DNA of 64,000 bases from Vicinamibacteria bacterium (GTDB taxonomy: Bacteria > Acidobacteriota > Vicinamibacteria > Marinacidobacterales > Marinacidobacteraceae). Made by a program: the position numbers and the translations under genes. The notes beneath the pieces are model-generated. The model was not told the origin of the DNA and did no database searches. It saw only the letters and a list, made by a program, of their open reading frames with translations. Positions 1 to 64,000 of this stretch are shown piece by piece. Each line of letters starts with the position of its first letter. Within the stretch, counting starts at the first letter, position 1. The stretch is taken from contig OZ219815.1 of the NCBI GenBank assembly GCA_964291235.2, positions 1,152,001-1,216,000 on the forward strand, given 5' to 3'.

Positions 1-977
1 GTGAGCGGCCAATAGACCCGGAAGAAGGACTGGCGGCGGTTCGCGCCGAGTGACGACGCGGCCCGCATGAAGTGCGGCGGGATCGTGCGCATCACCGAAT
101 AGAGCGGCAGCACCATGAACGGCAGCAGCACGTGGGTCATCGCGACCAGCGTGCCGGTCATGTTGTAGATCATCGCGATCCGGCCGTCGTCGCCGATCAC
201 GCCGAGGGCCACCAGCAGGCTGTTCAGGACCCCGTGGGTCTGGAGCAGGACGATCCAGGCGGTGGTGCGGACCAGCAGCGAGGTCCAGAAGGGGACGAGC
301 ACCAGGAGGAGTAGCCAGCGGGCGCGTGTCGGCGGGGCGTTCGCGATCAGGTGGGCGATCGGGTAGCCGAGCAACAGGCAGAGCAAGGTCACTGCGGCAC
401 TCACCATCAGTGTGCGGAGGAGCAGCGGGACGTAGATGCGGAGCTCTTCGGGCTGGCGGATGACGGATCCACCGGCATCCCGGTCGAGATCCAGCGCGCG
501 CAGGTAGTGGCGGAGGGTGAAGCGTTCGCCGGCGGCCCGCACCGCTCGCCAGGTCGCGGGTTCGCCCCATTCCGGGTGCCCCCCGATCAGGGTGTCGCGC
601 GCAGACGCCGCCGGAGCCTCCGCCGCCGCCCGCGCCCCGCGGACGATCACGCTCCGCATCCCGCTCGCCACCCGGTTCACCCGCCCCCCCAGCCTCCCGG
701 CGAGCCGGTCGTCGAGTGCGCTCTCGAGTTCCCGGGCGGCGGCGGCGAACACCGGCTCACCGGGCAGGTTCTCCCCGTCCCACTCTCGGAGGAGCGCCAG
801 CGTTTCCGGGAGCGTGTCCGCCACCAAGGGGTCGTACACGCTGCGGGACAGCATCGTGCCGAGCGGGAACAGGAAGGACACCCCCACGAAGGCGACAAGC
901 GGCAGAGCGAGTCCCGCCGCCCGCAGCCGCGCCCGGACGGGCGGCGCCACGCCCTGCTTTCCGGTCTCTTCCGTCAT
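1..977 (-). CDS. Polyamine/opine-type ABC transporter permease (PotB-like), runs off the left window edge
   Basis: Manual minus-strand translation from ATG 977 (ATGA overlap with the upstream SBP stop) gives [10 protein letters not shown]...[19 protein letters not shown] and near the edge [47 protein letters not shown], the EAA-loop region. Not in the ORF track because it has no stop in the window. Confidence 0.9.
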   Translation of the reverse strand, partial: [325 protein letters not shown]

Positions 978-2068
978 CGTGCCAGCCAGGCGCTGAAGCG
1001 CTCGTTGACCTCGTCGAGGTTGTCGGTCCACCAGAGCGTGTCGCTCGTGAGGACCCGTCCGATGTTCTGCGGGCTGGTGGGCAGGTGCGGCAGCATGGGA
1101 ACGCCGGTCTCACGGTGCGTCGTGACGAGCGGCAGCGCCGAGCGCCGGGTGGGGCTGTACGCAATCTCACCGGTGAGCCGCGCCATGGACTCGGCCGTCG
1201 AAGAGAAGCGCAGGAACTCCAGGGCGCTCTCCAGATTGGGGGTTCCGGCCACGATCCCGGTCTGGCCGATGTCGAGCACCTGGCCGTCCCAGACGATCAC
1301 GAACGGTTGGTTTTCGAGCACCTGGGCGTTGAAGATCCGCCCGTTGTAGGCGGTGGACATCACCACCTCGGCGTCCGCGAGCATCTGCGGCGGCTGGGCG
1401 CCGGCCTCCCACCAGACCACCTGATCCCGGATCGTCTCCAGCTTGCGGAACGCCCGGTCGATGCCTTCATCGGTGTCGAGGACGGCGTACACCTCGTCCG
1501 TCGCCACTCCATCCGCCATCAGGGCAAACTCCAGGTTGACCAGCGGGCTGCGTCGCATGCCGCGGCGTCCGGGAAAACGCTCCAGATCGAAGAAGTCCCC
1601 GATCACCGCCGGGGCCTCGCCGGCGAAGCGGTCCGGGTGGTAGGCGATCACCGTGGAATAGAAGACCGTGCCGACTCCGCAGTCGGTGACCGTTTCCGGC
1701 CAGAAGTCCTCGGCAGCGGGTGACCCGTCGGCGCCGGGCCCCAGCAGGTCGTCGGGGATCAGTTCCAGGAGTCCTTCGTCGCACCCCCGCGTGGCATCGA
1801 ACATTTCGAGGTCCACGAGGTCCCAGTGGACGTTCCCGGTGTCCACCTGGGTGCGGATCTCGGCGAGGCCGCCGTTGTAGTCCTCCCGGGCGAGAGTCAG
1901 CCCGGTGGTGGTTTCAAACGGCTCGTAGTGGGCCTTCGTGACCGCCCGCGCGTAGGCGCCGCCCCAGGAGACGACCGTCAGCGAGCCCGGCCCGGAGGTG
2001 ACGGGACCGCACGCCGTGCCCGCCAGGAGCACGGCGAAAGCGGCCGTCCGGCGCCCGATCCGCATCAT
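974..2068 (-). CDS. ABC transporter substrate-binding lipoprotein (PotD/PotF-like), copy 1
   Basis: C-terminal part of ORF 974..2776. Start MMRIGRR at 2068 overlaps the upstream stop. Lipobox-like GTAC; LTVVSWGGAY and WWEAGAQPPQML motifs. Confidence 0.9.
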   Translation of the reverse strand: MMRIGRRTAAFAVLLAGTACGPVTSGPGSLTVVSWGGAYARAVTKAHYEPFETTTGLTLAREDYNGGLAEIRTQVDTGNVHWDLVDLEMFDATRGCDEGLLELIPDDLLGPGADGSPAAEDFWPETVTDCGVGTVFYSTVIAYHPDRFAGEAPAVIGDFFDLERFPGRRGMRRSPLVNLEFALMADGVATDEVYAVLDTDEGIDRAFRKLETIRDQVVWWEAGAQPPQMLADAEVVMSTAYNGRIFNAQVLENQPFVIVWDGQVLDIGQTGIVAGTPNLESALEFLRFSSTAESMARLTGEIAYSPTRRSALPLVTTHRETGVPMLPHLPTSPQNIGRVLTSDTLWWTDNLDEVNERFSAWLAR

Positions 2069-3174
2069 GACTTCACGAGCCAGGCGCTGAAGCGCTCGTT
2101 CATTTCGTCGAGATGCTCGGTCCACCACGCGACGTCGCTGCGCAACACGCGGCGGAGGTTCGCGGGACTCGTGGGGAGATGCGGCAGCATGTCCGTTCCG
2201 GTTTCCACGTGGGTGGAGACGAGCGGCAGAGCCGACCGGCGCACCGGGCTGTAGGCGATGTGGCCCGCGAGCCGGGCGAGGGACTCCGGCGACGTGATGA
2301 ACCGGATGTATTCGAGCGCGGTGTCGAGGTTTGGGGATCCGGCGACGATGACCATCTGTCCGCCGTCCAGCACCTGCCCGTCCCAGACGATGACGAAGGG
2401 CTGGTTCTCGAGGACCTGCGCGTTGAAGATCCTCCCGTTGTAAGCGGTGGACATCACCACCTCGGCGTCCGCAAGCATCTGCGGCGGCTGGGCGCCGGCT
2501 TCCCACCAGACGACGTCGTCCCGGATGGTGTCCAGTTTGCCGAAAGCGCGCCGCAGTCCCTCCGGGGTATCCAAAGCGGCGTACACCTCCTCGGGCGGGA
2601 CGCCGTCGGCCAGGAGCGCGAACTCCAGGTTCACGAGGGGGCTGCGGCGCATGCCGCGACGGCCGGGAAAGCGTTCCAGATCGAAGAAGTCCGCGATGGT
2701 GGCCGGCTTTCGGTCCGGAAAGCGATCCGGGTGATAGGCGTAGATGGTCGAGTAGAAGGTGTGTCCCACCCCGCACTCGGTGAGGGTGCCGGGCCAGAAG
2801 TCCTCCTCCGCCGCGGTGCCATCGGCGCCGGGCACGAGGATTTCCCGGGGAATCCGTTCCAGCAGTCCCTCGTCGCAGCCCCGGATCGCGTCGAAGATCT
2901 CAAGCGAGAGCACGTCCCAATGGACGTTGCCGATGTCCACCTGCGTGCGGACCTGGGCGAGTCCTCCGTTGTAATCCTCCCGGCCGATCACCACCCCGGT
3001 CGTCGCCTCGAAAGGTTCGTAGTACGCCTTGTTCACCGCCCGGGCGAAGGAGCCGCCCCAGGAGACGGCGGTCAGTGTGCCGTTCGGAGAATCGCCGGCG
3101 CAGGCCACCGCGGCCATCAGACCCAGGAAGGCGAGCGGCGGCAGCGCGCTCCGGCCGCGGCCCTCGTCGCTCAC
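2065..3174 (-). CDS. ABC transporter substrate-binding lipoprotein (PotD/PotF-like), copy 2
   Basis: GTG 3174 overlaps the ATPase stop. AVAC lipobox, LTAVSWGGSF. Close paralogue of copy 1. Confidence 0.9.
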   Translation of the reverse strand: MSDEGRGRSALPPLAFLGLMAAVACAGDSPNGTLTAVSWGGSFARAVNKAYYEPFEATTGVVIGREDYNGGLAQVRTQVDIGNVHWDVLSLEIFDAIRGCDEGLLERIPREILVPGADGTAAEEDFWPGTLTECGVGHTFYSTIYAYHPDRFPDRKPATIADFFDLERFPGRRGMRRSPLVNLEFALLADGVPPEEVYAALDTPEGLRRAFGKLDTIRDDVVWWEAGAQPPQMLADAEVVMSTAYNGRIFNAQVLENQPFVIVWDGQVLDGGQMVIVAGSPNLDTALEYIRFITSPESLARLAGHIAYSPVRRSALPLVSTHVETGTDMLPHLPTSPANLRRVLRSDVAWWTEHLDEMNERFSAWLVKS

Positions 3175-4280
3175 GGCTGCGCGGAGTCGGGCTCGTGATC
3201 GAGCGCCCGGCAATCGGTGGGCGTCCAGCCGATGCGCACCCGGTCTCCGGGAATCACGGCGCCGTGGCCGACGATGTTCGGGATCTTCACGATGAAGTCG
3301 TCCATCCCCAGCACGCTGACCACGACCCGCAGGTGGTCGCCGAGGAAGGTCAGATCCTCCACCCGGGCCTCGAACTCGTTGGCGTAGAGGCCGGACTCGG
3401 GCGCCAGCCGGACCCGCTCGGGCCGGATGGACAGGGTGGTCGGGTCTCCGACTGCCTGCGGCACCACCCGGAGAGCCTGGATCACGCTGGCCCCCACCCG
3501 CACGTCGCAGACGGCGCCGTCAATGCCCTCGATCCGCCCGGAAATCCGGTTGTTCTCTCCGATGAAGCGGGCCACGAAGTTCCGCATCGGCTCTTCGTAA
3601 AGCCCCTCCGGCGTGGCGATCTGCTGGAGACGCCCGTCGTGGAACACCGCCACCCGATCCGAGAGCACCATGGCTTCCTGCTGGTCGTGGGTCACGTAGA
3701 TGCAGGTGATCCCGAGCGTCCGCTGGATGCGCCGGATCTCGTACTGCATCTCCTCGCGGAGGCGCCGGTCGAGGGCGCCGAGCGGTTCGTCCATGAGCAC
3801 GAGGTCGGGCTCGAAGACGAGGGCGCGGGCGATCGCGACGCGTTGCTGCTGGCCCCCCGAGAGCTGGGTGGTCTTGCGGTTCTCGTACCCCTCGAGTTGG
3901 ACCAGGGCCAGGGCGCGCTCGACCCGCCGGCGCCGGTCCTCGGATCCGACGCGCCGCACCTCAAGGGGAAAGGACAGGTTCTGCCCGACGGTCAGGTGCG
4001 GGAACAGCGCGTAGTTCTGGAAGACCATCCCGATGCCCCGGCTGCGCGGGGGGAGGTCGCCGATGAGGCGTCCGCGGATCCGGATGGAGCCCGCGGTCGG
4101 CGCCTCGAAGCCGGCCAGCATCATCAGGCAGGTGGTCTTCCCGGACCCCGAAGGTCCGAGCAGCGTCAGGAACTCGCCCTTCCGGACCTGGAGATCCAGC
4201 CCGGCCACGACCGGGGTTACCCCGTCGTACGTCTTCGAGACCCCTTCGAACTCCACGTAGGTGGCATCGTCCGGTGTCAC
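3171..4280 (-). CDS. ABC transporter ATP-binding protein (PotA-like, TOBE domain)
   Basis: Walker A GPSGSGKT, signature LSGGQQQR, Walker B LMDEP, YVTHDQ. GGAGG RBS precedes GTG 4280. Confidence 0.93.
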   Translation of the reverse strand: MTPDDATYVEFEGVSKTYDGVTPVVAGLDLQVRKGEFLTLLGPSGSGKTTCLMMLAGFEAPTAGSIRIRGRLIGDLPPRSRGIGMVFQNYALFPHLTVGQNLSFPLEVRRVGSEDRRRRVERALALVQLEGYENRKTTQLSGGQQQRVAIARALVFEPDLVLMDEPLGALDRRLREEMQYEIRRIQRTLGITCIYVTHDQQEAMVLSDRVAVFHDGRLQQIATPEGLYEEPMRNFVARFIGENNRISGRIEGIDGAVCDVRVGASVIQALRVVPQAVGDPTTLSIRPERVRLAPESGLYANEFEARVEDLTFLGDHLRVVVSVLGMDDFIVKIPNIVGHGAVIPGDRVRIGWTPTDCRALDHEPDSAQP

Positions 4281-4374
4281 GAGCACCTCCTTACTTGCGC
4301 TGGCGGCGGTGACGATACCGCACGCCCTGTCACTTACAGGCTGTCGACTCCTTCGCCGCGGCGACAATAGGCAA

Positions 4375-4722
4375 ATGAAAGCTCGCGCCCGATTCGGAGA
4401 TGTTCTCGAAGCGATTGTCCGGAGCCTCCGCGCGAACCCCGAGGCCGCCGAGCTGGCGCCGGAACTTCGCCGGCTCTCGGAGGAAATCCAGGCTCTTTCG
4501 CCCTCGCAGCCGTTCGTCGAAGGCTTCGAGCGTGCCTACCGCGTTACCGACAGCGCGCACTACGGGGGCGCGCCGCTCCTCGGTCTGGCCGCGGAGATGA
4601 TCGCGGACCACGCTCCGGACTCCGGTTGGAGCCGGGACCAGTTGGTGGCCTACCTGGAGGGACTCGGCCCGGCCCGCGCCGCGGAGTTTCTGACGGAAGT
4701 GGCGGCGGCGATCGGGGTTTAG
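4375..4722 (+). CDS. Hypothetical helical protein
   Basis: ATG 4375 (MKARARFGDVLEAIV), protein-like composition, fills the gap between flanking genes. No family recognised. Confidence 0.6.
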   Translation: MKARARFGDVLEAIVRSLRANPEAAELAPELRRLSEEIQALSPSQPFVEGFERAYRVTDSAHYGGAPLLGLAAEMIADHAPDSGWSRDQLVAYLEGLGPARAAEFLTEVAAAIGV

Positions 4723-5237
4723 CGTCCCGGCTGGCGGAGGTTCTTCACCGGCTGCGGATCATCCCCGGCCGGCGTGTTGTGCTGCATGATGATCTGCCAT
4801 CGGCCGTCGGAGTGGATGTAGGTCATCGTGTAGCGGCCTTCGTGGACGGTCATCCGCTCCTTCCCGTCGTAGAGGACGGAGAGTGCGTATGCGCCGTAGG
4901 CGATCCCGGTCCCGCCGATGACCCGGTACTGCTGATTGCTGGTCAGGAATTCGGCGCCGGTCGTGTTGTTGAAGAACAGGTTCCAGTCGATGGCGCACGC
5001 CTCGCGGCCCTGCTTGCCGGACGTGGGGCCGCAGGCATAGAAGGAGAGCGCCTCGTCGTGGACGGTGTCCAGGAAGCCGTCGAGATCCCCGCCGTTGAGC
5101 GCGGTCACCGCGGTCTCGAAGGTGGCCTGCAGCGAGGCGACGTCGGCGACGTCGCTTTCACCGGCAAGAGCGCCGGGGGCGGCGACAAGACCGAGACCCA
5201 GGAGCGAGAGCGCGAGGCAGCGGATTGAATTCGTCAT
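4719..5237 (-). CDS. Secreted NTF2/SnoaL-like (DUF4440-type) protein
   Basis: Signal peptide MTNSIRCLALSLLGLGLVAAPGALA; ALNGGDLDGFL and GRYTMTYIHSDGRWQIIMQHNT are typical of the NTF2 fold. Confidence 0.8.
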   Translation of the reverse strand: MTNSIRCLALSLLGLGLVAAPGALAGESDVADVASLQATFETAVTALNGGDLDGFLDTVHDEALSFYACGPTSGKQGREACAIDWNLFFNNTTGAEFLTSNQQYRVIGGTGIAYGAYALSVLYDGKERMTVHEGRYTMTYIHSDGRWQIIMQHNTPAGDDPQPVKNLRQPGR

Positions 5238-5353
5238 GGTGGCTGTGTCCCTCGGCGGCGAAGGGTACGTCAAACGGCCAGGGTCGCGATCTTCGCGACC
5301 ACAACCCGGGTTTCCGCCCGCTGAGGTCAGCGCCCTGACGCCAGCCGGTTACG

Positions 5354-6100
5354 TCAGGCCGGCGGCAAGCCGGCCATGGGTCCAGCGCCACACGACGTCG
5401 CGCAAACCGTGGCCCGCGGGGAGTTCCCGAGCTTCTTGCCCAGCACGGTGCAGATCGCGCCCGGTGTGTCGCAGGACCGGCCGCTGGGAAGAGAGATCGT
5501 GATGTCCTGGACCCGGGTCGGGAGGACCGTAATCGTCCAGTGCTGGTTGCTCGGCGGTGCGATCCGCCTCGCCTCGACGACCCGTGCGTTCGCGACCTCG
5601 AACGCACCGGCGTCCCGTAACGTCACGTAGCTCAACGGCAGCGGTTCGGTGAAGTGCAGTTCGAAGGTGAAGAAGTTGCCGTCGTGCGTTCCCGGCAGGC
5701 CGGTGAAGCTCGCGGTCAGCGGCTTCGGTCCGCAGAGAACATTTCGGGCCGTCTCCTTGTCGAATGCCGGCTTGCCGATCCGGGGACGCAGGTCCTCGAT
5801 GACGTTCAGGAACCAGTCGTCCTCACAGGGAAGACGTCCGGCTGCCAGTTTCTCGAGCACCTCGTGATCCCCGTAGAGCATGACGTTCGCCCTCGCCTCG
5901 ATCATGCCGTAGAGATCGCTATCCGAAATGCTCTGAGCCAGGCTCGACACATAGCCCTCGTAGGCAGTGGAGAGCCGCGAGTATTCGATCCGGGACTCGA
6001 CCGCCCGCTGGGAACCGCAAAACCCCACCATAGAACCAAAGATGGCCCCAGTCATACCCAACAAAGCAGAAAGAACGTTCTTTCGAATACGTGACGCCAT
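5354..6100 (-). CDS. Hypothetical membrane-anchored protein with a C-terminal beta-sandwich surface-protein module
   Basis: N-terminal hydrophobic segment. The C-terminal PLTASFTGLP..HDG..FTFELHFTE..LSYVTLRD..F.V....V..ARR...SNQHWTITV.P....ITISLP..RSC...GAICT module has a Cys pair. Confidence 0.65.
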   Translation of the reverse strand: MASRIRKNVLSALLGMTGAIFGSMVGFCGSQRAVESRIEYSRLSTAYEGYVSSLAQSISDSDLYGMIEARANVMLYGDHEVLEKLAAGRLPCEDDWFLNVIEDLRPRIGKPAFDKETARNVLCGPKPLTASFTGLPGTHDGNFFTFELHFTEPLPLSYVTLRDAGAFEVANARVVEARRIAPPSNQHWTITVLPTRVQDITISLPSGRSCDTPGAICTVLGKKLGNSPRATVCATSCGAGPMAGLPPA

Positions 6101-6288
6101 CTCGTTGCCTGAAGCCTACCTCGGCGTTCTGTCCGTTGACGGTCCCGTGATACTGGGGAATTGTGGGGAACGACGCTTGGGTTCGAGTGCGCTACGATGC
6201 CTGAAGTAACAAATGTTCTGTGTGTGATTGGGTTTCAGATCAGTTTCGGGGTGGTCGTTCGGTGGCGCCACTTGTGGAGGGGGCCGTG

Positions 6289-7482
6289 ATGAAGGGACGT
6301 CTCGAGGTTTGGGTAGGGAGGATCGGTGCCCGAGCGGGGCGTGTCGTGCTGGTGGCGGCGTTGGCCGCAACTCCCACCGGGCTGGCGGCGGAGGACGGTC
6401 CGCGTTCCGCCGCCGGCCCGGGTGGTCCAGCGAGCCGGGTGGCGAAGTCCGCGTCGCAGTTGCCGCCGGAAATCGAATTCGACCGGTTCCTGATACAGGC
6501 CCACCATGCCGTGGAGGATGGGGATGCCGAAGCCGCGCGGTCGGCGATGGAGCGGGTCCTGGCGCTCCAGGAGGAGCACGGGATGGAACCGGCGCTGGAA
6601 GACCATTTCCGCTGCGCGCAGGCCTGGCAGTTGGCCGGAGAGCCACAACGCGCCCTGGTCGCGGTGACCACCTATCTCCAGTTGCTGGGCCGGGACGCGC
6701 CGCACTACCGGGAGGCTCTCCGCCTGCTGAACGAGATCGAGGACGCCACCCGCCGGTCCGCGGCGGACTCGTCCGCACGCTCCGGTGATTCGGATCCACC
6801 CGGCCCCGACCCGGTGGGGCCGGCCGGGATGGAGTTCGAATGGATTCCGCCGGGGACGTTCCGCATGGGCTCCGGGAGTTCGGAGGCCTTCGAAGACGAA
6901 CAGCCGCCGACGCGGGTGCGGATCAGCCGGGGGTTCTGGCTTGGGAAGTACGAGGTGACACAGGCCGAGTGGGAGGCGGTGATGGGTTCAAATCCGTCGT
7001 CGTTCAGGGGGTGTGGGCACTGCCCGGTGGAGGAGGTGTCCTGGAACGACGTGCAGGACTTCATTTCCCGGGCGAACGGAAAGGAAGGGAGGGAGGTGTA
7101 CCGGCTACCGACCGAGGCGGAGTGGGAATACGCGGCGCGCGCCGGGACGACAGGGGACCGCTACGGGGACCTCGACGCCATTGCCTGGTACGGCGGGACC
7201 AGTGGCCGCCGGACGCATCCGGTGGGGGGGAGAGCGGCGAATGCGTGGGGGCTCCATGACGTGTTGGGGAACGTCGTCGAGTGGGTGGCGGACTGGTACG
7301 GCGACTACCCGGGCGGGTCCGTGACGGATCCGCAGGGACCCGGATTCGGCCCGGGCCGGGTGATTCGGGGCGGGTGCTGGGTCGGCGCCGCCAGGCACTC
7401 CCGGACGTCGAATCGCAACGTCAGTCCCCCTGACGTCCGCTACGACTTCCTGGGCTTCCGCCTGCTGAGAACCGCGCCCTGA
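6289..7482 (+). CDS. Secreted TPR-like + formylglycine-generating-enzyme (SUMF1/FGE-sulfatase, C-type lectin fold) domain protein
   Basis: IPPGTFRMGS, GKYEVTQAEW, YRLPTEAEWEYAARAG, NAWGLHDVLGNVVEWVADW, RVIRGGCW and LGFRL motifs. Helical N-terminal region follows a signal peptide. Confidence 0.9.
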   Translation: MKGRLEVWVGRIGARAGRVVLVAALAATPTGLAAEDGPRSAAGPGGPASRVAKSASQLPPEIEFDRFLIQAHHAVEDGDAEAARSAMERVLALQEEHGMEPALEDHFRCAQAWQLAGEPQRALVAVTTYLQLLGRDAPHYREALRLLNEIEDATRRSAADSSARSGDSDPPGPDPVGPAGMEFEWIPPGTFRMGSGSSEAFEDEQPPTRVRISRGFWLGKYEVTQAEWEAVMGSNPSSFRGCGHCPVEEVSWNDVQDFISRANGKEGREVYRLPTEAEWEYAARAGTTGDRYGDLDAIAWYGGTSGRRTHPVGGRAANAWGLHDVLGNVVEWVADWYGDYPGGSVTDPQGPGFGPGRVIRGGCWVGAARHSRTSNRNVSPPDVRYDFLGFRLLRTAP

Positions 7483-7501
7483 GCGGGTGGCGCGCGGACC
7501 C

Positions 7502-9670
7502 TCAGAACGCCTTCAGCCAGGTCAGCTTGGCCACCGCCGTCCGCCGCGTCCAGGGATCGAGCCGCGGGTCGAGCGTGTCGTCGGTGATGTACCCGGTGTC
7601 GAGCACGAGGAACAGGTCGCTCCCGGGGGTGTGGATCCAGTCCACCCGGATGTTGGCCTGGAGTTCCTTCGAGAGGTTGTCCCACTGCACGAAAGCGCCG
7701 GCGAACAGCTTGCGGCTGACCGCGCCCTGGACGTTCACGCCGACCAGCGTGGTGGTGAAGTCGCCGTCCGGCACCGGCAGGGAGATCTCGTTGCGCGAGA
7801 CGTCGGCGCCGATGGTGAGGTGCGGACCGGTCTTGAGGCTGACCCCGCCCCGGACTTCGCTCCGATCCCCACCCCAGAAGCTCCCGGTGGACCCGAAGAC
7901 AGTGCCGGACAACACCCGGCTGTCGTTGGTTCGGGCACCCAGCGCGAAGGAGGTGAAACGGTAGTCCCCCGGGCTCAACACCCGGCCGCTGATCGAGGCC
8001 GGGCCGTGCAGCCGTTCGAACCGGCTGGTCCAGTCGAACGCGACGGTCTCTCCCGACTCGAAGACGAATCCCAGGCTGGACCCCGCCCGGCGGGATTGCA
8101 GTTCGCCGTCCGTTCCCAGAATCCGCTCCCCGCCAACCCGGACCCAGGAGCTTCGCGCCCAGTCGCTCGCCTCGAAGCGGGGCGTGAAGGCGGTCCAGAC
8201 GTTCCACTGGTCCTGGTCGCGCCGGCGGACGAAGCCGAGCGCCGGGTCGAACGCCTTCCCGACGTGGGTGCGCTGGACCCGCAGGCCGTAGCGGTCGTTC
8301 TGCAGTTCGAGTTCCGCCCGTCCGGCGGACGTCCCCTCCTGGTTTGCAGCGGCCTGTGAGTCCCAGACGCGCGCTCCCCACATCCGGAGCTGGGAACTGC
8401 CCCAGAAGCGGGTCACGAAGTCGGCGCCGGCCGTGCGGTTGCTCGTTCCCCCGGCGTCGAGGCTGGTCCCGATCATGCCCACCGTGGTGCGCTCGTGCAG
8501 GTTCGCCTGGAGCCGCACCACCGAGTTCCAGGCGCCGGCGTCTTCTGCGGGGAGGCGGCTCTCGGTGCGCAGGGCGAGCGCCCCGACGGAGATGGGCCCC
8601 GCCTGTCCGGTCAGCCGGCCGCCGCCGAGGATGTCGTCCTCGAGCCCGATCCGGCGGCTGAAGAAGACCTCGGTTTCCTGGGTCGTTCCGAACTCGAAGA
8701 GGCCGGCCCGCTCGAGGAAGAACTCGCGCTTTTCCGGGAAGAAGAGATCGAACCGGGTGAGGTTGATCTGGACGTTGTCGGTTTCCACCTGGGCGAAGTC
8801 GGTGTTCCAGGTCAGGTCGAGGGTCAGGTTCGAGGTCAGCCCGTACTTCAGGTCGAGACCGCCCGTGGACTCGCGTTCGAAGCCGTCCTGTCCGCCCTGC
8901 GCCTGGGCGCCGAGGTTGGCGTAGGGCTTCACCTCGAGGCGGTGCCCCCGGCGCACGTCCTTCAGCCCGGTGAGCGTCGCGTATTGGGAGGCCTGGGCGA
9001 CTCCTCCCTTGTAGTCCTGGCCGATGTGCGGCCAGACCGCCGTTTCGTTCTTGCGCCGGATCGTGCGGGAGAACGCGATCCCCATGACGGGCTCCTCGAC
9101 ATCCGCGAAGCGGATGGTGGTGAACGGGATCTCCATCTCCAGCACCCAGCCGTCCTCGTTCACGGTGGTCTCGGTGGTGAAGACGCCGTCCCAGTTCCAG
9201 TCCGGGCGGTCGAGGCTCTCGTCGGCGAAGAGCGCATCATCTTGGGTGCCGAGCGCGCCGATCTCGAAGATGTAGCCGTTCCGGCGGTCGAAATAGGTGT
9301 CGAGCCCGATGATCACGCGGTCGTCCTTGTCGATCCGGCCTCCCCGCTGCAGGATGTCTCTCCGGATGCGGTCGGGCTCCGAATCGAAGAACGTGAAGCC
9401 GAAATAAAGGGCGTCCTCGTCGTAGGCGATCCGCACCTCCGTGCGCTCACTGGCCGGTGCGCCGTCCACCGGATCGCGCTGCTTGAACCCGGTGACCGGG
9501 GCGATGGCCGCCCAGAAGGGCTCGTCGAGCACCCCGTCGATCCGGGGCGGCGTCTCGATGCGGACGGCGCGCGCCTCGCGCTCCTGCCCCGCCGCCGTGA
9601 CGCCCAGCCCGAGGCCCAGCAGGAGCAGTGCTCCCGCTCCGCCCCGCAGGGGGAGCGGTCGGTGGATCAG
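7502..9670 (-). CDS. CBM9-like + DUF5916 outer-membrane protein, copy 1
   Basis: PPRIDGVLDE, ERTEVRIAYD, LDLTWNTDFAQVE, LTRFDLFFPEKREFFLE, terminal Phe. Signal peptide begins near 9670; the start codon is uncertain (possibly CTG). Confidence 0.85.
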   Translation of the reverse strand: MIHRPLPLRGGAGALLLLGLGLGVTAAGQEREARAVRIETPPRIDGVLDEPFWAAIAPVTGFKQRDPVDGAPASERTEVRIAYDEDALYFGFTFFDSEPDRIRRDILQRGGRIDKDDRVIIGLDTYFDRRNGYIFEIGALGTQDDALFADESLDRPDWNWDGVFTTETTVNEDGWVLEMEIPFTTIRFADVEEPVMGIAFSRTIRRKNETAVWPHIGQDYKGGVAQASQYATLTGLKDVRRGHRLEVKPYANLGAQAQGGQDGFERESTGGLDLKYGLTSNLTLDLTWNTDFAQVETDNVQINLTRFDLFFPEKREFFLERAGLFEFGTTQETEVFFSRRIGLEDDILGGGRLTGQAGPISVGALALRTESRLPAEDAGAWNSVVRLQANLHERTTVGMIGTSLDAGGTSNRTAGADFVTRFWGSSQLRMWGARVWDSQAAANQEGTSAGRAELELQNDRYGLRVQRTHVGKAFDPALGFVRRRDQDQWNVWTAFTPRFEASDWARSSWVRVGGERILGTDGELQSRRAGSSLGFVFESGETVAFDWTSRFERLHGPASISGRVLSPGDYRFTSFALGARTNDSRVLSGTVFGSTGSFWGGDRSEVRGGVSLKTGPHLTIGADVSRNEISLPVPDGDFTTTLVGVNVQGAVSRKLFAGAFVQWDNLSKELQANIRVDWIHTPGSDLFLVLDTGYITDDTLDPRLDPWTRRTAVAKLTWLKAF

Positions 9671-10002
9671 CCGGATCCTCCGGCCATCTCGTGCACCTCG
9701 ATCTCGCAATCCGGCGACCAGGTGAGGTGGGGATGGTCGGCGACGAGAGCTTCGGCCGCCTCCATGTTTTCTGCCCGCACGATCGAGTAGCAGACGACGT
9801 TTCGGGAGCTCGGAGAGTTCCCTGCCGCGGTCAGACGGCGGCCTCCGGAGAGCTGCGTCCCCATGTCCACGAGCTGGTCCCCGCACCGGGCGAACCACGC
9901 CATCCAGGCTTGCATGCCCGCCTGCATTGCCGCCGGGTCGGCGTCTTTCGCCATTTCCATGAAGGACATGGGCATGTGGTAGAGCAACAGATACTTTTTC
10001 AC
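9667..10002 (-). CDS. YciI family protein
   Basis: MKKYLLLY, AWMAWF..CGDQLVDMG, YSIVRAENMEAAEALVADHPHL..IEVHE pattern. Confidence 0.8.
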   Translation of the reverse strand: MKKYLLLYHMPMSFMEMAKDADPAAMQAGMQAWMAWFARCGDQLVDMGTQLSGGRRLTAAGNSPSSRNVVCYSIVRAENMEAAEALVADHPHLTWSPDCEIEVHEMAGGSG

Positions 10003-10089
10003 TTGGGTCCCTCGATTCGCTCGGTTCGGCCGGAAGTGCCGGGACGATAGGCGGGAGTGGCGGGCGCGTCAACGGGCGGCGCGGCGCGA

Positions 10090-12276
10090 TCAGAACGCCT
10101 TCAGCCAGGTGAGCTTGGCGACTGCGGTGCGCCGGGTCCAGGGATCGAACTGGGGATCGAGCCGCGGGTCGAGGGTGTCGTCGGTGATGTACCCGGTGTC
10201 GAGGACGAGGAAGAGGTCGCTTCCGGGCGTGTGGATCCAGTCGATCCGGATGTTCGCCTGGAGTTCCCTGGAGAGGCTGTCCCACTGCACCAGGGCGGCG
10301 GCGAAGAGCTTGCGGCTGACGGCGCCCACGAGGTCCACCGCGATCAGCGTGGTGGTGAAGTCGCCGTCCGGGACAGGCAGGGAAACCTGGTTGCGGCCCA
10401 GCCGGACGCCGACCGTGAGGTGCGGCCCGGTCTTGACGACCCCGCGACCGCCGTAGCGGGTGCGGCGACCGCTCCAGAAGCCCCCGCGGGACCCCTCGAG
10501 CGAAACCGAGAACATCCGGCTCTCGTTGGTGCTCGCGAAGCCTTCCCAGAAACGGAAGTCGTAGTCCCCGGGAGGGAGGATGCGTCCGCTGATGGAGGCC
10601 GGGCCGTGGAGGCGTTCGAAACGGTCGTCCACCACGAGGGAGACCCGTTCGCCCGACTCGAACAGGAAGTCCGCATTCGAGGAGAGCCGTTCCGACTGAA
10701 GTTCTCCGCCGGTCCCCCGGGTGCGGACCCCGCCTCCCCACACGGAAAACCGCCGGGCCCACCCGCTGGATTCGAATCGGGGCCGGAACCCGCCCCACAG
10801 CTGCCACTCGTCCATATCGCGGCGGCGGACGAAACCGAGCGCCGGGTCGAAGTCCTTGCCGACGTGGACGCGGTCCAGGGAAAGGGCGTAGCGGTCGTTC
10901 TCCAGATCCAGTTCGGCGCGCGCCGCCTGCTGTCCGGGGCCGGAGCCGCCCGCCCGGGAATCCCACAGGCGCGCCCCCCACACCCGGAACGCCGAACTGG
11001 TCCAGAACCGCGTGTGGAAGTCGGCGCCGGCCGCGCGGTTGGAGCTTCCGCCGGCGCGGTCGAGGCTCGTGGCGATCACCCCGGCGGTCGTGCGTTCGGA
11101 GAGATTCGCCTGCAGGCGGAGAACCGAGTTCCAGGCGGCCGGAGCTTGGCCGTCCCCGGCCGCGGCGCCCGGCGGCGTTCCTCCGGTCCGGAGCGCGAGC
11201 GCCCCGACGGAGATCGGCCCCGCCTGCCCGGTAAGCCGCGCGCCGCCCTGGATGTCGCCGTCGAGACCCACCCGGCGGCTGAAGAAGACCTCCGTCTCCC
11301 GGGTCGTTCCGAACTCGAAGAGTCCCGCCCGTTCGAGGAAGAACTCCCGTTTCTCGGGGAAGAAGAGATCGAACCGGGTGAGGTTGATCTGGACGTTGTC
11401 CGCCTCGACCTGGGCGAAGTCCGTGTTCCAGGTGAGATCGAGGGTGAGGTTCGAGGTGACCCCGTACTTGAGATCGAGCCCCGCCTTCGACTGGCGCTCG
11501 ACATCGGGCTCGCCTGCGAGTTGCTGGCCGCCGAGGGAGGCGTAGGGTTTCACCTCGAGGCGGTGGCCCCGGCGGACGTCCTTCAGGCCGGTGAGGGTCG
11601 CGTATTGGGAAGCCTGCGCGATGCCTCCCACAAAATCCTGGCCGATGTGGGGCCAGAAAACGTTCTCGTTCTTCCGGCGGATGGAGCGTTGGATGGCGAT
11701 CCCCATGACCGGCTCGTCGACGTCGGCGAAGCGGATCGTGGTGAACGGGATCGCCATCTCGAGCACCCAGCCCTCGGCGTTCACGGTGGTCGCGGTGGTG
11801 AAGACGCCGTCCCAGTTCCAGTCGGGGCGTTCGAGGCGTTCGTCGGTGAACAGTGCGTCGTCCTGGGTGCCGAGCGCGCCCACTTCGAAGATGTAGCCGT
11901 TCCGGCGGTCGAGGTAGGTGTCGAGCGCGACGACCACCCGGTCGTCCTTGCTGATCCGGCCGCCGCGGTCGAGGATGGCCCGGTTGATCCGGTGGGGCTC
12001 GGAATCGAAGAACGTGAACCCGAAGTACAGCGAGTCCCGGTCGTAGGCGATCCGCACCTCGGTGCGCTCGCTGGGCGGCGCGCCGTCCACCGGATCGCGC
12101 TGTTTGAAACCCGTAACCGGCGGGATTCCGGCCCAGAACGCCTCGTCGAGCACCCCGTCAATCCGGGGAGGGGTCTCGATGCGGACCGCCCGCGCTTCGG
12201 GGCCCTGGGCGGAGGCCGCGGATCCGAGGCAGAGGGCGTTCAGGAGCAGGGCGGCCAGGACGATGAGCTTCTTCAC
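10090..12276 (-). CDS. CBM9-like + DUF5916 outer-membrane protein, copy 2
   Basis: Signal peptide MKKLIVLAALLLNALCLGSAASA and the same motifs as copy 1. Confidence 0.88.
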   Translation of the reverse strand: MKKLIVLAALLLNALCLGSAASAQGPEARAVRIETPPRIDGVLDEAFWAGIPPVTGFKQRDPVDGAPPSERTEVRIAYDRDSLYFGFTFFDSEPHRINRAILDRGGRISKDDRVVVALDTYLDRRNGYIFEVGALGTQDDALFTDERLERPDWNWDGVFTTATTVNAEGWVLEMAIPFTTIRFADVDEPVMGIAIQRSIRRKNENVFWPHIGQDFVGGIAQASQYATLTGLKDVRRGHRLEVKPYASLGGQQLAGEPDVERQSKAGLDLKYGVTSNLTLDLTWNTDFAQVEADNVQINLTRFDLFFPEKREFFLERAGLFEFGTTRETEVFFSRRVGLDGDIQGGARLTGQAGPISVGALALRTGGTPPGAAAGDGQAPAAWNSVLRLQANLSERTTAGVIATSLDRAGGSSNRAAGADFHTRFWTSSAFRVWGARLWDSRAGGSGPGQQAARAELDLENDRYALSLDRVHVGKDFDPALGFVRRRDMDEWQLWGGFRPRFESSGWARRFSVWGGGVRTRGTGGELQSERLSSNADFLFESGERVSLVVDDRFERLHGPASISGRILPPGDYDFRFWEGFASTNESRMFSVSLEGSRGGFWSGRRTRYGGRGVVKTGPHLTVGVRLGRNQVSLPVPDGDFTTTLIAVDLVGAVSRKLFAAALVQWDSLSRELQANIRIDWIHTPGSDLFLVLDTGYITDDTLDPRLDPQFDPWTRRTAVAKLTWLKAF

Positions 12277-12351
12277 TGCGTTTTCGAGTCGGATCGGTTC
12301 GGAAGACGCCGGATATTCTCCGGCCCGGAGTCTTTCCCCACGGAGCCCGCC

Positions 12352-13035
12352 ATGTCGAAGACCACTACCTTCGTTTTCCTCCTCTTCGCCGCGCTGACTG
12401 CCGGGTGCGGGGGGAACGCCCCCGAGGAAGCCGCCGACGCGCCGGCTGCGGAGCCCGCCGCCGAGGAAACGGTGGGCATCGTCATCGAGACGGCGCTCGG
12501 CGAGATCGAGGTGGAGCTCTATCCCGAGCGGGCGCCGCTATCGGTCGCCCAGTTCCTCCGCTACGTGGACGGCGGTCACTACGACGGCAAGTCCGCCTTC
12601 TACCGCGCCACCCACACCGCCGCCGGGGACGCGCACGACGTGGTGCAGGGCGGCATGCGGAGCCTGCCGATGCTGGTGCGCGACGGCGGGGAGGCGGAGG
12701 AGGAGCCGCCGTTCCCGCCGATCCCCCACGAGATCACCCTCGACACCGGGATCCGGAACGAGCGGGGGACCCTCGCCTACGCCCGCGGCGCGCCCGGTAC
12801 CGCGAACACGGAGTTCTTCTTCAACGTCGGGGACAACTTTGTGCTGGACACCGATTCCGGCGATCCGACCCGGGACGGCTTCGGCTACGCCACCTTCGGA
12901 CGGGTGGTCGGGGGCATGGAGGTGCTCGACGAGATCCACCGCTTGCCGACGGACGCCCCCGCGGCCAGCGAGATCGTCCAGGGACAGATCCTGAACGAGC
13001 CGGTGCCGATCGTCAGCGCGCGCCGGGCGCAGTAG
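12352..13035 (+). CDS. Cyclophilin-type peptidyl-prolyl isomerase lipoprotein
   Basis: LTAGC lipobox; IETALGEIEVELYPERAPLSVAQFLRYV, FYRA, VVQGG, RGTLAYAR, EFFFNV, YATFGRVVGGMEV. Confidence 0.9.
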   Translation: MSKTTTFVFLLFAALTAGCGGNAPEEAADAPAAEPAAEETVGIVIETALGEIEVELYPERAPLSVAQFLRYVDGGHYDGKSAFYRATHTAAGDAHDVVQGGMRSLPMLVRDGGEAEEEPPFPPIPHEITLDTGIRNERGTLAYARGAPGTANTEFFFNVGDNFVLDTDSGDPTRDGFGYATFGRVVGGMEVLDEIHRLPTDAPAASEIVQGQILNEPVPIVSARRAQ

Positions 13036-13549
13036 GGAGGGGTCCCTCCAGCAGGCGCCGCACCCGCGCCGCCCGCGCCGCGTCCGGATCGGGCGCCACC
13101 GCGGTCCGCTCGAGTTCCCGGACGTAAGGGGGCGGCAACCCGTGTTCTCTGGCTCCCGCCACCACCAGGTCCCGGTACCAATCGAAGGGAAGACAGGCCG
13201 GATCGAGGTAGCGGTCACCGGCGATGTAGGTCATGGCTTCGGCGGCGCCGCCATCGGGGAGCCGCAGCCGCAGTGGATGCCGCGCGTAACCGCCCAGATG
13301 CACGCCCTCCTCCCGGTCCAGCCCGGCAAGGTCGGTAGCCGCAAACTCGTAGAGGACCCCGTACACCACGTCCGCATCGTCCCCGGTCGCGATGAGCGTG
13401 CACTTGCCGGAGCCGTCCGTCCCGATCTTGTGGAAACGCATGACAAAGCCGGACACCATCGCGATCCCGCGCGCGACGGCGGAGGGCGCGCGTGCCGGGT
13501 CCGTCAGGCGCCGGGTCAGCAGGTTCGACCCGTACGCGAAGTACCGCAT
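13013..13549 (-). CDS. Gamma-glutamylcyclotransferase (AIG2/GGCT-like)
   Basis: MRYFAYGSNL, VYGVLYE, LDREEG, YRDLVVAGAREHGLP. Confidence 0.88.
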   Translation of the reverse strand: MRYFAYGSNLLTRRLTDPARAPSAVARGIAMVSGFVMRFHKIGTDGSGKCTLIATGDDADVVYGVLYEFAATDLAGLDREEGVHLGGYARHPLRLRLPDGGAAEAMTYIAGDRYLDPACLPFDWYRDLVVAGAREHGLPPPYVRELERTAVAPDPDAARAARVRRLLEGPLPTAPGAR

Positions 13550-13570
13550 GGGTCCCTCAGCAATCCGCTA

Positions 13571-13595
13571 GAATGCATGCAATGACAGCGCATTC
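13571..13595. promoter_or_regulatory. Inverted-repeat operator upstream of the FitA/VapC TA operon
   Basis: GAATGC-N13-GCATTC immediately before the GGAGG RBS of the antitoxin. Confidence 0.5.
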
Positions 13596-13610
13596 ATTGG
13601 AGGTATTACG

Positions 13611-13847
13611 ATGGCTCAGCTGACGGTTCGTCGCGTGACGGACCAGATCGTACGGGAGTTGAAACTGCGGGCCGCGGCCAACGGCCGGTCCGCCGAGGCG
13701 GAGCACCGCGAAATCCTCCGCCGCACGCTGCTGCGTGGATCGGAGGATTTCGCGGCACGCGCCGCGAAGCTGCGCGAACGGCTGGTTTCGACGGTGGACA
13801 GCACGGACATCATCCGAGCCGACCGGGATCGCGACTTCCCTGGATGA
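13611..13847 (+). CDS. FitA-like ribbon-helix-helix antitoxin
   Basis: MAQLTVRRV...LKLRAAANGRSAEAEHREIL; ATGA overlap with the PIN gene. Confidence 0.9.
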   Translation: MAQLTVRRVTDQIVRELKLRAAANGRSAEAEHREILRRTLLRGSEDFAARAAKLRERLVSTVDSTDIIRADRDRDFPG

Positions 13848-14272
13848 CCCGCTACGTCGTCGACGCCAGCGTCGCCGTCAAATGGCTGGTTCGAGAACCA
13901 CTGTCCCACGAGGCGTCGCGTCTGCTGGCGGGCGACATTTCCCTTATGGCTCCGGACCTGCTGTTCGCCGAGGCGGCCAACGCGCTCTGGGCCATGCGGC
14001 AGCGCGGAGAGTTGACGGACGCCCAGTTCGAGGAAGCCGTCGAGACGTTGCAGGGGGCTCCCGTCCTGGTCCCGAGCACGCTGCTCCAACTCACGGCGGC
14101 GGCCTCCCGTCTCGCCGCCGATCTGGGCCACCCGATCTACGACTGCTTCTACCTCGCGCTCGCGATTCAGGAGAAGGCCCCGCTCGTCACCGCGGATACG
14201 CGCTTTTGGGACCGTGTCGGGAGCCACCCCTATCTGTCGGACGCGATCACCCGCCTCGCTGACCTGGGGTGA
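13844..14272 (+). CDS. vapC: VapC-family PIN-domain toxin
   Basis: YVVDASVAVKW, E(A)ANALW, IYDCFYLALA, LVTAD acidic PIN motifs. Confidence 0.92.
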   Translation: MTRYVVDASVAVKWLVREPLSHEASRLLAGDISLMAPDLLFAEAANALWAMRQRGELTDAQFEEAVETLQGAPVLVPSTLLQLTAAASRLAADLGHPIYDCFYLALAIQEKAPLVTADTRFWDRVGSHPYLSDAITRLADLG

Positions 14273-14303
14273 GCTGGGCGGGTGGTCGCGGTCTCGGGGT
14301 TTC

Positions 14304-15866
14304 CTACGCCGGGCCGTCCGCCCGGACCCCGTGCTGGGTGTCTGTCGCCACCCGAATCCCTGCGGCCCAGCGCTGTACGTCCGTCTTCTCCTCCACCGTC
14401 GGCACGAAGTACCAGTCGTTCTGGACGCGGTCCGGTTTGAGGTCGAGGACGCAGTAGCCGCGGTGGAAGGCCTCCCCGAACTTCTTGTGCGGGTTGGCGG
14501 CGAGTTCCGCGGCCACCTCGGCGGCGACGGCCTCTTCGTTCCCCAGCCGGCGCAGCTTCGAGCTCGGTGAGGACACCGCGGTGACCACGAAGTCCACGCC
14601 GTAGGAACCCGCGCCCGTATCCCGGTCGTAGCCGGCGAGGGGGTTTCGCGGCACGTCCATTCCCCAGGACTGGTGCACGTCGCCGGTGAGCACCACCAGG
14701 TTGCCGATCCGTTCGCGTTCGAGGAAATCGAAGAGCCGGTTCCGGCTCGCCCCGTAGCCGTCCCACTGATCCGGGTTCTGGGGATTGCCGTCGGCGTCGA
14801 GCATCGGCCCCATCATCACCTGCTGTCCGAGCACCGGCCACCGCACTCCCGCCGCCTTGGCCGCGGCGAGTTCGCCGTAGAGCCACCGCTCCTGCCGTTC
14901 GCCGAGCAGCGTCCGGTCGGGATGCGCCATCCCCTCCGCGTCGCCCCACTCGGCCTGCCGGGAGCGTCCGATGAGCCGGGTATCCAGCATGATGAGGTCG
15001 AGCAGCTTTCCGAAGCGGAAGGTCCGGTAGGTGCGCTGGCTGGGCCACGGCTCGGGCTCGCGGATCGGCATCCACTCGAAGTAGGCCTTCACGGCCGCCG
15101 TGCGGCGCACGAACCAGTCGCCCTCTTCTTCCTCGATCTGGTGGTTCTGTGCCCCGTCGGTGTAGGCGTTGTTGGTGATCTCGTGGTCGTCCCAGACGCA
15201 CACGAAGGGATGCAGGCGATGCACCTCCTGGAGGTCGGGATCGGCCTTGTACTGCGCGTGCCGGGTCCGGTAGTCGGAGAGCGTGGTGATCTCCTTGTTC
15301 GGCTGGGGTGCCCGGCCGAACCGGGTGCCGTCGCCGTAACCGCGGTTCGGATACTCGTAGAGGTAGTCCCCGAGGTGGAGGACGGCGTCGAGGTCGTCCC
15401 GCTCCGCGATCCGCCGGTACACGTTGAAGTAGCCGAAGGGCAGGTTGGAGCAGGAGACGAAGGCGAGCCGGACGTGATCGGTGTCGCGGGGCAGGGTCTT
15501 CGTGCGGCCGACCGGCGACTGCTCGCCAAGCGCCTCGAACCGGTAGTGGTACGTCATTCCCGGTTTCAATCCGGGAGCGGTGGCCTTGAAGGTGTAGTCC
15601 CGTTCGGGTCCGGTCGCCCCTTCGCCCTCCGAGACGACGTCCTGCATGCCGGGATCGTGAGCGACCTGCCAGCGGACGGGCACCCGGTCGTCCGAGGACC
15701 CCGAGACCCTGGTCCAGAGCAGCACCCGGTCGGTGAGCGGATCCCCGCTCGCCACCCCGTGGGCGAAGACCTGTTCCTGGGCGAGAACGGGGAGCGCCCG
15801 GGCGAAGGGCAGGACGAGCCCCGCGCGGGCGGAGGTTCCGAGAAACAGCCGGCGGTTCATGGTCAT
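14304..15866 (-). CDS. phoD: Alkaline phosphatase D (Tat-exported)
   Basis: NRRLFL Tat motif, FAHGVASGDP, HLGDYLYEY, WDDHE, LDTR, DQWDGY, LTGDVH. Confidence 0.93.
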   Translation of the reverse strand: MTMNRRLFLGTSARAGLVLPFARALPVLAQEQVFAHGVASGDPLTDRVLLWTRVSGSSDDRVPVRWQVAHDPGMQDVVSEGEGATGPERDYTFKATAPGLKPGMTYHYRFEALGEQSPVGRTKTLPRDTDHVRLAFVSCSNLPFGYFNVYRRIAERDDLDAVLHLGDYLYEYPNRGYGDGTRFGRAPQPNKEITTLSDYRTRHAQYKADPDLQEVHRLHPFVCVWDDHEITNNAYTDGAQNHQIEEEEGDWFVRRTAAVKAYFEWMPIREPEPWPSQRTYRTFRFGKLLDLIMLDTRLIGRSRQAEWGDAEGMAHPDRTLLGERQERWLYGELAAAKAAGVRWPVLGQQVMMGPMLDADGNPQNPDQWDGYGASRNRLFDFLERERIGNLVVLTGDVHQSWGMDVPRNPLAGYDRDTGAGSYGVDFVVTAVSSPSSKLRRLGNEEAVAAEVAAELAANPHKKFGEAFHRGYCVLDLKPDRVQNDWYFVPTVEEKTDVQRWAAGIRVATDTQHGVRADGPA

Positions 15867-15971
15867 GGCGGCGAGTGTACGGACCGTCCGCGACGTTTGC
15901 TCGGAGGCCGAATATCCAGGGGGAGGCTCCGGGCGCTCGCGTTACCACGAGTGCCCCAGGAGCGCCGGCCA

Positions 15972-16191
15972 GGAGCGCCGGCCTCTGGCCGGCATCGCTC
16001 CGCGCAGCGGAGCGAAACTCCCATCGTCAATCGTCCCGGATGGCGCGGTAGCTCAGCAGTGTGGCGCTGCGCGACTCCCCGGCTTGTACGGGGATGCGTG
16101 GTTCTCGTTCGGGTTGGCGCTGTCGAGGCTGATCAAGTCGGGGAGTTTCGCCTCGCTTCGCGCGGCGATGCCGGCCGGAGGCCGGCGCTCC
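15972..16191. repeat. REP/REPIN-like element, family A
   Basis: GGAGCGCCGGCCTCTGGCCGGCATCGC...GCGAAACTCCC with its inverted copy GGGAGTTTCGC...GCGATGCCGGCCGGAGGCCGGCGCTCC. The same arms recur at 39747-40080. Confidence 0.8.
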
Positions 16192-16193
16192 TA

Positions 16194-18656
16194 CTACCGC
16201 CGGCCGATCTCCTGGGTCGTCTCCATCCGCGGCGCCGCGTGCTTCACGTGGCGCTCGAGCCACTGGTGCTGCTCCCAGAGGGTGTGCATTACCGACTCGC
16301 GGGCCGCGTAGCCGTGGCTCTCGTGGGGGAGCATCACCAGTCGGGCGACGGCTCCATGCCCCTTGAGCGCGTGGTAGAAGCGGCGGCTCTGCACCGGGAA
16401 GGTCCCCGAGTTGTTGTCCACGATCCCGTGGATCAGCAGGATCGGCTCGTTGACCCGGTGCGCGTGCATGAACGGGGACATCCGGAAGTAGATCTCCGGG
16501 GCCTCCCAGAAGGTCCGTGGCTCGCTCTGGAACCCGAACGGGGTCAGGCTGCGGTTGAAGGCGCCGCTCCGGGCGATGCCCGCCCGGAAGATGTCCGAGT
16601 GCGCGAGCAGGTTCGCGGTCATGAACGCGCCGTAGGAATGCCCGGCGATCGCCGTCCGCTCCGGGTCGGCGACCCCGCGGCGGACCGCCTCGTCCACCGC
16701 CGCCTGAGCGCTCCCGACGAGCTGCTCGACGTAACTGTCGTTCGGCTCCTCGTCTCCTTCGCCGATGATCGGGATGGTTGCGTTCTCCATGACCGCGTAT
16801 CCCTGGGTCAGCCAGTAGAGCGCTGAACCCCAACTGACGAAGCTGAAGCGCTGCGGCGAATCGCGCACCTGGGCGGCGGCCGCGGCGCTCTTGTACTCGC
16901 GTGGATAGGCCCAGACGATCAGCGGCAGGCGTCCGTCGGTGGCTGCGTCATAACCCGGCGGGGTGTGCAGCAGCGCATTCAGTTCGACGCCGTCGGCGCG
17001 CTGGTAACGGATGAGTTCGCGTCCCGCGCCCTGAAGACCGGGGTAGGGGTGGGGGAAGTCGGTGATGGCGCGCGCCTCGCCCCCGTTCCCGAGATCGCGA
17101 ACGTAGTAGTTCGGCGGCGTCGTCCGGGTCTCCTTCCGGGTGAGCAGCAGCCCGGTCGCGGGGTCGAGGAGCGCGAGCGGCGTCTCGTAGGAGTCGGCGT
17201 CCGACTGGAACAGCCGGCGGGTCTCGCCGGTCTCGAGATCCCATTCGTCCACGAAGGGGCGGTTGCCCTCCGGGGACGCCCCCTCGGCGGCCAGATATGC
17301 CTTCGAGCCGTCCGCCGAAGTGAGGAGCACCCGCGCGCCCCGTTCGTTCCGGGTGGTCAGCGGCCTTCCCGGTGCGGCATAGCGGTCCTCGTAGGAGGTG
17401 TCGAAGGCGAGCGTGGGCTCGCCGCTGCCGGCGGTCGGGATGCTCCAGACCTGCTCGGCGCGGGTGATCCACCAGCGGGTGATCGCTACCCCGCGGCCGC
17501 CGCCGAAGGTCGCTCCCATCATCCGGAGCGGCACCTGGAGCAGCATTTCGGGATCGCCTTCGAAGGGCGCGGAAAGCTGCACGAGCACGTCCCGGACCGT
17601 AGCTTCGGCGTGCGGATCGCCCCCGTCGCGGGCCTCCACCCAGGCCACGGTGGCGTCGTGGTCGCCGCGCCAGTTGATGGACCGCGGTCCGGTGGGCGCG
17701 GAATCGCGGCCGATCGGGATCTCCTCGTGGAGCGGCAGGTCGGCGATCTCGCGCACCACCGCGCCGCTCCGGTCCCGGACCTCGATTCGGTGCGGGAAGC
17801 GCGAATACGGCACCAGCCAGGAGAACGGCTCGTGGACCGTGCTGACGAGCAGGTAGGTCCCGTCCGGCGAGGGGGCGAAGCGTTCGATGATGCCCGGTCC
17901 GGCGATCTCGGTGGTTTCGCCGGTGAGATCCGCCACCACCGCGCGGGCCGCGCCGTAGTAGCGGAAGAGGGCGTTGTCGTGGGGACTGGTCAGCAGATCC
18001 TGGTAGGTCCGCGCCGGCGCCACCCGTCCGGTGCTCTCCTGGATCACCGGCGTCTCGGGCACTGCCGGGGCCTCCGGCGGCATGCCGCGGTCCGGATCGA
18101 CGATCTTGACGGCGAGGTGGGCGCTGTCGCTGAGCCAGTGGAACGGGGTCCCCCGGAAAATCGCGTTCACTCCGGAGGTGACGCGGGTCGCGGCGCCGCT
18201 CCCGGCGTCCACGGTCCACAGCTCCACGCCGCCGTCGCCGGTATGGGTAAAGGCGAACCGGGAGCCATCCGGCGACCAGCTCAGGTGGTCGCCACGGAGC
18301 GGGTCGGGCAGGCCGGTGATGTCTGCCGCCGCACCGTCGTCAAGGCGCTGCAGGGTGAGTTCCCGGAACATCCGCCGCCGGCTCGCCGCGTTCGCCGCCG
18401 GGTCGATCCGGAGACCGGCGATCCGCAGTTCGGCCCGCGACAGTTCGGCGAGCGGAATCAGGCTCGAGCGGTGCGTCAACACCGCGTGCACCTTGTCCGG
18501 AGATACGGAGAGCCCTGGCGTCGGAGGGGCCTCGGCGATGCGCACGATGTCTTCCGGCGGCATCTGGTAGCCGTCCTGCGCGACGGCGCCGGCGGCAGCC
18601 AAAACGGCCGCGGCAACGGCCGGAACGATCAGCAAACGATGAAACGGAAGCCGCAT
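16194..18656 (-). CDS. S9 family prolyl oligopeptidase / acylaminoacyl peptidase (secreted)
   Basis: Start MRLPFHRLL at 18656, signal peptide, beta-propeller, GHSYGA nucleophile, HGIVDNNSGT, LPHESHGY. Confidence 0.92.
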   Translation of the reverse strand: MRLPFHRLLIVPAVAAAVLAAAGAVAQDGYQMPPEDIVRIAEAPPTPGLSVSPDKVHAVLTHRSSLIPLAELSRAELRIAGLRIDPAANAASRRRMFRELTLQRLDDGAAADITGLPDPLRGDHLSWSPDGSRFAFTHTGDGGVELWTVDAGSGAATRVTSGVNAIFRGTPFHWLSDSAHLAVKIVDPDRGMPPEAPAVPETPVIQESTGRVAPARTYQDLLTSPHDNALFRYYGAARAVVADLTGETTEIAGPGIIERFAPSPDGTYLLVSTVHEPFSWLVPYSRFPHRIEVRDRSGAVVREIADLPLHEEIPIGRDSAPTGPRSINWRGDHDATVAWVEARDGGDPHAEATVRDVLVQLSAPFEGDPEMLLQVPLRMMGATFGGGRGVAITRWWITRAEQVWSIPTAGSGEPTLAFDTSYEDRYAAPGRPLTTRNERGARVLLTSADGSKAYLAAEGASPEGNRPFVDEWDLETGETRRLFQSDADSYETPLALLDPATGLLLTRKETRTTPPNYYVRDLGNGGEARAITDFPHPYPGLQGAGRELIRYQRADGVELNALLHTPPGYDAATDGRLPLIVWAYPREYKSAAAAAQVRDSPQRFSFVSWGSALYWLTQGYAVMENATIPIIGEGDEEPNDSYVEQLVGSAQAAVDEAVRRGVADPERTAIAGHSYGAFMTANLLAHSDIFRAGIARSGAFNRSLTPFGFQSEPRTFWEAPEIYFRMSPFMHAHRVNEPILLIHGIVDNNSGTFPVQSRRFYHALKGHGAVARLVMLPHESHGYAARESVMHTLWEQHQWLERHVKHAAPRMETTQEIGRR

Positions 18657-18724
18657 GACGGTCCCTCCTCCCCGCTCGGGGGAACCTCCCATCTTACGCG
18701 AGACGGGGGTCGGAGGGCTGGTGG

Positions 18725-19621
18725 TCAGCCGAACCGGTGCCGCCGCCAGAATGGCCGGACGAACTGGCCCCTCCGGTGAGCTTTCGTGACGAACAAGCCG
18801 GTAACGGCGGCGCAGACGAGGACGGCGACCAGCGAACCCTCCACGCCGAGGGCGCCTCCGGAGAGCAGGTCCGGCCCGCTGAGGCGGGACTGGAGGAGGC
18901 TTCCCACCTCGTGGCCCGAGAGATTGGGTCCGAAGACACCCGCCTGCATGAAGTTCCAACCGAAGTGGATGCCGATCGCCAGCCATAGCCGCCGGGTCAC
19001 GACGTAGGCGGCGCCGAGCAGCATTCCTGCCTCGATTCCGATCGCGGCGGCTCCGTAGAGCGTGGCGTTCGGATTGCCCAGGTGCGCGGCTCCGAAGAAG
19101 ACCACCGTGATCGCGAACGCCGCCCAGGTCCCGAGTCCCTCCTCCACGATCCGGAACAGGACGCCCCGAAAGACCACTTCCTCGATGTAGCCGGACGTCG
19201 CGGCGATGCCGAACGCGCTAAACAGGACGGTCCAGGCGCCGGCGCTCTCGACGTGGTAGTAACCAAGACCGGCGATGACGGCCACGGTCAGACTCAGGCA
19301 GACGGCTCCCACAACGATCCCGGCCACCGTTTCGCGGGGAGCCCCGTCCAGCGCCAACTCGTCCGCGGATCGGTCTTCGATCAGCCGCGTCATACCGCGG
19401 TACACCCAGTGGACGACGAGGATTGAGATCACCACCCGCGCCGCGGTGATCGGCCATCCCCCGCCGAGCAACCGGGACAGGCCGCCGACCGCGATCCCCT
19501 CGAGCCAGAGCGCACCGCCAATCGCAGCCGCGAAGAGGACGATCCGGATCGGCGGAAGTTGGGCGATCCGGGCGAGCAACCCCGGCGGCGGCCGCCCGTA
19601 AGTCGTTGCCGTCCCGACCAT
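18725..19621 (-). CDS. CPBP (CAAX/Abi) intramembrane metalloprotease
   Basis: EEVVFRG, FGAAH, HFGWN motifs and multiple TM segments. Confidence 0.92.
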   Translation of the reverse strand: MVGTATTYGRPPPGLLARIAQLPPIRIVLFAAAIGGALWLEGIAVGGLSRLLGGGWPITAARVVISILVVHWVYRGMTRLIEDRSADELALDGAPRETVAGIVVGAVCLSLTVAVIAGLGYYHVESAGAWTVLFSAFGIAATSGYIEEVVFRGVLFRIVEEGLGTWAAFAITVVFFGAAHLGNPNATLYGAAAIGIEAGMLLGAAYVVTRRLWLAIGIHFGWNFMQAGVFGPNLSGHEVGSLLQSRLSGPDLLSGGALGVEGSLVAVLVCAAVTGLFVTKAHRRGQFVRPFWRRHRFG

Positions 19622-19715
19622 TACGTGATTGTGTCACCTTTGCAATGTGCCAGGAAGGGTACGATCCGTTCCGCCCGCGTCCGATGGTTTCATCGGTCGG
19701 GCAAGGAGGCTCGTC

Positions 19716-20675
19716 ATGCTCCGAAACCTGCTGAAGCTCTCACTGCTGGCTTTCGGGCTGGCCGCTTGTGGCTCCCCGGAGCCCGCTCCGCCGCCGGAGC
19801 CGGAGCCCGAGGTTCCGGCCCGCACCGCGGATCCCTTCCAGCGCGGGCTGACTGAGGCGGACTTCCCCCGCGTTCAGGAGCTCGCGCCGGGCGTGTATTC
19901 CTACGAGCAGCTCCGCGCCGCCGGCGAGGAACTCTTCACCACGGTGAGCATGTTCGTGGTGACCGACGAGGGGGTGCTCGTCGCGGACGGGCAGGGCAAC
20001 TTCGAGGAGACCGCCCGGATGGTCGAAGAGATCGGCAAGCTCACCGACCAGCCGATCACCCACGTGGTGATCGCTTCCGACCATGGAGATCACACCGCGG
20101 GGAACGGCGCGTTCCCCGAGGGCGTCGAGTACATCGTGCACGAGAACTCGGTGGCGGCGATGGAGCGGAACCGGGAGCGGATCCCGGAGATCCCGATGCC
20201 GGAAACGGTGATCTCCGACCGCCTGGATCTGACGCTCGGCGGGCGCGCGATCGAGGTGTTGTTCCTCGGCCGCGCCCACACCGGCGGCGACCTGGTGGTC
20301 CACCTGCCGGAGGAGAGCGTGCTCTTCCTGACCGAGGCCTATCTCCACCGGGTGTATCCGGCGATGCGGTCGGCGTACCCGACCGAGTGGGTGGCGATGC
20401 TGCGCCGGGCCCAGGAGATGAACGCCCGGGTGAACGTGCCGGGGCACGGCTTCGTGGACAGCCCCGAGATGTTGGCGGAGGAGCTACAGGTCGCCATCGA
20501 GGCGCTCGAGACGGTGATCGCCGAGTCCACGCGCCTCCACGAGATGGGTCTCAGTCCCGAGGAGGCCGATGCCGAGGCCGACTTCGGCGATCTCGAGACC
20601 TGGTCGCTCCGGGAGAGTCAGCGGGGAATGGCGCTCCGGCGGGTCTACATGGAGCTGAACGGCGAGCTGCCGTAG
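19716..20675 (+). CDS. MBL-fold metallo-hydrolase lipoprotein (cyclase-like, atypical motif)
   Basis: LAAC lipobox, GVLVAD, SDHGDHTAGN, AHTGGD, PGHG. Confidence 0.85.
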   Translation: MLRNLLKLSLLAFGLAACGSPEPAPPPEPEPEVPARTADPFQRGLTEADFPRVQELAPGVYSYEQLRAAGEELFTTVSMFVVTDEGVLVADGQGNFEETARMVEEIGKLTDQPITHVVIASDHGDHTAGNGAFPEGVEYIVHENSVAAMERNRERIPEIPMPETVISDRLDLTLGGRAIEVLFLGRAHTGGDLVVHLPEESVLFLTEAYLHRVYPAMRSAYPTEWVAMLRRAQEMNARVNVPGHGFVDSPEMLAEELQVAIEALETVIAESTRLHEMGLSPEEADAEADFGDLETWSLRESQRGMALRRVYMELNGELP

Positions 20676-20716
20676 GGGCGAGGCACGACGCATGAACTCC
20701 TTAGAAGTGACATTTA

Positions 20717-20755
20717 TGCTGCCGATTTTGTAGTTGTCCTACCAAATGGGCAGCA
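20717..20755. other. 39-bp imperfect palindrome between convergent genes (terminator or orphan operator)
   Basis: TGCTGCCGATTTTGTAG-TTGTC-CTACCAAATGGGCAGCA; 15 of 17 arm positions pair. Confidence 0.55.
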
Positions 20756-20837
20756 CAAGGCGCTTCCGGCCGTCTTCCTGGGGCGATATCGGAACCGGCC
20801 GGTCGGAGCCTGGGGCGATATCGGTGCCGGCCGGTCT

Positions 20838-23138
20838 TCAGCCTTCGTCCGTCGGCGGCGGGGCTGATTTCCGGGCGTGCACACTCGCCCGGACGATGCG
20901 GATCTCCTCGTAGGAGTACGCGGGGCCCAGGCGGTCGCGGACCGGTCGCAGCGCCTCGGAGCCGGCAGCGAGTAGCGCCGCCCGGATGCGAGCGGCGCGC
21001 TCCGGAGGCGGCAGGCTCGGGGAGAGATCGAGGGCCGCGCCGTCCCGGACCAGGCGTTCGAGGTGTCCGAGCACGGTCTCGACGGTCACCGCCCGGATCT
21101 TCGCGATTTCCGCGACGGAGCGGCCCTCCTCGAGGAGTTCGCGGGTGGTGGCGAGCGTCTGCGTCCGCTTCGCGGGGCCGGGGCTGCGGGGCTTCGCCGG
21201 GGGAAGGAGATCCGTGGCGCGGTCGGACAGGTCCCTGAGCGCGGTGTGTCCGCGCACGGCTTCGAGGAAGGGCGCTCCGTACCGTTCCAGCTTCGCCGGG
21301 CCGAACCCGTGAATGCGGAGCAGGCTGTCCTCGCTCTGCGGGAGGAACGCCGCCATCTCCCGGAGCGTCCGGTCGCCGCATACCTGGAAGGGACGGAGCC
21401 GGTCGCGCTCGGCGAGCCGGCGGCGGAGATCCCGCAGCGCCTCGAACAGATCGGCCTCGATCTCCGGCGGTGGCGGCGTCGCGGCGCCGCCGGGCGCCGA
21501 ATCGGTGGCGGCGGAAGAAGCCGGCGCTCCGGCTCGGCGCGGGTCCGGCGGCGCGGGCCGCGGGCGGGTCAGCGTGATCCGCTCGCGGGCGCCGAGGAAG
21601 CTCCAGCCCGCGGGCGCGATGGAGATCGTCGGAAACTCGCCGGCGGCGCGGAGGAGCAGCCCGCGGTCCACGAGTTGGTCGGCAAAATCGCGGAGGTCCT
21701 CGGCCGCGAACTCGCGGGCGATCCCGTGGACGCTGAGCCGCTCGTGGCCGAACTGGAGCACCTTGCGGCTCCGGGACCCGCGGAGCACCTCGGTCACGTG
21801 GGCCATGCCGAACCGCGCGCCGGTGCGATGGACGGCGGAGAGGATCTTCTGGGCGATCTCGGTGCCGTCGAACTCCGTACCGCCGGCATCCGGATCGAGA
21901 CAGTTGTCGCAGTTGCCGCACCCGTCCCCTCCCTCCGGGGTCCGCTCCCCGAAGTAGTCGAGCAGATGCCGGCGGCGGCAGGTGCGGAGCTGGCAATAGC
22001 CGAGCACCCGGCGCAGCCGGGCGAGCGCGCGGTTTCGTTCCTCCGGGTCCTCGATCTCCCGAATGAACCCCTCCTGGGTGCTGCGGTCCGCGGTCGTGTA
22101 GAAGAGGACACAGTCGCTCGGCTCCCCGTCCCGTCCGGCGCGTCCGGTCTCCTGGTAATAGCCCTCGAGGGACTTCGGCAGGTTGTAGTGGACGATGAGC
22201 CGGATGTCCGGCACGTCAATCCCCATCCCGAAGGCGATCGTCGCCACGATGACGGGGGTCTGCTTGCCGCGGAACCGGTCGTGGGCGTCGCGTCGCTCGT
22301 CGTGTTCGAGCCCGGCGTGGTACGGCAGGGCTTCGATCCCGGCGCCCCGCAGCGCGGCCGCGACGTTCTCCGTCTCCCGGCGGGCCAGGCAGTACACGAT
22401 GGCGGACTCTCCCGCCCGCTCGCGCAGCATGGCGGTCAGCACCGGCAGCGAACGCCGCTTCGGGCGGACCGCGTAGTGGATGTTCGGGCGGTTGAAGCTG
22501 GCGACCAGGAACTCGGGGTCCTCCATCCCCAGCCGGGCGGCGACGTCGGCGCGGACGCGCGGCGTCGCGGTTGCCGTGAGCGCCATGAACGGGGCTTCGG
22601 GAAGCCGCTCGCGCAGCGCGCCCAGGGTCAGGTAGTCGGGTCGGAACTCATGTCCCCACTGTGAGATGCAATGCGCCTCGTCCACCGCGACGAAGCCGAC
22701 TCGCAGACGCCCCAGCAAGCCCGGGAAACCGGATAGCGCAATTCGTTCGGGCGCCACGTAGAGCAGCTTGAGGTCGCCCCGGAGCGTCGCGCCCCGGACC
22801 TCGTTCGACTCCGCCGCGCTCATCGAACTGTTCAGACATCCGGCAGCGATGCCGCGGGCGCGGAGAGCGTCCACTTGGTCCTTCATCAGCGCGATCAGCG
22901 GTGAGACCACCAGCGTGAGCCCGTCGCGGGCGAGCGCCGGAAGCTGGTAGCACAGCGATTTGCCGCCGCCGGTGGGCATGAGCACCACCGTGTCCCGCCC
23001 GGCGAGCGCCGCCCGGATGGCCCGCTCCTGAAGCGGCCGGAAGGCGTCATGGCCGAAGTGCCGCTGGAGGAGGCCGCGGAGCGGGGCGTCGGCGCCCGGG
23101 GCCGGCTCCGCGCCATGGGCCGGAGCGGGGGCGCGCAC
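20838..23138 (-). CDS. recQ: ATP-dependent DNA helicase RecQ (RQC, HRDC, C-terminal HTH)
   Basis: MPTGGGKSLCYQLP, VDEAHCISQWGHEFRP, ATIAFGMGID, YYQETGRAGRDG, Zn-site CRR..CGNCDNC. Start approximate. Confidence 0.95.
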   Translation of the reverse strand: MRAPAPAHGAEPAPGADAPLRGLLQRHFGHDAFRPLQERAIRAALAGRDTVVLMPTGGGKSLCYQLPALARDGLTLVVSPLIALMKDQVDALRARGIAAGCLNSSMSAAESNEVRGATLRGDLKLLYVAPERIALSGFPGLLGRLRVGFVAVDEAHCISQWGHEFRPDYLTLGALRERLPEAPFMALTATATPRVRADVAARLGMEDPEFLVASFNRPNIHYAVRPKRRSLPVLTAMLRERAGESAIVYCLARRETENVAAALRGAGIEALPYHAGLEHDERRDAHDRFRGKQTPVIVATIAFGMGIDVPDIRLIVHYNLPKSLEGYYQETGRAGRDGEPSDCVLFYTTADRSTQEGFIREIEDPEERNRALARLRRVLGYCQLRTCRRRHLLDYFGERTPEGGDGCGNCDNCLDPDAGGTEFDGTEIAQKILSAVHRTGARFGMAHVTEVLRGSRSRKVLQFGHERLSVHGIAREFAAEDLRDFADQLVDRGLLLRAAGEFPTISIAPAGWSFLGARERITLTRPRPAPPDPRRAGAPASSAATDSAPGGAATPPPPEIEADLFEALRDLRRRLAERDRLRPFQVCGDRTLREMAAFLPQSEDSLLRIHGFGPAKLERYGAPFLEAVRGHTALRDLSDRATDLLPPAKPRSPGPAKRTQTLATTRELLEEGRSVAEIAKIRAVTVETVLGHLERLVRDGAALDLSPSLPPPERAARIRAALLAAGSEALRPVRDRLGPAYSYEEIRIVRASVHARKSAPPPTDEG

Positions 23139-23184
23139 GCCGGAATGGTAGGCCGCCGGGCGCAGTCGCCGCGCGGCCCCGCCG

Positions 23185-24402
23185 CTACCCGGCGAGACCC
23201 GCGAGGTCGGCCAGCTTGTAGAGCGAGAGCGCCGTGATCACGGCGACCACCGCGACCCCGACGACGTTCTGGAGCGTCCCGTTCCGGTGCTCGCCCATGA
23301 TCGCGCGGCGGTTCGCCACGATGAGCAGCAGGACGAGCGCCAGTGGCAGCACCACCCCGTTCCCGGCCTGGGCGAAGAGAATGATCTGGTAGGGAGAAGC
23401 TCCGAGGAAGATGCCGCAGAACATGCCGGTGAGGAGGATGAATCCCCACAGCATCCGGAAGCGGCGGTCCTTGAGGTTGGTGCTCCAGCCAAGCGCTCCC
23501 GCGGTGGCGTAGGCCCCGGCGAGCGGGGCGGTAATTGCCGAGGTGAGGCCGGCCGCGAAGAGCCCCATGCCGAAGAAGATCGGGGCCGCCCGCCCCAGGA
23601 GCGGTTCCAACTGGCTGGCCACCGCCGCCGCGTTGGCCGCTTCGGCGCCCTGCCCCAGCAACGGGCTCGCCGCCACCACCACCGCCGCGGTGATGATCCC
23701 GCCGAGGGCCACCGAGCGCAGGGTGTCGCCGCGGGCCTCCCGGATGTTGGCCGCGTTGCGCTCGGCGTCGGGCCAGCGCTCGAGCACGGTGCTGGCGTGG
23801 AGGAAGAGGTTGTAGGAGACCACCGTCGTCCCGATGAGCGCGAGCACCACCGTGAGGGAGCCTTCCGGGATCGTTGGGGTGAAGGCGCCGGCGAGCAGGT
23901 CCCCGATGTCCGGGGCGGTCATGACCGCGACGATCAGGAAGACGATGCTCATCAGGCCGACGAGGACGACCAGCGTGTTCTGGATCGTCTTGTAGGCGCC
24001 GGTGAGCAGCAGCCCGCCGGCGGCGCCGCCGATGGTCGCCACCAGCAACCACTGCGGGGTTCCGGTCAGCAGATTCAGCCCGAGCGAGGCGCCGAGGATG
24101 TTCCCGGTCTGGAACGCCGCGTTGCCGATCAGGATGGTGACCGCGATCAGCCCCAGGATGAGCGTCCGGGCGATCGGGTTCCGGAGGCTCAGGGCGATGG
24201 ACTCGGCGAGGCCGCGCCGGCCCGCCAGGCCCACGCGCGCCGCCGCCTCCTGGAGCGCCGCGGTGGCGATCACCGAGAAGAGGACGGCCCAGAGCAGCGT
24301 GGTCCCGTAACCGGCACCTGCCCGGCTGGCGGTGACGATGGTGCCCGGTCCGATGAAGGCGGCGGTAACCAGGAAACCCGGTCCGGCTTTGAAGCGGCTC
24401 AT
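23185..24402 (-). CDS. Nramp-family divalent metal transporter
   Basis: GPGFLVTAAFIGPGT, IGTTVVSYNLFLH, many TM helices. Confidence 0.88.
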   Translation of the reverse strand: MSRFKAGPGFLVTAAFIGPGTIVTASRAGAGYGTTLLWAVLFSVIATAALQEAAARVGLAGRRGLAESIALSLRNPIARTLILGLIAVTILIGNAAFQTGNILGASLGLNLLTGTPQWLLVATIGGAAGGLLLTGAYKTIQNTLVVLVGLMSIVFLIVAVMTAPDIGDLLAGAFTPTIPEGSLTVVLALIGTTVVSYNLFLHASTVLERWPDAERNAANIREARGDTLRSVALGGIITAAVVVAASPLLGQGAEAANAAAVASQLEPLLGRAAPIFFGMGLFAAGLTSAITAPLAGAYATAGALGWSTNLKDRRFRMLWGFILLTGMFCGIFLGASPYQIILFAQAGNGVVLPLALVLLLIVANRRAIMGEHRNGTLQNVVGVAVVAVITALSLYKLADLAGLAG

Positions 24403-24411
24403 TTTGACCTC

Positions 24412-25962
24412 CTACGCCAGGTCTTCGCGGATCGCGCGAGCGGTGTTGCGCCCCGAAACCCCGTGGAGCCCGCCATAAGGGTATGTCCCCGGCCCCGCGA
24501 GGTAGAGCCCCGGGATGGGCATCCGGTGCCGGGCGAAGCCTGGGACCGGGCGGAGCGAGTAGAACTGGTCGAGCGCGGGCTCGCCCTGATGGAAGCTCCC
24601 CTCGATCAGTCCGAAGCCCCGTTCCAGGGTTCCCGGCGTCAGCACCCGGGACGACTTCACGAGTCCCCGGATCCCCGGGAAGGCGCGCTCCAGCGCGCCG
24701 AGGGTCGCTTCCAGCACCAGGCCCTCGTCGCCGTCCTGGGGGACCGACTGGACCGTCGCCGCCAGGACCGCGCCGTCATGTGCGAGTTCCCGGTCGTGGA
24801 CGGAAGGGAAGGAGGCGAACACCAGGGGCTCGCTGGCGATCTCCCCGTACTTCGCGGCATCGCAGGCCCGTTCGAGATCGAGCACCTCGGCGCCGATCTG
24901 GACGACGCCGCCGAGGCGCGGATCGTCCTCGGGCGCCCCGGCGAAGCGGGGAAGCGAGGAGAGCGCGAGCCCCACCCGCGCCGCCGTCCCCCGGTAGCGG
25001 ATGTTCCGGACCTCGTGGAGGAAGTCGGGCGACAGGTGTCCGGCCCCGACCCAGCCGAGGAGCGTCGTTCCCGGAGCGGCGTCGGAGATAACCACGTCGC
25101 AGCTCACCTCTTGCCCGTCTCCCAGTTCCACTCCGGTGACTCCGCCGCGGCCGGTCACGATGCGGCGGACGCCCCCCGATTCGGATTCGAGATGGACACC
25201 GGCGTCCTGCGCCGCCGCGCGGAGCGCCCGCCCGACTGCCGACGAGCCGCCGCGGGCCGGACGGACCCAGGCGAGGGGATCCGGATCCCCGAACGCGTGG
25301 AAATGGAGGAAGAGGCCGGCGGTTCCCGGCGCCCGGGTGCCGAGGCGGGTGCCGGTCAGGGAGGGGCCGGCGAGCGCCGCCTTGAGCGGCTCGCTCTCGA
25401 ACCAGTCGCCCAGGTAGTCCACGAGCGGCATGGGGAGCGCACGCAGCAGCCCGTTCAACCGTTTCCCGCCGAGCCCGAGCGCCGCGAAGGCGGCGGGGAT
25501 GGCGTCCGGCAGGGTCGCATCGAGTTGCAGCGGCGGCTGTTCCAGCAGCTTCCGCAAGAACCCGGCGAAGGCGCGCAGTTCGGCCATGAACTCCGGGAAG
25601 CGCGCGGCGTCGTTCGCGGAGAGCCCGGCGACGGCAAGCCGCGCCCGCTCGAGATCGCGCGGCAGTGCGAAGCACTCGCCCTCTCGCCCGACGACGGTCA
25701 GCACCGGGTCGGCGGCGACCAGCTCCAGGCCGTGGCGCCCGAGGTCGAGGTCCCGCGCCACCGCGGGATCGAGCGAGGGCAGCGTCTCCGGGAACACCGG
25801 AAGCTGAAACCCGGAGCTGATCTCGACGTTCGCGGCGACCCCGCCGGGTTGTCCGCGCTGGCCAACCGCCAGCACCGAATGCCCGGCCTCGGCGAGATAC
25901 GCCGCCGCGACGAGGGCGTCCGGTCCCCCGCCGATCGCGCAGACGTCGTAGGAATCGCGCAT
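24412..25962 (-). CDS. Phytoene dehydrogenase-like FAD oxidoreductase, degenerate partner
   Basis: YDVCAIGGGPDALVAAAYLA, LERACDAAKYG, GLYLAGPGTYPYGG. Confidence 0.85.
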   Translation of the reverse strand: MRDSYDVCAIGGGPDALVAAAYLAEAGHSVLAVGQRGQPGGVAANVEISSGFQLPVFPETLPSLDPAVARDLDLGRHGLELVAADPVLTVVGREGECFALPRDLERARLAVAGLSANDAARFPEFMAELRAFAGFLRKLLEQPPLQLDATLPDAIPAAFAALGLGGKRLNGLLRALPMPLVDYLGDWFESEPLKAALAGPSLTGTRLGTRAPGTAGLFLHFHAFGDPDPLAWVRPARGGSSAVGRALRAAAQDAGVHLESESGGVRRIVTGRGGVTGVELGDGQEVSCDVVISDAAPGTTLLGWVGAGHLSPDFLHEVRNIRYRGTAARVGLALSSLPRFAGAPEDDPRLGGVVQIGAEVLDLERACDAAKYGEIASEPLVFASFPSVHDRELAHDGAVLAATVQSVPQDGDEGLVLEATLGALERAFPGIRGLVKSSRVLTPGTLERGFGLIEGSFHQGEPALDQFYSLRPVPGFARHRMPIPGLYLAGPGTYPYGGLHGVSGRNTARAIREDLA

Positions 25963-25966
25963 CGGG

Positions 25967-27556
25967 TCAGGCGATCCCGGCCGCGTGCAGCATGGCTTCC
26001 GCGCCCATCTTTCCGGGCACTCCCATCACCCCGCCGCCCGGGTGGGCGCCGGAGCCGCACAGGAAAAGCCCCCGAACGGGGGTGTGGAACTGGGCCCAGC
26101 CCGCCGCCGGGCGCAGGAAGAAGAGCTGGTCGAGTCCCAGTTCGCCCTGAAAGATGTTGCCCTCGCTGAGCCCGGTGCGGCGTTCGATGTCCAGCGGGGT
26201 GAGCACCTGCCGTTCGAGGATGATGTCCGGCAGGTTCGGCGCGTACTCGGCGAGCGTCCGGATCACCGTGTCGCCGAAGGCGTCCCGCTGCGCGTCCCAG
26301 TCGCCGTGCTTGCCGTTCAGGTGGTACGGCGCGTACTGGACGAAGATGGACATCACGTGCTTCCCCGGGGGCGCCATCCCGGGATCGATGAGCGAGGGGA
26401 TCATCACGTCGAGGTAGGGACGCCGCGAGTAGCTTCCGTACTTGGCGTCGTCGTAGGCGCGTTCCAGCGTCGCCCGGTCGGGGCTGATCGAGATGGCCCC
26501 CGCGAGGTGGGGTCCCGGACCCGGCAGCGCGGTGAAATCGGGCAGCGCGTCGAGCGCCAGGTTCACCTTCCCGGAGGAGCCCTGGAACCGGTAGCGCCGG
26601 ATCGCCTCCACGAACTCGCCGGGCAACTCGTCGGAATCGAGCATTCCGAGGAACGTCCGGCGGGGATCCACGCTCGATCCGACCTGGTCGGCGAACACCT
26701 CTTCGCCGCCCTCGAGCACCACCCCGGCCGCCCGTCCGCCGCTGGTCAGGATCCGTTCGACTCCGGCGTTCGTGCGGATCTCCGCTCCGAAGCTCCGGGC
26801 GGCGTTCGCGAGCGTCTCGGCGACCGCGCCCATGCCGCCGCGCTGGAAGCCCCACGACCGTGATGCCCCGTCGATCTCGCCCATGTAGTGGTGGAGCAGG
26901 ACGTACGCCGTGCCCGGAGACGAGATGCCGAGGAACGTCCCGATGATGCCGCTCGCCGCCATGGTGGCCTTGAGGACGTCGGTCTCGAACCAGCGGTCGA
27001 GGTAGTCCCCGGCGCTCGCCGTCATGAGCCGGGCGAGTTCGTGAAAGCGCCGGTCCTCGAGTGCCGAGAAGTGCGACGCGAGGTCCACGAGGCCGCGCAG
27101 TTCCCGGGGGTGGACCGAGCCCACCCGCGGCGGCCGCATCGTGAGCAGATCCCGGATCCCCCGGCCCAGTTGGTGCATCCGGAGCCCGAAGAGTGGATAG
27201 TTGTCGGCGTCCCGGCGCGAGAATTGGAGGAGCGATTCGCGGGTCCGCGCGGGGTCGTGCCAGCGGGTCAGCGCCCGCCCGTCGCGGAGGGGAGTGAAGG
27301 TGCCGTCGAGCGCCTGAAGCTGGAGCCCGTGCCGGGCGAGGTCGAGGTCGTCGATGATCTGCGGCCGCAGCAGGCTCACCACGTAGGAGAACACCGTGAC
27401 CGTGAATCCCGGCAGGATCTCTTCGCTGTAGGTGGCGCCGCCCACCCGCTCGTTCTTCTCGACCAGCAAGACGTTGCGGCCGGCCCGCGCCAGGTAGGCG
27501 GCCGAGATCAGGCCGTTGTGGCCGCCCCCGATGATTACGGCGTCGTAGCGGTTCAA
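25967..27556 (-). CDS. Phytoene dehydrogenase-like (CrtO/PYROXD2-type) FAD oxidoreductase
   Basis: YDAVIIGGGHNGLISAAYLA, GTAYVLLHH, GNIFQGEL, GLFLCGSGAHPGGGVMG. Confidence 0.9.
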   Translation of the reverse strand: MNRYDAVIIGGGHNGLISAAYLARAGRNVLLVEKNERVGGATYSEEILPGFTVTVFSYVVSLLRPQIIDDLDLARHGLQLQALDGTFTPLRDGRALTRWHDPARTRESLLQFSRRDADNYPLFGLRMHQLGRGIRDLLTMRPPRVGSVHPRELRGLVDLASHFSALEDRRFHELARLMTASAGDYLDRWFETDVLKATMAASGIIGTFLGISSPGTAYVLLHHYMGEIDGASRSWGFQRGGMGAVAETLANAARSFGAEIRTNAGVERILTSGGRAAGVVLEGGEEVFADQVGSSVDPRRTFLGMLDSDELPGEFVEAIRRYRFQGSSGKVNLALDALPDFTALPGPGPHLAGAISISPDRATLERAYDDAKYGSYSRRPYLDVMIPSLIDPGMAPPGKHVMSIFVQYAPYHLNGKHGDWDAQRDAFGDTVIRTLAEYAPNLPDIILERQVLTPLDIERRTGLSEGNIFQGELGLDQLFFLRPAAGWAQFHTPVRGLFLCGSGAHPGGGVMGVPGKMGAEAMLHAAGIA

Positions 27557-27746
27557 GGGGTGGTCTGGAGCTCTTGCAAGTTCGGGCGCCGCGGGCGCGA
27601 AGGCCGCGCGATCCTATCCCGGTTTCCGTCTTCGAGACGGTGTTGGCGGGGAGGCAGGCCGATCCTCCCGGGGAAGCGTTCCCGCCGTTCTCTCAGTGAT
27701 ATCAATATTACAGAAATAGATATAATCTGTATACGCATAATCCCGT

Positions 27747-29135
27747 ATGCGCTTCCTCAACCGCACCGACGAACTCGGCCGCCTTGACGCCGCTCTTCAG
27801 CATCCGGGAAGCCTCACCGCGATCTGGGGACGCCGCCGCGTCGGGAAATCGCGGCTGCTCCTCGAATGGTCGTCGCGCCACGACGGTCTCTACACCGTGG
27901 CCGACCTCTCGGCTGCCCCGATCCAGCGGCGGTATCTGGCCGCCGCCGTGGCGGAGCGCTTCCCCGGCTTTGCGTCCGTGGAGTATCCGGACTGGCGATC
28001 CTTTCTGGAACGGTTGCGGGCCGAAGCGGTGGCGGCGGGATGGCCGGGGCCGTTCATCCTCGACGAACTGCCGTATCTGATCGCGGCGGACCCGACCTTC
28101 GCCAGCGTCCTCCAGAACTGGCTCGACCGCCCCGGGCCGCGTCCGTCGGTCGTGGTCAGCGGCTCCAGTTGGCGGATGATGCACGGGGCGCTGCTGAGCG
28201 CCGCGGCGCCCCTCTACGGTCGCGCGGTGGAGGCGTTCGCGGTGCAGCCCCTCCGCCCGGCGTACCTGAGCGACGCCTTCCCGCGTTCCAGTCCGCGCGA
28301 GCAGGTGGCGCTCTACGCCCTCTGGGGTGGCACGCCGCGGTACTGGGAACTCGCGGAGCGCTTCGGCGCGGACCTTGAGGCCGCCGTGGATTCCCTGGTG
28401 CTCGACCCTGCAGGGCCGCTGCACGACGAGCCGGACCGTCTGCTCCGCGCGGAGACCCCCACGGCTTCGTCCCTGCGGCCGTTACTGGACGTGATCGGCG
28501 CGGGCTCGCACCGGATCACCGAAATCGCCGGGCGCCTGGGGAAACCGGCTTCGAGCCTCTCGGGGCCGCTCGCGACGCTTTGCGAGATGCGGTTGTTGCG
28601 CCGGGAGATTCCGTTCGGAAGCCCGTCCCGCTCGGGAAAACGCAGCCTGTACCGGATTGAGGATCCCTTCCTGCGGCTCTGGTTCGGGGTGGTCGCGCCC
28701 CACCGCGCGGCACTTGCTGCGGCCCCGCGGGAGACCAGGCTCTCGTACTGGGAACGCGCCCGGCCCGGCCTCGAGTCTCAAGCTTGGGAAGAACTCTGCC
28801 GGATGGCGGCCCCGAGCCTGCACCGCACCGATGCGCCGCTCGGCGCGCTCGGTCCCTGGGAGCCCGCGCAGCGCTACTGGCGGCGGAACGAGCCCGAAGT
28901 AGATCTCGTCGCCCGCTCGGTGGACGGCAAGCGGCTGCTCGTGGGAGAGGCGAAGTGGATTGCGGAATCCCGGTCCCGGAGGCCGACGGAGAAGATCGAA
29001 GCCGCCCATGTCCCCGGCGCGCGGGATGCCGAAGTGATCCCTGCCCGCTTCGTCCCGGTTCCCGCGCGTCGTCGCTCGCGAGAGCCGGAGGTGTACGAGG
29101 TCAGCGCCGCAACCGTGCTGGCGGCCCTCCGGTAG
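27747..29135 (+). CDS. AAA+ (archaeal ATPase-type) protein with wHTH and C-terminal PD-(D/E)XK-like/DUF234 region
   Basis: MRFLNRTDEL, GRRRVGKS, ILDELPY, GGTPRY, EVDLV...VGEAKW. Confidence 0.88.
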   Translation: MRFLNRTDELGRLDAALQHPGSLTAIWGRRRVGKSRLLLEWSSRHDGLYTVADLSAAPIQRRYLAAAVAERFPGFASVEYPDWRSFLERLRAEAVAAGWPGPFILDELPYLIAADPTFASVLQNWLDRPGPRPSVVVSGSSWRMMHGALLSAAAPLYGRAVEAFAVQPLRPAYLSDAFPRSSPREQVALYALWGGTPRYWELAERFGADLEAAVDSLVLDPAGPLHDEPDRLLRAETPTASSLRPLLDVIGAGSHRITEIAGRLGKPASSLSGPLATLCEMRLLRREIPFGSPSRSGKRSLYRIEDPFLRLWFGVVAPHRAALAAAPRETRLSYWERARPGLESQAWEELCRMAAPSLHRTDAPLGALGPWEPAQRYWRRNEPEVDLVARSVDGKRLLVGEAKWIAESRSRRPTEKIEAAHVPGARDAEVIPARFVPVPARRRSREPEVYEVSAATVLAALR

Positions 29136-29209
29136 CGCCCGCGGTCGCCGCCGACCGAAGCCAGGGTGATCAGCGCGCTGGCGTAGGCCGGGACGATTTC
29201 TTCATCCAC
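29136..29209 (-). pseudogene. 5' remnant of a DUF3368-like PIN toxin
   Basis: GTG 29209 overlaps the antitoxin end. VDEEIVPAYASALITLASVGG resembles the IVaDaSpLIaLarig start of DUF3368, then runs into the convergent ATPase gene. Confidence 0.5.
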
Positions 29210-29535
29210 TGAGAGATCGCCTCGACATCCTCGCGCAGGCTGGCGGCGTTCCCGTCCACGACTGGAATCCCCAAACGAGAGACGCGCTGCATGAATTGCG
29301 CGATCGGCATCCCCGAGATCTCCGCCGCCCGGCCCAGAGACAGGCTGCGGCTCCGGTAGAGCGCCGTAGCGACCGCTTCCCGGATGCCGGGTTGGGTTGG
29401 CAGCGAGTCATCGCTGAGATGCACGAGCAACGCCTCCGGCTGGTCGCGTTTGAGGATCACCACGGGCTCCGACCGCGCTTGGCGCAGGGCGGCCGATGGG
29501 TTGTTCTTGAGCGCTCGGACACTGATTGCTCTCAT
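29170..29535 (-). CDS. Phd-like/UPF0175 antitoxin
   Basis: MRAISVRALKNNPSAALRQARSEPVVILKRDQPEALLV (Phd-like) fused to ATALYRSRSLSLGRAAEISGM..F..RLGIP (UPF0175). Confidence 0.82.
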   Translation of the reverse strand: MRAISVRALKNNPSAALRQARSEPVVILKRDQPEALLVHLSDDSLPTQPGIREAVATALYRSRSLSLGRAAEISGMPIAQFMQRVSRLGIPVVDGNAASLREDVEAISQWMKKSSRPTPAR

Positions 29536-29620
29536 CGTGGGTGATCCCCGCAAGTAGGAACGTAACGCAGGACCACTGCCGAACGTCATCCTCCCGACTC
29601 TTCGGTCTCTCTGGAGTTTG

Positions 29621-29659
29621 TCCTTGTATATTTGTAATCTAACGTAAAAAATACAAGGA
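29621..29659. promoter_or_regulatory. 39-bp palindromic operator/promoter abutting the ATPase start codon
   Basis: TCCTTGTAT(29621-29)...ATACAAGGA(29651-59) is a perfect 9-bp inverted repeat in an AT-rich patch. Confidence 0.6.
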
Positions 29660-30879
29660 TGATTCAGCGTCGAATCGAGACCGAAGTAAGCGAGGCGCTT
29701 CGCTGGCAGCCAGCGGTCGCCCTGCTCGGCCCGCGTCAGGTCGGAAAGACCACCCTCGCGCAGCAGATCGGAAGCAAAGCCGACGCGGTGTACTTCGACC
29801 TTGAGGATCCGGACGACCGCGACAAGCTGCGGCAGGCCCGAGCTCTCTTCGATCGCTACGAAGACCGCCTCGTGATTCTGGATGAGATCCACCGGCTTCC
29901 GGATCTGTTGCTCTCGCTGCGCGGGGCGATCGACCGGGGAAGAAGCCGAGGACGGCGCTCCGGGCGCTTCCTGATCCTCGGCTCGGCGTCCCTCGACGTG
30001 TTGCGGGAGACCGGTGAGACGCTGGCGGGCCGTATCGCGTATCGCGAGCTGCTCCCGTTGGACATCCTGGAGATTCCGGAGGACTCCGGGTCGCAGGAGG
30101 CGCTCTTCGTTCGCGGCGGCTATCCGGAAGCCTTTCTGGCGCCGTCCGACGCGGTGAGCTTTGGTGGGCGCCGCGACTTCATCCGCACCTATCTGGAACG
30201 CGAATTGGCGTGGATGAACCCGCGGCTGCCCGCGGAAACGCTCAGTCGGCTCTGGACCATGCTGGCCCACGCGCAGGGTGCGCTCCTGAATGCCTCCCGG
30301 CTCGCCGGCTCGCTCGGCCTCGCCGTCCAGACTGTCAACCGTTATCTGTCGGTGCTCAGCGATCTCCTGCTGGTTCGGAAACTGACGCCGGTGCGCGCCA
30401 ACATCGGGAAGCGTCTGGTCAAGTCGCCGAAGGTCTATCTGCGGGACAGCGGATTCGTTCACGCCCTGCTGGAACTGCCGTCCTTCGACGCGCTGGCCGG
30501 CCATCCGGTCGTGGGGCCGTCCTGGGAGGGCTTCGTGATCGAGAACCTGCTCGCGGTGGCGCCCGAACGCACCCGGGCGGGCTTTTTCCGCACCGCCGCC
30601 GGCGCGGAGATGGATCTCGTGCTGGACTTTCCGAGCGGCGAGCGCTGGGCCGTTGAGATCAAGTGGAGCCGCGTTCCCCGGACGACCAAGGGCTTCCACC
30701 TGGCCCGGGAAGCCCTGAGGCCGGACCGTTGTTTCCTGGTGGGTACCGGTCCAGACCGCTATCCCGTGACGGACGACGTAGAGGCCATCGGCCTCCGCGA
30801 ACTGGCGGCGGAATTGCTCGCCCGTCGGTCTCCGGTCTCCGCCTCGCGACGCCGGGCCGGCGAGAATGCGCCGCCCTAG
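29659..30879 (+). CDS. AAA_14 ATPase with DUF4143 domain
   Basis: GPRQVGKT, ILDEIH, FLILGSAS, RGGYP, KSPKVYLRDSG, EMDLV..AVEIK. Confidence 0.92.
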   Translation: MIQRRIETEVSEALRWQPAVALLGPRQVGKTTLAQQIGSKADAVYFDLEDPDDRDKLRQARALFDRYEDRLVILDEIHRLPDLLLSLRGAIDRGRSRGRRSGRFLILGSASLDVLRETGETLAGRIAYRELLPLDILEIPEDSGSQEALFVRGGYPEAFLAPSDAVSFGGRRDFIRTYLERELAWMNPRLPAETLSRLWTMLAHAQGALLNASRLAGSLGLAVQTVNRYLSVLSDLLLVRKLTPVRANIGKRLVKSPKVYLRDSGFVHALLELPSFDALAGHPVVGPSWEGFVIENLLAVAPERTRAGFFRTAAGAEMDLVLDFPSGERWAVEIKWSRVPRTTKGFHLAREALRPDRCFLVGTGPDRYPVTDDVEAIGLRELAAELLARRSPVSASRRRAGENAPP

Positions 30880-30934
30880 CACTTCATCAGGCGGGTCAGC
30901 CCGGATTCCTCATACTTCCGCCGCAGAGATCGAT

Positions 30935-31163
30935 GCGGGATGGTTCTCCTTTCGGCGGGAACTCGACCAGCCTTGATGTTGGACAGGCACGGGAACGCCG
31001 GCCTCCAGGCCGGCACAGCCCGCCGTAGGCGGGCGGCGGGACGGACCTGGTTGGCCGGGATGGCTCCCTTTCTCGGAGGGCACCCCGTGAGCGCGAGCGG
31101 CGAGGAACCGCCCGCGGCGCTACGCGCCGCTGTGCCGACCTGGAGGTCGGCGTTCCCGTGCCT
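30935..31163. repeat. REP/REPIN-like element, family B
   Basis: Inverted arms AGGCACGGGAACGCCGGCCTCCAGGCCGGCAC...GTGCCGACCTGGAGGTCGGCGTTCCCGTGCCT. A homologous segment lies at about 53295-53445. Confidence 0.72.
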
Positions 31164-31253
31164 ACACGCTATCCGTCCGGTCGGGGTCCGCGCCTGACGC
31201 GTTTCTCCGGACATCATCAACAGGTTGACGTGATCCGCGCGGCACCTTGGGCC

Positions 31254-31770
31254 ATGAGGTATGAGAAATCCCGGTTCGGCTTCGGGACCCGAGAACGCGA
31301 TGGGGACTCATCCGACGCTCCACAGTGGGAGCCGAATAGGGCACGGCGGACGTTCCGTCCTCGTCCCGCGGCTGGCAGCCCCGCCGTGGTGTCCCGTGTC
31401 TCCGACAGGTCCGAGCCTTGTCCGCGCCGAGATCCGTGGTCGTACCGGCTATCCGGTCTGGCAACGAAAGCCTGGCTTGATGAAGCGCTGCGGGAACTGG
31501 GCGAGGTCGCTGACGGGTTCGACGTTGATGGACAACGGCCCTCCCGCGCGGTGGTCGCCGAGGCTCGCTCCCTGCTCCGGCATCTGGCCGGATGGCGCGC
31601 CCGCCGTGGGCATTGAGTTCCATGGTCCGGAAGGGTGCCGACTGCTGATCGTGGAGTCGGACGGTTCCGCGATCTACCAGGAACTGATCGCAGGCGATGT
31701 CTTGACCGAAAGGTTCGAGGACTGGCGCCAACTCTCGGAACTCTCGGTCGTGATGCGTGCCAGTGGGTGA
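31254..31770 (+). pseudogene. Probable frameshifted hypothetical gene
   Basis: Protein-like text WLDEALRELGEVADGF..VVAEARSLLRHL in one frame continues as WPDGAPAVGIEFHGPEGCRLLIVESDGSA in another, switching near 31585. Confidence 0.4.
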
Positions 31771-32060
31771 GAGTTCCGGTCCATGGTGAAGTCGAAGCCC
31801 CCGCCTGACATTCGCTCCAACGAGCGTCTCGGACGGCGCGTGACCGAGCACCCTCACTGTAGTCGCCCGATCCGGCAGTAGTCCCACCCACGGCCCGGCC
31901 GCCCGCTGTTTCCGTCCGCTCCCGGGGTGCCCGGCACAAGCAGTCCCGCCAGCACCGATCTGGGCCCAGCAACGAGCAACCGCGAACGGTCGTAAGTTGC
32001 TCGACGACGAAGTCGCCGCGGTTGGGCAACGAAGTTGATCGCCTGACGCCGCACGTTTGT

Positions 32061-32690
32061 TCAGTGCTCGACGATCCCCAACAGTGTCCTGGCCCTCAGC
32101 AACAACTCCGATGTATCTGACGTTTTCTCTACGCTCCTGAGCGTCTGCTCCAGTACCTGCGCGTTGACGGATTCGTTGATGCACAGGTGCCAATGGACGT
32201 GACGATAGTCCCGCTTCAATTCCCTGAACAGTGCCTCCAGCTCGACCGCCCGCCCGCCCGCCACTTTCGGCGAAATGAACCAGATGTGCCAGCGCCTCTC
32301 GTCAGAGTACCCAAGGCCCTTCAGCACGAGGTACGTGCGGAGCATCTTCTTCCGAACAGTGGGCACGGTTTCACTTGCCTTTCTTCCGTACGTTAGACCC
32401 TTCTCATGGAACGCCACTTCCAAAGCGTGGACATCTCCGGCACGAGTCACTCCCAATGCGTCGAGCTCAGCCTGCTTGAGGAACTGCTCTACATCACGGA
32501 CCTTCTTGAAGACATCGGGTCCGTAGCGGTGTTTCATCGTCTCAAACGCCTTGTCAAGCCACCTCCTCGTTTCTTCGGTAGCGTTGTTGAAGACGGCGCG
32601 CGGCCATTTCCAGTTCGTTTGTACGACCCAACAACATTGTGCGTGACGCAGGAACGAATAGCCCAGTGATTCCATCATGTCGATTTTCAT
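32061..32690 (-). CDS. Hypothetical protein, restriction-endonuclease-like acidic motif
   Basis: ATG 32690 MKIDMMESLGYSFLRH..VQTNWK; QAELDALG..ALEVAFHE..LTYG; lower GC than the backbone. Confidence 0.7.
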   Translation of the reverse strand: MKIDMMESLGYSFLRHAQCCWVVQTNWKWPRAVFNNATEETRRWLDKAFETMKHRYGPDVFKKVRDVEQFLKQAELDALGVTRAGDVHALEVAFHEKGLTYGRKASETVPTVRKKMLRTYLVLKGLGYSDERRWHIWFISPKVAGGRAVELEALFRELKRDYRHVHWHLCINESVNAQVLEQTLRSVEKTSDTSELLLRARTLLGIVEH

Positions 32691-32842
32691 CGTTGGTGCT
32701 CCCTGCTCTCTCCGTTTCGAAGCGAGCACGATCCTGCTTCGACCCGCCGATATTCCGTCTTCACGAGCGGCCGGTGCACGGTCCAGTTTCGGCTCGCTGC
32801 TAGCACCAGATGTTAGTGGCTGCCGGCTCCGAGGCGCACGGT

Positions 32843-33658
32843 CTAACCGTCAATAAGTGCGTTAGCGTTGATGGAGAATCCCGCCGCTCTCAGTTCCCTA
32901 AGAAGCGAGATCTTCCACCCTCCATCGTGGTCGAGAGAAATGTAGACAACTCCCGAATAGTCTGAGGGTATCTCTATGTCGCCCTTCGTTAGTGCACAGA
33001 CCTTGTCCCTCCCCAGTTTTCCAATGAAGAAACCAAGTTCGAAGATGACATTCTGCCTTGCACGCATACTGACCTTGTCATCTCTAGAACGAAGCGAACC
33101 CGTATCGTCAGGCGTCAGGAGCACGATTGCGAATTTGACGTCGGCGTGATATTCGAATTTCTCGATGATGGTTCTGCCCTCGCTAGCCTTGTCTCCCAAG
33201 ATAATGGGTTCAATGCCCAGTCTTTGCAGCAGGCTGCTTATGGCTTCCTTAGCGCCTTCATCGCGCCCATGGACGACAAACGCCCTTGCGGCATCCGGCG
33301 GTGCGCTTGTCGAAATGTGTTGGGACACCGCAGTCGTGCTCCGATCGTCCTCCCCGTACTCTTCGATTTCCTCAATCATCGATTCGAGCATCGGTTTTGC
33401 AGTGGCTAGGCCACGGAGATATGGCGCTTGCCAATCTGTGCTTGTCCCGCCGATGAAGAACATAGGCTCGTAGTTGATCTTTCTGAATTCCTCCAGGTGC
33501 CGCGACTCTTCGCCAAACGTCCGTCCCACGGCAATTTCCGTGTTTCTGTTCCACTTCTTGAATTCTTCAGAGCCCGCCCGGAGTGTCATGAGCTCTGGCA
33601 TCGCGTCCAGCGCCCTACGAAGACGTTCCAAGGCTTTGGTCTTAGTCGGACGGGTCAT
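32843..33658 (-). CDS. TIR-like nucleotide-binding domain protein (Cap12/Pycsar-type TIR) with helical N-terminus
   Basis: FVVHGRD, GRTIIEKFE, FAIVLLTPDD, RARQNVIFELGFF, PSDYSGVVY; low GC. Confidence 0.9.
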   Translation of the reverse strand: MTRPTKTKALERLRRALDAMPELMTLRAGSEEFKKWNRNTEIAVGRTFGEESRHLEEFRKINYEPMFFIGGTSTDWQAPYLRGLATAKPMLESMIEEIEEYGEDDRSTTAVSQHISTSAPPDAARAFVVHGRDEGAKEAISSLLQRLGIEPIILGDKASEGRTIIEKFEYHADVKFAIVLLTPDDTGSLRSRDDKVSMRARQNVIFELGFFIGKLGRDKVCALTKGDIEIPSDYSGVVYISLDHDGGWKISLLRELRAAGFSINANALIDG

Positions 33659-33792
33659 TCCTTGGTCGTTCCCATCGTTAGAAATCCCTTAGGTGGCTTC
33701 GTTGATTCCCGTTCGCCGGGTGAGAGGTTGAACGGAAACTCCGGACGTAACGGAAACCGGCTTTTTGAGCCACCCCCCTTAGGCCGTTTTGC

Positions 33793-34859
33793 CTACGGGA
33801 CCAGTGCGAGGCCCCAGGGGGACGCGCCGACCGGGATGCGGGTGATGATCTCGAGGGTTGTGGTGTCGAGGACGGTCACGTCGTTCGAGGGCCCGTTCGC
33901 CGTGTAGAGCAGGCTGCCGTCGAACGAAAGCGCGAGTCCCCAGGGACGCTCCCCCACCTCCACGTTGGCGGTGACTTCGCCGGAGGCGAGGTCCACTACG
34001 GACACGGTCTTCGACCGGCCGTTCGCCACGTAGAGCGTGGTGCCGTCCGGCGAAAGCGCGACTCCCATGCTCCGCGAGCCCTCCGGGAGTGCGATCGTCC
34101 GGCTCACTCGGTTCTCGGCGACCACGATCTCGGCGACCGTGCCGGCGATCTCGGCGGACACGTAGGCATGCGTCCCGTCCGGGGTAAAGACGAGATCCCG
34201 CGGCCGGTGCCCGACGGTGATCCGGGTGATCTCGTCGCCCGTCGAAGTGTCCAGCACCGTCACGTCGTGGTCGGTTTCGCCGGTCACGTAGGCGAGCGTC
34301 CCGTCGGGGCTGATCCGCACCCCTTCGGGCTCGGCCCCCACCGGCACGGTCCGGATGATCTCGCCGGACTCGAGGTCCACGAGACTCGCTTCGTCGGTGT
34401 CCTCGTTGGAAACCACGATGCGGGCGCCGTCGGGGGTGATGTCGAAGGTCTCGGGATCGGACCCGCCGGGGAGGATCCGGGTCCGGACCTGCTGGCGGAG
34501 GTCCACCTCGGCGATCCCGTCGAAGCGCTTGTCGGGCTCGGCGCAGCCCTCTTCCTCCATCCAGGGCGGGCACTTGGGCGATCCGGACACCGCCACGTAG
34601 GCCATCCCGCCGTCTGGAGAAGCGCGGACGCCCCGCGGCCGCCGCCCGACCTCGATCTCGGCCAGAACCTCGTGGGTGGTGGTGGCGACGATGCTGAGGG
34701 TGCCGGCGTCCTCGTTCGTGACCAGCAGGAGCGGACCGGCGGCGGGGTCAGGCGCTGCCGGAGCGCCGGAGTCGGCCGCCGGGCCCGGCTCTCCCGAGCC
34801 CCCGCAACCGGCCGCGATCACCCACAGCAGTGCTGCGCAATGGAACGCGGCCCGCCGCA

Positions 34860-34860
<1 letters not shown>
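33793..34860 (-). CDS. YVTN beta-propeller lipoprotein
   Basis: IAAGC lipobox; repeated V/IxVGxxPxGxxxSPDG..YV blades. Confidence 0.9.
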
Positions 34861-36481
<1,621 letters not shown>

Positions 36482-36485
<4 letters not shown>

Positions 36486-37264
36486 TCGGAGCCTCCTTCG
36501 GGGCCGCGCAGAGTCGCGAGGTAGGCGACCAGGTCGTCGAGCTCCTGGTCCGTGAAGTCGGCGTAGCTCATCATCATGCTCTCGTCGGGGAGCAACTGGA
36601 GCTCCCTCAGCTCGCTCTTGCGGAACGAGCGGTGCCGGCCGGCTTCGTCAATCATCTGGATCGTGAAGGTGTCCTCTGCAACCCGGACGCCCATCACGGT
36701 ACGGGAGTCCGCGGTCTCGATGAGCACCGTCCGGTAGCGGTGGTTCACGACCTTCGGCGGATCCATGACGGATTCCCGCAGGTAGGCGCTGCCCCGCAGC
36801 ATGCCGATGTCGGAGAGATCCGGCCCCAGCGCGATGCCTTCGCCGTTCACGATGTGGCAGGTCGAGCAGAGCGTCATTTCGTAGAGCTCCTTGCCCGCCA
36901 CCGGATCGCCCGGCAGATCCTCGCGCGGCGCCACGCCCAGCGAGCGGACATACGCGGCCACATTCCGGATCTCTCTCGTGTTGAGCGATCCGTGGCCCGG
37001 CATGTCGGTGCCGGCGATGCCGTTGTCCACGATCTCGAGCAGCGCGTCGTCCTCGGTAGAACGCCGCAGGTTCTCGCGCATCAGGTTGGGCCCCTCGCCG
37101 CCCACGCCGTCGAGGCCGTGGCAGCGGGAGCAGTGGATGTCGAAGACGCTCTTGCCGTGAGCCACGTCGTCGGCGCCGGCTTCGGCGAGCGGCTGAGCGG
37201 CGACAGGCGCGGCGAGCAGCAGAACTGCCAGTAACGCGAGCCAGCCGGGTCCCATTGTGCGCAT
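36482..37264 (-). CDS. Di-heme c-type cytochrome
   Basis: Two CxxCH motifs (CSRCH, CSTCH), GPDLSDIG, signal peptide; ATGA overlap with the dehydrogenase. Confidence 0.88.
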
Positions 37265-37349
37265 GGATGTCCGTCCTCCGGTGTGGCGCACTGTAACAAG
37301 AGAAACCCGGAATACCATTGGCCGACTCTTTACCCGGTTTTCTTACGGC

Positions 37350-38552
37350 ATGGCCCGCGGCACCCCCTTCCATCCCCGCACCCAGGCGCTTTGTTCCAGC
37401 ATGCGCTGGAAGGAGTGGGCCGGCTACTACGTCGTTGACGCCTTCGACCCGTTCCACGACCCGGAGTACTACGCGGTGCGTGCCGGCGCGGCGCTGATCG
37501 ACGTCTCGCCGCTCTACAAGTACGACTTCCGCGGCCCCGACGCCACCGCGCTCACCGACCGGCTCATCACCCGGAACGTGAAGCGTTCGCGGGTGGGGCA
37601 GGTGCTCTACTCCGGCTGGTGCGACGAGCGCGGCAAGCTCCTGCAGGACGGCTGCTTCCAGCGTTTCGCGAAGGACTTCGTGCGCGCCACCGCGGTGGAC
37701 CCGGCGCTCGTCTGGTTCGAGCGCGCCGCGGCGGGGATGGATGTCCAGATCGAGGAGGTCTCGGAAGAACTCGGAGCGCTGGCGCTCCAGGGACCGGCCT
37801 CCTGCCAGATCCTGAATGCGCTCGCGGATGGGGACCTCTCCGATCTCGGGTTCTTCCGGCTCCGCGAGGTGGAGCTCGGCGGCATCCCGGTGGTCGTGAC
37901 CCGAACGGGATACACGGGTGACCTGGGATTCGAGATCTGGGTGGATCAGGAGGCCGCTTGTGCCCTCTGGGACCTCCTGCTCGAAGCGGGCGATCCCCGC
38001 GGGCTGGTCCCGGCGGGGATGCTGGCTCTCGACCGGGCTCGCGTCGAGGCGGGTTTCCCGCTCATCGACGTGGACTTCTGGAACGCCGATTTCGCGCTCA
38101 CCGAGGCGCAAAAATCCACGCCCTACGAGATGGGACTCGGCTGGGCGGTGAGCGCGAAGAAGGGACCGTTCATCGGGCAGGAGGCGCTGATGGCGGAGCG
38201 CGCCCGCGGGCCGGCGCGGTTCTTCGTGGGAATCGAGACCTCGATCATGGAACTCGAGCGGCTGTTCGCGGTCGATGATCTCGCCCCCGAGGTGTGCGAC
38301 GAAGTAAATCGAGACGGCGTCCCGGTCTATTCCGGAGGCGAGCAGGTCGGCCGGGCGACGAGCGTCGCCTGGTCGCCGCTTCTCAAGCGCCAATTGGCCC
38401 TCGCGACGGTGGATCGGGGCTATGAGGCGCCGGGAACGCCACTGGACATCGAGGTTACCGTCGAATACACGCGGCGGCGGGCGCGGTCCCGGGTGGCGCC
38501 GCTGCCGTTTTACGATCCACCGAGAAAGCGGGCCACCCCAGCGGCGTCATGA
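37350..38552 (+). CDS. Aminomethyltransferase (GcvT-like folate-binding) family protein
   Basis: EYYAVR..AALIDVSPL, LALQGP, TRTGYTGDLGFEIW, ARVEAG, PFYDP. Confidence 0.9.
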   Translation: MARGTPFHPRTQALCSSMRWKEWAGYYVVDAFDPFHDPEYYAVRAGAALIDVSPLYKYDFRGPDATALTDRLITRNVKRSRVGQVLYSGWCDERGKLLQDGCFQRFAKDFVRATAVDPALVWFERAAAGMDVQIEEVSEELGALALQGPASCQILNALADGDLSDLGFFRLREVELGGIPVVVTRTGYTGDLGFEIWVDQEAACALWDLLLEAGDPRGLVPAGMLALDRARVEAGFPLIDVDFWNADFALTEAQKSTPYEMGLGWAVSAKKGPFIGQEALMAERARGPARFFVGIETSIMELERLFAVDDLAPEVCDEVNRDGVPVYSGGEQVGRATSVAWSPLLKRQLALATVDRGYEAPGTPLDIEVTVEYTRRRARSRVAPLPFYDPPRKRATPAAS

Positions 38553-39688
38553 CATCGGCCGCTTCCGGCGCCAACGGCTCGGCCGGCGGCCGGCGGGTGC
38601 CCGCGGGCGCCTGGACGCTGCCCGCCCGCTACTACTGCGATCCGGCGGTCTTCGAGCGGGAGGGGGAACGGATCCACCGGGCGCTGTGGAACGCGGCCTG
38701 TCCGGTGGAAGAACTCGCGGGGCCCGGCGACTACCGGCTGATCGAGATCGCCGGGGATTCGGTGATCGTGGTGCGGGATGACGCGGGGGTGGTGCGCGCG
38801 CACCACAACGTGTGCCGCCACCGCGGGACCCGGCTGCTCCAGTCGGAGGAGGGATGCCTGGCCGGCTCGATCCAGTGTCCCTACCACGCCTGGACCTATG
38901 GGCTGGACGGGCGGCTCCGGCGCGCGCCGCACATGGACGAGGTGGAGGGGTTTTCCGTGTCCGACTTCCCGCTCGCCGCCGCCCGGTGCGAGGAATGGGG
39001 CGGCATCGTCTTCGTCCGGGTCGCGGAGGAGGGACCGGACCTCGAGGAGCAGATGGGTCCGGCCGGCGCCCGCATGGGAATCTGGGGCCTGGCCGACCTG
39101 CGGTCCGCTCACACCGTGTGCTACGACGTGAAGGCGAACTGGAAGCTGATCATCCAGAACTTTGCCGAGTGCCTCCATTGTCCGGTGATCCATCCCCAGT
39201 TGGCGCGCCTTTCCCACTACCTGAGCGGGGAGAACTACCCGGCCGACCCGAATGCCATCGGTGCGGCGATGGACCTCGAGGAGGGAATCGAGACGCTGTC
39301 GAGTGACGGGCGCCTCGTGGGCGTCCCCCTGCCCGGACTGCCGGCTGAATTCCGGCGCCGGGTCGGCTACGAGATCCTGTTGCCGAACGCACTGTTCTGC
39401 CTCCACCCGGACTTCGTGATCCGCTATCTGATGCGCCCGCTCGGCGTCGCCCACACCTCCATCCGCTGCGATTGGCTGTTCAGCGAGGAGTCGCTCGGGA
39501 ACGACGGTTTCGACGCTTCCCGGGCGGTCGAGTTCTGGGACGAGACGAACCGCCAGGACTGGCATGTCTCCGAACTCTCCCAGCGGGGCATTGGTTCCAG
39601 CGCGTACCGCCCGGGCCCTTACTCGAATCGCGAGGACCACCTCTGGCAGATCGACCGCCTGATCCTTGAACGCCTCGGCGAGGCATAG
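38549..39688 (+). CDS. Rieske oxygenase alpha subunit (glycine betaine/choline monooxygenase-like)
   Basis: NVCRHRG...CPYHAW Rieske motif; NWKLIIQNFAECLHCPVIHP iron site; FWDETNRQDW. Confidence 0.9.
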   Translation: MTSAASGANGSAGGRRVPAGAWTLPARYYCDPAVFEREGERIHRALWNAACPVEELAGPGDYRLIEIAGDSVIVVRDDAGVVRAHHNVCRHRGTRLLQSEEGCLAGSIQCPYHAWTYGLDGRLRRAPHMDEVEGFSVSDFPLAAARCEEWGGIVFVRVAEEGPDLEEQMGPAGARMGIWGLADLRSAHTVCYDVKANWKLIIQNFAECLHCPVIHPQLARLSHYLSGENYPADPNAIGAAMDLEEGIETLSSDGRLVGVPLPGLPAEFRRRVGYEILLPNALFCLHPDFVIRYLMRPLGVAHTSIRCDWLFSEESLGNDGFDASRAVEFWDETNRQDWHVSELSQRGIGSSAYRPGPYSNREDHLWQIDRLILERLGEA

Positions 39689-39746
39689 GAACCGCCGCAG
39701 CCGTGCGGAGTTCCGCGTAGCTGTGCCCTGCACGGCGCATGGGCTT

Positions 39747-40080
39747 GGAGCGCCGGCCTCTGGCCGGCATCGCCCGCGCAGCGGGCGAAACTCCCCAACC
39801 TGATCCGCCAGGATGGCGCCGCCGCCCGGCGGCATGGCGCATCGCCGCTGGTGCGGCGGTAGAGCGATGCGCCATCCCCGTTTGGGGTGCCGTCATCGGG
39901 GACGATTAAATCTGGGAGTTTCGCTTCGCTGCGCGCAGCGATGCCGGCCGGAGGCCGGCGCTCCTATGCGGCGGTAGAGCGATGCGCCGTCCCTGTTTGG
40001 GGTGCCGTCACCGGGGACGATTGAGTCAGGGAGTTTCGCTTCGCTGCGCGAAGCGATGCCGGCCAGAGGCCGGCGCTCCT
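39747..40080. repeat. REP/REPIN-like element, family A, with a 115-bp tandem duplication of the right arm
   Basis: Same arms as 15972-16191. Units at about 39852-39966 and 39967-40081 are near-identical. Confidence 0.82.
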
Positions 40081-40123
40081 GGCTGGCGCTCCTGGCTATC
40101 GAGGCGAAAGACCGACCTCTCCT

Positions 40124-41227
40124 TTACTGGAAGTCCGTGACGTTCCCCCGCCGCAGCAGGTACTTCGGCGAGACGTACTTCAGCTTCACCCGGTTCCCCG
40201 GCAGCTCGGGACACGCGCGCTCCTTCACGGGGGAAATCACGATCCCTTCCCGGACGTGGCCGCCCCGGAAGGTGGTCTTGCCGTCCCGATGCTGTTCGGC
40301 TGCCTCGATCGAAAACGGCCCCCGGTAGAGGCGGGGCGTCAGGTCAAGGCCCCACTCGCCCTTGACCCGCGCGAGCAGCTCGTCGTAGTCGAGATAGCGG
40401 CCCGTCCGGGGCTCGCCGACGTACACGTCGAAGACGCGGAAGGCGCGCCCCTGCTGGCCGTAGTCGAGGTCCTGGACCTTCTTGCCGAAGGTCTCCCCGA
40501 GGATGAAGATCGGCTCCCCGGCGCGCTCGGAAGCGGCCCGCACCCGGTCCCAGTGCCCCCCTTCCAGCATCGCGCCCCTGAAGCTCATGACATAGAGGTT
40601 GCTCGCGTTGGCGTCGTTCCACTTGAAGGCAAGCCCGGTGTCGCTCATTCCCTTCGAGGAGATGATCGTCGCGCGCTCGAGGAGTTCCGGATGGTCGAGC
40701 CCCGGCCAGTATCCGAAGCAGGTCCAGGTGCCGTGGAGCTTCTCGGTGAACACGACCTCCTCGCCGTCGCGCAGGATGTCCGGGAACTTCTGGATGCTCT
40801 CGATGTCGTAGGACAGCGTCCGCCCGCGGACGTTGCACACCTCGCCCTGCATGTGCACCGGAATCGGCGGCTCGTACTTCACGATGTCGAGCGCCTCCGC
40901 GAGGTTCTCGCCCTCGTCGCGGCCCTCGGCCGGGTAGAGGAGCCCCTGGCTGACGATCCCGCGGAGCCGGATGGCCTTCACCCGGTTGCCCTTCTTGCCC
41001 GCGAGCATCCCCCGACCCTTCGCCGCGTCCCAGAGCCGCATCTCGCGGATGAGCGCTTCCGGGACGATGGCGTCCTCGGGGATGTACGCGACCAGATCGC
41101 CCGCCCGGTGGGCGCCGATCTTCGTGACGCAGCGGTAGCCGCGCACCACCGCGACCTCCAGCGCGTCCGCGCCGGGGTGCTCTTCGATGCGGTCCACCCG
41201 GACCACCGGAACCTCGAACTGCGCCAT
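40124..41227 (-). CDS. ATP-dependent RNA ligase, DRB0094-like (N-terminal OB + Rnl2-type NTase)
   Basis: HPGADALE, YIPED, IRLRGIVSQGL, TEKLHGT (motif I KxxG), GETFG, FRVFD, REGIV, KLKYVS. Confidence 0.9.
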   Translation of the reverse strand: MAQFEVPVVRVDRIEEHPGADALEVAVVRGYRCVTKIGAHRAGDLVAYIPEDAIVPEALIREMRLWDAAKGRGMLAGKKGNRVKAIRLRGIVSQGLLYPAEGRDEGENLAEALDIVKYEPPIPVHMQGEVCNVRGRTLSYDIESIQKFPDILRDGEEVVFTEKLHGTWTCFGYWPGLDHPELLERATIISSKGMSDTGLAFKWNDANASNLYVMSFRGAMLEGGHWDRVRAASERAGEPIFILGETFGKKVQDLDYGQQGRAFRVFDVYVGEPRTGRYLDYDELLARVKGEWGLDLTPRLYRGPFSIEAAEQHRDGKTTFRGGHVREGIVISPVKERACPELPGNRVKLKYVSPKYLLRRGNVTDFQ

Positions 41228-41338
41228 GCCCTGTACCTCGTTGATCGCTGAAAGGGCCGGGACCCTAGCGCGTGGTTGACGCCGGCGCTCGGGCAACGCG
41301 CCAGCCTGCTGCACCCGCCGCGGTACGCTCGGGCGGCG

Positions 41339-42097
41339 ATGCCCTCCGGCCCCCGCCTCTACGCCGATCTCGCCCACCTCTGGCCGCTGATGAGCCCGCC
41401 CGAGGACTACGCGGACGAGGGCGCCTGCCTGCGGAGCGAACTCGCGAAGCGCCTCGGCCCCGGCCGGGGCCGTCTCCTGGAGTTCGGGACCGGCGGCGGG
41501 CACCTCCTGCACCACCTCACCGGTGCGTTCGAGGCGACCGCGGTGGACCTTTCCGAACCGATGCTGGCACACTCGCGCCGCCTGAATCCCGGCGTCACCC
41601 ACCACGTCGGCGACATGCGGACGGCGCGCCTCGGCGAGACGTTTGATGCCGTCCTGATCCACGACGCCATCGACTACCTGCTGACGGAGGATGACCTCCG
41701 CAGCGCCTTTGCCACCGCGCGGGCGCACCTGCGCCCCGGCGGCCTGTTCCTCGCCATTCCGGACGACTACCTGGAGACGTTCGCGCCGCCCCGAATCGCC
41801 CACGAGACGCGGCGGCGGGACGGCGCCGAGCTCACCTACGTGGAGTACTCAACGGACCCGGACCCGGGCGATACGGAAATCGAGACGGTCTACGTCTACT
41901 TCTTTCGGGAGGACGGCCAGTTACGGGTCGAGGTGGACCGCCACACCACGGGCCTCTTCCCGATTGGCACCTGGGAACGGCTGCTATCGGAGGCCGGCTT
42001 CGAGCCGGAGCGCCTCGACTACCCCTTCAGCGAGCACGGCGCCGCGACCTACCTGTGGGTTTGCACGGCGCTCGGCCACTCCGTGGGCCCGGCCTGA
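41339..42097 (+). CDS. Class I SAM-dependent methyltransferase
   Basis: LLEFGTGGG, AVDLSEPML, GDMR, FDAVLIHDAIDY, HLRPGG. Confidence 0.9.
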   Translation: MPSGPRLYADLAHLWPLMSPPEDYADEGACLRSELAKRLGPGRGRLLEFGTGGGHLLHHLTGAFEATAVDLSEPMLAHSRRLNPGVTHHVGDMRTARLGETFDAVLIHDAIDYLLTEDDLRSAFATARAHLRPGGLFLAIPDDYLETFAPPRIAHETRRRDGAELTYVEYSTDPDPGDTEIETVYVYFFREDGQLRVEVDRHTTGLFPIGTWERLLSEAGFEPERLDYPFSEHGAATYLWVCTALGHSVGPA

Positions 42098-42102
42098 CAT
42101 CC

Positions 42103-42831
42103 ATGACCGAGTTTTCTGCCCGCGCCTCGCGAACCGGACCCGCGCTGCTTGTGACGGCTCTCATCGCCATGGCGCTGGCCGCCTGCGCGGCGACGGGTGG
42201 CCCAAGGCTGCCGCCATCGGGGAGCCAGGGATGGGTTTCGCTGCCGCTTTCGGCAGGCGGCCAACTCAATCTGCTCGTGGTGCGGCCGCCGGGGCCCGCC
42301 CGCGGAGTGGTGGTGGCCTTCCCGTGGGGTGCGGGCGATCGAAGCCTCCTCGCGGGGCTGGTCGAAACCTATTGGGACGACGCGGCGCCCGCGGCCGGAT
42401 ATGCGGTGGTCGGCGTCGAGATCTACGGTCCCGGACTCGCGGAGAGCGCCCCGGTCGTGGCGCCGGCGCTGCTGGAGTGGATCGAGCAGAACCTGCCGGA
42501 GGCGGCCGGCGAAATCATCCTCACCGGGGCCTCCGCGGGAGGTATCGGGGTCTTTCACGCCGCGCTCGCGATGCCGGACCGGGTGGCCGCGATCCTCGCG
42601 ATGCCCGGGCGCTATTCCGGGGAAGCCCCGCTGGAGTCGCTGGCCGGCGTGCCGGTCCTGCTCATGGTCGGGGCACACGACCTGCGTTGGGTGACCGGGT
42701 CGGAGACCACGGCCGAGCGCCTCCGCGCGGCCGGCGCGCAGGTAGAGCTGGATGTGGTTCCGGGCCAGGGGCACGTGCTCCGCGTGCCCCAGCGGGAGCT
42801 CATCCGGTGGATCGAGGAGCAGCGGGAATGA
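42103..42831 (+). CDS. Alpha/beta-hydrolase lipoprotein
   Basis: LAAC lipobox, GASAGG nucleophile elbow, VGAHD, PGQGH. Confidence 0.8.
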   Translation: MTEFSARASRTGPALLVTALIAMALAACAATGGPRLPPSGSQGWVSLPLSAGGQLNLLVVRPPGPARGVVVAFPWGAGDRSLLAGLVETYWDDAAPAAGYAVVGVEIYGPGLAESAPVVAPALLEWIEQNLPEAAGEIILTGASAGGIGVFHAALAMPDRVAAILAMPGRYSGEAPLESLAGVPVLLMVGAHDLRWVTGSETTAERLRAAGAQVELDVVPGQGHVLRVPQRELIRWIEEQRE

Positions 42832-42862
42832 CCCGCCCCGGAGAACTCCCGGGCGACGCGCC

Positions 42863-45800
42863 TCAGCGCGAACCGGACTCCTTCCCTTCCACCCGCAGGA
42901 TTCCCGGCATCCCGGCGGCGTCGAGCGCGCCGTTCACGCTGGTCAGGTCGGACTCCACGATCTCGGCGAACTCCGCGGCGCGGGCCTCCACCCGCTCGTG
43001 CAGCCGGTCATAGACCTCCCGCATCTGGTCGGTCGGTCGGAAGTCGCTCGTCGCGACCACGCCGGCGAGGTAGACGATCCTCCCGGCAAGCTGCGTCGGC
43101 CAGCGGATCTGGTCCTGGCCGGTTCCGGTGAGCAGCAACTGGATCAGGTGCTCCTCCACCGCGAGTAGCGAGCCGTCGAGTCCGTCCACGGCCGAGGCGA
43201 TGGATTCGACCCGCCCGGTCTCTTCGGCCACCGCCTTCAGGTCGAGTACCTGGCGGCGGAGCCACTCGATCTCGTTCACCATCCCCACCACGGTTTCGAG
43301 GTCGGCCCGCAGCAGACGCAGCAGCGCGGTCTGGGCGTCGATGTCCTCGAGCGTGCCCTCGCTCTTCGGGTCCTTCCGCACCTCGATGGGCGCGGTCTGC
43401 TCGGTATCGCCGACCCGCAGCGCCACGGTGTAATCGCCGGGCGGAGCGAGGATCGAGATCCGCCCGAACTGCGCGTCGCGGGTCCGCTCCTCGTCGAGGT
43501 CCACCCAGTCGGCGAAGAGGGGCTTCGTGCGCAGCACCGCGGCCGTCGAGGCCTCTTCGCGGAGATCCCAGTAGATGCGGTTCAGGCCCTTCTCGCCCGT
43601 CCCCTCCAGGGTGCGGACGGTGTCTCCGGCCCCGTTCCGGATCTCGATGGAGACATCGGCGCCCGCTTCGTCCAGCCAGAAGTTGATCGGGGCGCCGTAG
43701 GGTGGGTTCTCGCCCTCGGACCAGTCGTCGAAGTGGGCGAACGGCGGGGTGATGGGATGGAAGCGATAGGCCCCCCGGGGCTGGAACAGGTGGACGCTCG
43801 CGTTTGCCACCTCGTCGTTCCACTGCTGGAGCGGCGAGATGTCGTCCATGATCCAGAAGCCGCGCCCGTAGGTGCCCACCACCAGGTCGCCGAAGTGTTC
43901 CTGGACGACGATCCAGTACATCGGGCTCGGCGGCAATCCGTTCGCGAGCCGCTGCCAGTTGTCTCCGTCGTTGAAGCTCACGTAGAGGAAGTTCTCGGTG
44001 CCGAGGTAGAGGAGTCCGGGCTGCACCGGGTCTTCCCGCACGTTCCGGGTGTAGCTCAGCGGGCTGTCCGCCACGCCGCTCACGATCTTCGTCCACGACT
44101 CTCCGAAGTCCTCGGTCCGGTACACGTAGGGCTCGAAGTTCCCCACCTGGTGCGCCTCGACGGTCATGTAGGCCTTCCCGGCGTCCCACTTGGAGGCGTC
44201 GATGTTGCGGACCACCCCGTCCACCGGCATGTCGGGGACGTTCGCGGTCACATCGGTCCAGTTCGCGCCGCCGTCCCGGGTCAGGTGGATCATTCCGTCG
44301 TTGGTCCCCGCCCAGATCACGCCTTCGGTGACCGGGCTCTCGTCGATCGCGTAGATCACGCAGCAGTACTCCACCCCGATGTTGTCCGGGGTGAGTCCGC
44401 CGGAGATGGTCTGGCGGGACTTGTTGTTGGTGGTGAGGTCGGGACTGATCTCTTCCCAGCTCTGACCCCCGTTGGTGGTCCGGTGCACGTGCTGGCTGCC
44501 CACGTAGACCGTGTTCCGGTCGTGCGGTGAGAGCAGCAACGGGAAGACCCACTGGAAGCGGTATCGCAGGTCCTCGGCCGGCCAGCCGCGGGTGGCCTCC
44601 GGCCAGACTTCGAGCTGGCGGAACTGCCGGGCGCGCTCGTCGTAGCGAGTCACGATCCCGCCGGCGGCGCCGGCGCCCGAAGCCGTTGACCAGACGATGT
44701 TCGGATCCTCCGGATCGGGGGTCGCGAAGCCGCTCTCGCCCCCGCCGACCCCGTGCCACATTCCCCGTGAGACCCCGCCGCCGATGAATCCGCTGACCCA
44801 CGCCCGGCTGGGACCCCGGGTGGAGGGGCCGTCCTGCCGGTTCCCGAGCACGTTGTAGGGAATGTCGTTGTCCACGGTCACGTGGTACATCTGGGCGATC
44901 GGCAACTGGATCTTGTACCAGGACTTTCCGCGGTTCCGCGAGATGGAGACGCCGCCGTCGTGCGCCACCGCCATCCGGTCGGCGTCGCCGGGATCGATCC
45001 ACATGTCGTGGTGGTCCCAGCCCGGCGCGTTGTCGAAGCGGCGCACCTCGTGGGACTTGCCCGCGTCCAGTGTCACGGCGTAGGACGCGGTGAGGAAGTA
45101 GGCCTCGTCCGGGTCGTCCGGCGCTACGGCGCAGCGGGCGTAGTAGGCGTTTCGCCCCGCGAGATTGCGGTTGTGGCTCTGGAGCGTCCAAGTCTTGGCG
45201 CCGTCGCTCGTCATCCACAGCTCGCCGCTTTCCGCTTCTTCGCCGGCGTAGGAGACGCCGTCCGCGGTTTCGATCAACGCGTACACCCGGCGGGAGTCCG
45301 CCTGGCTCATGCAGAGCGCGACCTTTCCCACGTCCAGTTTCGGCAGGCCGTTACCTTCAAGCTTCGTCCAGGTGTCGCCGCCGTCCCGCGTCAGGTGGAG
45401 GCCGCTGCCGGGTCCGCCGCTCACCCGCGTCCAGGTCTTCAGCTCGAGGTGCCACATCCCGGCGTAGAGGATCCGGGGGTTGTTCGGGTCCATGATCAGG
45501 TCCGAGGCCCCGGTGTTCTCGTCCACGAACAGGACGTGTTCCCAGGTTTCGCCCCCGTCCATGGTCCGGTAGATGCCGCGCTCCGGCTGCGGGGTGTAGG
45601 CGTGTCCGAGCGACGCCGCGTAGACGATGTCCGGGTTCGTCGGATGGATGATGATCCGGCTGATCCGTGCGGTCGCGTCGAGGCCCATGTGATCCCAGGA
45701 CTCGCCGGCGTCGGTGGACTTGAAGACCCCGGTGCCGATGGAGACGTTCGCCCGGATGAAGGTCTCGCCGGTGCCCGCCCAGACGATGTTCGGGTCGGAC

Positions 45801-46093
45801 TCGGAGACCGCCAGCGCCCCGATGGCGTGGACGTCCTGATCGTCGAACACCGGGCGCCACTTGATGCCCCCGTCCTCGGTCTTCCAGATGCCGCCGGTGG
45901 CCGCCCCGGCGTAGTAGATGTCGAGGTTGCCCGGGATGCCGGCGACCGCGAGGGTGCGGTTGCCCACCGGCCCGATGTGCCGGAACCGGAGCCCGCCGAG
46001 CTCGTCGGGCGCCGGCTGGGCCAGGGCCGCCGCGGGAAGCCCGAGGGCGAAAAACAGGACGAGAGCAGCCTGAAACTGCATCGGGTTGTGCAT
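42863..46093 (-). CDS. VPS10/sortilin-like BNR-repeat glycosyl hydrolase, copy 1
   Basis: Start MHNPMQF at 46093. RHIGPVGNR, repeated S/TxDxGxTW Asp-boxes, DHHDMWIDP, GTYGRGFWI. Confidence 0.88.
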   Translation of the reverse strand: MHNPMQFQAALVLFFALGLPAAALAQPAPDELGGLRFRHIGPVGNRTLAVAGIPGNLDIYYAGAATGGIWKTEDGGIKWRPVFDDQDVHAIGALAVSESDPNIVWAGTGETFIRANVSIGTGVFKSTDAGESWDHMGLDATARISRIIIHPTNPDIVYAASLGHAYTPQPERGIYRTMDGGETWEHVLFVDENTGASDLIMDPNNPRILYAGMWHLELKTWTRVSGGPGSGLHLTRDGGDTWTKLEGNGLPKLDVGKVALCMSQADSRRVYALIETADGVSYAGEEAESGELWMTSDGAKTWTLQSHNRNLAGRNAYYARCAVAPDDPDEAYFLTASYAVTLDAGKSHEVRRFDNAPGWDHHDMWIDPGDADRMAVAHDGGVSISRNRGKSWYKIQLPIAQMYHVTVDNDIPYNVLGNRQDGPSTRGPSRAWVSGFIGGGVSRGMWHGVGGGESGFATPDPEDPNIVWSTASGAGAAGGIVTRYDERARQFRQLEVWPEATRGWPAEDLRYRFQWVFPLLLSPHDRNTVYVGSQHVHRTTNGGQSWEEISPDLTTNNKSRQTISGGLTPDNIGVEYCCVIYAIDESPVTEGVIWAGTNDGMIHLTRDGGANWTDVTANVPDMPVDGVVRNIDASKWDAGKAYMTVEAHQVGNFEPYVYRTEDFGESWTKIVSGVADSPLSYTRNVREDPVQPGLLYLGTENFLYVSFNDGDNWQRLANGLPPSPMYWIVVQEHFGDLVVGTYGRGFWIMDDISPLQQWNDEVANASVHLFQPRGAYRFHPITPPFAHFDDWSEGENPPYGAPINFWLDEAGADVSIEIRNGAGDTVRTLEGTGEKGLNRIYWDLREEASTAAVLRTKPLFADWVDLDEERTRDAQFGRISILAPPGDYTVALRVGDTEQTAPIEVRKDPKSEGTLEDIDAQTALLRLLRADLETVVGMVNEIEWLRRQVLDLKAVAEETGRVESIASAVDGLDGSLLAVEEHLIQLLLTGTGQDQIRWPTQLAGRIVYLAGVVATSDFRPTDQMREVYDRLHERVEARAAEFAEIVESDLTSVNGALDAAGMPGILRVEGKESGSR

Positions 46094-46520
46094 GGGGTGG
46101 TCCTCCGTGCCGGACGGGTTTCGGTGGCTACGTGGTGGTGCCCGCTCCAGGCGCCGCGCGTTCGGCCATCGGAAACAAAGGTAACCGGGAATGCCCGCGG
46201 CGGTCATGCCAAAGGCCGTCGCGGGGATCGGCCACAGCCGTCCACGCGGGGTTGCACGTGCACCGGAGGGGGACTGGTGGTCCCGCGGTCGTACAGAGCG
46301 GCCCTGGTCGGTGCTCCCCGTTTTCGAGGTGCCTAACTCCATGACGAAGGCTTCCCGACCACACCGCGAACGTCGGATGCGGAACGGGCGAGATGGCGGG
46401 TTACCTGCCGTATCACGCGGCTACCGTCGCGTTGCCGCTGCGGAAACGACTAAGCGTCATCCGCGACGTGTCAACACCTGCCGCCGAAAGCGTCATGGGA
46501 GGCACTGGCCACTCTAATCT

Positions 46521-48473
46521 CTAGGATTCGTCATCTGGCATCAGGAATCGATAGAAGACCTGTCTTAGGACTTGTCGTAGTTTTCCGTACACGTCGAGAA
46601 TCTGGAATCGACTATAGAGACCCAAGACATACAACCCTGCCGGTACAGCGGCACAGATCCACCAAATGACATTTCCCATCTTGCTGGCTCTTGTGGCTTG
46701 GGACCATTCTGTGGGCAGTGTCCAAATCGCCATAGCGACGAGCAGCAGCGACACCACACCGTAGACAATAGCGGCCACGATAGCGGCCCATTTCTCTGCC
46801 CTCGCGTCGGCCAACTCTCTCATCGCGGCGATTTGTCCACGCACTGCATCAGCGACCTTCTCGGTCGTCTCGCGTCGACGCCGTTCTTGCTGAACTTCCT
46901 GCCGGAGACCGGCCTTCGCCTGTTCTTGCGATCTTTCCACAATCTCTCGGACCGTTGATGCCTCGACGTCGTCGTCTGGATCCAGTTCTCCCAACCGAGC
47001 GTGCGCAAACTGATGTGCTACAACGGCAACGCTCTCGTCGTCACTCAGTTCGCCGGACTCGACAAATTCGCCGAGTCGCCTTATGAACCGAGACCATATC
47101 TCCGGAGACGGACGGAGTACTGCCGCACAAACGGATACCAACTGATGGATCGGCATTGAGGATTCGAATTGTGGTTGCAGCAACCAAGCCGCATTCGTCA
47201 CCGATCGCACGTGTACTGCTGGCTCCAATCCGCTCTTATAGGTCTCCCTGTACCACTTCGAGATCGTAGTCACGGTCCTTGCACTTCCACTCGCGAATAC
47301 ATACTTGGCGTCAGTCACTTGATGCGGTCGTCGTCCTGCCCGTAACGTCATTACAGCTGCAGTTGCTCTCACATCGTGCCATACCCCGTGTTCATCGGTA
47401 GCGCGCCCGATCGTCGCGTCCTTAAGCTGGTTGGCTAGATCCTGCTCAGCCTCGGTATACTCGTTCTTGTAACCGGGAAAATCCTTAACGTTAACGTTCA
47501 ACGCAGCGAGCTTCTTTTCCACCAAGGCGATTTCTTGCTGGATGTCTGCTGGCGATGTGGCGGTTTGTAGAAAATGGTGTGTGAGTGGTGTCGACCATAG
47601 AGTCTTGCGTCCCGCGCTAGTCCCAAGCCTCTGTTCATAGACGCGGAGAACACCCTTCATTTCGTCGAGAGTGCGTTCGAAGGCGTAGAGTCGTGCACCG
47701 GCGCGGCGGATTAGGTTCAGTGCGTCGCGAGTGGATCGTTCCTCTGTTCTCCCGGCGTGTCCTAATGCGTGCAGCAGGACGCCAGTATCGAGGTATAGGG
47801 TTAGGTGTTTCAGTTCTCGGCCAATGTTCGGGATGTCACGGAGAAGCAGCGCGTTTTGGACGATGAAACCCTTGACTATGCGGTCGAGTACAGTCGATGC
47901 CGAGCCGCCCTCGGCAACAATACGCGCGATGAAGGCCGCAATCACCTTATCGATTCGGGAGTATCGACGCACCCCTCGAGCTTCTATAGTCTGGCCGAGC
48001 ACTACGCTGAGGTGATGTTTGTCGAGGAAATCGACCAGGGCAGCAAGGGCATCGTCCTGAGAACCAAGGTCTTCATTCCTTTCGGAAGCGTACTGGCCAA
48101 GACGTGCCGCCAGCTCCTTATGCTCCGAATCGAACTGGCCTAGTATCGGTTGCAGATCGGGGAGTGCACTGCACTTGGCCGTGCGAAAGAACCGTCCGCC
48201 CTTGCGCTGCACGAGCCTCTTGCGCGCTGCCCGGCGGAGCAGGGTCTTCAAGGTCTCAGAAGGGATTCGTATTCCAGTCGATTTACGAACGGCATGTTCA
48301 ACGTCGGTGAGTTGGACTTCATCCTGATCCAGGCTTCGAAGTGAATCCTCCACAAACGGCTGCAGGCTATCTAGCTGGTCGCGGCGAGCGTCAAACTGAG
48401 CCTTCAAGAAGGCAACGGTGGCAAGTCCGCGACGAGCATCCGTCCCTGTGGTTTGCGAATTGGTATTAGTCAC
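46521..48473 (-). CDS. Foreign 650-aa protein: wHTH-like N-terminus, PIN-like core, coiled coil, two C-terminal TM helices
   Basis: LYLDTGVLLHALG, TLDEM, VWHDVRA acidic pattern; two hydrophobic C-terminal segments; GC visibly lower than the flanks. Confidence 0.7.
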   Translation of the reverse strand: MTNTNSQTTGTDARRGLATVAFLKAQFDARRDQLDSLQPFVEDSLRSLDQDEVQLTDVEHAVRKSTGIRIPSETLKTLLRRAARKRLVQRKGGRFFRTAKCSALPDLQPILGQFDSEHKELAARLGQYASERNEDLGSQDDALAALVDFLDKHHLSVVLGQTIEARGVRRYSRIDKVIAAFIARIVAEGGSASTVLDRIVKGFIVQNALLLRDIPNIGRELKHLTLYLDTGVLLHALGHAGRTEERSTRDALNLIRRAGARLYAFERTLDEMKGVLRVYEQRLGTSAGRKTLWSTPLTHHFLQTATSPADIQQEIALVEKKLAALNVNVKDFPGYKNEYTEAEQDLANQLKDATIGRATDEHGVWHDVRATAAVMTLRAGRRPHQVTDAKYVFASGSARTVTTISKWYRETYKSGLEPAVHVRSVTNAAWLLQPQFESSMPIHQLVSVCAAVLRPSPEIWSRFIRRLGEFVESGELSDDESVAVVAHQFAHARLGELDPDDDVEASTVREIVERSQEQAKAGLRQEVQQERRRRETTEKVADAVRGQIAAMRELADARAEKWAAIVAAIVYGVVSLLLVAMAIWTLPTEWSQATRASKMGNVIWWICAAVPAGLYVLGLYSRFQILDVYGKLRQVLRQVFYRFLMPDDES

Positions 48474-48597
48474 GGCTAGGTCGTGCTACGTGTCAGCGCC
48501 CGTGGTGCGGGCGGGTTGGCTACTCTGACAAATGGGAATCTGATGCCCGTCTGAAGAGCGGCGGTCCCGTGCGGGTGCCGCCGGCAGGAAGCTTCCA

Positions 48598-51500
48598 TCA
48601 CCGGTTGCCCGTCCCCGGCGGGACCCGGACCACCCCCGGAATCCCCTCGCCCTCGAGCATCCGGTTCGCCTCCGGCAACTCGGATTCGAGCACCCGCTGG
48701 AGTTCCGCCCGCTGCGTCTCGAGCCGCTCCCGGAGGATCGAATGCACCTCGCGCATCTGGTCGGTGGGCGGGAAGTCGGCGCTCTGGACAGCGATCGCGA
48801 GGTAACCGACCCGGCCGGCGAGCATGTTCGGCCACCGAATCTGGTCCTGTCCGGTGCCGGTGACGGCCATCGGGATGAGCCGTTCCTCGACCGCGATCAG
48901 CGAGCCCTCGAGCCCGTCCACCGCCGAGGCGATGGCCTCGACCTGGTTCTTTTCCTCGGCCAGCGACTTCGCGTCGAGCAGTTGCCGCCGCAGCCACTCG
49001 ATCTCGTTCACCATCTCGGCGACGGTCTCCATGTCGTCACGGAGTTCGCGGAGGAGCGCCGTCTGGGCGGCGATGTCCTCGAGCGTGCCCTCGCTATGCG
49101 GGTCCTTCATGACCTCGAGGCTCGCTTCGCGCGTCTCGTCGCCGACCTGCAGTTCGACCTGGTAGGTCCCGGGCGGGGCGAGGATCGCGATCCGGGCGCC
49201 CCCCGGCGCGGACCGTGACCGGTCCTCGTCGAGTTCCACCCAGTCCGCTCCCGTGGGCTGGGTCCGGAGCAGCATCTCGGTGGACTCGTCTTCGCGGAGG
49301 TTCCACCACACCCGGTTGAGCCCGGCGTCGCCGCTGCCGTCCATGGTGCGGATCGTCTCGCCGGCGGCGTTCTTCACGACCACCTTGACGCCTTCGGCCT
49401 CGTCGTCGAGCCAGTAACTGATCGGGCCACCGTAGGGCGGGTTCTCCCCGGCCGACCAGTCGTCGAACTGCGCGAAGGGAGCGGTGATCGGGTGGAACCG
49501 GTAGACCGACCGGGGCTCGAAGAGGTGCACGGACGCCGCCTCGACCTCATCCGTCCACTGCTGGAGCGGCGAGATGTCGTCCATGATCCAGAAGCCGCGC
49601 CCATAGGTGCCGACCACCAGGTCCTTGAAGCGCTCCTGCACCGTGATCCAGTACATCGGGCTCGGCGGCAGCCCGTTCGCGAGCCGCTGCCAGTTGTCCC
49701 CGTCGTCGAAGCTCACGTAGAGGAAGTTCTCGGTGCCGAGGTAGAGGAGCCCGGGCCGCACCGGATCCTCGCGGATGTTCCGGGTGTAGCTGAGCGGGCT
49801 GTCCTTGACCCCGTTGACGATCCGCTCCCACGACGCGCCGAAGTCCCCGGTCTTGTAGACGTAGGGCGCGAAGTTGCCCACCTGGTGGGCCTCCACGGTC
49901 ATGTAGGCCTTTCCGGCCTCCCACTTCGAGGCGTCGATGTTCCGGACGACGCCCTCCTCCGGCATGCCGGGGATGTTCGCGGTGACGTCGGTCCAGTTCG
50001 CCCCGCCGTCGCGGGTGACGTGCATGAAGCCGTCGTTGGTGCCGGCCCAGATTACCCCCGCCTGCACCGGGCTCTCGTCCACCGCGTACACCACGCAGCA
50101 GTACTCGACGCCGATGTTGTCCGGGGTGAGTCCCCCGGAAATCGTCTGCCGTTCCTTGTTGTTGGAGGTCAGGTCGGGGCTGATCTCCTCCCAGCTCTGG
50201 CCGCCGTTTGTCGTCCGGTGGACGTGCTGGCTGCCGACGTAGACCGTGTTCCGGTCGTGCGGTGAGATCAGCAGCGGGAACACCCACTGGAACCGGTAGC
50301 GGAGCGACTCCGCCGGCCAGCCCACGGTGCTCTCGGGCCAGACCTCGACCTGGCGGAACTGCCGGGTGGTCTCGTTGTAGCGGACCACGATCCCGCCGGC
50401 CGCGCCGAAGCCGGACGCGCTCGACCAGACGATGTTCGGATCCACCGGGTCTGGGGTGGCGAAGCCGCTCTCGCCGCCGCCCACTCCGTGCCACATGCCG
50501 CGGGGAATCCCGCTGCCGAAGAAACCGCCGGTAAACGCCCGGCTCGGGCCCCGTGTCGAGGGGCCGTCCTGCCGGTTCCCGAGGACGTTGTAGGGAATCG
50601 CGTCGTCCACGGTCACGTGGTACATCTGCGCGAGCGGGAGCTGGATCTTGAACCAGGTCTTCCCCCGGTTCTCCGAGATCGAGACCCCGCCGTCGTGCGC
50701 GACCGCCATCCGGTCGGCGTCCGTGTGGTCGATCCACATGTCGTGGTGGTCCCAGCCGGGGGCGTCGCCAAACCCGTGCACCCGGTGCGTCTTCCCTGCA
50801 TCCAGCGTGGACGCGAAGGAAGCGGTCAGGAAATACGCCTCGTCGCGGTCGTCGGGCGCCGCGGCACAGCGCGAGTAGTAGGCGTTCCGCCCCGCGAGGT
50901 TGCGGTTGTGGGTCTGGATCGTCCAGGTCTTCCCGCCGTCGCTGGAGGCCCAGAGCTCGCCGCTCTCGACCTCGCCGGTGCTCCAGTCCACCGAGTCCAC
51001 GCCGAAGTAGGGCACGCCGTCGCTGGTCTCGATGAGCGCGTACACCCGCCGGGAGTCCGACTTGCTCATGCACAGCGCGATCTTGCCGACGTCACTCATC
51101 GGCAGGCCGTTGCCCTCGAGCTCGGTCCAGGTGTCGCCGCCGTCCCGGGTCATGTAGAGCCCGCTGCCCGGACCGCCGCTCATCCGGCCCCAGGTCCGGA
51201 GCGCGAGCTGCCACATCCCGGCGAACAGGATCCGGGGGTTGTTCGGGTCCATGACCATGTCGGAGGCCCCGGTTTCCTCGTCCACGAAGAGGACCTTTTC
51301 CCAGGTCTCGCCGCCGTCCATCGTGCGGTAGACCCCGCGCTCGGGCTGCGGCGAATAGGCGTGCCCGATCGATGCCGCGTAGACGATGTCGGGGTTCGTG
51401 GGATGGATGATGATCCGGCCGATCCGCGCGGTGGCGTCGAGGCCCATGTGCTGCCAGGTCTCCCCGGCATCGGTGGACTTGAAGACCCCGATGCCGATGG

Positions 51501-51840
51501 AGACGTTGGCCCGGATAAAGGTTTCGCCGGTGCCCGCCCAGACGATGTTCGGGTCGGATTCGGCCACCGCCAGCGCGCCGATGGCGTGGACCTCCTGGTC
51601 GTCGAAGACCGGCCGCCATTTGAGGCCGGCGTCCTCGGTCTTCCAGATCCCGCCGGTGGCGGCTCCCGCGTAGTAGACGTTCCGGTCGCCGGGAACGCCG
51701 GCGACCGCGAGGGTGCGGTTTCCAACCGGACCGATGTGGCGGAACTTGAGCCCGCCGAGCTGATCGGGCGCCGGCTGGGCGAATGCCGCGGCGGGAATTC
51801 CGAGCGCGAGGCTCAGGAAAAGGCTGATTCCAAGTCGCAT
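48598..51840 (-). CDS. VPS10/sortilin-like BNR-repeat glycosyl hydrolase, copy 2
   Basis: Signal peptide MRLGISLFLSLALGIPAAAFA; collinear close paralogue of 42863-46093. Confidence 0.88.
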   Translation of the reverse strand: MRLGISLFLSLALGIPAAAFAQPAPDQLGGLKFRHIGPVGNRTLAVAGVPGDRNVYYAGAATGGIWKTEDAGLKWRPVFDDQEVHAIGALAVAESDPNIVWAGTGETFIRANVSIGIGVFKSTDAGETWQHMGLDATARIGRIIIHPTNPDIVYAASIGHAYSPQPERGVYRTMDGGETWEKVLFVDEETGASDMVMDPNNPRILFAGMWQLALRTWGRMSGGPGSGLYMTRDGGDTWTELEGNGLPMSDVGKIALCMSKSDSRRVYALIETSDGVPYFGVDSVDWSTGEVESGELWASSDGGKTWTIQTHNRNLAGRNAYYSRCAAAPDDRDEAYFLTASFASTLDAGKTHRVHGFGDAPGWDHHDMWIDHTDADRMAVAHDGGVSISENRGKTWFKIQLPLAQMYHVTVDDAIPYNVLGNRQDGPSTRGPSRAFTGGFFGSGIPRGMWHGVGGGESGFATPDPVDPNIVWSSASGFGAAGGIVVRYNETTRQFRQVEVWPESTVGWPAESLRYRFQWVFPLLISPHDRNTVYVGSQHVHRTTNGGQSWEEISPDLTSNNKERQTISGGLTPDNIGVEYCCVVYAVDESPVQAGVIWAGTNDGFMHVTRDGGANWTDVTANIPGMPEEGVVRNIDASKWEAGKAYMTVEAHQVGNFAPYVYKTGDFGASWERIVNGVKDSPLSYTRNIREDPVRPGLLYLGTENFLYVSFDDGDNWQRLANGLPPSPMYWITVQERFKDLVVGTYGRGFWIMDDISPLQQWTDEVEAASVHLFEPRSVYRFHPITAPFAQFDDWSAGENPPYGGPISYWLDDEAEGVKVVVKNAAGETIRTMDGSGDAGLNRVWWNLREDESTEMLLRTQPTGADWVELDEDRSRSAPGGARIAILAPPGTYQVELQVGDETREASLEVMKDPHSEGTLEDIAAQTALLRELRDDMETVAEMVNEIEWLRRQLLDAKSLAEEKNQVEAIASAVDGLEGSLIAVEERLIPMAVTGTGQDQIRWPNMLAGRVGYLAIAVQSADFPPTDQMREVHSILRERLETQRAELQRVLESELPEANRMLEGEGIPGVVRVPPGTGNR

Positions 51841-51868
51841 GGGGTTGTCCTCCGTACGGGACCGGGGC

Positions 51869-53203
51869 CTACGCGGGGTCGTCCGCTGGCGGGCGCCCGT
51901 CGTTTTGTCGTCGGAAATAAAGGTATACGGGAATCCCGGCCGCGGTGATGCCGAGGCCGATCAGGGCGTCCCGCGGGTCCGTGAGCAGGGTGTTCACCAG
52001 CAGCGCGGCCGAAAAGATCGTGAAGATAGCCGGGAGGAGCGGATAGCCGAAGGCGCGGTAGGGCCGGTCCAGATCGGGCCTCTTCCAGCGGAGAACGAAG
52101 ACGGCCGCGCTTCCGAGGCCGTAGAAGAGCCACGAGACGACCACCACGTAGGTGAAAAGCTGGTCGTAGCTGCCGGTCAGCGCGATACCGGCCGCCCAGA
52201 GCCCCTGAGCGAGGGTGGCGTTCTTCGGGACCGCCCCCGGGCTCAGCCGGGCGAAGGAACGGAGGAAGGCCCCGTCCCGCGCCATCGCGTAGTACACCCG
52301 GGCCCCGGTGAAGATGAATCCGTTCGCCGCCGCGAAGCAGGAAACCATCACCGCGAGCGAGACGAGTTGGGCGCCGAGGCGGCCTCCCGCGAGGCCAGCG
52401 GCGTCGGCGGCGACCGTCTCGGTGCCGACGAAGCCGGTGAACGGCAGCGCCTTCAGGTAGGCGAAGTTGAGCAGCAGGTAGATGCCGATCAGCAGCACCA
52501 GGCTGAGGGAAATGGCGCGCGGCAGGAAGCGTTGGGGGTTTTTCACCTCGCCCCCGACGAAGGTGATGCTGATCCAGCCGTCGTAGGCCCACAGCGCCGC
52601 CACCATGGCGGCGCCCCAACGGGCCGCGGCCGAACCCTCGAGGGGAAGCCGGGCCCGGGCGATGGTTTCGACGGATTGGTCGCCGAGGGATACGCAGAGC
52701 ACCACGATCGCGCCCGCCATCACCAGCTTGGCGATCGTGGTGAGGTTCTGGGTGTCGGCCGAGGCGCGCACGTTCCGGCAGTTCCAGAGCGACAGCCCCA
52801 GGATGAGGATCACCACCGCCGCCTTCGCGGCGACCGGACCGAGCGGCACGAACTCGGCGCCGTACTCGACGAAGACGACCGCGACCGCGGCGATCGAGGC
52901 GGTCTGGATGACGGCGAAGAGGCTCCAGCCGTACAGGAACCCGACGAGCGGGTGGTAGGCCCGCTCCAGGTACACGTACTCGCCGCCCGCGTGCGGGTAG
53001 AGCGCGGCGAGTTCGGCGATCGCGAACGCCCCGCAGAGCGAAATCGCCCCCGCGCCGACCCAGATGAGCGCCGCGCCGCCTGCCGAACCCGTCGAGGCGA
53101 TCACGTAGGCGGGGACCACGAAGATCGCCGACGCGAGGATCGTCCCGATGTTGACGTAGAGCGCGTCGCCGAGACGCAACTCCCGCCGCAGTCCCTGAGC
53201 CAA
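51869..53203 (-). CDS. APC-family amino acid permease
   Basis: LRRELRL..IGTILASAIF, AELAALYPHAGGEYVYL, LWAYDGW, GEVKNPQR, RPYRAFGYP. Start (TTG 53203) approximate. Confidence 0.9.
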   Translation of the reverse strand: MAQGLRRELRLGDALYVNIGTILASAIFVVPAYVIASTGSAGGAALIWVGAGAISLCGAFAIAELAALYPHAGGEYVYLERAYHPLVGFLYGWSLFAVIQTASIAAVAVVFVEYGAEFVPLGPVAAKAAVVILILGLSLWNCRNVRASADTQNLTTIAKLVMAGAIVVLCVSLGDQSVETIARARLPLEGSAAARWGAAMVAALWAYDGWISITFVGGEVKNPQRFLPRAISLSLVLLIGIYLLLNFAYLKALPFTGFVGTETVAADAAGLAGGRLGAQLVSLAVMVSCFAAANGFIFTGARVYYAMARDGAFLRSFARLSPGAVPKNATLAQGLWAAGIALTGSYDQLFTYVVVVSWLFYGLGSAAVFVLRWKRPDLDRPYRAFGYPLLPAIFTIFSAALLVNTLLTDPRDALIGLGITAAGIPVYLYFRRQNDGRPPADDPA

Positions 53204-53294
53204 GAATCCGAGGGTACAGGAATCGGACGGTCGAAACGCCCATAGCAGCTTGCGCTCACGGTGCAGCCGGCACGGGACCGCCGGCCAGTTCTCC

Positions 53295-53445
53295 CGGTGG
53301 GGGCCTCCAGACCGGCACAGGCCGCCGCAGGCGGGCGGCGGGAAGGTGGTTCCGCTCTCGGCGGGAACCCCAGCAGCCTTGGTGTCACCCAGGCAAGGGA
53401 AAGCCGACCTCCAGGCCGACAACGCTGCGCAGAGCGCAACGAAAC
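53295..53445. repeat. REP/REPIN-like element, family B (degenerate)
   Basis: GGCCTCCAGACCGGCACAGGCCGCCGCAGGCGGGCGGCGGGA and TGGTTC..TCGGCGGGAAC..CAGCCTTG.TGT..CAGGCA.GGGAA.GCCG.CCTCCAGGCCG match the 30935-31045 segment. Confidence 0.65.
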
Positions 53446-53492
53446 CTCGTCCGGACCATGCCGGTGACGGCCCGCCCCACTACGATGCCGCC

Positions 53493-53987
53493 GTGATCAG
53501 CAACGGCGTCCCGGAGATCAGCGACCGGGACCTCAACCTCATGCGCGCCGCCCTCGCGGAAGCCGAGCAGGCCGCCCGCCACGGCGAAGTCCCCGTCGGC
53601 GCGGTGGTCGCGAAAGACGGCGTCATCCTCGCTGCGGCCCGAAACCGCGTCCTCGAGACCGGCGACCCCACCGCCCACGCCGAGATGCTCGCAATCCGCG
53701 CCGCCGCAGAACGGATCGGCAACTACCGCCTCACCGGCTGCGACCTCTACGCCACCGTCGAACCCTGCCTGATGTGCGCCGGGGCCAGCGCCCACGCCCG
53801 CATCCGGAGGCTCGTTTACGGCCCCCCGGAGCCCAAATTCGGTGGAGTAGAATCGAAGGTCGCGCTGGATGGCTTGGGACTAACGCACCACCTCACGGTG
53901 GTTTCGGGAGTGCTGGCTGACGAAGGACGCTCGCTCTTGCAGCGTTTCTTCCAGGAGCGTCGGCGGGCTCAAAGCCCTGCCGAGTGA
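53493..53987 (+). CDS. tadA: tRNA-specific adenosine deaminase
   Basis: GEVPVGAVV, DPTAHAEMLAIR, TVEPCLMCAGA, FFQERR. Confidence 0.93.
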   Translation: MISNGVPEISDRDLNLMRAALAEAEQAARHGEVPVGAVVAKDGVILAAARNRVLETGDPTAHAEMLAIRAAAERIGNYRLTGCDLYATVEPCLMCAGASAHARIRRLVYGPPEPKFGGVESKVALDGLGLTHHLTVVSGVLADEGRSLLQRFFQERRRAQSPAE

Positions 53988-54016
53988 CTTCCGGCGCACC
54001 TTGCCCAACCAGGCCC

Positions 54017-54109
54017 GGAGAGGTACCGAAGTGGCCGTAACGGGGGCGCCTCGAAAGCGCTTTGTCCGGTGAAGAGCCGGGCACGTGGGTTCGAATCCCA
54101 CCCTCTCCG
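54017..54109 (+). tRNA. tRNA-Ser(CGA), CCA not encoded
   Basis: Acceptor GGAGAGG/CCTCTCC with G discriminator, anticodon arm GGCGC-CTCGAAA-GCGCT, long variable arm, GTGGGTTCGAATCCCAC T-arm. Confidence 0.95.
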
Positions 54110-54312
54110 CTGCCGGGGGGTTTCCCGGGGGTGCCGATTCGCTCCCGGAAGATCGCCGTAACCCCCGTATAAACCGTGGTATACTGGCTCTCATAGCCGC
54201 TTTGCCGTTCCCTTCGAATTCGGGGGGTTCCGGCCGAATTCGTGGGACCGTTCGGGGTTCGAGTTCGAATTGCGAGTTCGATCCCACGAAAAAAACGCGG
54301 TAGGAAAAACCG

Positions 54313-55482
54313 ATGGCAGCGATGACCGCAGCGAAGGCGAAGGCGCTCCGGGAGCCGGGCAAGTACCGGGCCGAGCAGACCCTCTATCTCCGGGTGAGGC
54401 CGAGCGGCCGAAAGTCCTGGGTGCAGCGCCTCACCATCCACGGGAAGCGCCGCGACATCGGCCTCGGGCCGTTCGAGCTGGTGTCCCTGGCCGAGGCCCG
54501 GATCAAGGCGTGGGAGAACCGGCGCGCCGTGTTCGAGGGGCGCGACCCTCTGGCCGAGCGCCGGCGGGCGAAGGCCCCCACCTTTCGGGAAGCCACGGCC
54601 CGGACGCTGGAAGGACTGCGCTCGCAGTGGCGAAATGGGAAGCATGCGGCGCAGTGGGCGACGACCCTCGAGACGTACGCATTCCCGACGCTTGGGGAGC
54701 AGCGGATCGATTCGATTCGCGGAGAGGACGTCCTGCGGGTTCTGCTGCCGATCTGGACGGCGAAGGCGGAGACGGCGCGGAGGGTCCGCCAGCGGATTCG
54801 GGCGGTGCTGTCCTGGGCGCAGGCCCACGGTTTTACGTCCGGCAACGTGGCGGCGGAGGGAATCGACGGCGCGCTACCGAAGGTGAACGGCCGGAAGACG
54901 CATTTCCGCGCCCTTCCCTACCAGGAGGTAGGAGAGGCCCTGGCGGTGGTGGACGGATCCCCAGCAAGTCTCGCGGCCCGTCTCTGTTTCCGGTTCCTGG
55001 TCCTGACCGCGGCGCGGTCCGGCGAGGCTCGCGGGGCGCGTTGGAGCGAGATGGATATGAAGGCCCGCGAGTGGCGCATCCCCCGCGAGCGGACGAAAAC
55101 GGGTGCGCCGCATCGGGTCCCCCTGTCTAACGAGGCGATGGCCGTTCTGGAGCGGGCGCGTGCTTTGGACGACCGTAGCCAGGTGGTGTTTCCGGGCCGC
55201 CAGCGCGGGCGGGAACTATCCGACATGACGCTGACGAAGATCCTCCGGGAGCGGGGGTTGGCGGACCGGGCCACCGTCCACGGATTCCGCTCTAGCTTTC
55301 GCGACTGGTGCGCGGAGGGGGGCGCGCCGCGAGAGGTCGCGGAAGCAGCGCTGGCGCACACGGTCGGGGGAGTTGAGGGGGCGTATTTCCGCTCTGATCT
55401 GTTCGAGCGCCGCCGGGCGCTCATGGAGTCCTGGGGAGCGTTCCTGACTGACTCGACGCGAGCTCGGGCTGTGCCAGGGTAG
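54313..55482 (+). CDS. P4-like tyrosine integrase with Arm DNA-binding domain
   Basis: LYLRVRPSGRKSW..GLGPFELVSLAEAR; LTAARSGEARGARWSE, TVHGFRSSFRDW, ALAH, AYFRSDLFERRR (R-H-R-H-Y intact). Confidence 0.95.
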   Translation: MAAMTAAKAKALREPGKYRAEQTLYLRVRPSGRKSWVQRLTIHGKRRDIGLGPFELVSLAEARIKAWENRRAVFEGRDPLAERRRAKAPTFREATARTLEGLRSQWRNGKHAAQWATTLETYAFPTLGEQRIDSIRGEDVLRVLLPIWTAKAETARRVRQRIRAVLSWAQAHGFTSGNVAAEGIDGALPKVNGRKTHFRALPYQEVGEALAVVDGSPASLAARLCFRFLVLTAARSGEARGARWSEMDMKAREWRIPRERTKTGAPHRVPLSNEAMAVLERARALDDRSQVVFPGRQRGRELSDMTLTKILRERGLADRATVHGFRSSFRDWCAEGGAPREVAEAALAHTVGGVEGAYFRSDLFERRRALMESWGAFLTDSTRARAVPG

Positions 55483-55656
55483 GGATCCTAGGAGTCAGCT
55501 CAGAACCCGCCGCACAACTCCGTGTCGCACTAGCGGCTGCGTCGTCTCATAGCTGACGACCACTACATTCGGCCAAACTTGGCTAGAGCCGCGCCCGTCG
55601 ATCCGTCACGACGATGTCGCAACCCCTTCTTTCAGGCACCGGTCGCTCAACCTGGT

Positions 55657-56076
55657 CTAGCGGCCGAAGCCGGACCCGGCTCGATGTCCGCTTGGCACAA
55701 ACGGGTTCTCTAGAAAGTTGTCGTCGAACTTGTCCAAGCTGGAACGCGCTGCCTTTGCCATCTCTCGAATCAGCGTTTTGAGATTCACGGCGGTCTTCTC
55801 CGCGAAGTAGCACTTCAGGGCTCGGACCACGTTGTCATCGCCGTAGTAGGCAACCGCGACCTCGTTTAGCGCGACAAACGGCTCGCCGGGCCCTCGATGG
55901 GACGCCATCGCGGCCGTCAACAGGTGTCTGCTACCCAACAAGCGCCGGAGCACGTCGCGCTTCGGCGCGAGGATGTGCGTACGACGGGTCCACCACAAGC
56001 TGACTGCCGCGATGGTCACCGCCGTACCCGAAGCAATCAGACCCCAGTCTGTGACTGCGACTTGGTGACAGTCCAC
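55657..56076 (-). CDS. Hypothetical single-TM protein (DUF6680-like)
   Basis: N-terminal TM, KRDVLRRLLGSR, ALNEVAVAYYGDDNVVRAL, LIREMAK pattern. Confidence 0.65.
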   Translation of the reverse strand: MDCHQVAVTDWGLIASGTAVTIAAVSLWWTRRTHILAPKRDVLRRLLGSRHLLTAAMASHRGPGEPFVALNEVAVAYYGDDNVVRALKCYFAEKTAVNLKTLIREMAKAARSSLDKFDDNFLENPFVPSGHRAGSGFGR

Positions 56077-56236
56077 TTATTTCGTCCTCCTAGTTCTCGT
56101 GCTTGAGAGTGCAACTCCGCTCAGAGGCGACCGTTCATCCGGGAAACCGTGAAGAGCAAACCGACCGAATGCGCGTAGTCGATTCTACGAACGGCAGCCC
56201 TCTTGGGCCGTGGTGATAGTCATCGAGGACACAGGA

Positions 56237-56266
56237 AGTGTGCCATAACTGCCATTGTCAAGGACT
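56237..56266. other. lox-like recombination site, left (IRL)
   Basis: AGT-GTGCC-ATAA-CTGCCA-TTGT-CAAGG-ACT: dyad arms around a 6-bp spacer; 13-bp core is the exact reverse complement of 57703-57715. Confidence 0.78.
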
Positions 56267-56430
56267 AATGTGTAGCTGATAACACACTACTGTCACGCTA
56301 TGTCATGTTCGGTGGGTTTACAGGCGCTAGTTGGTGATTTTCGATCACGAGAGGCGGATCGGCACGGAGCCACACTCGCGCACCGATCCCCAACGCCGAT
56401 TGGGGCGGGGACCCGGCCGCGCGCAGCGAC

Positions 56431-57468
56431 CTAGAGGAAGGCGGCGCCCGCATGGTCCTCGAAGGCTTCCGCTTCCCGGATGTACCGCAGGACCGTGCGA
56501 GGGCTGGTGTGCCTGGTGATTTCCATGATCTTCTCCAGCCGCGCTCCATGGATCGCCGCGCTGGTCACGAACCCCGCTCTAAGCGAATGGCCCGAGTAAT
56601 CCGCAGGATCCAGCCCAATCGCTTGCACGTAGTGCTTCACCAGACGTGCTACGTCGGAGGGGTGCATCGCCCTTCCCTGCACGACTCCGCCCTGCCGCAT
56701 CGTCTGGAAAACCGGTCCGCGGACTATTCCCGCCAGCGCGAGCCACTTTTTCAGCCGCGCTACGGGCCGGACCAGGCTCCCTTCCGGTACCGGAATGCTC
56801 TGGCCTTCGCCGAACTGGTCGGTCTTGGACTTCCGGATGTGGACGAACATGCCGGAGGCACAACGCGCCGGGCCCAGAAACTGAAGGTCTCGCAACTGGA
56901 GCCCGCAGATCTCCGACCGGCGCAGCGCCGCTGCGAAACCGATGGCAATCAACGCCGCGTCCCGCGTTGCGATGCGCCGGAACCTCCCGTGTGCCGCGAA
57001 CACATCACAGCGTGACAGCATGCGAGCAATCTCGTGCTCCCGTAGCGCCTTCACCCGCCGCGGCTGTCCATCCGACAAGCGCCTGAGCCCCTGCAGGACC
57101 CTGTTCACCTTCGGGTCGGTCGTCGGTGGAATCCGGCCCGCCTCGCGATACCGCCGATTGATCCCGGCCAGGAAGATCCTCAGGGTACCCACCGCTAGAG
57201 GCCTTTCACTACGCGTCGTGGTGTCTCGAGCTTGAAGTCCTGAAGCCAACGTCACCAGAAAGCCGGCGACGGTGTCGGGCGTCGCAGCCATGGGATCGCT
57301 TTCGTTCTCTTCGCAGTAAGCGGTAAACCGCTGCCAGCCTCTCTCGTAGGCGGCGTTGGTGTTTGCGGACACGGATGTCCGAATGGCCTCGGTCACCAAG
57401 GACTCGGCGCCGGTTCGCTGTTCGTGCGCTTTGTCGCTCGAACCTCGCTTCGCTAGGGCCTGGGGCAA
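56431..57468 (-). CDS. Cre-like tyrosine recombinase (putative invertase)
   Basis: SAM-like N-domain (TNAAYERGWQRFTAYC), RDAALIAIGFAAALRRSEI, IRKSKTDQ, HSLRAGFVT, TRH..TVLRY. Confidence 0.92.
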   Translation of the reverse strand: MPQALAKRGSSDKAHEQRTGAESLVTEAIRTSVSANTNAAYERGWQRFTAYCEENESDPMAATPDTVAGFLVTLASGLQARDTTTRSERPLAVGTLRIFLAGINRRYREAGRIPPTTDPKVNRVLQGLRRLSDGQPRRVKALREHEIARMLSRCDVFAAHGRFRRIATRDAALIAIGFAAALRRSEICGLQLRDLQFLGPARCASGMFVHIRKSKTDQFGEGQSIPVPEGSLVRPVARLKKWLALAGIVRGPVFQTMRQGGVVQGRAMHPSDVARLVKHYVQAIGLDPADYSGHSLRAGFVTSAAIHGARLEKIMEITRHTSPRTVLRYIREAEAFEDHAGAAFL

Positions 57469-57695
57469 GGATCGGTCCTCCTGGACCGCAGGCCTCGCGA
57501 GTGTTCCCGTTTTCCAGTCGACGCCGGCTCACCGAACCCTCGGTTGGCCGTCACCGACGCAGTCCCCGCGGAAGGTGTAGTCGGACGGTCAAAAACGCGC
57601 GTCGAGCGGGGTCGGCTTGGCGCGCCGAGCAAGAAGGGGCTCGCTCTCCAGCGCAAGTTGGCCGCATTCCAAGTCATTGAATCTAGGCCACCAAT

Positions 57696-57725
57696 AGTAC
57701 CCGACAATGGCAGTTGTGCAGGAGT
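57696..57725. other. lox-like recombination site, right (IRR), inverted relative to IRL
   Basis: AGT-ACCCG-ACAA-TGGCAG-TTGT-GCAGG-AGT; spacer TGGCAG is the reverse complement of CTGCCA. Confidence 0.78.
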
Positions 57726-57930
57726 AGTGTGTTTCCGATGGCACGGAGCCAACGCGGCCGCGCGTAGTCGCGCTCTGGTGAGCGGCCTGCGCTGGTGCGA
57801 CTCAGTTCAGAGATCGTGCTTGAGGCTCCAACGTGCCGCCAGCCCTTCACCTAAGTGCCGAATTGAGCCGGGTCGCCCGCAACAAGTCCAGTTGTCGCGA
57901 GCAAACCGCGGGTGCCGTTGCTCTGCGAGG

Positions 57931-60900
57931 ATGCGGGGCCGGCGACTTGGCGGGATTGCGTTGCAAGGGGTAGGACGCTGCGCGCGGGCAAGCCTGGCGC
58001 GCCTGAACGCGTTGCTCACCGCCCTGGCGATAGCCGGGCTGACGTTGTTGTCCGCCCCGACGGTGATGGCCCAGTCAGACATCTGGTCGGCCTCGCTCGT
58101 CCCGAAGAGGTCGCCAAGTACTTTCTTTTGGGGCTGCGCCAACAACGACTCTGATCATTTGTGCACCGACCAGCTCTCGCCCGACTCCTTCACATACAGC
58201 GGCACGACCTATCAGGTCACAGAGGTCACGGTGAAAACTCTTCTCGACGGCACCACGGAGCTAGTTTTCGGCCTCAACCACGCGATTCCCAAAGCATTGT
58301 CGCTTTACGTCGGCAGTCGGGAGTACTCCTTTGGCGACGCACAATTCGCTGGCGACAAGGTCGCGAAGTGGAGCCCCGCTGGCCTGACCTGGGTCGGTAA
58401 TTCTACGGTTTCGCTAAGCCTAAAGCTGGACACGACGTCGCCGGCCGTCTCGAGCGCGACGGTGGACGGCGCGACGCTGACCGTCAACTTCGATGGGAGC
58501 TTGGACACCAGCTCCGTGCCCGCGCCCGGCGACTTCCACGTCACTGTGGGGAGCAGTCGCCGCCATGTCGCCGCAGGCGGCGTAAGCATCGTCGGGAAGA
58601 CCGTGACTCTTACCCTGTCATCGGCGGTCATCGCTACCGACACGGTCAAGGTGGGCTACACGCAGCCGAGCGCCAACGCGCTGCAGGACGCGAACGGCAA
58701 CAAGGTGGCGACGTTCACCGATCAGGACGTGACCAACAACTCGCCGCCGGTGATCTTGTCGGTGGCGACCACGTCTACGCCCGACCACGATTCGGATCGT
58801 AGTGGGACGCCCGACACCTACTCGCTCGGCGGGAAGATCGCCGTGGAGGTCACGTTCAGCGAGGCCGTCGCGGTCAGCGGCGGGAACGCCAACGTGAGGC
58901 TGCGCCTCGACCTGGGCGCGGACGATGCCGATCTTGACAACAGCAGAAAGCTGCTTCAGCTCCATAGCGCGAACGGCCCGACGCTGCGTTTCGAGTACAC
59001 GGTCACAGCCGCGGACACGGACCCCGACGGGATATGGGTGCAGAAGCTGAGCTCGGGCAGCGTGTTGGGCCTGGCCGGCGGCGCGACGATCACGAGCCCG
59101 CGCACGAGCCATAACGCCGTGCTGACGAAGGACGGCCTGCCGACCTCGGGCGACCCGAACCACAAGGTGGACGGCAGCGTGGACCAGTCGCCGATGTTTC
59201 AGGGCGCGGTGGTGAACGGCAAGCGCCTCACGATCACCTTCAACCGGAACCTGGACGAAAGCTCGGTGCCCCTGCCGGCCGCCTTCCCGGTGACCGTGGG
59301 GACGAGCAGCCCCGCGCATCCCGCCGAGGTGGACATCGCCGGTGCAACAGTGGTCTTGACCCTGTCTTCGCCGGTGGGCGACGCCGACACGGTCAAGGTG
59401 AAGTACACGAAGGCGGATGCCGGGGCCAACCCGTTGCGGAGCATCACCAGCATCGAAGCGGCGGCGTTCGCCGACCAGGAGGTGACGAACGAGACGCCCT
59501 CGGGCGTTCCGACGATGTTGTCGGTGTCGATCACCTCGGCCCCGTCACTGGATGCGGACGGCGACGGGACGCCGGACACGTACGGCCAGGGCGAGACGAT
59601 CTTCGTGGACGTCCGGTTCGACCAGCCGGTCGGGGTGGACGACGGCGGTGCGGCGGGCAACGTCTTCGTGTGGCTGGACATGGCCCCGAACGGCGCCCTG
59701 CGGCTGGACGAGGACCGCCGGGCGCTCCCCTTCCATGGTCTCGGCCGGGGCGGCAGGATCATGCGGTTCCAGTACACGGTGACAGCCGCTGACCGGGACG
59801 CCGACGGGGTGTTCGTGCAGCCGGACCTCGACAACGACACGGTGGTGTTCCTGAAAGGGGGCGCGAGCGTCAAGAGCCCGACCACGGACCGGCTCGCCGT
59901 ACTGAAGTTTGCGGGGCTTCCGTTCGATGGCGACACCAGCCACCGGGTGGACGGCAGCGCGATCGTCACCGCGCCGGCCTTGTCGAGGGCAGTGGTGAAC
60001 GGGCGGACTCTGACCCTCAGGTTCAGCGAGGCCCTCGACCCGTCGTCGGCGCCAGCGGGCGAAGCCTTCACGGTGAGCGGGGGTCGGTCCGGCACCGGCA
60101 CCGCGATCGTCTCCGGCAACATGGTGACAGTGACGCTGGACGCGGCCGTGGAGCGTGGCGAGGCGGTGACGGTGAGCTACGCCGCGCCGAGCAGCAACCC
60201 TCTCCGGGACGCCGACGGCAATGCCGTGGCGAGTTTTTCGGCCCGGAGCGCGACGAACGTGGAGGCCCGCCGTGAGCCGCTCGCCGACGCTGGCCCCGAC
60301 AGAACCGTGGGGCTAGGAGCGCGCGTGAGGCTCGACGGCTGGGCGAGCGTCGATCCAGACGGCGACACGCTGACGTACGCCTGGACCCAGACCGGCGGCC
60401 CAGCCCTGAACCTCAGCGGCTCCCGCAGCATAACGGCGTCGTTCACCGCGCCTGAAGTGGCCGGCACGCTGACCTTCCGTCTCACCGTCACCGATCCGGA
60501 AGGGCTCTCCGATTCGGACGAGGTGACGGTGACGGTGCGCGACCTTGAGATGAGCTTCGGCGACGCGCGGGTCGGGAGGCTGCTCTTGTCCACAGGCGAG
60601 ATGATGGAGCCGTTGCAACTGCCGGAGGCGAGCGGCGGGGGGGGTGGGGTCCGCTACGGGCTGACGTCGACGCCGGCGGGCCTGGCGGGGCTGGATCTCG
60701 ATCCGGTGACGCGATGGCTCACGGGCACGCCGACCGCGGCCGGGACCTTCACGTTCATGTGGCGCGCCACCGACGAGGACGGCGAGACGGCGGCCATCGC
60801 CTTTCTGGTGAGGGTGAACGGGGTGCCGGCCGCCCGGGCGGGGGCCGATTTCAGCGTGGACCCGGGGGCGCCGGCACGGCTCGACGGATCGGGAAGCGCG

Positions 60901-62898
60901 GACCCTGACGGCGACCGCCTGACCTTCGCCTGGACGCAGACCCTGGGCGCGCGGGTCGCGTTGTCGGACGCGAACCACGCGCAGCCGTCGTTCGAGGCGC
61001 CGTGGCGGCCCGAGCCCCTCGTCTTTCGGCTGACGGTCACCGACCCGGGCGGGCTCTTCGACTCCGACGAGGTGAGGGTGACCGTGCGGGACCTTGCGCC
61101 GAGCTTTGGCGACGCGGAGGTGGCGCCGCTGGTGCTCGACGTGGGGAATGAGATGCGAGCGGTGGTGCTCCCGGAGGCGAGCGGCGGCAACGGCGCGCTG
61201 AGCTACCGCCTGACCTCGGCTCCGGCGGGTCTCGTCGGGCTCGACTTCGATCCGGCGAAGCGCCGGCTCTCGGGGACGCCCGACGCCAAGGGGCAGTATG
61301 TCTTCACCTACCGGGCGGACGATGCTGACGGCAACCGCCAGAACTGGGACGCGGCGCTGCTGACGTTCACGGTGACGGTCAACCCGTCGGTCGAGGCGCG
61401 GAAGCGGATCCTGACGCGCACGCTGGCGGCGGTGGGCTCGACTGCGCTGTCGAGCGCGCTCGATACCATCGGGTCGCGCTTCGCCGACGCGATGCCCGGC
61501 ACGACCGTGTCGCTCGCTGGCGAGCAGCTCTCGTTCGCGGTGCCCGGCGGTGTCGGCGGCGCCCACGGGGCCTGCCCTGCGGGCGGCTACGGGGGGCACG
61601 ACAGCGAGCGGAACGGCTTCGGCGGTGGAGCCGTCGAGGGCGGCTTCGGTCGATCGGGCTTCGGGGCGGGCGCGCGCGGCTGCGGCGGTGGGATAGGCGC
61701 CCTTGGCGCCGGCGGCGACGCCGGGTGGGGCGACCTGCTCCGTTCGAGCGCCTTCTCGCTGAGTCTCGGGCAGCCCGGGGCGGACGACGCTACGGCGTGG
61801 CGCTGGGGTGTGTGGGGCGGCGGCGACGTGACGGAATTCGCAGGCGAGCCCGATCCGGGCTCGCGCTACCGGGGCGAGGCGTGGACCGGCTGGCTCGGGA
61901 TCGACGCGCGGGCGGGCCGGTGGGTTGCCGGGCTCGCAGCCTCCTACGGGGTGAGCGAATCGAACTACCGCTTCGCCGGCGGCGAGGAAACGGACGAGTG
62001 GGGCCGGCTGGTGACCAATCTGGCCGCGTTCTACCCCTACGCACGCTGGACCCTCGGCAAGGGCCTGGAGGTGCGCGGGTTGGCTGGCGCCGGCCTCGGC
62101 GTTGCGCGCCACCGTATCTGGGACCGCGAGCGCGAGTCGAGTGACCTGTGGATGTCCATGGGGTCGGTCGGAGTACGCCAGGCGCTGCCGGCGGTCGCTG
62201 GGGTCAACGTGGCGGTGCGCACCGACGCGAGCTTCGCGCGGCTGGGGACCGGCGAGGGCGAAGAGGCGGTCCACGGGTTGCGCGCAAACATCTCGCGCGC
62301 GCGCATGGGGCTGGAGGTCTCGCGGGGGTTCGCGTTGGGCGCCGGAGCGGCGATCGAGCCGTTCGTCGAATCCTCGATGCGGCGCGACGGCGGCGACGGG
62401 CTGACCGGCAACGGCTTCGAGCACCTGGTCGGGATGCGCTTTCTGACGGCCCGGCTGCAAGTTGAGGCGCGGGGGCGGCTGCTGTCACTGCACACCGCCG
62501 AGGCGGCGCGAGAGCGCGGAGCGAGCCTGACCGCGCGGCTGAGCCCGAAGCGCGACGGGCGCGGGCTGTCGCTGTCGCTGATGCCGCAGTGGGGCGCGGC
62601 GACGGGCGCCGCCGATGCGCTCTGGCGCGAGGAGATGCCGCGGCTCCACGGAGTCACCGGCAGCGGCAGCGGAACGCTCGACGCGAACCTCGGCTACGGG
62701 GTCCGGCTGGCAGCCCACGGGCTGTTGACGCCTTTCGCTACGGCGAGGGCGTCCGGCCACGGCCGGGGCTTGCGGCTCGGGACGCGCTTCGGCCTTTTGC
62801 ACGCGGACCTCGATGTCGAGCTGTCGGGCGAGCGGCGCGAGCGCAGCGTCACCGCGCCCGATCACGGCGTCAGGCTCGATCTTCGGCTCCGGTTCTGA
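57931..62898 (+). CDS. Large autotransporter adhesin with SwmB, PKD-like and putative Ig repeats
   Basis: Signal peptide ending LSAPTVMA-QS; three SwmB-like repeats (ATVDGATLTVNFDGSLD); two ADAGPD..SxDPDGDxLT(Y/F)AWTQ PKD-like domains; two LPEASGG..LxGTP Ig-like domains; C-terminal beta-barrel ending LRLRF. Start approximate. Confidence 0.88.
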   Translation: MRGRRLGGIALQGVGRCARASLARLNALLTALAIAGLTLLSAPTVMAQSDIWSASLVPKRSPSTFFWGCANNDSDHLCTDQLSPDSFTYSGTTYQVTEVTVKTLLDGTTELVFGLNHAIPKALSLYVGSREYSFGDAQFAGDKVAKWSPAGLTWVGNSTVSLSLKLDTTSPAVSSATVDGATLTVNFDGSLDTSSVPAPGDFHVTVGSSRRHVAAGGVSIVGKTVTLTLSSAVIATDTVKVGYTQPSANALQDANGNKVATFTDQDVTNNSPPVILSVATTSTPDHDSDRSGTPDTYSLGGKIAVEVTFSEAVAVSGGNANVRLRLDLGADDADLDNSRKLLQLHSANGPTLRFEYTVTAADTDPDGIWVQKLSSGSVLGLAGGATITSPRTSHNAVLTKDGLPTSGDPNHKVDGSVDQSPMFQGAVVNGKRLTITFNRNLDESSVPLPAAFPVTVGTSSPAHPAEVDIAGATVVLTLSSPVGDADTVKVKYTKADAGANPLRSITSIEAAAFADQEVTNETPSGVPTMLSVSITSAPSLDADGDGTPDTYGQGETIFVDVRFDQPVGVDDGGAAGNVFVWLDMAPNGALRLDEDRRALPFHGLGRGGRIMRFQYTVTAADRDADGVFVQPDLDNDTVVFLKGGASVKSPTTDRLAVLKFAGLPFDGDTSHRVDGSAIVTAPALSRAVVNGRTLTLRFSEALDPSSAPAGEAFTVSGGRSGTGTAIVSGNMVTVTLDAAVERGEAVTVSYAAPSSNPLRDADGNAVASFSARSATNVEARREPLADAGPDRTVGLGARVRLDGWASVDPDGDTLTYAWTQTGGPALNLSGSRSITASFTAPEVAGTLTFRLTVTDPEGLSDSDEVTVTVRDLEMSFGDARVGRLLLSTGEMMEPLQLPEASGGGGGVRYGLTSTPAGLAGLDLDPVTRWLTGTPTAAGTFTFMWRATDEDGETAAIAFLVRVNGVPAARAGADFSVDPGAPARLDGSGSADPDGDRLTFAWTQTLGARVALSDANHAQPSFEAPWRPEPLVFRLTVTDPGGLFDSDEVRVTVRDLAPSFGDAEVAPLVLDVGNEMRAVVLPEASGGNGALSYRLTSAPAGLVGLDFDPAKRRLSGTPDAKGQYVFTYRADDADGNRQNWDAALLTFTVTVNPSVEARKRILTRTLAAVGSTALSSALDTIGSRFADAMPGTTVSLAGEQLSFAVPGGVGGAHGACPAGGYGGHDSERNGFGGGAVEGGFGRSGFGAGARGCGGGIGALGAGGDAGWGDLLRSSAFSLSLGQPGADDATAWRWGVWGGGDVTEFAGEPDPGSRYRGEAWTGWLGIDARAGRWVAGLAASYGVSESNYRFAGGEETDEWGRLVTNLAAFYPYARWTLGKGLEVRGLAGAGLGVARHRIWDRERESSDLWMSMGSVGVRQALPAVAGVNVAVRTDASFARLGTGEGEEAVHGLRANISRARMGLEVSRGFALGAGAAIEPFVESSMRRDGGDGLTGNGFEHLVGMRFLTARLQVEARGRLLSLHTAEAARERGASLTARLSPKRDGRGLSLSLMPQWGAATGAADALWREEMPRLHGVTGSGSGTLDANLGYGVRLAAHGLLTPFATARASGHGRGLRLGTRFGLLHADLDVELSGERRERSVTAPDHGVRLDLRLRF

Positions 62899-63341
62899 GA
62901 GGGGTCGGGAGCGGTCACCCGCGCCGATCGGTGGGCAGCGATGGGTTGTCGCCGACAAGGGGTTCCCGGTCCCGGCCGCACTCGGCGGCAAGTGGAACGG
63001 GGTCGGAGCGAACCGGAACGCGCTGCGGACGTGACGCACGGGTCGGACGGTACCGGCGGCGCCGACCATGGGAGTCGGCGCTTGCCGGATCCCGTCGCCC
63101 GCGCCCTCGATCTTTCGGGGATCTGCGGCGGTCCGGAGTTCATCGGGCCAGGGCCGGACGCGGTGCGCCGCGTGCGCCGGTTGGCCGCCATCCTCCGGGG
63201 CGGCTTGCTGAAACGCAGGGAGATGTGCCCTCAGCCAATGGAACGCGAACCCACCGGGGATCGCCGGGGTGCCGACCGGCGTGACGGCAGGAACGGTTCG
63301 AACGCCGTGAGCCGCTGAACTGGAAGGATCGGCGAGCGGCG

Positions 63342-64000
63342 ATGGAGTGGCGCTGTTCGGAGTCCGGGTTGCGGTACCGGATCGCGGATTCGGGGGAAGT
63401 CGTCGTTGCGGTGGAGCCCGGGAGTGCGGTGCTGGCCGAGAGCGGCCGGCTGATGTATCGCCGCGGAGAGGTGGACTGGTCCCTTGCGGCGAGCGGCCGG
63501 GGGATGGTCGGACGGTGGCTGCAGCGGGCGGAGCGCCGGTCGGCCGGGATGGAGGCGCGCATGAGCCGGTACGCGGGAGCTGGGGAGCTGGGGTTCGCGC
63601 CGGCGGTTCCCGGCGAAGTGTCGGCGGTGGAGTTGCGGCCCGGCGCGGCGGACGTGGTGTGCCAGGCGGAGAGCCTGGTGGCGGTCGAGGCGGGGATCCG
63701 GGCCGATGTCGCGCTCGTGCGCCGCATCCGGGAAGCGGGATCCCGGACGACGCTGGCGATGCTCCGGCTGACGGGTGAGGGCGTTGCGTTCCTGTGCGCG
63801 CACGGGTCGGCGGCGCCGGTGGAGCTGGACGCCGGGGAACCCCTGGAGGCCGCGTGGTGGGCGGTGGCCTGGTACGAGGCGACCGCCGACTACCGGCTGC
63901 TGGTGACGGGGGGCGGCGGGATGTCCCGGGAGACGCGGGCGTGGATGGCCGGGATCACGGGACCGGGGCTGGTCGTGCTCCAGGGGCAGCGGGGAGGGAT
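63342..64000 (+). CDS. AIM24 family protein, runs off the right edge
   Basis: Manual translation from ATG 63342: VEPGSAVLAESGRLMY, GELGFAPAVPGEV, LRLTGEGVAFLCAHG, ELDAGE, ITGPGLVVLQ. Open to the window end, so absent from the ORF track. Confidence 0.78.
   Translation, partial: MEWRCSESGLRYRIADSGEVVVAVEPGSAVLAESGRLMYRRGEVDWSLAASGRGMVGRWLQRAERRSAGMEARMSRYAGAGELGFAPAVPGEVSAVELRPGAADVVCQAESLVAVEAGIRADVALVRRIREAGSRTTLAMLRLTGEGVAFLCAHGSAAPVELDAGEPLEAAWWAVAWYEATADYRLLVTGGGGMSRETRAWMAGITGPGLVVLQGQRGG

Follow-up and report, generated by a model that had tools for sequence, protein, structure and literature searches.

What does a tyrosine recombinase gene do when it lies by itself between two inverted repeats that look like recombination sites? 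Genes annotated as 'site-specific integrase' are usually read as marks of mobile DNA. The locus described here lies in a 64,000-nucleotide stretch of a Vicinamibacteria contig (OZ219815.1), which we call the window, and suggests a different role. We propose that it is a self-contained site-specific inversion switch, in which a promoter split across a recombination site would come to face the gene of a repeat protein, and we give this statement as a whole a probability of about 60%. The features on which it rests are listed in Table 1.

Table 1. Features of the recombinase cassette and its surroundings, in window coordinates
Feature	Position	Strand	Remarks
tRNA-Ser(cga)	54017-54110	+	ARAGORN; left end of the island with the cassette
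P4-type integrase	54313-55482	+	Pfam Arm-DNA-bind_3, Phage_int_M, Phage_integrase
Small conserved ORF, 139 aa	55657..56076	-	3' of the recombinase gene, co-directional with it in the assembled state
Left site, stop-proximal (DN)	56237-56266		AGTGTGCCATAA / CTGCCA / TTGTCAAGGACT; outer arm 56237-56248, 6-bp spacer CTGCCA 56249-56254, inner arm TTGTCAAGGACT 56255-56266
TTGACA hexamer, candidate -35	56256..56261	-	In the DN inner arm; reads away from the recombinase gene; would move with the segment
Cre-like tyrosine recombinase, 345 aa (P0001)	56431..57468	-	Pfam PF00589, PF02899
Conserved block CCAAGTCATTGAATCTAGG	57670..57688		In the segment, adjoining the UP site; also in the L006 island
Right site, start-proximal (UP)	57696-57725		AGTACCCGACAA / TGGCAG / TTGTGCAGGAGT; inner arm 57696-57707, spacer TGGCAG 57708-57713 (reverse complement of CTGCCA), outer arm 57714-57725
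TAGTGT hexamer, candidate -10	57725..57730	+	Outer end of the UP outer arm, fixed outside the segment; faces the repeat-protein gene
Secreted repeat protein, ~1655 aa, proposed switch target	57931..62898	+	Pfam SWM_repeat, PKD, Big_5, He_PIG

The recombinase and its flanking repeats

The only credible gene between the two sites is that of the recombinase, and the segment is placed between two outward-pointing genes, as the first-pass annotation had described. The protein matches PF00589 with an E-value of 1.7e-12 (47.9 bits against a cut-off of 27.1) and also PF02899. Residues R183, K215, H294, R297, H320 and Y329 align with the active site of Cre and are invariant in 35 homologues, indicating that, by alignment, the catalytic residues are all intact. 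In a phmmer search of the PDB, 17 Cre or Cre-derived sequences scored from 2.5e-7 to 2.9e-6, followed by XerD at 1.9e-4; the best solved match is Cre itself (E 2.5e-7 over residues 88-334, ~21% identity). Foldseek, run with a structure model of moderate confidence (mean pLDDT 71), gave Cre at the top (1.6e-11), then XerA (5e-7), XerD (4e-6) and IntI (2e-5); the ranks listed down to 31 were all Cre, and the first non-Cre protein was XerA at rank 34. Since no solved protein is nearer than Cre either in sequence or in fold, the earlier label 'Cre-like' is upheld, and on the aligned sequences and the modelled structure the enzyme appears closer to Cre than to Xer, integron (IntI) or phage-lambda-type integrases. 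A role as the XerC/XerD chromosome-dimer resolvase was considered and rejected: the scores are far under the NCBIfam equivalog cut-offs (XerD 44.9 against 329.6 bits, XerC 39.5 against 335, XerA 48.2 against 220), and the gene is absent from 40 of 40 related genomes and is thus not a core gene.

Around this gene, a perfect inverted match extends over a 13-bp core, AACTGCCATTGTC, located at 56247-56259 on the plus strand and at 57703-57715 on the minus strand, and an inverted-repeat search returned repeat arms of 27 nt with 81% complementarity (22/27). The letters of both sites, their reverse-complementary spacers, the perfect core and the overall match had all been reported in the first-pass annotation and were reproduced. 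Its description of each site as a 12-6-12 dyad stands in part: the parsing fits all 25 cassettes discussed below, but the dyad symmetry within each single window site, read from the sequence, is weak (~6-7 of 12 positions). Allowing one mismatch, the core matches only the two sites in the window, where 0.01 matches are expected per shuffle; across the 3.45-Mb genome the only further match, with one mismatch, is on the other contig. When the 600-bp flanks of the gene were compared alone, 2 of 100 shuffles reached an inverted match of 13 bp, so the repeat of the window, taken alone, is suggestive and not decisive. The same shuffles speak for a reading in which the repeat is a chance match, or a pair of autoregulatory operators that the protein binds without recombination.

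Spacer covariation and genomic setting

These readings make different predictions for homologous loci, of which 39 gene copies formed the survey set. Of these, 27 have an exact TTGTCAAG arm on the opposite strand, at a distance of 18-177 nt beyond the stop codon; in the remaining 12 the site is absent within 450 nt, some of these being truncated genes or second tandem copies. In 25 of the 27 cassettes with a stop-proximal site, the identical 6-bp spacer recurs in inverted form upstream of the gene, at a consistent location; mismatched DN/UP pairings gave only 12 same-spacer cases in 688. The 25 cassettes have 22 distinct spacers, all preceded by A and followed by T (G in L086), and their half-sites, all four, follow a common consensus ending in GCTCnnTAA. 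Family copies share descent, and counts such as 25/27 here and 22/25 below are therefore not independent trials, a dependence that the 22 differing spacers lessen for the pairing. The check suggested at the outset, whether homologous genes have similar inverted flanks, was run and came out positively. Such covariation is what would be expected of the partner sites of a tyrosine recombinase, a reading that the family alignments support, and we consider it very probable that the two sites are genuine partners. A chance match is contradicted by the cognate pairing, operators would need no identical spacers for binding alone, and neither accounts for the change of orientation at the spacer described below for L183 and L186; we regard a repeat without recombination as scarcely credible.

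The closest island relative, L006/L166, has orthologous sites with a different common core, AAAGGACATT; its cores differ from that of the window yet match each other, which indicates that both sites changed together. A search for the window's own 13-bp core near five relatives gave no match at the right places within 3 mismatches. Non-conservation of the sites, which this search had suggested, was ruled out by the aligned intergenic DNA, with its orthologous sites and another core. Aligning the window with L006 in intergenic DNA that otherwise does not align also brought out the conserved block adjoining the UP site. In L006-L010 the cores are only 9-10 bp long, and a blind inverted-repeat search with a harsh mismatch penalty yielded no consistent signal there; the 13 bp of the window are the longest perfect core common to both sites among the 25 pairs. 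Seven distant relatives (30-43% identity) are without the TTGACA site and show no convincing inverted repeat, indicating that the architecture belongs to this clade. Among roughly 2000 homologues of the recombinase, the nearest have 75-80% identity. Pattern scans of metagenomes and genomes mostly retrieved SAR11 Xer-like genes of ~30% identity, because these have one peptide pattern in common with the family, and the only close relatives found were L006-L010 and L086. Plasmid and phage collections held only relatives of <60% identity, and the three plasmid loci inspected lack the sites.

The cassette of the window rides on a genomic island at a tRNA gene, as indicated by the tRNA-Ser, the adjacent integrase and the absence of the recombinase from the 40 related genomes. 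Identity to L006 (86% at the nucleotide level) begins inside the tRNA, at 54084, and in L006 the same module sits after another tRNA-Ser. For the right end of the island, no repeat of the tRNA 3' end of at least 14 bases was found on the contig. The 139-aa ORF has 78% amino acid identity to its counterpart in L006; the name 'DUF6680-like' given to it earlier is not confirmed, its sole Pfam match being below threshold (12.6 bits where the cut-off is 23.2; E 0.11).

An island location is also what one might expect if the inverted sites bounded a mobile module comparable to the dif modules known from Acinetobacter plasmids, which recombination at the sites would move or swap from one genomic location to another, with inversion being incidental. 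The neighbours of the cassette across the family are highly diverse (thioredoxin-like, JmjC, fn3, P450, patatin, GAF kinases, CoA-transferases), a genome may hold up to 5 copies, and G168 and G212 have a flank in common at 97% identity at which different cassettes face opposite ways, all of which would suit such a module. Against it, the 22 spacers in 25 cassettes mean that almost no two of the surveyed cassettes could recombine together, copies in the same genome, none a recent duplicate, have only ~55-65% identity to the query, neither an empty site nor a circular form was seen, and the window and L006 agree better in the DNA beyond the sites (86%) than in the cassette gene itself (77%). On this evidence, mobility as the main function of the sites is improbable. 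In G212, flanks X and Y are 1.6 Mb apart, a large rearrangement relative to G168.

Orientation of the segment and a candidate split promoter

In the inversion switch that we favor, the enzyme would bind the two inverted sites around its own gene, with their common spacer CTGCCA, and strand exchange within the spacers would flip the 1.45-kb segment together with the recombinase gene. The TTGACA hexamer, carried by the DN inner arm, would move with the segment, and the TAGTGT hexamer would stay in place. The assembled orientation, with the hexamers 1.4 kb apart, would be OFF; after inversion they would be 18 nt apart on the plus strand, facing the repeat-protein gene, and this state would be ON. 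The flipped recombinase gene would then be co-directional with the repeat-protein gene.

Evidence on orientation comes from L183 and L186, which have the same spacer and recombinases of 85% amino acid identity. The downstream flank of L183 corresponds to the upstream flank of L186 reversed (83% over 1398 bp), and it is at the spacer that one inner arm gives way to the other. By this alignment the two loci carry the cassette in opposite orientations against one homologous flank; the comparison concerns one junction only, an IS3-like insertion having replaced the other side in L183. The outer arms of L186 are of the swapped type, as expected for the flipped state. Inversion is the probable outcome of a reaction at the paired sites.

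For the window itself, no inverted form was present in the assembled Logan contigs of four runs (X1, X2, X3, X5), a negative result that is weak because contigs drop rare variants. The contigs of X1, X2 and X3 pass through both sites in the assembled orientation, none of 10 listed joints changes strand, and the same orientation is found in L006/L166 and in a ~95%-identical relative in run X5. Near 57661-57690, the unitigs of X1 break in a way that suits minor-strain bubbles rather than the site. Among the runs listed as containing the stretch there was no RNA run. The uniform orientation could mean that the window's copy is frozen, a relic on its island that no longer inverts, with sites that are real in the rest of the family. 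This copy, however, has an intact gene with every catalytic residue and the longest core of the 25 pairs, and 23 of the 25 family members are assembled in its orientation, so that seeing this orientation in the window says little. A frozen relic seems a distinctly unlikely explanation; in the favored reading, the segment would also invert in the window's own organism. The original claim of an inversion switch run by a Cre-like enzyme is supported as regards the partner sites and the orientation difference between L183 and L186, but not by the contigs of the four runs, in which the inverted form of the window was not seen.

How inversion could alter expression is suggested by the arms. TTGACA is the exact sigma-70 -35 consensus, and it forms an invariant part of the arm in the 27 copies that carry it; the other three arms vary at these positions. 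The pattern TAnnnT, at the offset of the TAGTGT hexamer, occurs in 22 of 25 UP outer arms; for the remaining three kinds of arm the counts are 4, 1 and 1 of 25. When inversion was modelled, the gap between TTGACA and TAnnnT became 18 nt at 22 of the 25 loci and 17 nt at one more (23/25 in total); as assembled, a spacing of this kind exists only at L186 and L187 (2/25). Of the -10 consensus, the candidates have only T1, A2 and T6, the 18-nt spacing is one above the optimum, and an ACGnTA motif could instead represent an extended protein-binding arm. Weighing these patterns, we see even chances that a promoter forms across the recombination site from a mobile -35 and a fixed -10 element. A consensus scan of the assembled window sequence returned 0 promoters and 0 terminators; the lack of promoters fits the OFF state and adds nothing to the argument.

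Alternatively, the cassette may invert without the TTGACA arm being half of a promoter. The arm could be a half-site that governs directionality or the order of cleavage, or it could bind a host factor, and the output would be read-through from the recombinase promoter, into the small ORF as assembled and into the repeat-protein gene after inversion, when the two genes are co-directional. Beyond TTGTCAA the arm is similar to the cognate arms and is therefore probably bound by the enzyme, and the weak -10 matches point the same way. What makes this alternative rather unlikely is that an exact -35 consensus is kept without change where the other three arms differ from enzyme to enzyme, and that TAnnnT is restricted, at the fitting distance, to the single arm that inversion would bring next to TTGACA.

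With a split promoter as the working model, we infer from the hexamer geometry that the repeat-protein gene is the gene regulated by the switch. Its likely start is the ATG at 57931 and not the raw-ORF start at 57544, and the N-terminus, MRGRRL..., leads into a signal-peptide-like stretch; at the same place L006 has a divergent large fn3 protein. The recombinase gene probably flips itself and would thereby switch on the giant surface-protein gene next to it. A broader generalization, to which we give somewhat less than even credence, is that a widespread clade of Cre-like recombinases acts as minimal portable ON/OFF switches in Acidobacteriota-type genomes and has been carried by islands into other bacteria; each would have its own gene as sole cargo, a private spacer that prevents cross-talk and a promoter whose mobile -35 meets its fixed -10 in one orientation only.

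A whole clade of 'site-specific integrase' genes appears to consist of gene switches. If confirmed, the design would be unusual in that the invertible segment contains nothing but the gene of the tyrosine recombinase itself and in that a promoter is split across the recombination site; neither was found described in the literature searched. It would also provide a readable set of phase-variable genes for symbiont genomes and those of Acidobacteriota type, where phase variation has received little study, the phase-variable gene of the window being that of a giant secreted repeat protein. Private spacers, if they act as such, would let several switches coexist in one genome, and the family would be a natural library of mutually orthogonal recombinase/site pairs with targets readable from sequence. 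For engineering, this would mean dozens of Cre-like enzymes, each with a predicted 30-bp target, and a natural variety of spacers and arms.

Comparison with known recombination systems

Cre-type recombinases include Cre/loxP of phage P1, Dre and Vika (extract of PMC10250229), and lox sites have dimensions of 13-8-13 (extract of PMC11260471). The window enzyme has the same catalytic residues as Cre, and both use simple sites in which a pair of inverted arms encloses a short asymmetric spacer, which must be the same in the partner site. The window sites, in contrast, measure 12-6-12, the proteins are only ~21% identical, and in the present family the two sites invertedly flank the enzyme's own gene, with one arm fixed as TTGTCAAG in every member that has a site. 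Cre has a phage or plasmid function, whereas a chromosomal switch is proposed here.

In E. coli, FimB, FimE and IpuA invert promoters at fimS and ipuS, turning a surface adhesin on or off; the element comprises 260 bp with the whole promoter, and the distal repeat of ipuS is inside the recombinase gene ipuA, of which at most the last 11 codons invert (PMC6083910, from the part of the article consulted). A tyrosine recombinase encoded at the switch and, as proposed here, a surface-protein output are common to these systems and ours. They differ in that the entire recombinase gene is the sole cargo of the window's segment and only the -35 half of the promoter would move; the fimS/ipuS enzymes also belong to a different clade, the best match of the window enzyme being Cre and not Fim. 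Hin, the recombinase of the Salmonella flagellar switch, acts at hix sites and needs Fis and an enhancer, and its segment carries a complete promoter. The arrangement is similar, with a recombinase gene within its own invertible segment between two outward targets, but Hin is a serine recombinase and the window enzyme a tyrosine recombinase.

The 6-bp spacer between arms of ~11-12 bp recalls XerC/XerD-dif, and the dif modules of Acinetobacter plasmids are likewise bounded by sites in inverted orientation, as far as the consulted extracts describe them. Xer, however, acts in trans and as a pair, whereas each cassette here has a private spacer and its own enzyme. The shufflon recombinase Rci acts at sites with one conserved and one variable arm, and creX is situated within the very locus it rearranges. 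The inversion loci concerned, creX/ivr hsdS, are those of Streptococcus pneumoniae (extract of PMC7672463). Rci and creX/ivr resemble the window enzyme as DNA-inverting tyrosine recombinases; they shuffle coding segments among several repeats, whereas the cassette described here has one pair of sites, exchanges no coding sequence and would have a transcriptional output.

The recombinase, its two sites and their genomic setting

The gene between the two sites encodes a tyrosine recombinase whose best solved relatives by sequence are all Cre (E 2.5e-7), with XerD at 1.9e-4. Because its scores against the NCBIfam Xer models (40–48 bits) are far under the cut-offs of 220–335, the recombinase is not a Xer protein. 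Residues R183, K215, H294, R297, H320 and Y329 align with the active-site columns of Cre and are invariant across 35 homologues, and a structure search with an AlphaFold model (mean pLDDT 71) returned Cre first (1.6e-11), followed by XerA, XerD, IntI and XerH. Judging from sequence and predicted fold, we classify the enzyme as Cre-like.

The letters of both 30-bp sites in the first-pass annotation are exactly those of the sequence. The inverted core common to the two sites, AACTGCCATTGTC, is 13 bp long, and the wider arms of the repeat extend to 27 nt with 81% complementarity. A search of the window tolerating one mismatch at most found the core at the two sites only (0.01 expected per shuffle), and a search of the 3.45-Mb genome added one 1-mismatch match, on the other contig. 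When only the 600-bp gene flanks were compared, a 13-bp inverted match was reached in 2 of 100 shuffles. Judged from the window alone, the inverted repeat is suggestive of partner sites but not proof of them. There is also a second perfect inverted repeat, of 11 nt (AACACACTACT / AGTAGTGTGTT, 56281–56291 and 57723–57733), which is not colinear with the main one; its left copy lies within the segment and its right copy outside, overlapping the −10 candidate. A perfect 12-nt direct repeat, GGCACGGAGCCA, stands at 56361–56372 in the segment and at 57740–57751 just beyond the right site.

Features of the cassette and its surroundings in the window
Feature	Position	Strand	Details
tRNA-Ser(cga)	54017-54110		first part of island order
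P4-type integrase	54313-55482		after tRNA-Ser(cga)
Small ORF	55657-56076	minus	between integrase and cassette
Left (stop-proximal) site	56237-56266		AGTGTGCCATAA / CTGCCA / TTGTCAAGGACT
TTGACA	56256-56261	minus	
Tyrosine recombinase gene	56431-57468	minus	between the sites; 345 aa; Pfam PF00589 (1.7e-12) and SAM-like N-domain
Right (start-proximal) site	57696-57725		AGTACCCGACAA / TGGCAG / TTGTGCAGGAGT
TAGTGT, −10 candidate	57725-57730		
Large secreted repeat protein	after cassette		SWM, PKD, Big_5 and He_PIG domains

The cassette is within a genomic island, and its recombinase was found in none of 40 related genomes (15 of the same genus). The repeat protein probably starts at ATG 57931 and not at the first start codon of the ORF, 57544. 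A metagenome-assembled genome (locus L006) has the same part order behind a different tRNA-Ser. Its integrase and small ORF are 86% identical in nucleotides to those of the window, and its recombinase gene is 77% identical; its counterpart past the recombinase gene is a divergent large fn3 protein. The homology to L006 (86%) starts within the window tRNA, at 54084, even though the L006 tRNA is Ser(gga), and the island seems to use the 3' end common to tRNA-Ser genes. No far-end island repeat of ≥14 bases was found. In sequencing run X1, one low-depth contig (3.2x vs ~52x) links 55453, near the integrase gene end, to 56235, 2 nt ahead of the left site, and may represent a minor variant without the small ORF region or with a replacement there.

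Paired sites across the recombinase family

A motif search found no window core near the relatives. The intergenic DNA of L006, elsewhere unalignable, can be aligned precisely at the two sites; both L006 sites have one common core, AAAGGACATT, which differs from that of the window. Our survey comprised 39 gene copies with 1.5–3 kb of flank (the window, locus L086 and 37 from genome searches), with sites parsed as 12-6-12 for spacer comparison. Exact TTGTCAAG occurs on the opposite strand, 18–177 nt beyond the stop codon, in 27 of the 39 copies. The first-pass annotation had proposed to check whether homologous genes have similar inverted flanks, which is borne out here: 25 of these 27 cassettes have the identical 6-bp spacer, inverted, in a consistent position a short way upstream of the gene, preceded by A and followed by T (G in one locus), compared with 12/688 for mismatched spacer/locus pairings. 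The 25 cassettes hold 22 different spacers and represent about 22 independent lineages, as three orthologous loci and one other have one spacer in common; the survey counts are inflated by shared descent. Strand exchange by tyrosine recombinases requires identical spacers, whereas mere binding does not, and spacers identical within a pair and different between cassettes are the pattern that would be expected of such exchange.

Two cassettes are partnerless. In one (L183), an IS3-like insertion lies immediately upstream of the gene: L183:1300–1460 holds the transposase C-terminal end and an element end where the start-proximal site is expected, and the insertion probably locks this cassette. 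The other (L010/L170, a complete Thermoanaerobaculia chromosome) adjoins a tRNA-Ser gene: the family member lies ~280 nt from the tRNA-Ser(tga) 3' end, convergent, with the TTGTCAAG site present and no partner site within 450 nt upstream. The 12 of 39 copies without a TTGTCAAG arm within 450 nt include truncated genes and second tandem copies; in one, L180, the site lies 1354 nt beyond the stop, so that its segment may hold a further gene. Tandem family-gene pairs, 2.6–3.7 kb apart, occur in some genomes (L007–L009, L171–L173, L180/L201), the second copy being without its own TTGTCAAG site. Seven distant relatives (30–43% identity), including three plasmid copies from cultured Alphaproteobacteria, showed neither the TTGTCAAG arm nor a convincing inverted repeat.

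Cassette orientation in relatives and in the source population

Loci L183 and L186 have a common spacer, TCCCTG, and recombinases that are 85% identical. With the genes oriented alike, the downstream flank of L183 (2568–3941) matches the reversed upstream flank of L186 (1366–1) at 83% over 1398 bp, a comparison confined to one junction because of the IS insertion. At base level, the common outer arm and flank lead into the TTGTCAAG inner arm in L183; in L186 they lead into the inner arm of the start-proximal site, with the changeover at the spacer. As read from these assemblies, both cassette orientations occur among relatives. The initial interpretation as an inversion cassette is supported by the inverted flanks of the homologous genes, and inversion in the source organism itself is predicted.

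On its other flank, L186 matches the upstream flanks of L184 (97%) and L202 (78%) in reverse. The closely related genomes G168 and G212, which hold L184 and L186, have this flank in common at 97% and different cassettes there, in opposite directions (spacers GCCCCG and TCCCTG, 79% aa), and in G212 the remaining flank of L186 is 1.6 Mb away, which suggests that cassette loci have undergone replacement of the cassette or a large rearrangement. Repeats of ~45 nt near the L186 cassette (1115–1162 and 1237–1299), with dozens of copies at 90–100% in G212 and another genome, G184, look like REP or MITE elements.

In runs X1, X2 and X3, Logan contigs span the two sites as assembled, and a strand change is absent from all ten listed contig joints of the window's population. 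A relative in run X5, ~95% identical, is colinear across the right site. Contigs of this run (labelled viral metagenome, from another study) are 84–98% identical over 56359–57991, covering the recombinase gene and upstream DNA, with the 96-nt stretch 57747–57842 replaced by 107 other letters.

A putative split promoter and comparison with known systems

Of the four half-sites, three change along with the enzyme across the family. The stop-proximal inner arm always starts TTGTCAA, the complement of which includes TTGACA, and the start-proximal outer arm ends in conserved ACGnTA (TAnCGT on the other strand). We modelled inversion by script over the 25 cassettes and counted the TTGACA-to-TAnnnT spacing. 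In the modelled inverted state, 23/25 have the pair, 22 at 18 nt and one (L199) at 17 nt, compared with 2/25 as assembled: L186 at 18 nt, which has outer arms of the swapped type, and L187 at 17 nt, which has atypical outer arms and the hexamer at the other site. For the four arms, TAnnnT stands at the equivalent offset in 22, 4, 1 and 1 of 25. From these patterns we infer that TTGACA and TAnnnT may form a split promoter. An extended binding arm is another possible reading of the conserved outer-arm motif; the −10 candidates agree with the consensus at T1, A2 and T6 only, and the spacing is 18 nt. In the window, inversion would turn TTGACA and TAGTGT towards the repeat-protein gene, leaving a leader of ~200 nt; if the recombination site does divide a promoter, it would be OFF as assembled and ON after inversion. 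Even without such a promoter, inversion would leave the recombinase and repeat-protein genes co-directional. A Pfam-supported gene reads away from the start-proximal side in at least 12 of 24 relatives, and gene families are very diverse on this side and likewise on the other. A search for RNA runs that contain this DNA found none.

Salmonella Hin is a serine enzyme whose gene lies within its own invertible segment; the cassette resembles it in gene placement and differs in enzyme class. The cassette sites are similar in dimensions to dif, with a 6-bp spacer, and Acinetobacter dif modules are also bounded by inverted sites. In E. coli fim and ipuS, a tyrosine recombinase controls adhesin expression, and the distal ipuS repeat lies within ipuA (PMC6083910); by analogy, the cassette may work alike. 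In the main texts of openly accessible articles, we found no description of a self-inverting recombinase gene or an inversion-split promoter. The cassette differs from fim, ipuS, hin and dif modules in having a whole tyrosine recombinase gene as its only cargo and a spacer private to each cassette, and in that only a promoter half seems to move.

Follow-up and report, generated by a model that had tools for sequence, protein, structure and literature searches.

The switch described here lies in the window, by which we mean the whole 64,000-nt stretch of DNA that was analysed, and the positions of its features are collected in Table 1. A tRNA-Ser(CGA) gene stands at the head of the locus and is followed by the gene of a P4-type integrase. 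The G+C content is lower over this stretch, up to about position 58500, with values of 0.56–0.66 against about 0.70. Because the tRNA-Ser and the P4-type integrase precede them and the G+C content is lowered, the switch and its target gene sit in an integrated genomic island. For the far end of this island, a downstream direct repeat was sought in the genome with a 66-nt probe from the 3' end of the tRNA-Ser, and none was found.

Table 1. Genes, recombination sites and promoter elements of the switch locus (positions in the window)
Feature	Position	Strand	Remarks
tRNA-Ser(CGA)	54017–54110		precedes the integrase gene
P4-type integrase	54313–55482		Arm-DNA-bind_3, Phage_int_M, Phage_integrase
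Conserved gene, 139 aa, with N-terminal hydrophobic stretch	55657–56076	-	just past the left site; co-directional with the recombinase as assembled
Left recombination site	56244–56270		3' of the recombinase gene; outer arm faces positions up to 56243; inner arm holds the putative -35; core 56247–56259
Putative mobile -35, TTGACA	56256–56261	-	inner arm of the left site, reads out of the segment
11-nt exact inverted repeat, AACACACTACT	56281–56291 (inner copy)		partner 57723–57733, overlaps the putative -10
Cre-like tyrosine recombinase, 345 aa	56431–57468	-	PF00589 (1.7e-12), PF02899; inside the invertible segment
Weak candidate promoter of the recombinase, TTGTCG-N16-TAGATT	57680–57707	-	8/12 in a relaxed scan; low confidence
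Right recombination site	57692–57718		5' of the recombinase gene; inner arm reads CCGACA (57701–57706) where the left site has TTGACA; core 57703–57715
Putative fixed -10, TAGTGT	57725–57730	+	outer flank; 18 nt from the post-inversion position of TTGACA
Surface protein, 1655 aa; secreted repeat protein, putative adhesin	57931–62898	+	three SWM_repeat, two K319L-like PKD, three He_PIG and one Big_5 domain; signal-peptide-like N-terminus

The label 'adhesin' for the 1655-aa protein is a reasonable one, as judged from the predicted signal peptide and the SWM_repeat, PKD, He_PIG and Big_5 domains. Its C-terminal 455 aa gave no Pfam match even at an E value of 10, and a single-sequence AlphaFold model of this part reached a pLDDT of 31.6, which is too low to use. 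By eye, the end of the protein (...RLDLRLRF) gives the impression of the end of an outer-membrane barrel. The 5' leader of the gene has no Rfam match and a fold z-score of 0.14. Further downstream, an ORF of the AIM24 family (PF01987, 63342–63998) starts about 440 nt past the surface-protein gene and continues beyond the end of the window.

The 139-aa gene has no Pfam or NCBIfam match and was found only in the window and at the closest related locus, L109, where the ORF at the same position is 79% identical. This neighbour is better conserved than the recombinase, which is 70% identical between the two loci. The target gene of L109 encodes a 1910-aa protein with fn3, Calx-beta, SWM and cadherin domains, and its repeats are 30–42% identical to those of the window protein. 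As L109 keeps a related recombinase, a repeat-protein target and the 139-aa gene, the module of three genes is conserved.

Read data were consulted as Logan contigs. Of six runs, four, from three samples of one study, contain 98–99% of the sampled words. In run X1, one contig of low depth (3.2 versus about 52) joins position 55453 to 56235. The joint leaves out 781 nt, the 139-aa gene among them, and stops 9 nt short of the left site; it may represent a variant or the element of a relative. The stretch 55270–55540, at the 3' end of the integrase gene, appears to be common to other elements, since its summed depth is several-fold higher.

The protein encoded between the two recombination sites is a tyrosine site-specific recombinase. 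The PF00589 match reaches 47.9 bits, above the cutoff of 27.1, and the protein holds tyrosine-recombinase domains only, the catalytic domain of the serine invertases (Hin/Gin/Cin) being absent. Its catalytic set (R183, K215, H294, R297, H320 and Y329) is invariant in 26 homologues and aligns with the LLR, TKT, HSAR, W and Y motifs of Cre. Cre is also the best solved match (E = 2.5e-7, 33.6 bits, residues 88–334), at the level of a distant relationship. The NCBIfam equivalog models of XerD and XerC gave 44.9 and 39.5 bits, far below their cutoffs of 329.6 and 335.15. The ORF is full length, with 345 aa like its closest homologues. A large protein search returned 2168 homologues at E <= 1e-10 among 8000 candidates scored, the best of them with 80% identity. 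No second close copy was found in the window's own genome, and none of 60 relatives of this genome holds a homologue at E <= 1e-20, so that an orthologous locus for a comparison of orientations is missing among these 60.

A repeat search of the window identified the two sites of Table 1 as an inverted repeat of 27 nt with 81% complementarity. They share an identical core of 13 nt, AACTGCCATTGTC, which has two exact matches in the 3.45-Mb genome, both at the switch sites (21 matches at two mismatches or fewer). Judged by their letters, the sites appear lox-like, that is, dyads whose inverted arms enclose about 8 bp of spacer, with the shared core of the window extending over 13 nt. In their current arrangement they form an inverted pair that flanks the intact recombinase gene and encloses a segment of about 1.4 kb (about 56260 to 57702). 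The layout is that of an inverton: inverted repeats surround a segment, a gene to be regulated adjoins it, and a recombinase is at hand.

An earlier note on this DNA had proposed that inversion of the segment would assemble a sigma-70 promoter across the crossover, and the letters and positions on which this was based are correct. The right junction reads CCGACA (57701–57706), a spacer of 18 nt (57707–57724) and TAGTGT (57725–57730). The minus-strand TTGACA in the inner arm of the left site (56261–56256, TGTCAA on the plus strand) is present, and there is no -10 opposite it, as claimed, because the hexamers there are CTTCCT at 17 nt and TTCCTG at 18 nt. When the segment is inverted in silico between the cores, TTGACA falls exactly at 57701–57706 and TTGACA-N18-TAGTGT results. 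The distance of about 200 bp to the adhesin gene also agrees, the likely start codon (ATG at 57931) lying 200 nt past the -10. At the scan threshold given below, no complete promoter-like site was found in the invertible DNA; the -10 is located outside the right site.

The assembled state had been called OFF, and the sequence agrees with this: the -35 and the -10 are on different junctions, and no promoter-like site was found in 55500–58200 at the scan threshold of at least 4/6 per hexamer (0 sites). A terminator-like site was likewise not found in 55500–58200 as assembled. In the in-silico inverted state, TTGACA-N18-TAGTGT (57701–57730) is the best promoter-like site in 56000–58000 with 9/12, and falls below the scan rule by its -10. 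Compared with sigma-70, this junction would have a -35 of 6/6, a spacer of 18 nt and a -10 of 3/6 versus TATAAT, with A2 and T6 present. TAGTGT would thus be weak as a -10 by E. coli standards. No TG of an extended -10 was found upstream of the -10 hexamers in the aligned sites of the family. An ECF-sigma reading of the AAC...CGT motifs was considered and rejected; ECF promoters have 16–17 nt between their motifs, and here the motifs are 19 nt apart by hand count.

Homologous loci were collected from species-representative genomes, from the five genomes with the best matches (12 copies), from metagenome contigs, and from 151 genomes of the order of one best-match genome, of which 14 held a match at E <= 1e-90, in 30 places. 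A script searched downstream of the recombinase gene for TTGAC followed by a core, 7 nt or longer, of which an inverted copy is present upstream of the gene. Such a pair was found at 27 of 39 recombinase copies, and the other 12 had none. Three of the 27 were dropped, which leaves 24 rows. L211 is the same stretch as L208; L105 is an orphan, for which the 'partner' proposed by the script lay in coding sequence; and L107 was mis-paired by the script. The true inverted partner of L107 was found separately, and this locus fits the rule described below.

In 24/24 rows, TTGACA is located on the arm beside the 3' end of the recombinase gene, and TAnnnT is located on exactly one outer flank. Measured from the position of TTGACA once inverted, the spacing is N18 in 21 rows and N17 in three. 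The -10 hexamers are TAACGT (eight rows), TAGCGT (seven), TATCGT (two) and TAGTGT (two), with TACCGT, TAAAGT, TAACTT, TAGTAT and TATGGT in one row each. In the same loci, the background frequency per position is 0.0013 for TAnnnT and 0.00011 for TTGACA; set against this, the recurrence indicates that the split in the window exceeds chance. The conservation of TTGACA is partly built in, as the loci were selected by a TTGAC search, while the -10 was unselected. The rows are not independent, some of them being orthologues, but they carry 19 different crossover spacers.

Alignment of the sites gives the consensus gcTCCnTA for the inner arm, AC-N5-T for the spacer and TAGnGGAGC for the outer arm. 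The two sites of a switch share one crossover spacer, which differs from that of other switches. In place of one of the four arms stands gCTTGACA, and TAnCGT follows on a single outer flank. TTGACA is identical in 23/23 aligned family sites, all of them from loci selected by the TTGAC search, and the other three arms vary between paralogues (TCCCTA, TCGGTA, TACATA, CCGACA). With 19 distinct spacers among the rows, the two hexamers are constant as arms and spacers diverge. An outside constraint, in the form of RNA polymerase, would most simply explain why TTGACA and TAnnnT alone are invariant.

The inner copy of the 11-nt repeat in Table 1 lies inside the segment, 19 nt from TTGACA. This repeat was considered as an alternative crossover or accessory site and set aside, having no counterpart in the 23 other rows. 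Nothing comparable to an inner copy of the -10 flank was found in these 23 rows, and the window is the clear case among 24: matches to the -10 flank in L106 reflect the palindromic arms of its own site, and those in the remaining rows are isolated 9-mers. After inversion, the two 11-nt copies would become direct repeats flanking the promoter.

Both orientations occur among the assembled loci. The arrangement of the window, OFF, is found in 21 rows, and in the OFF loci neither current junction has a -10 at N17/18. Three rows (L207, L197 and L198) are assembled ON, with TTGACA-N17/18-TAnnnT on one junction. In a BLASTN comparison of L206 with L207, which are from two genomes, the flanks are collinear and the central 1.2 kb is on the opposite strand with 87.7% identity. 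Similarly, BLASTN places the central 1.2 kb of L198 on the minus strand of L210 and both flanks on the plus strand, and the segment of L197 is inverted relative to the one flank that aligns with L195. As orthologous segments are inverted between collinear flanks in three pairs, the sites of this family do recombine by inversion. The genomes compared are species-level, and the pairs therefore record inversion over evolutionary time and are silent on its rate or on fast phase variation. The split promoter with a mobile -35 and a fixed -10, suggested earlier from a single locus, is thereby supported in the family by the 24/24 conservation, the three ON loci and the three inverted orthologous pairs.

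In 25/25 loci examined, the -10 flank is followed by a gene directed away from the site; in 17 of them the gene is an automatic ORF pick. In eight loci checked with Pfam, the gene begins past the -10 flank and reads away, six with domain matches and two without; these targets include the repeat protein of the window, the L109 protein, redoxin and peptidase C39 genes, and a PQQ-propeller protein. For 17 further loci, a script took the longest ORF starting 30–700 nt past the -10 flank. Ten of these 17 ORFs were sent to Pfam and four matched (fn3, JmjC_2 twice, and GPP34/P450). Overall, 10/18 target ORFs sent to Pfam have domain matches. Several targets start, by eye, with signal-peptide or lipoprotein-like N-termini.

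From these observations we propose that the segment in the window is a self-contained invertible element, whose internal Cre-like recombinase would recombine the two inverted lox-like sites. The inner arm at the 3' end of the recombinase gene would have been shaped into a perfect sigma-70 -35, and the outer flank of the other site would hold the -10. In the assembled orientation the two halves lie 1.4 kb apart and face nothing useful, and the switch should for this reason be OFF. Strand exchange in the shared core would bring TTGACA to 18 nt from TAGTGT, allow a transcription start near 57737 and turn the target ON. Recombinase bound to the arms might repress the ON promoter, as the earlier note had suggested; given that -35 and spacer are taken up by the arms, this is plausible. 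Read-through could add to expression in the ON state, since no terminator-like site was found between the recombinase gene and the target. We consider such a split-promoter switch to be the probable mechanism at the window locus. With the promoter divided where crossover takes place, the OFF state should be very tight, and recombination site, promoter and perhaps operator would be one and the same 40 bp.

The architecture could also be real while the window copy is static, a locked-OFF relic on a horizontally acquired island. The position in a tRNA-Ser island would suit such a relic, as would the decay seen in related switches (L195, L105 and L110) and the read data, in which only the OFF orientation was seen. 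The contigs of 4/4 runs bridge both sites as assembled, with no strand-changing joint and no inverted form of the window locus. These OFF-only contigs are weak evidence against flipping, because contigs drop rare variants. Against a locked relic stand the full-length recombinase ORF with all catalytic residues, the identical 13-nt cores and the two intact promoter halves. We regard a static copy as a possibility worth keeping in mind, and as unlikely; the window copy presumably still flips.

If the element flips, expression in the ON state could come mainly by read-through from the recombinase transcript, with a whole promoter travelling in the segment as in Hin-like systems and the TTGACA/TAnnnT pair contributing little. 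The recombinase gene does point at the target after inversion, no terminator-like site was found in the region, as noted, and in L191 only about 21 nt separate the recombinase stop from TTGACA. Also, the weak candidate promoter of the recombinase (Table 1) would travel with the segment in both states, because it is inside the core and the segment. Read-through leaves unexplained why TTGACA and TAnnnT at N17/18 are kept in every row and across 19 spacers while the neighbouring arm bases diverge, and why the -10 occurs only on the flank that adjoins the outward-reading gene. For these reasons we find it quite improbable as the main source of ON expression. The assembled hexamers would probably fire.

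The two hexamers might instead serve the recombinase, or an accessory protein, as asymmetric determinants in the arms, setting for example the order or direction of strand exchange, with their promoter likeness incidental. Both are in or beside the arms, and the middle of the -10 is oddly constrained, with TAnCGT in 18/24 rows. Further, L106 and the group of L191, L202 and L208 have a distal inner arm that partly mirrors the -10 region, so that the -10 region may also contact the recombinase. This alternative is very unlikely to account for the hexamers, since determinants of this kind would be expected on both sites or arms, yet the other three arms vary and TTGACA is invariant; the mirrored inner arm of L106, TAACGC, matches its outer flank, TAACGT, except at the last position, where a -10 requires T; the hexamers are spaced by 17–18 nt; and an outward ORF follows the -10 flank at every locus, with Pfam matches in more than half of those submitted.

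The split architecture belongs to a subclade of these recombinases, being absent from 12/39 copies and from 22/24 metagenome loci. Among the 24 metagenome loci examined (L111–L133 and L143), the architecture was found in L111 only and 22 gave nothing, four of which are short of flank (L112, L117, L127 and L132). A 7-nt match in the metagenome locus L122 was without a -10 and was treated as chance. No inverted repeat of at least 14/16 was found in 19 metagenome loci tested, and no repeat of at least 13/14 in 10 genome copies without a site. Three site-less copies, L195 (with an orphan site), L209 and L208b, lie near the TTGACA site of another switch.

Decay of individual switches was observed in three forms. 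In L195, at about 1000–1560, the -10 flank has been lost and replaced by transposase/IS-like sequence. In L105 the TTGACA site at about 8597 is kept, with no true partner within 18 kb. The recombinase of L110 (7579–8543) matches in two frames, an apparent frameshift, and both of its sites are intact.

Phase variation by DNA inversion is textbook knowledge, and in known systems the flipped DNA carries either an entire promoter or a piece of a coding sequence. The Hin/hix switch of Salmonella (fljBA) resembles the locus described here in having the recombinase inside the segment, an outward promoter function at one end and a surface protein that is ON in one orientation. It differs in using a serine invertase, a Fis-bound enhancer and a whole promoter inside the segment, whereas here a tyrosine Cre-like enzyme is found and only the -35 is inside. 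The fimS element of E. coli with FimB and FimE likewise involves tyrosine recombinases, short inverted repeats (most of the relatives studied here have 9 nt) and the ON/OFF control of a surface adhesion structure. Its recombinase genes are outside and a complete promoter is inside; the present switch encloses its own recombinase gene, with the promoter divided by the crossover site.

Cre/loxP of phage P1 provides the closest solved homologue and a comparable site, in which the two arms of a dyad enclose a spacer of about 8 bp. In addition, the difference in spacer between paralogous switches of one genome recalls heterospecific lox sites. The sequence relationship to Cre is distant, as described above, and the natural role of Cre is not gene switching; we know of no promoter split across loxP. 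The circle-junction promoters of IS911, IS30 and IS2 are alike in that a -35 and a -10 on separate DNA ends are joined by recombination. They depend on DDE transposases and transient circles and serve transposase expression, whereas here the recombination would be a reversible chromosomal inversion that serves a host surface-protein gene.

Bacteroides-type invertons, as described in PhaseFinder-like surveys (PMC11602134, PMC11892184), are similar in that several switches per genome lie beside surface-structure genes. In these invertons, the whole promoter lies between the repeats and the master recombinase is often remote, in contrast to the own recombinase and half promoter found here. The 'hybrid promoter' in a passage of PMC9820224 refers to an IS1 insertion. 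PMC11868660 makes no mention of a split, hybrid or juxtaposed promoter, and no such description was found in PMC11602134. Searches of the open-access literature found no naturally occurring inverton whose promoter is divided at the crossover, and an earlier description may exist.

Comparison among loci raises what was a guess from one locus to a rule of the family, with 24/24 rows, 19 spacers and both states in assemblies. We lean somewhat towards a broader reading, in which these loci represent a widespread clade of self-contained 'lox-promoter' switches, each with its own Cre-like recombinase, a private spacer, and a -35 and -10 parted until inversion, and in which the recombinase could also repress the ON promoter. 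On the 'lox-promoter' reading, several units could coexist in one genome without cross-talk, because each uses a private crossover spacer. If this is true, inverton surveys that seek a complete promoter between repeats would miss the class, and its members would constitute a natural set of orthogonal, low-leak recombinase switches. The family would also offer naturally orthogonal pairs of Cre-like enzymes and sites, and points to phase-variable surface proteins in uncultured bacteria that are known from metagenome-assembled genomes alone.

Several related genomes carry, 0.2–2.5 kb downstream of the TTGACA site of a switch, a second recombinase that is paralogous and has no sites of its own. 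Examples are L208 (second copy 1181–201), L209, L103 (6433–7416) and L104 (9666–8704), in which the second gene and the TTGACA site point the same way when the switch is OFF. A second paralogue beside the switch is a further likeness to fim; it recalls the FimB/FimE pair, and by this analogy its expression could possibly depend on orientation.
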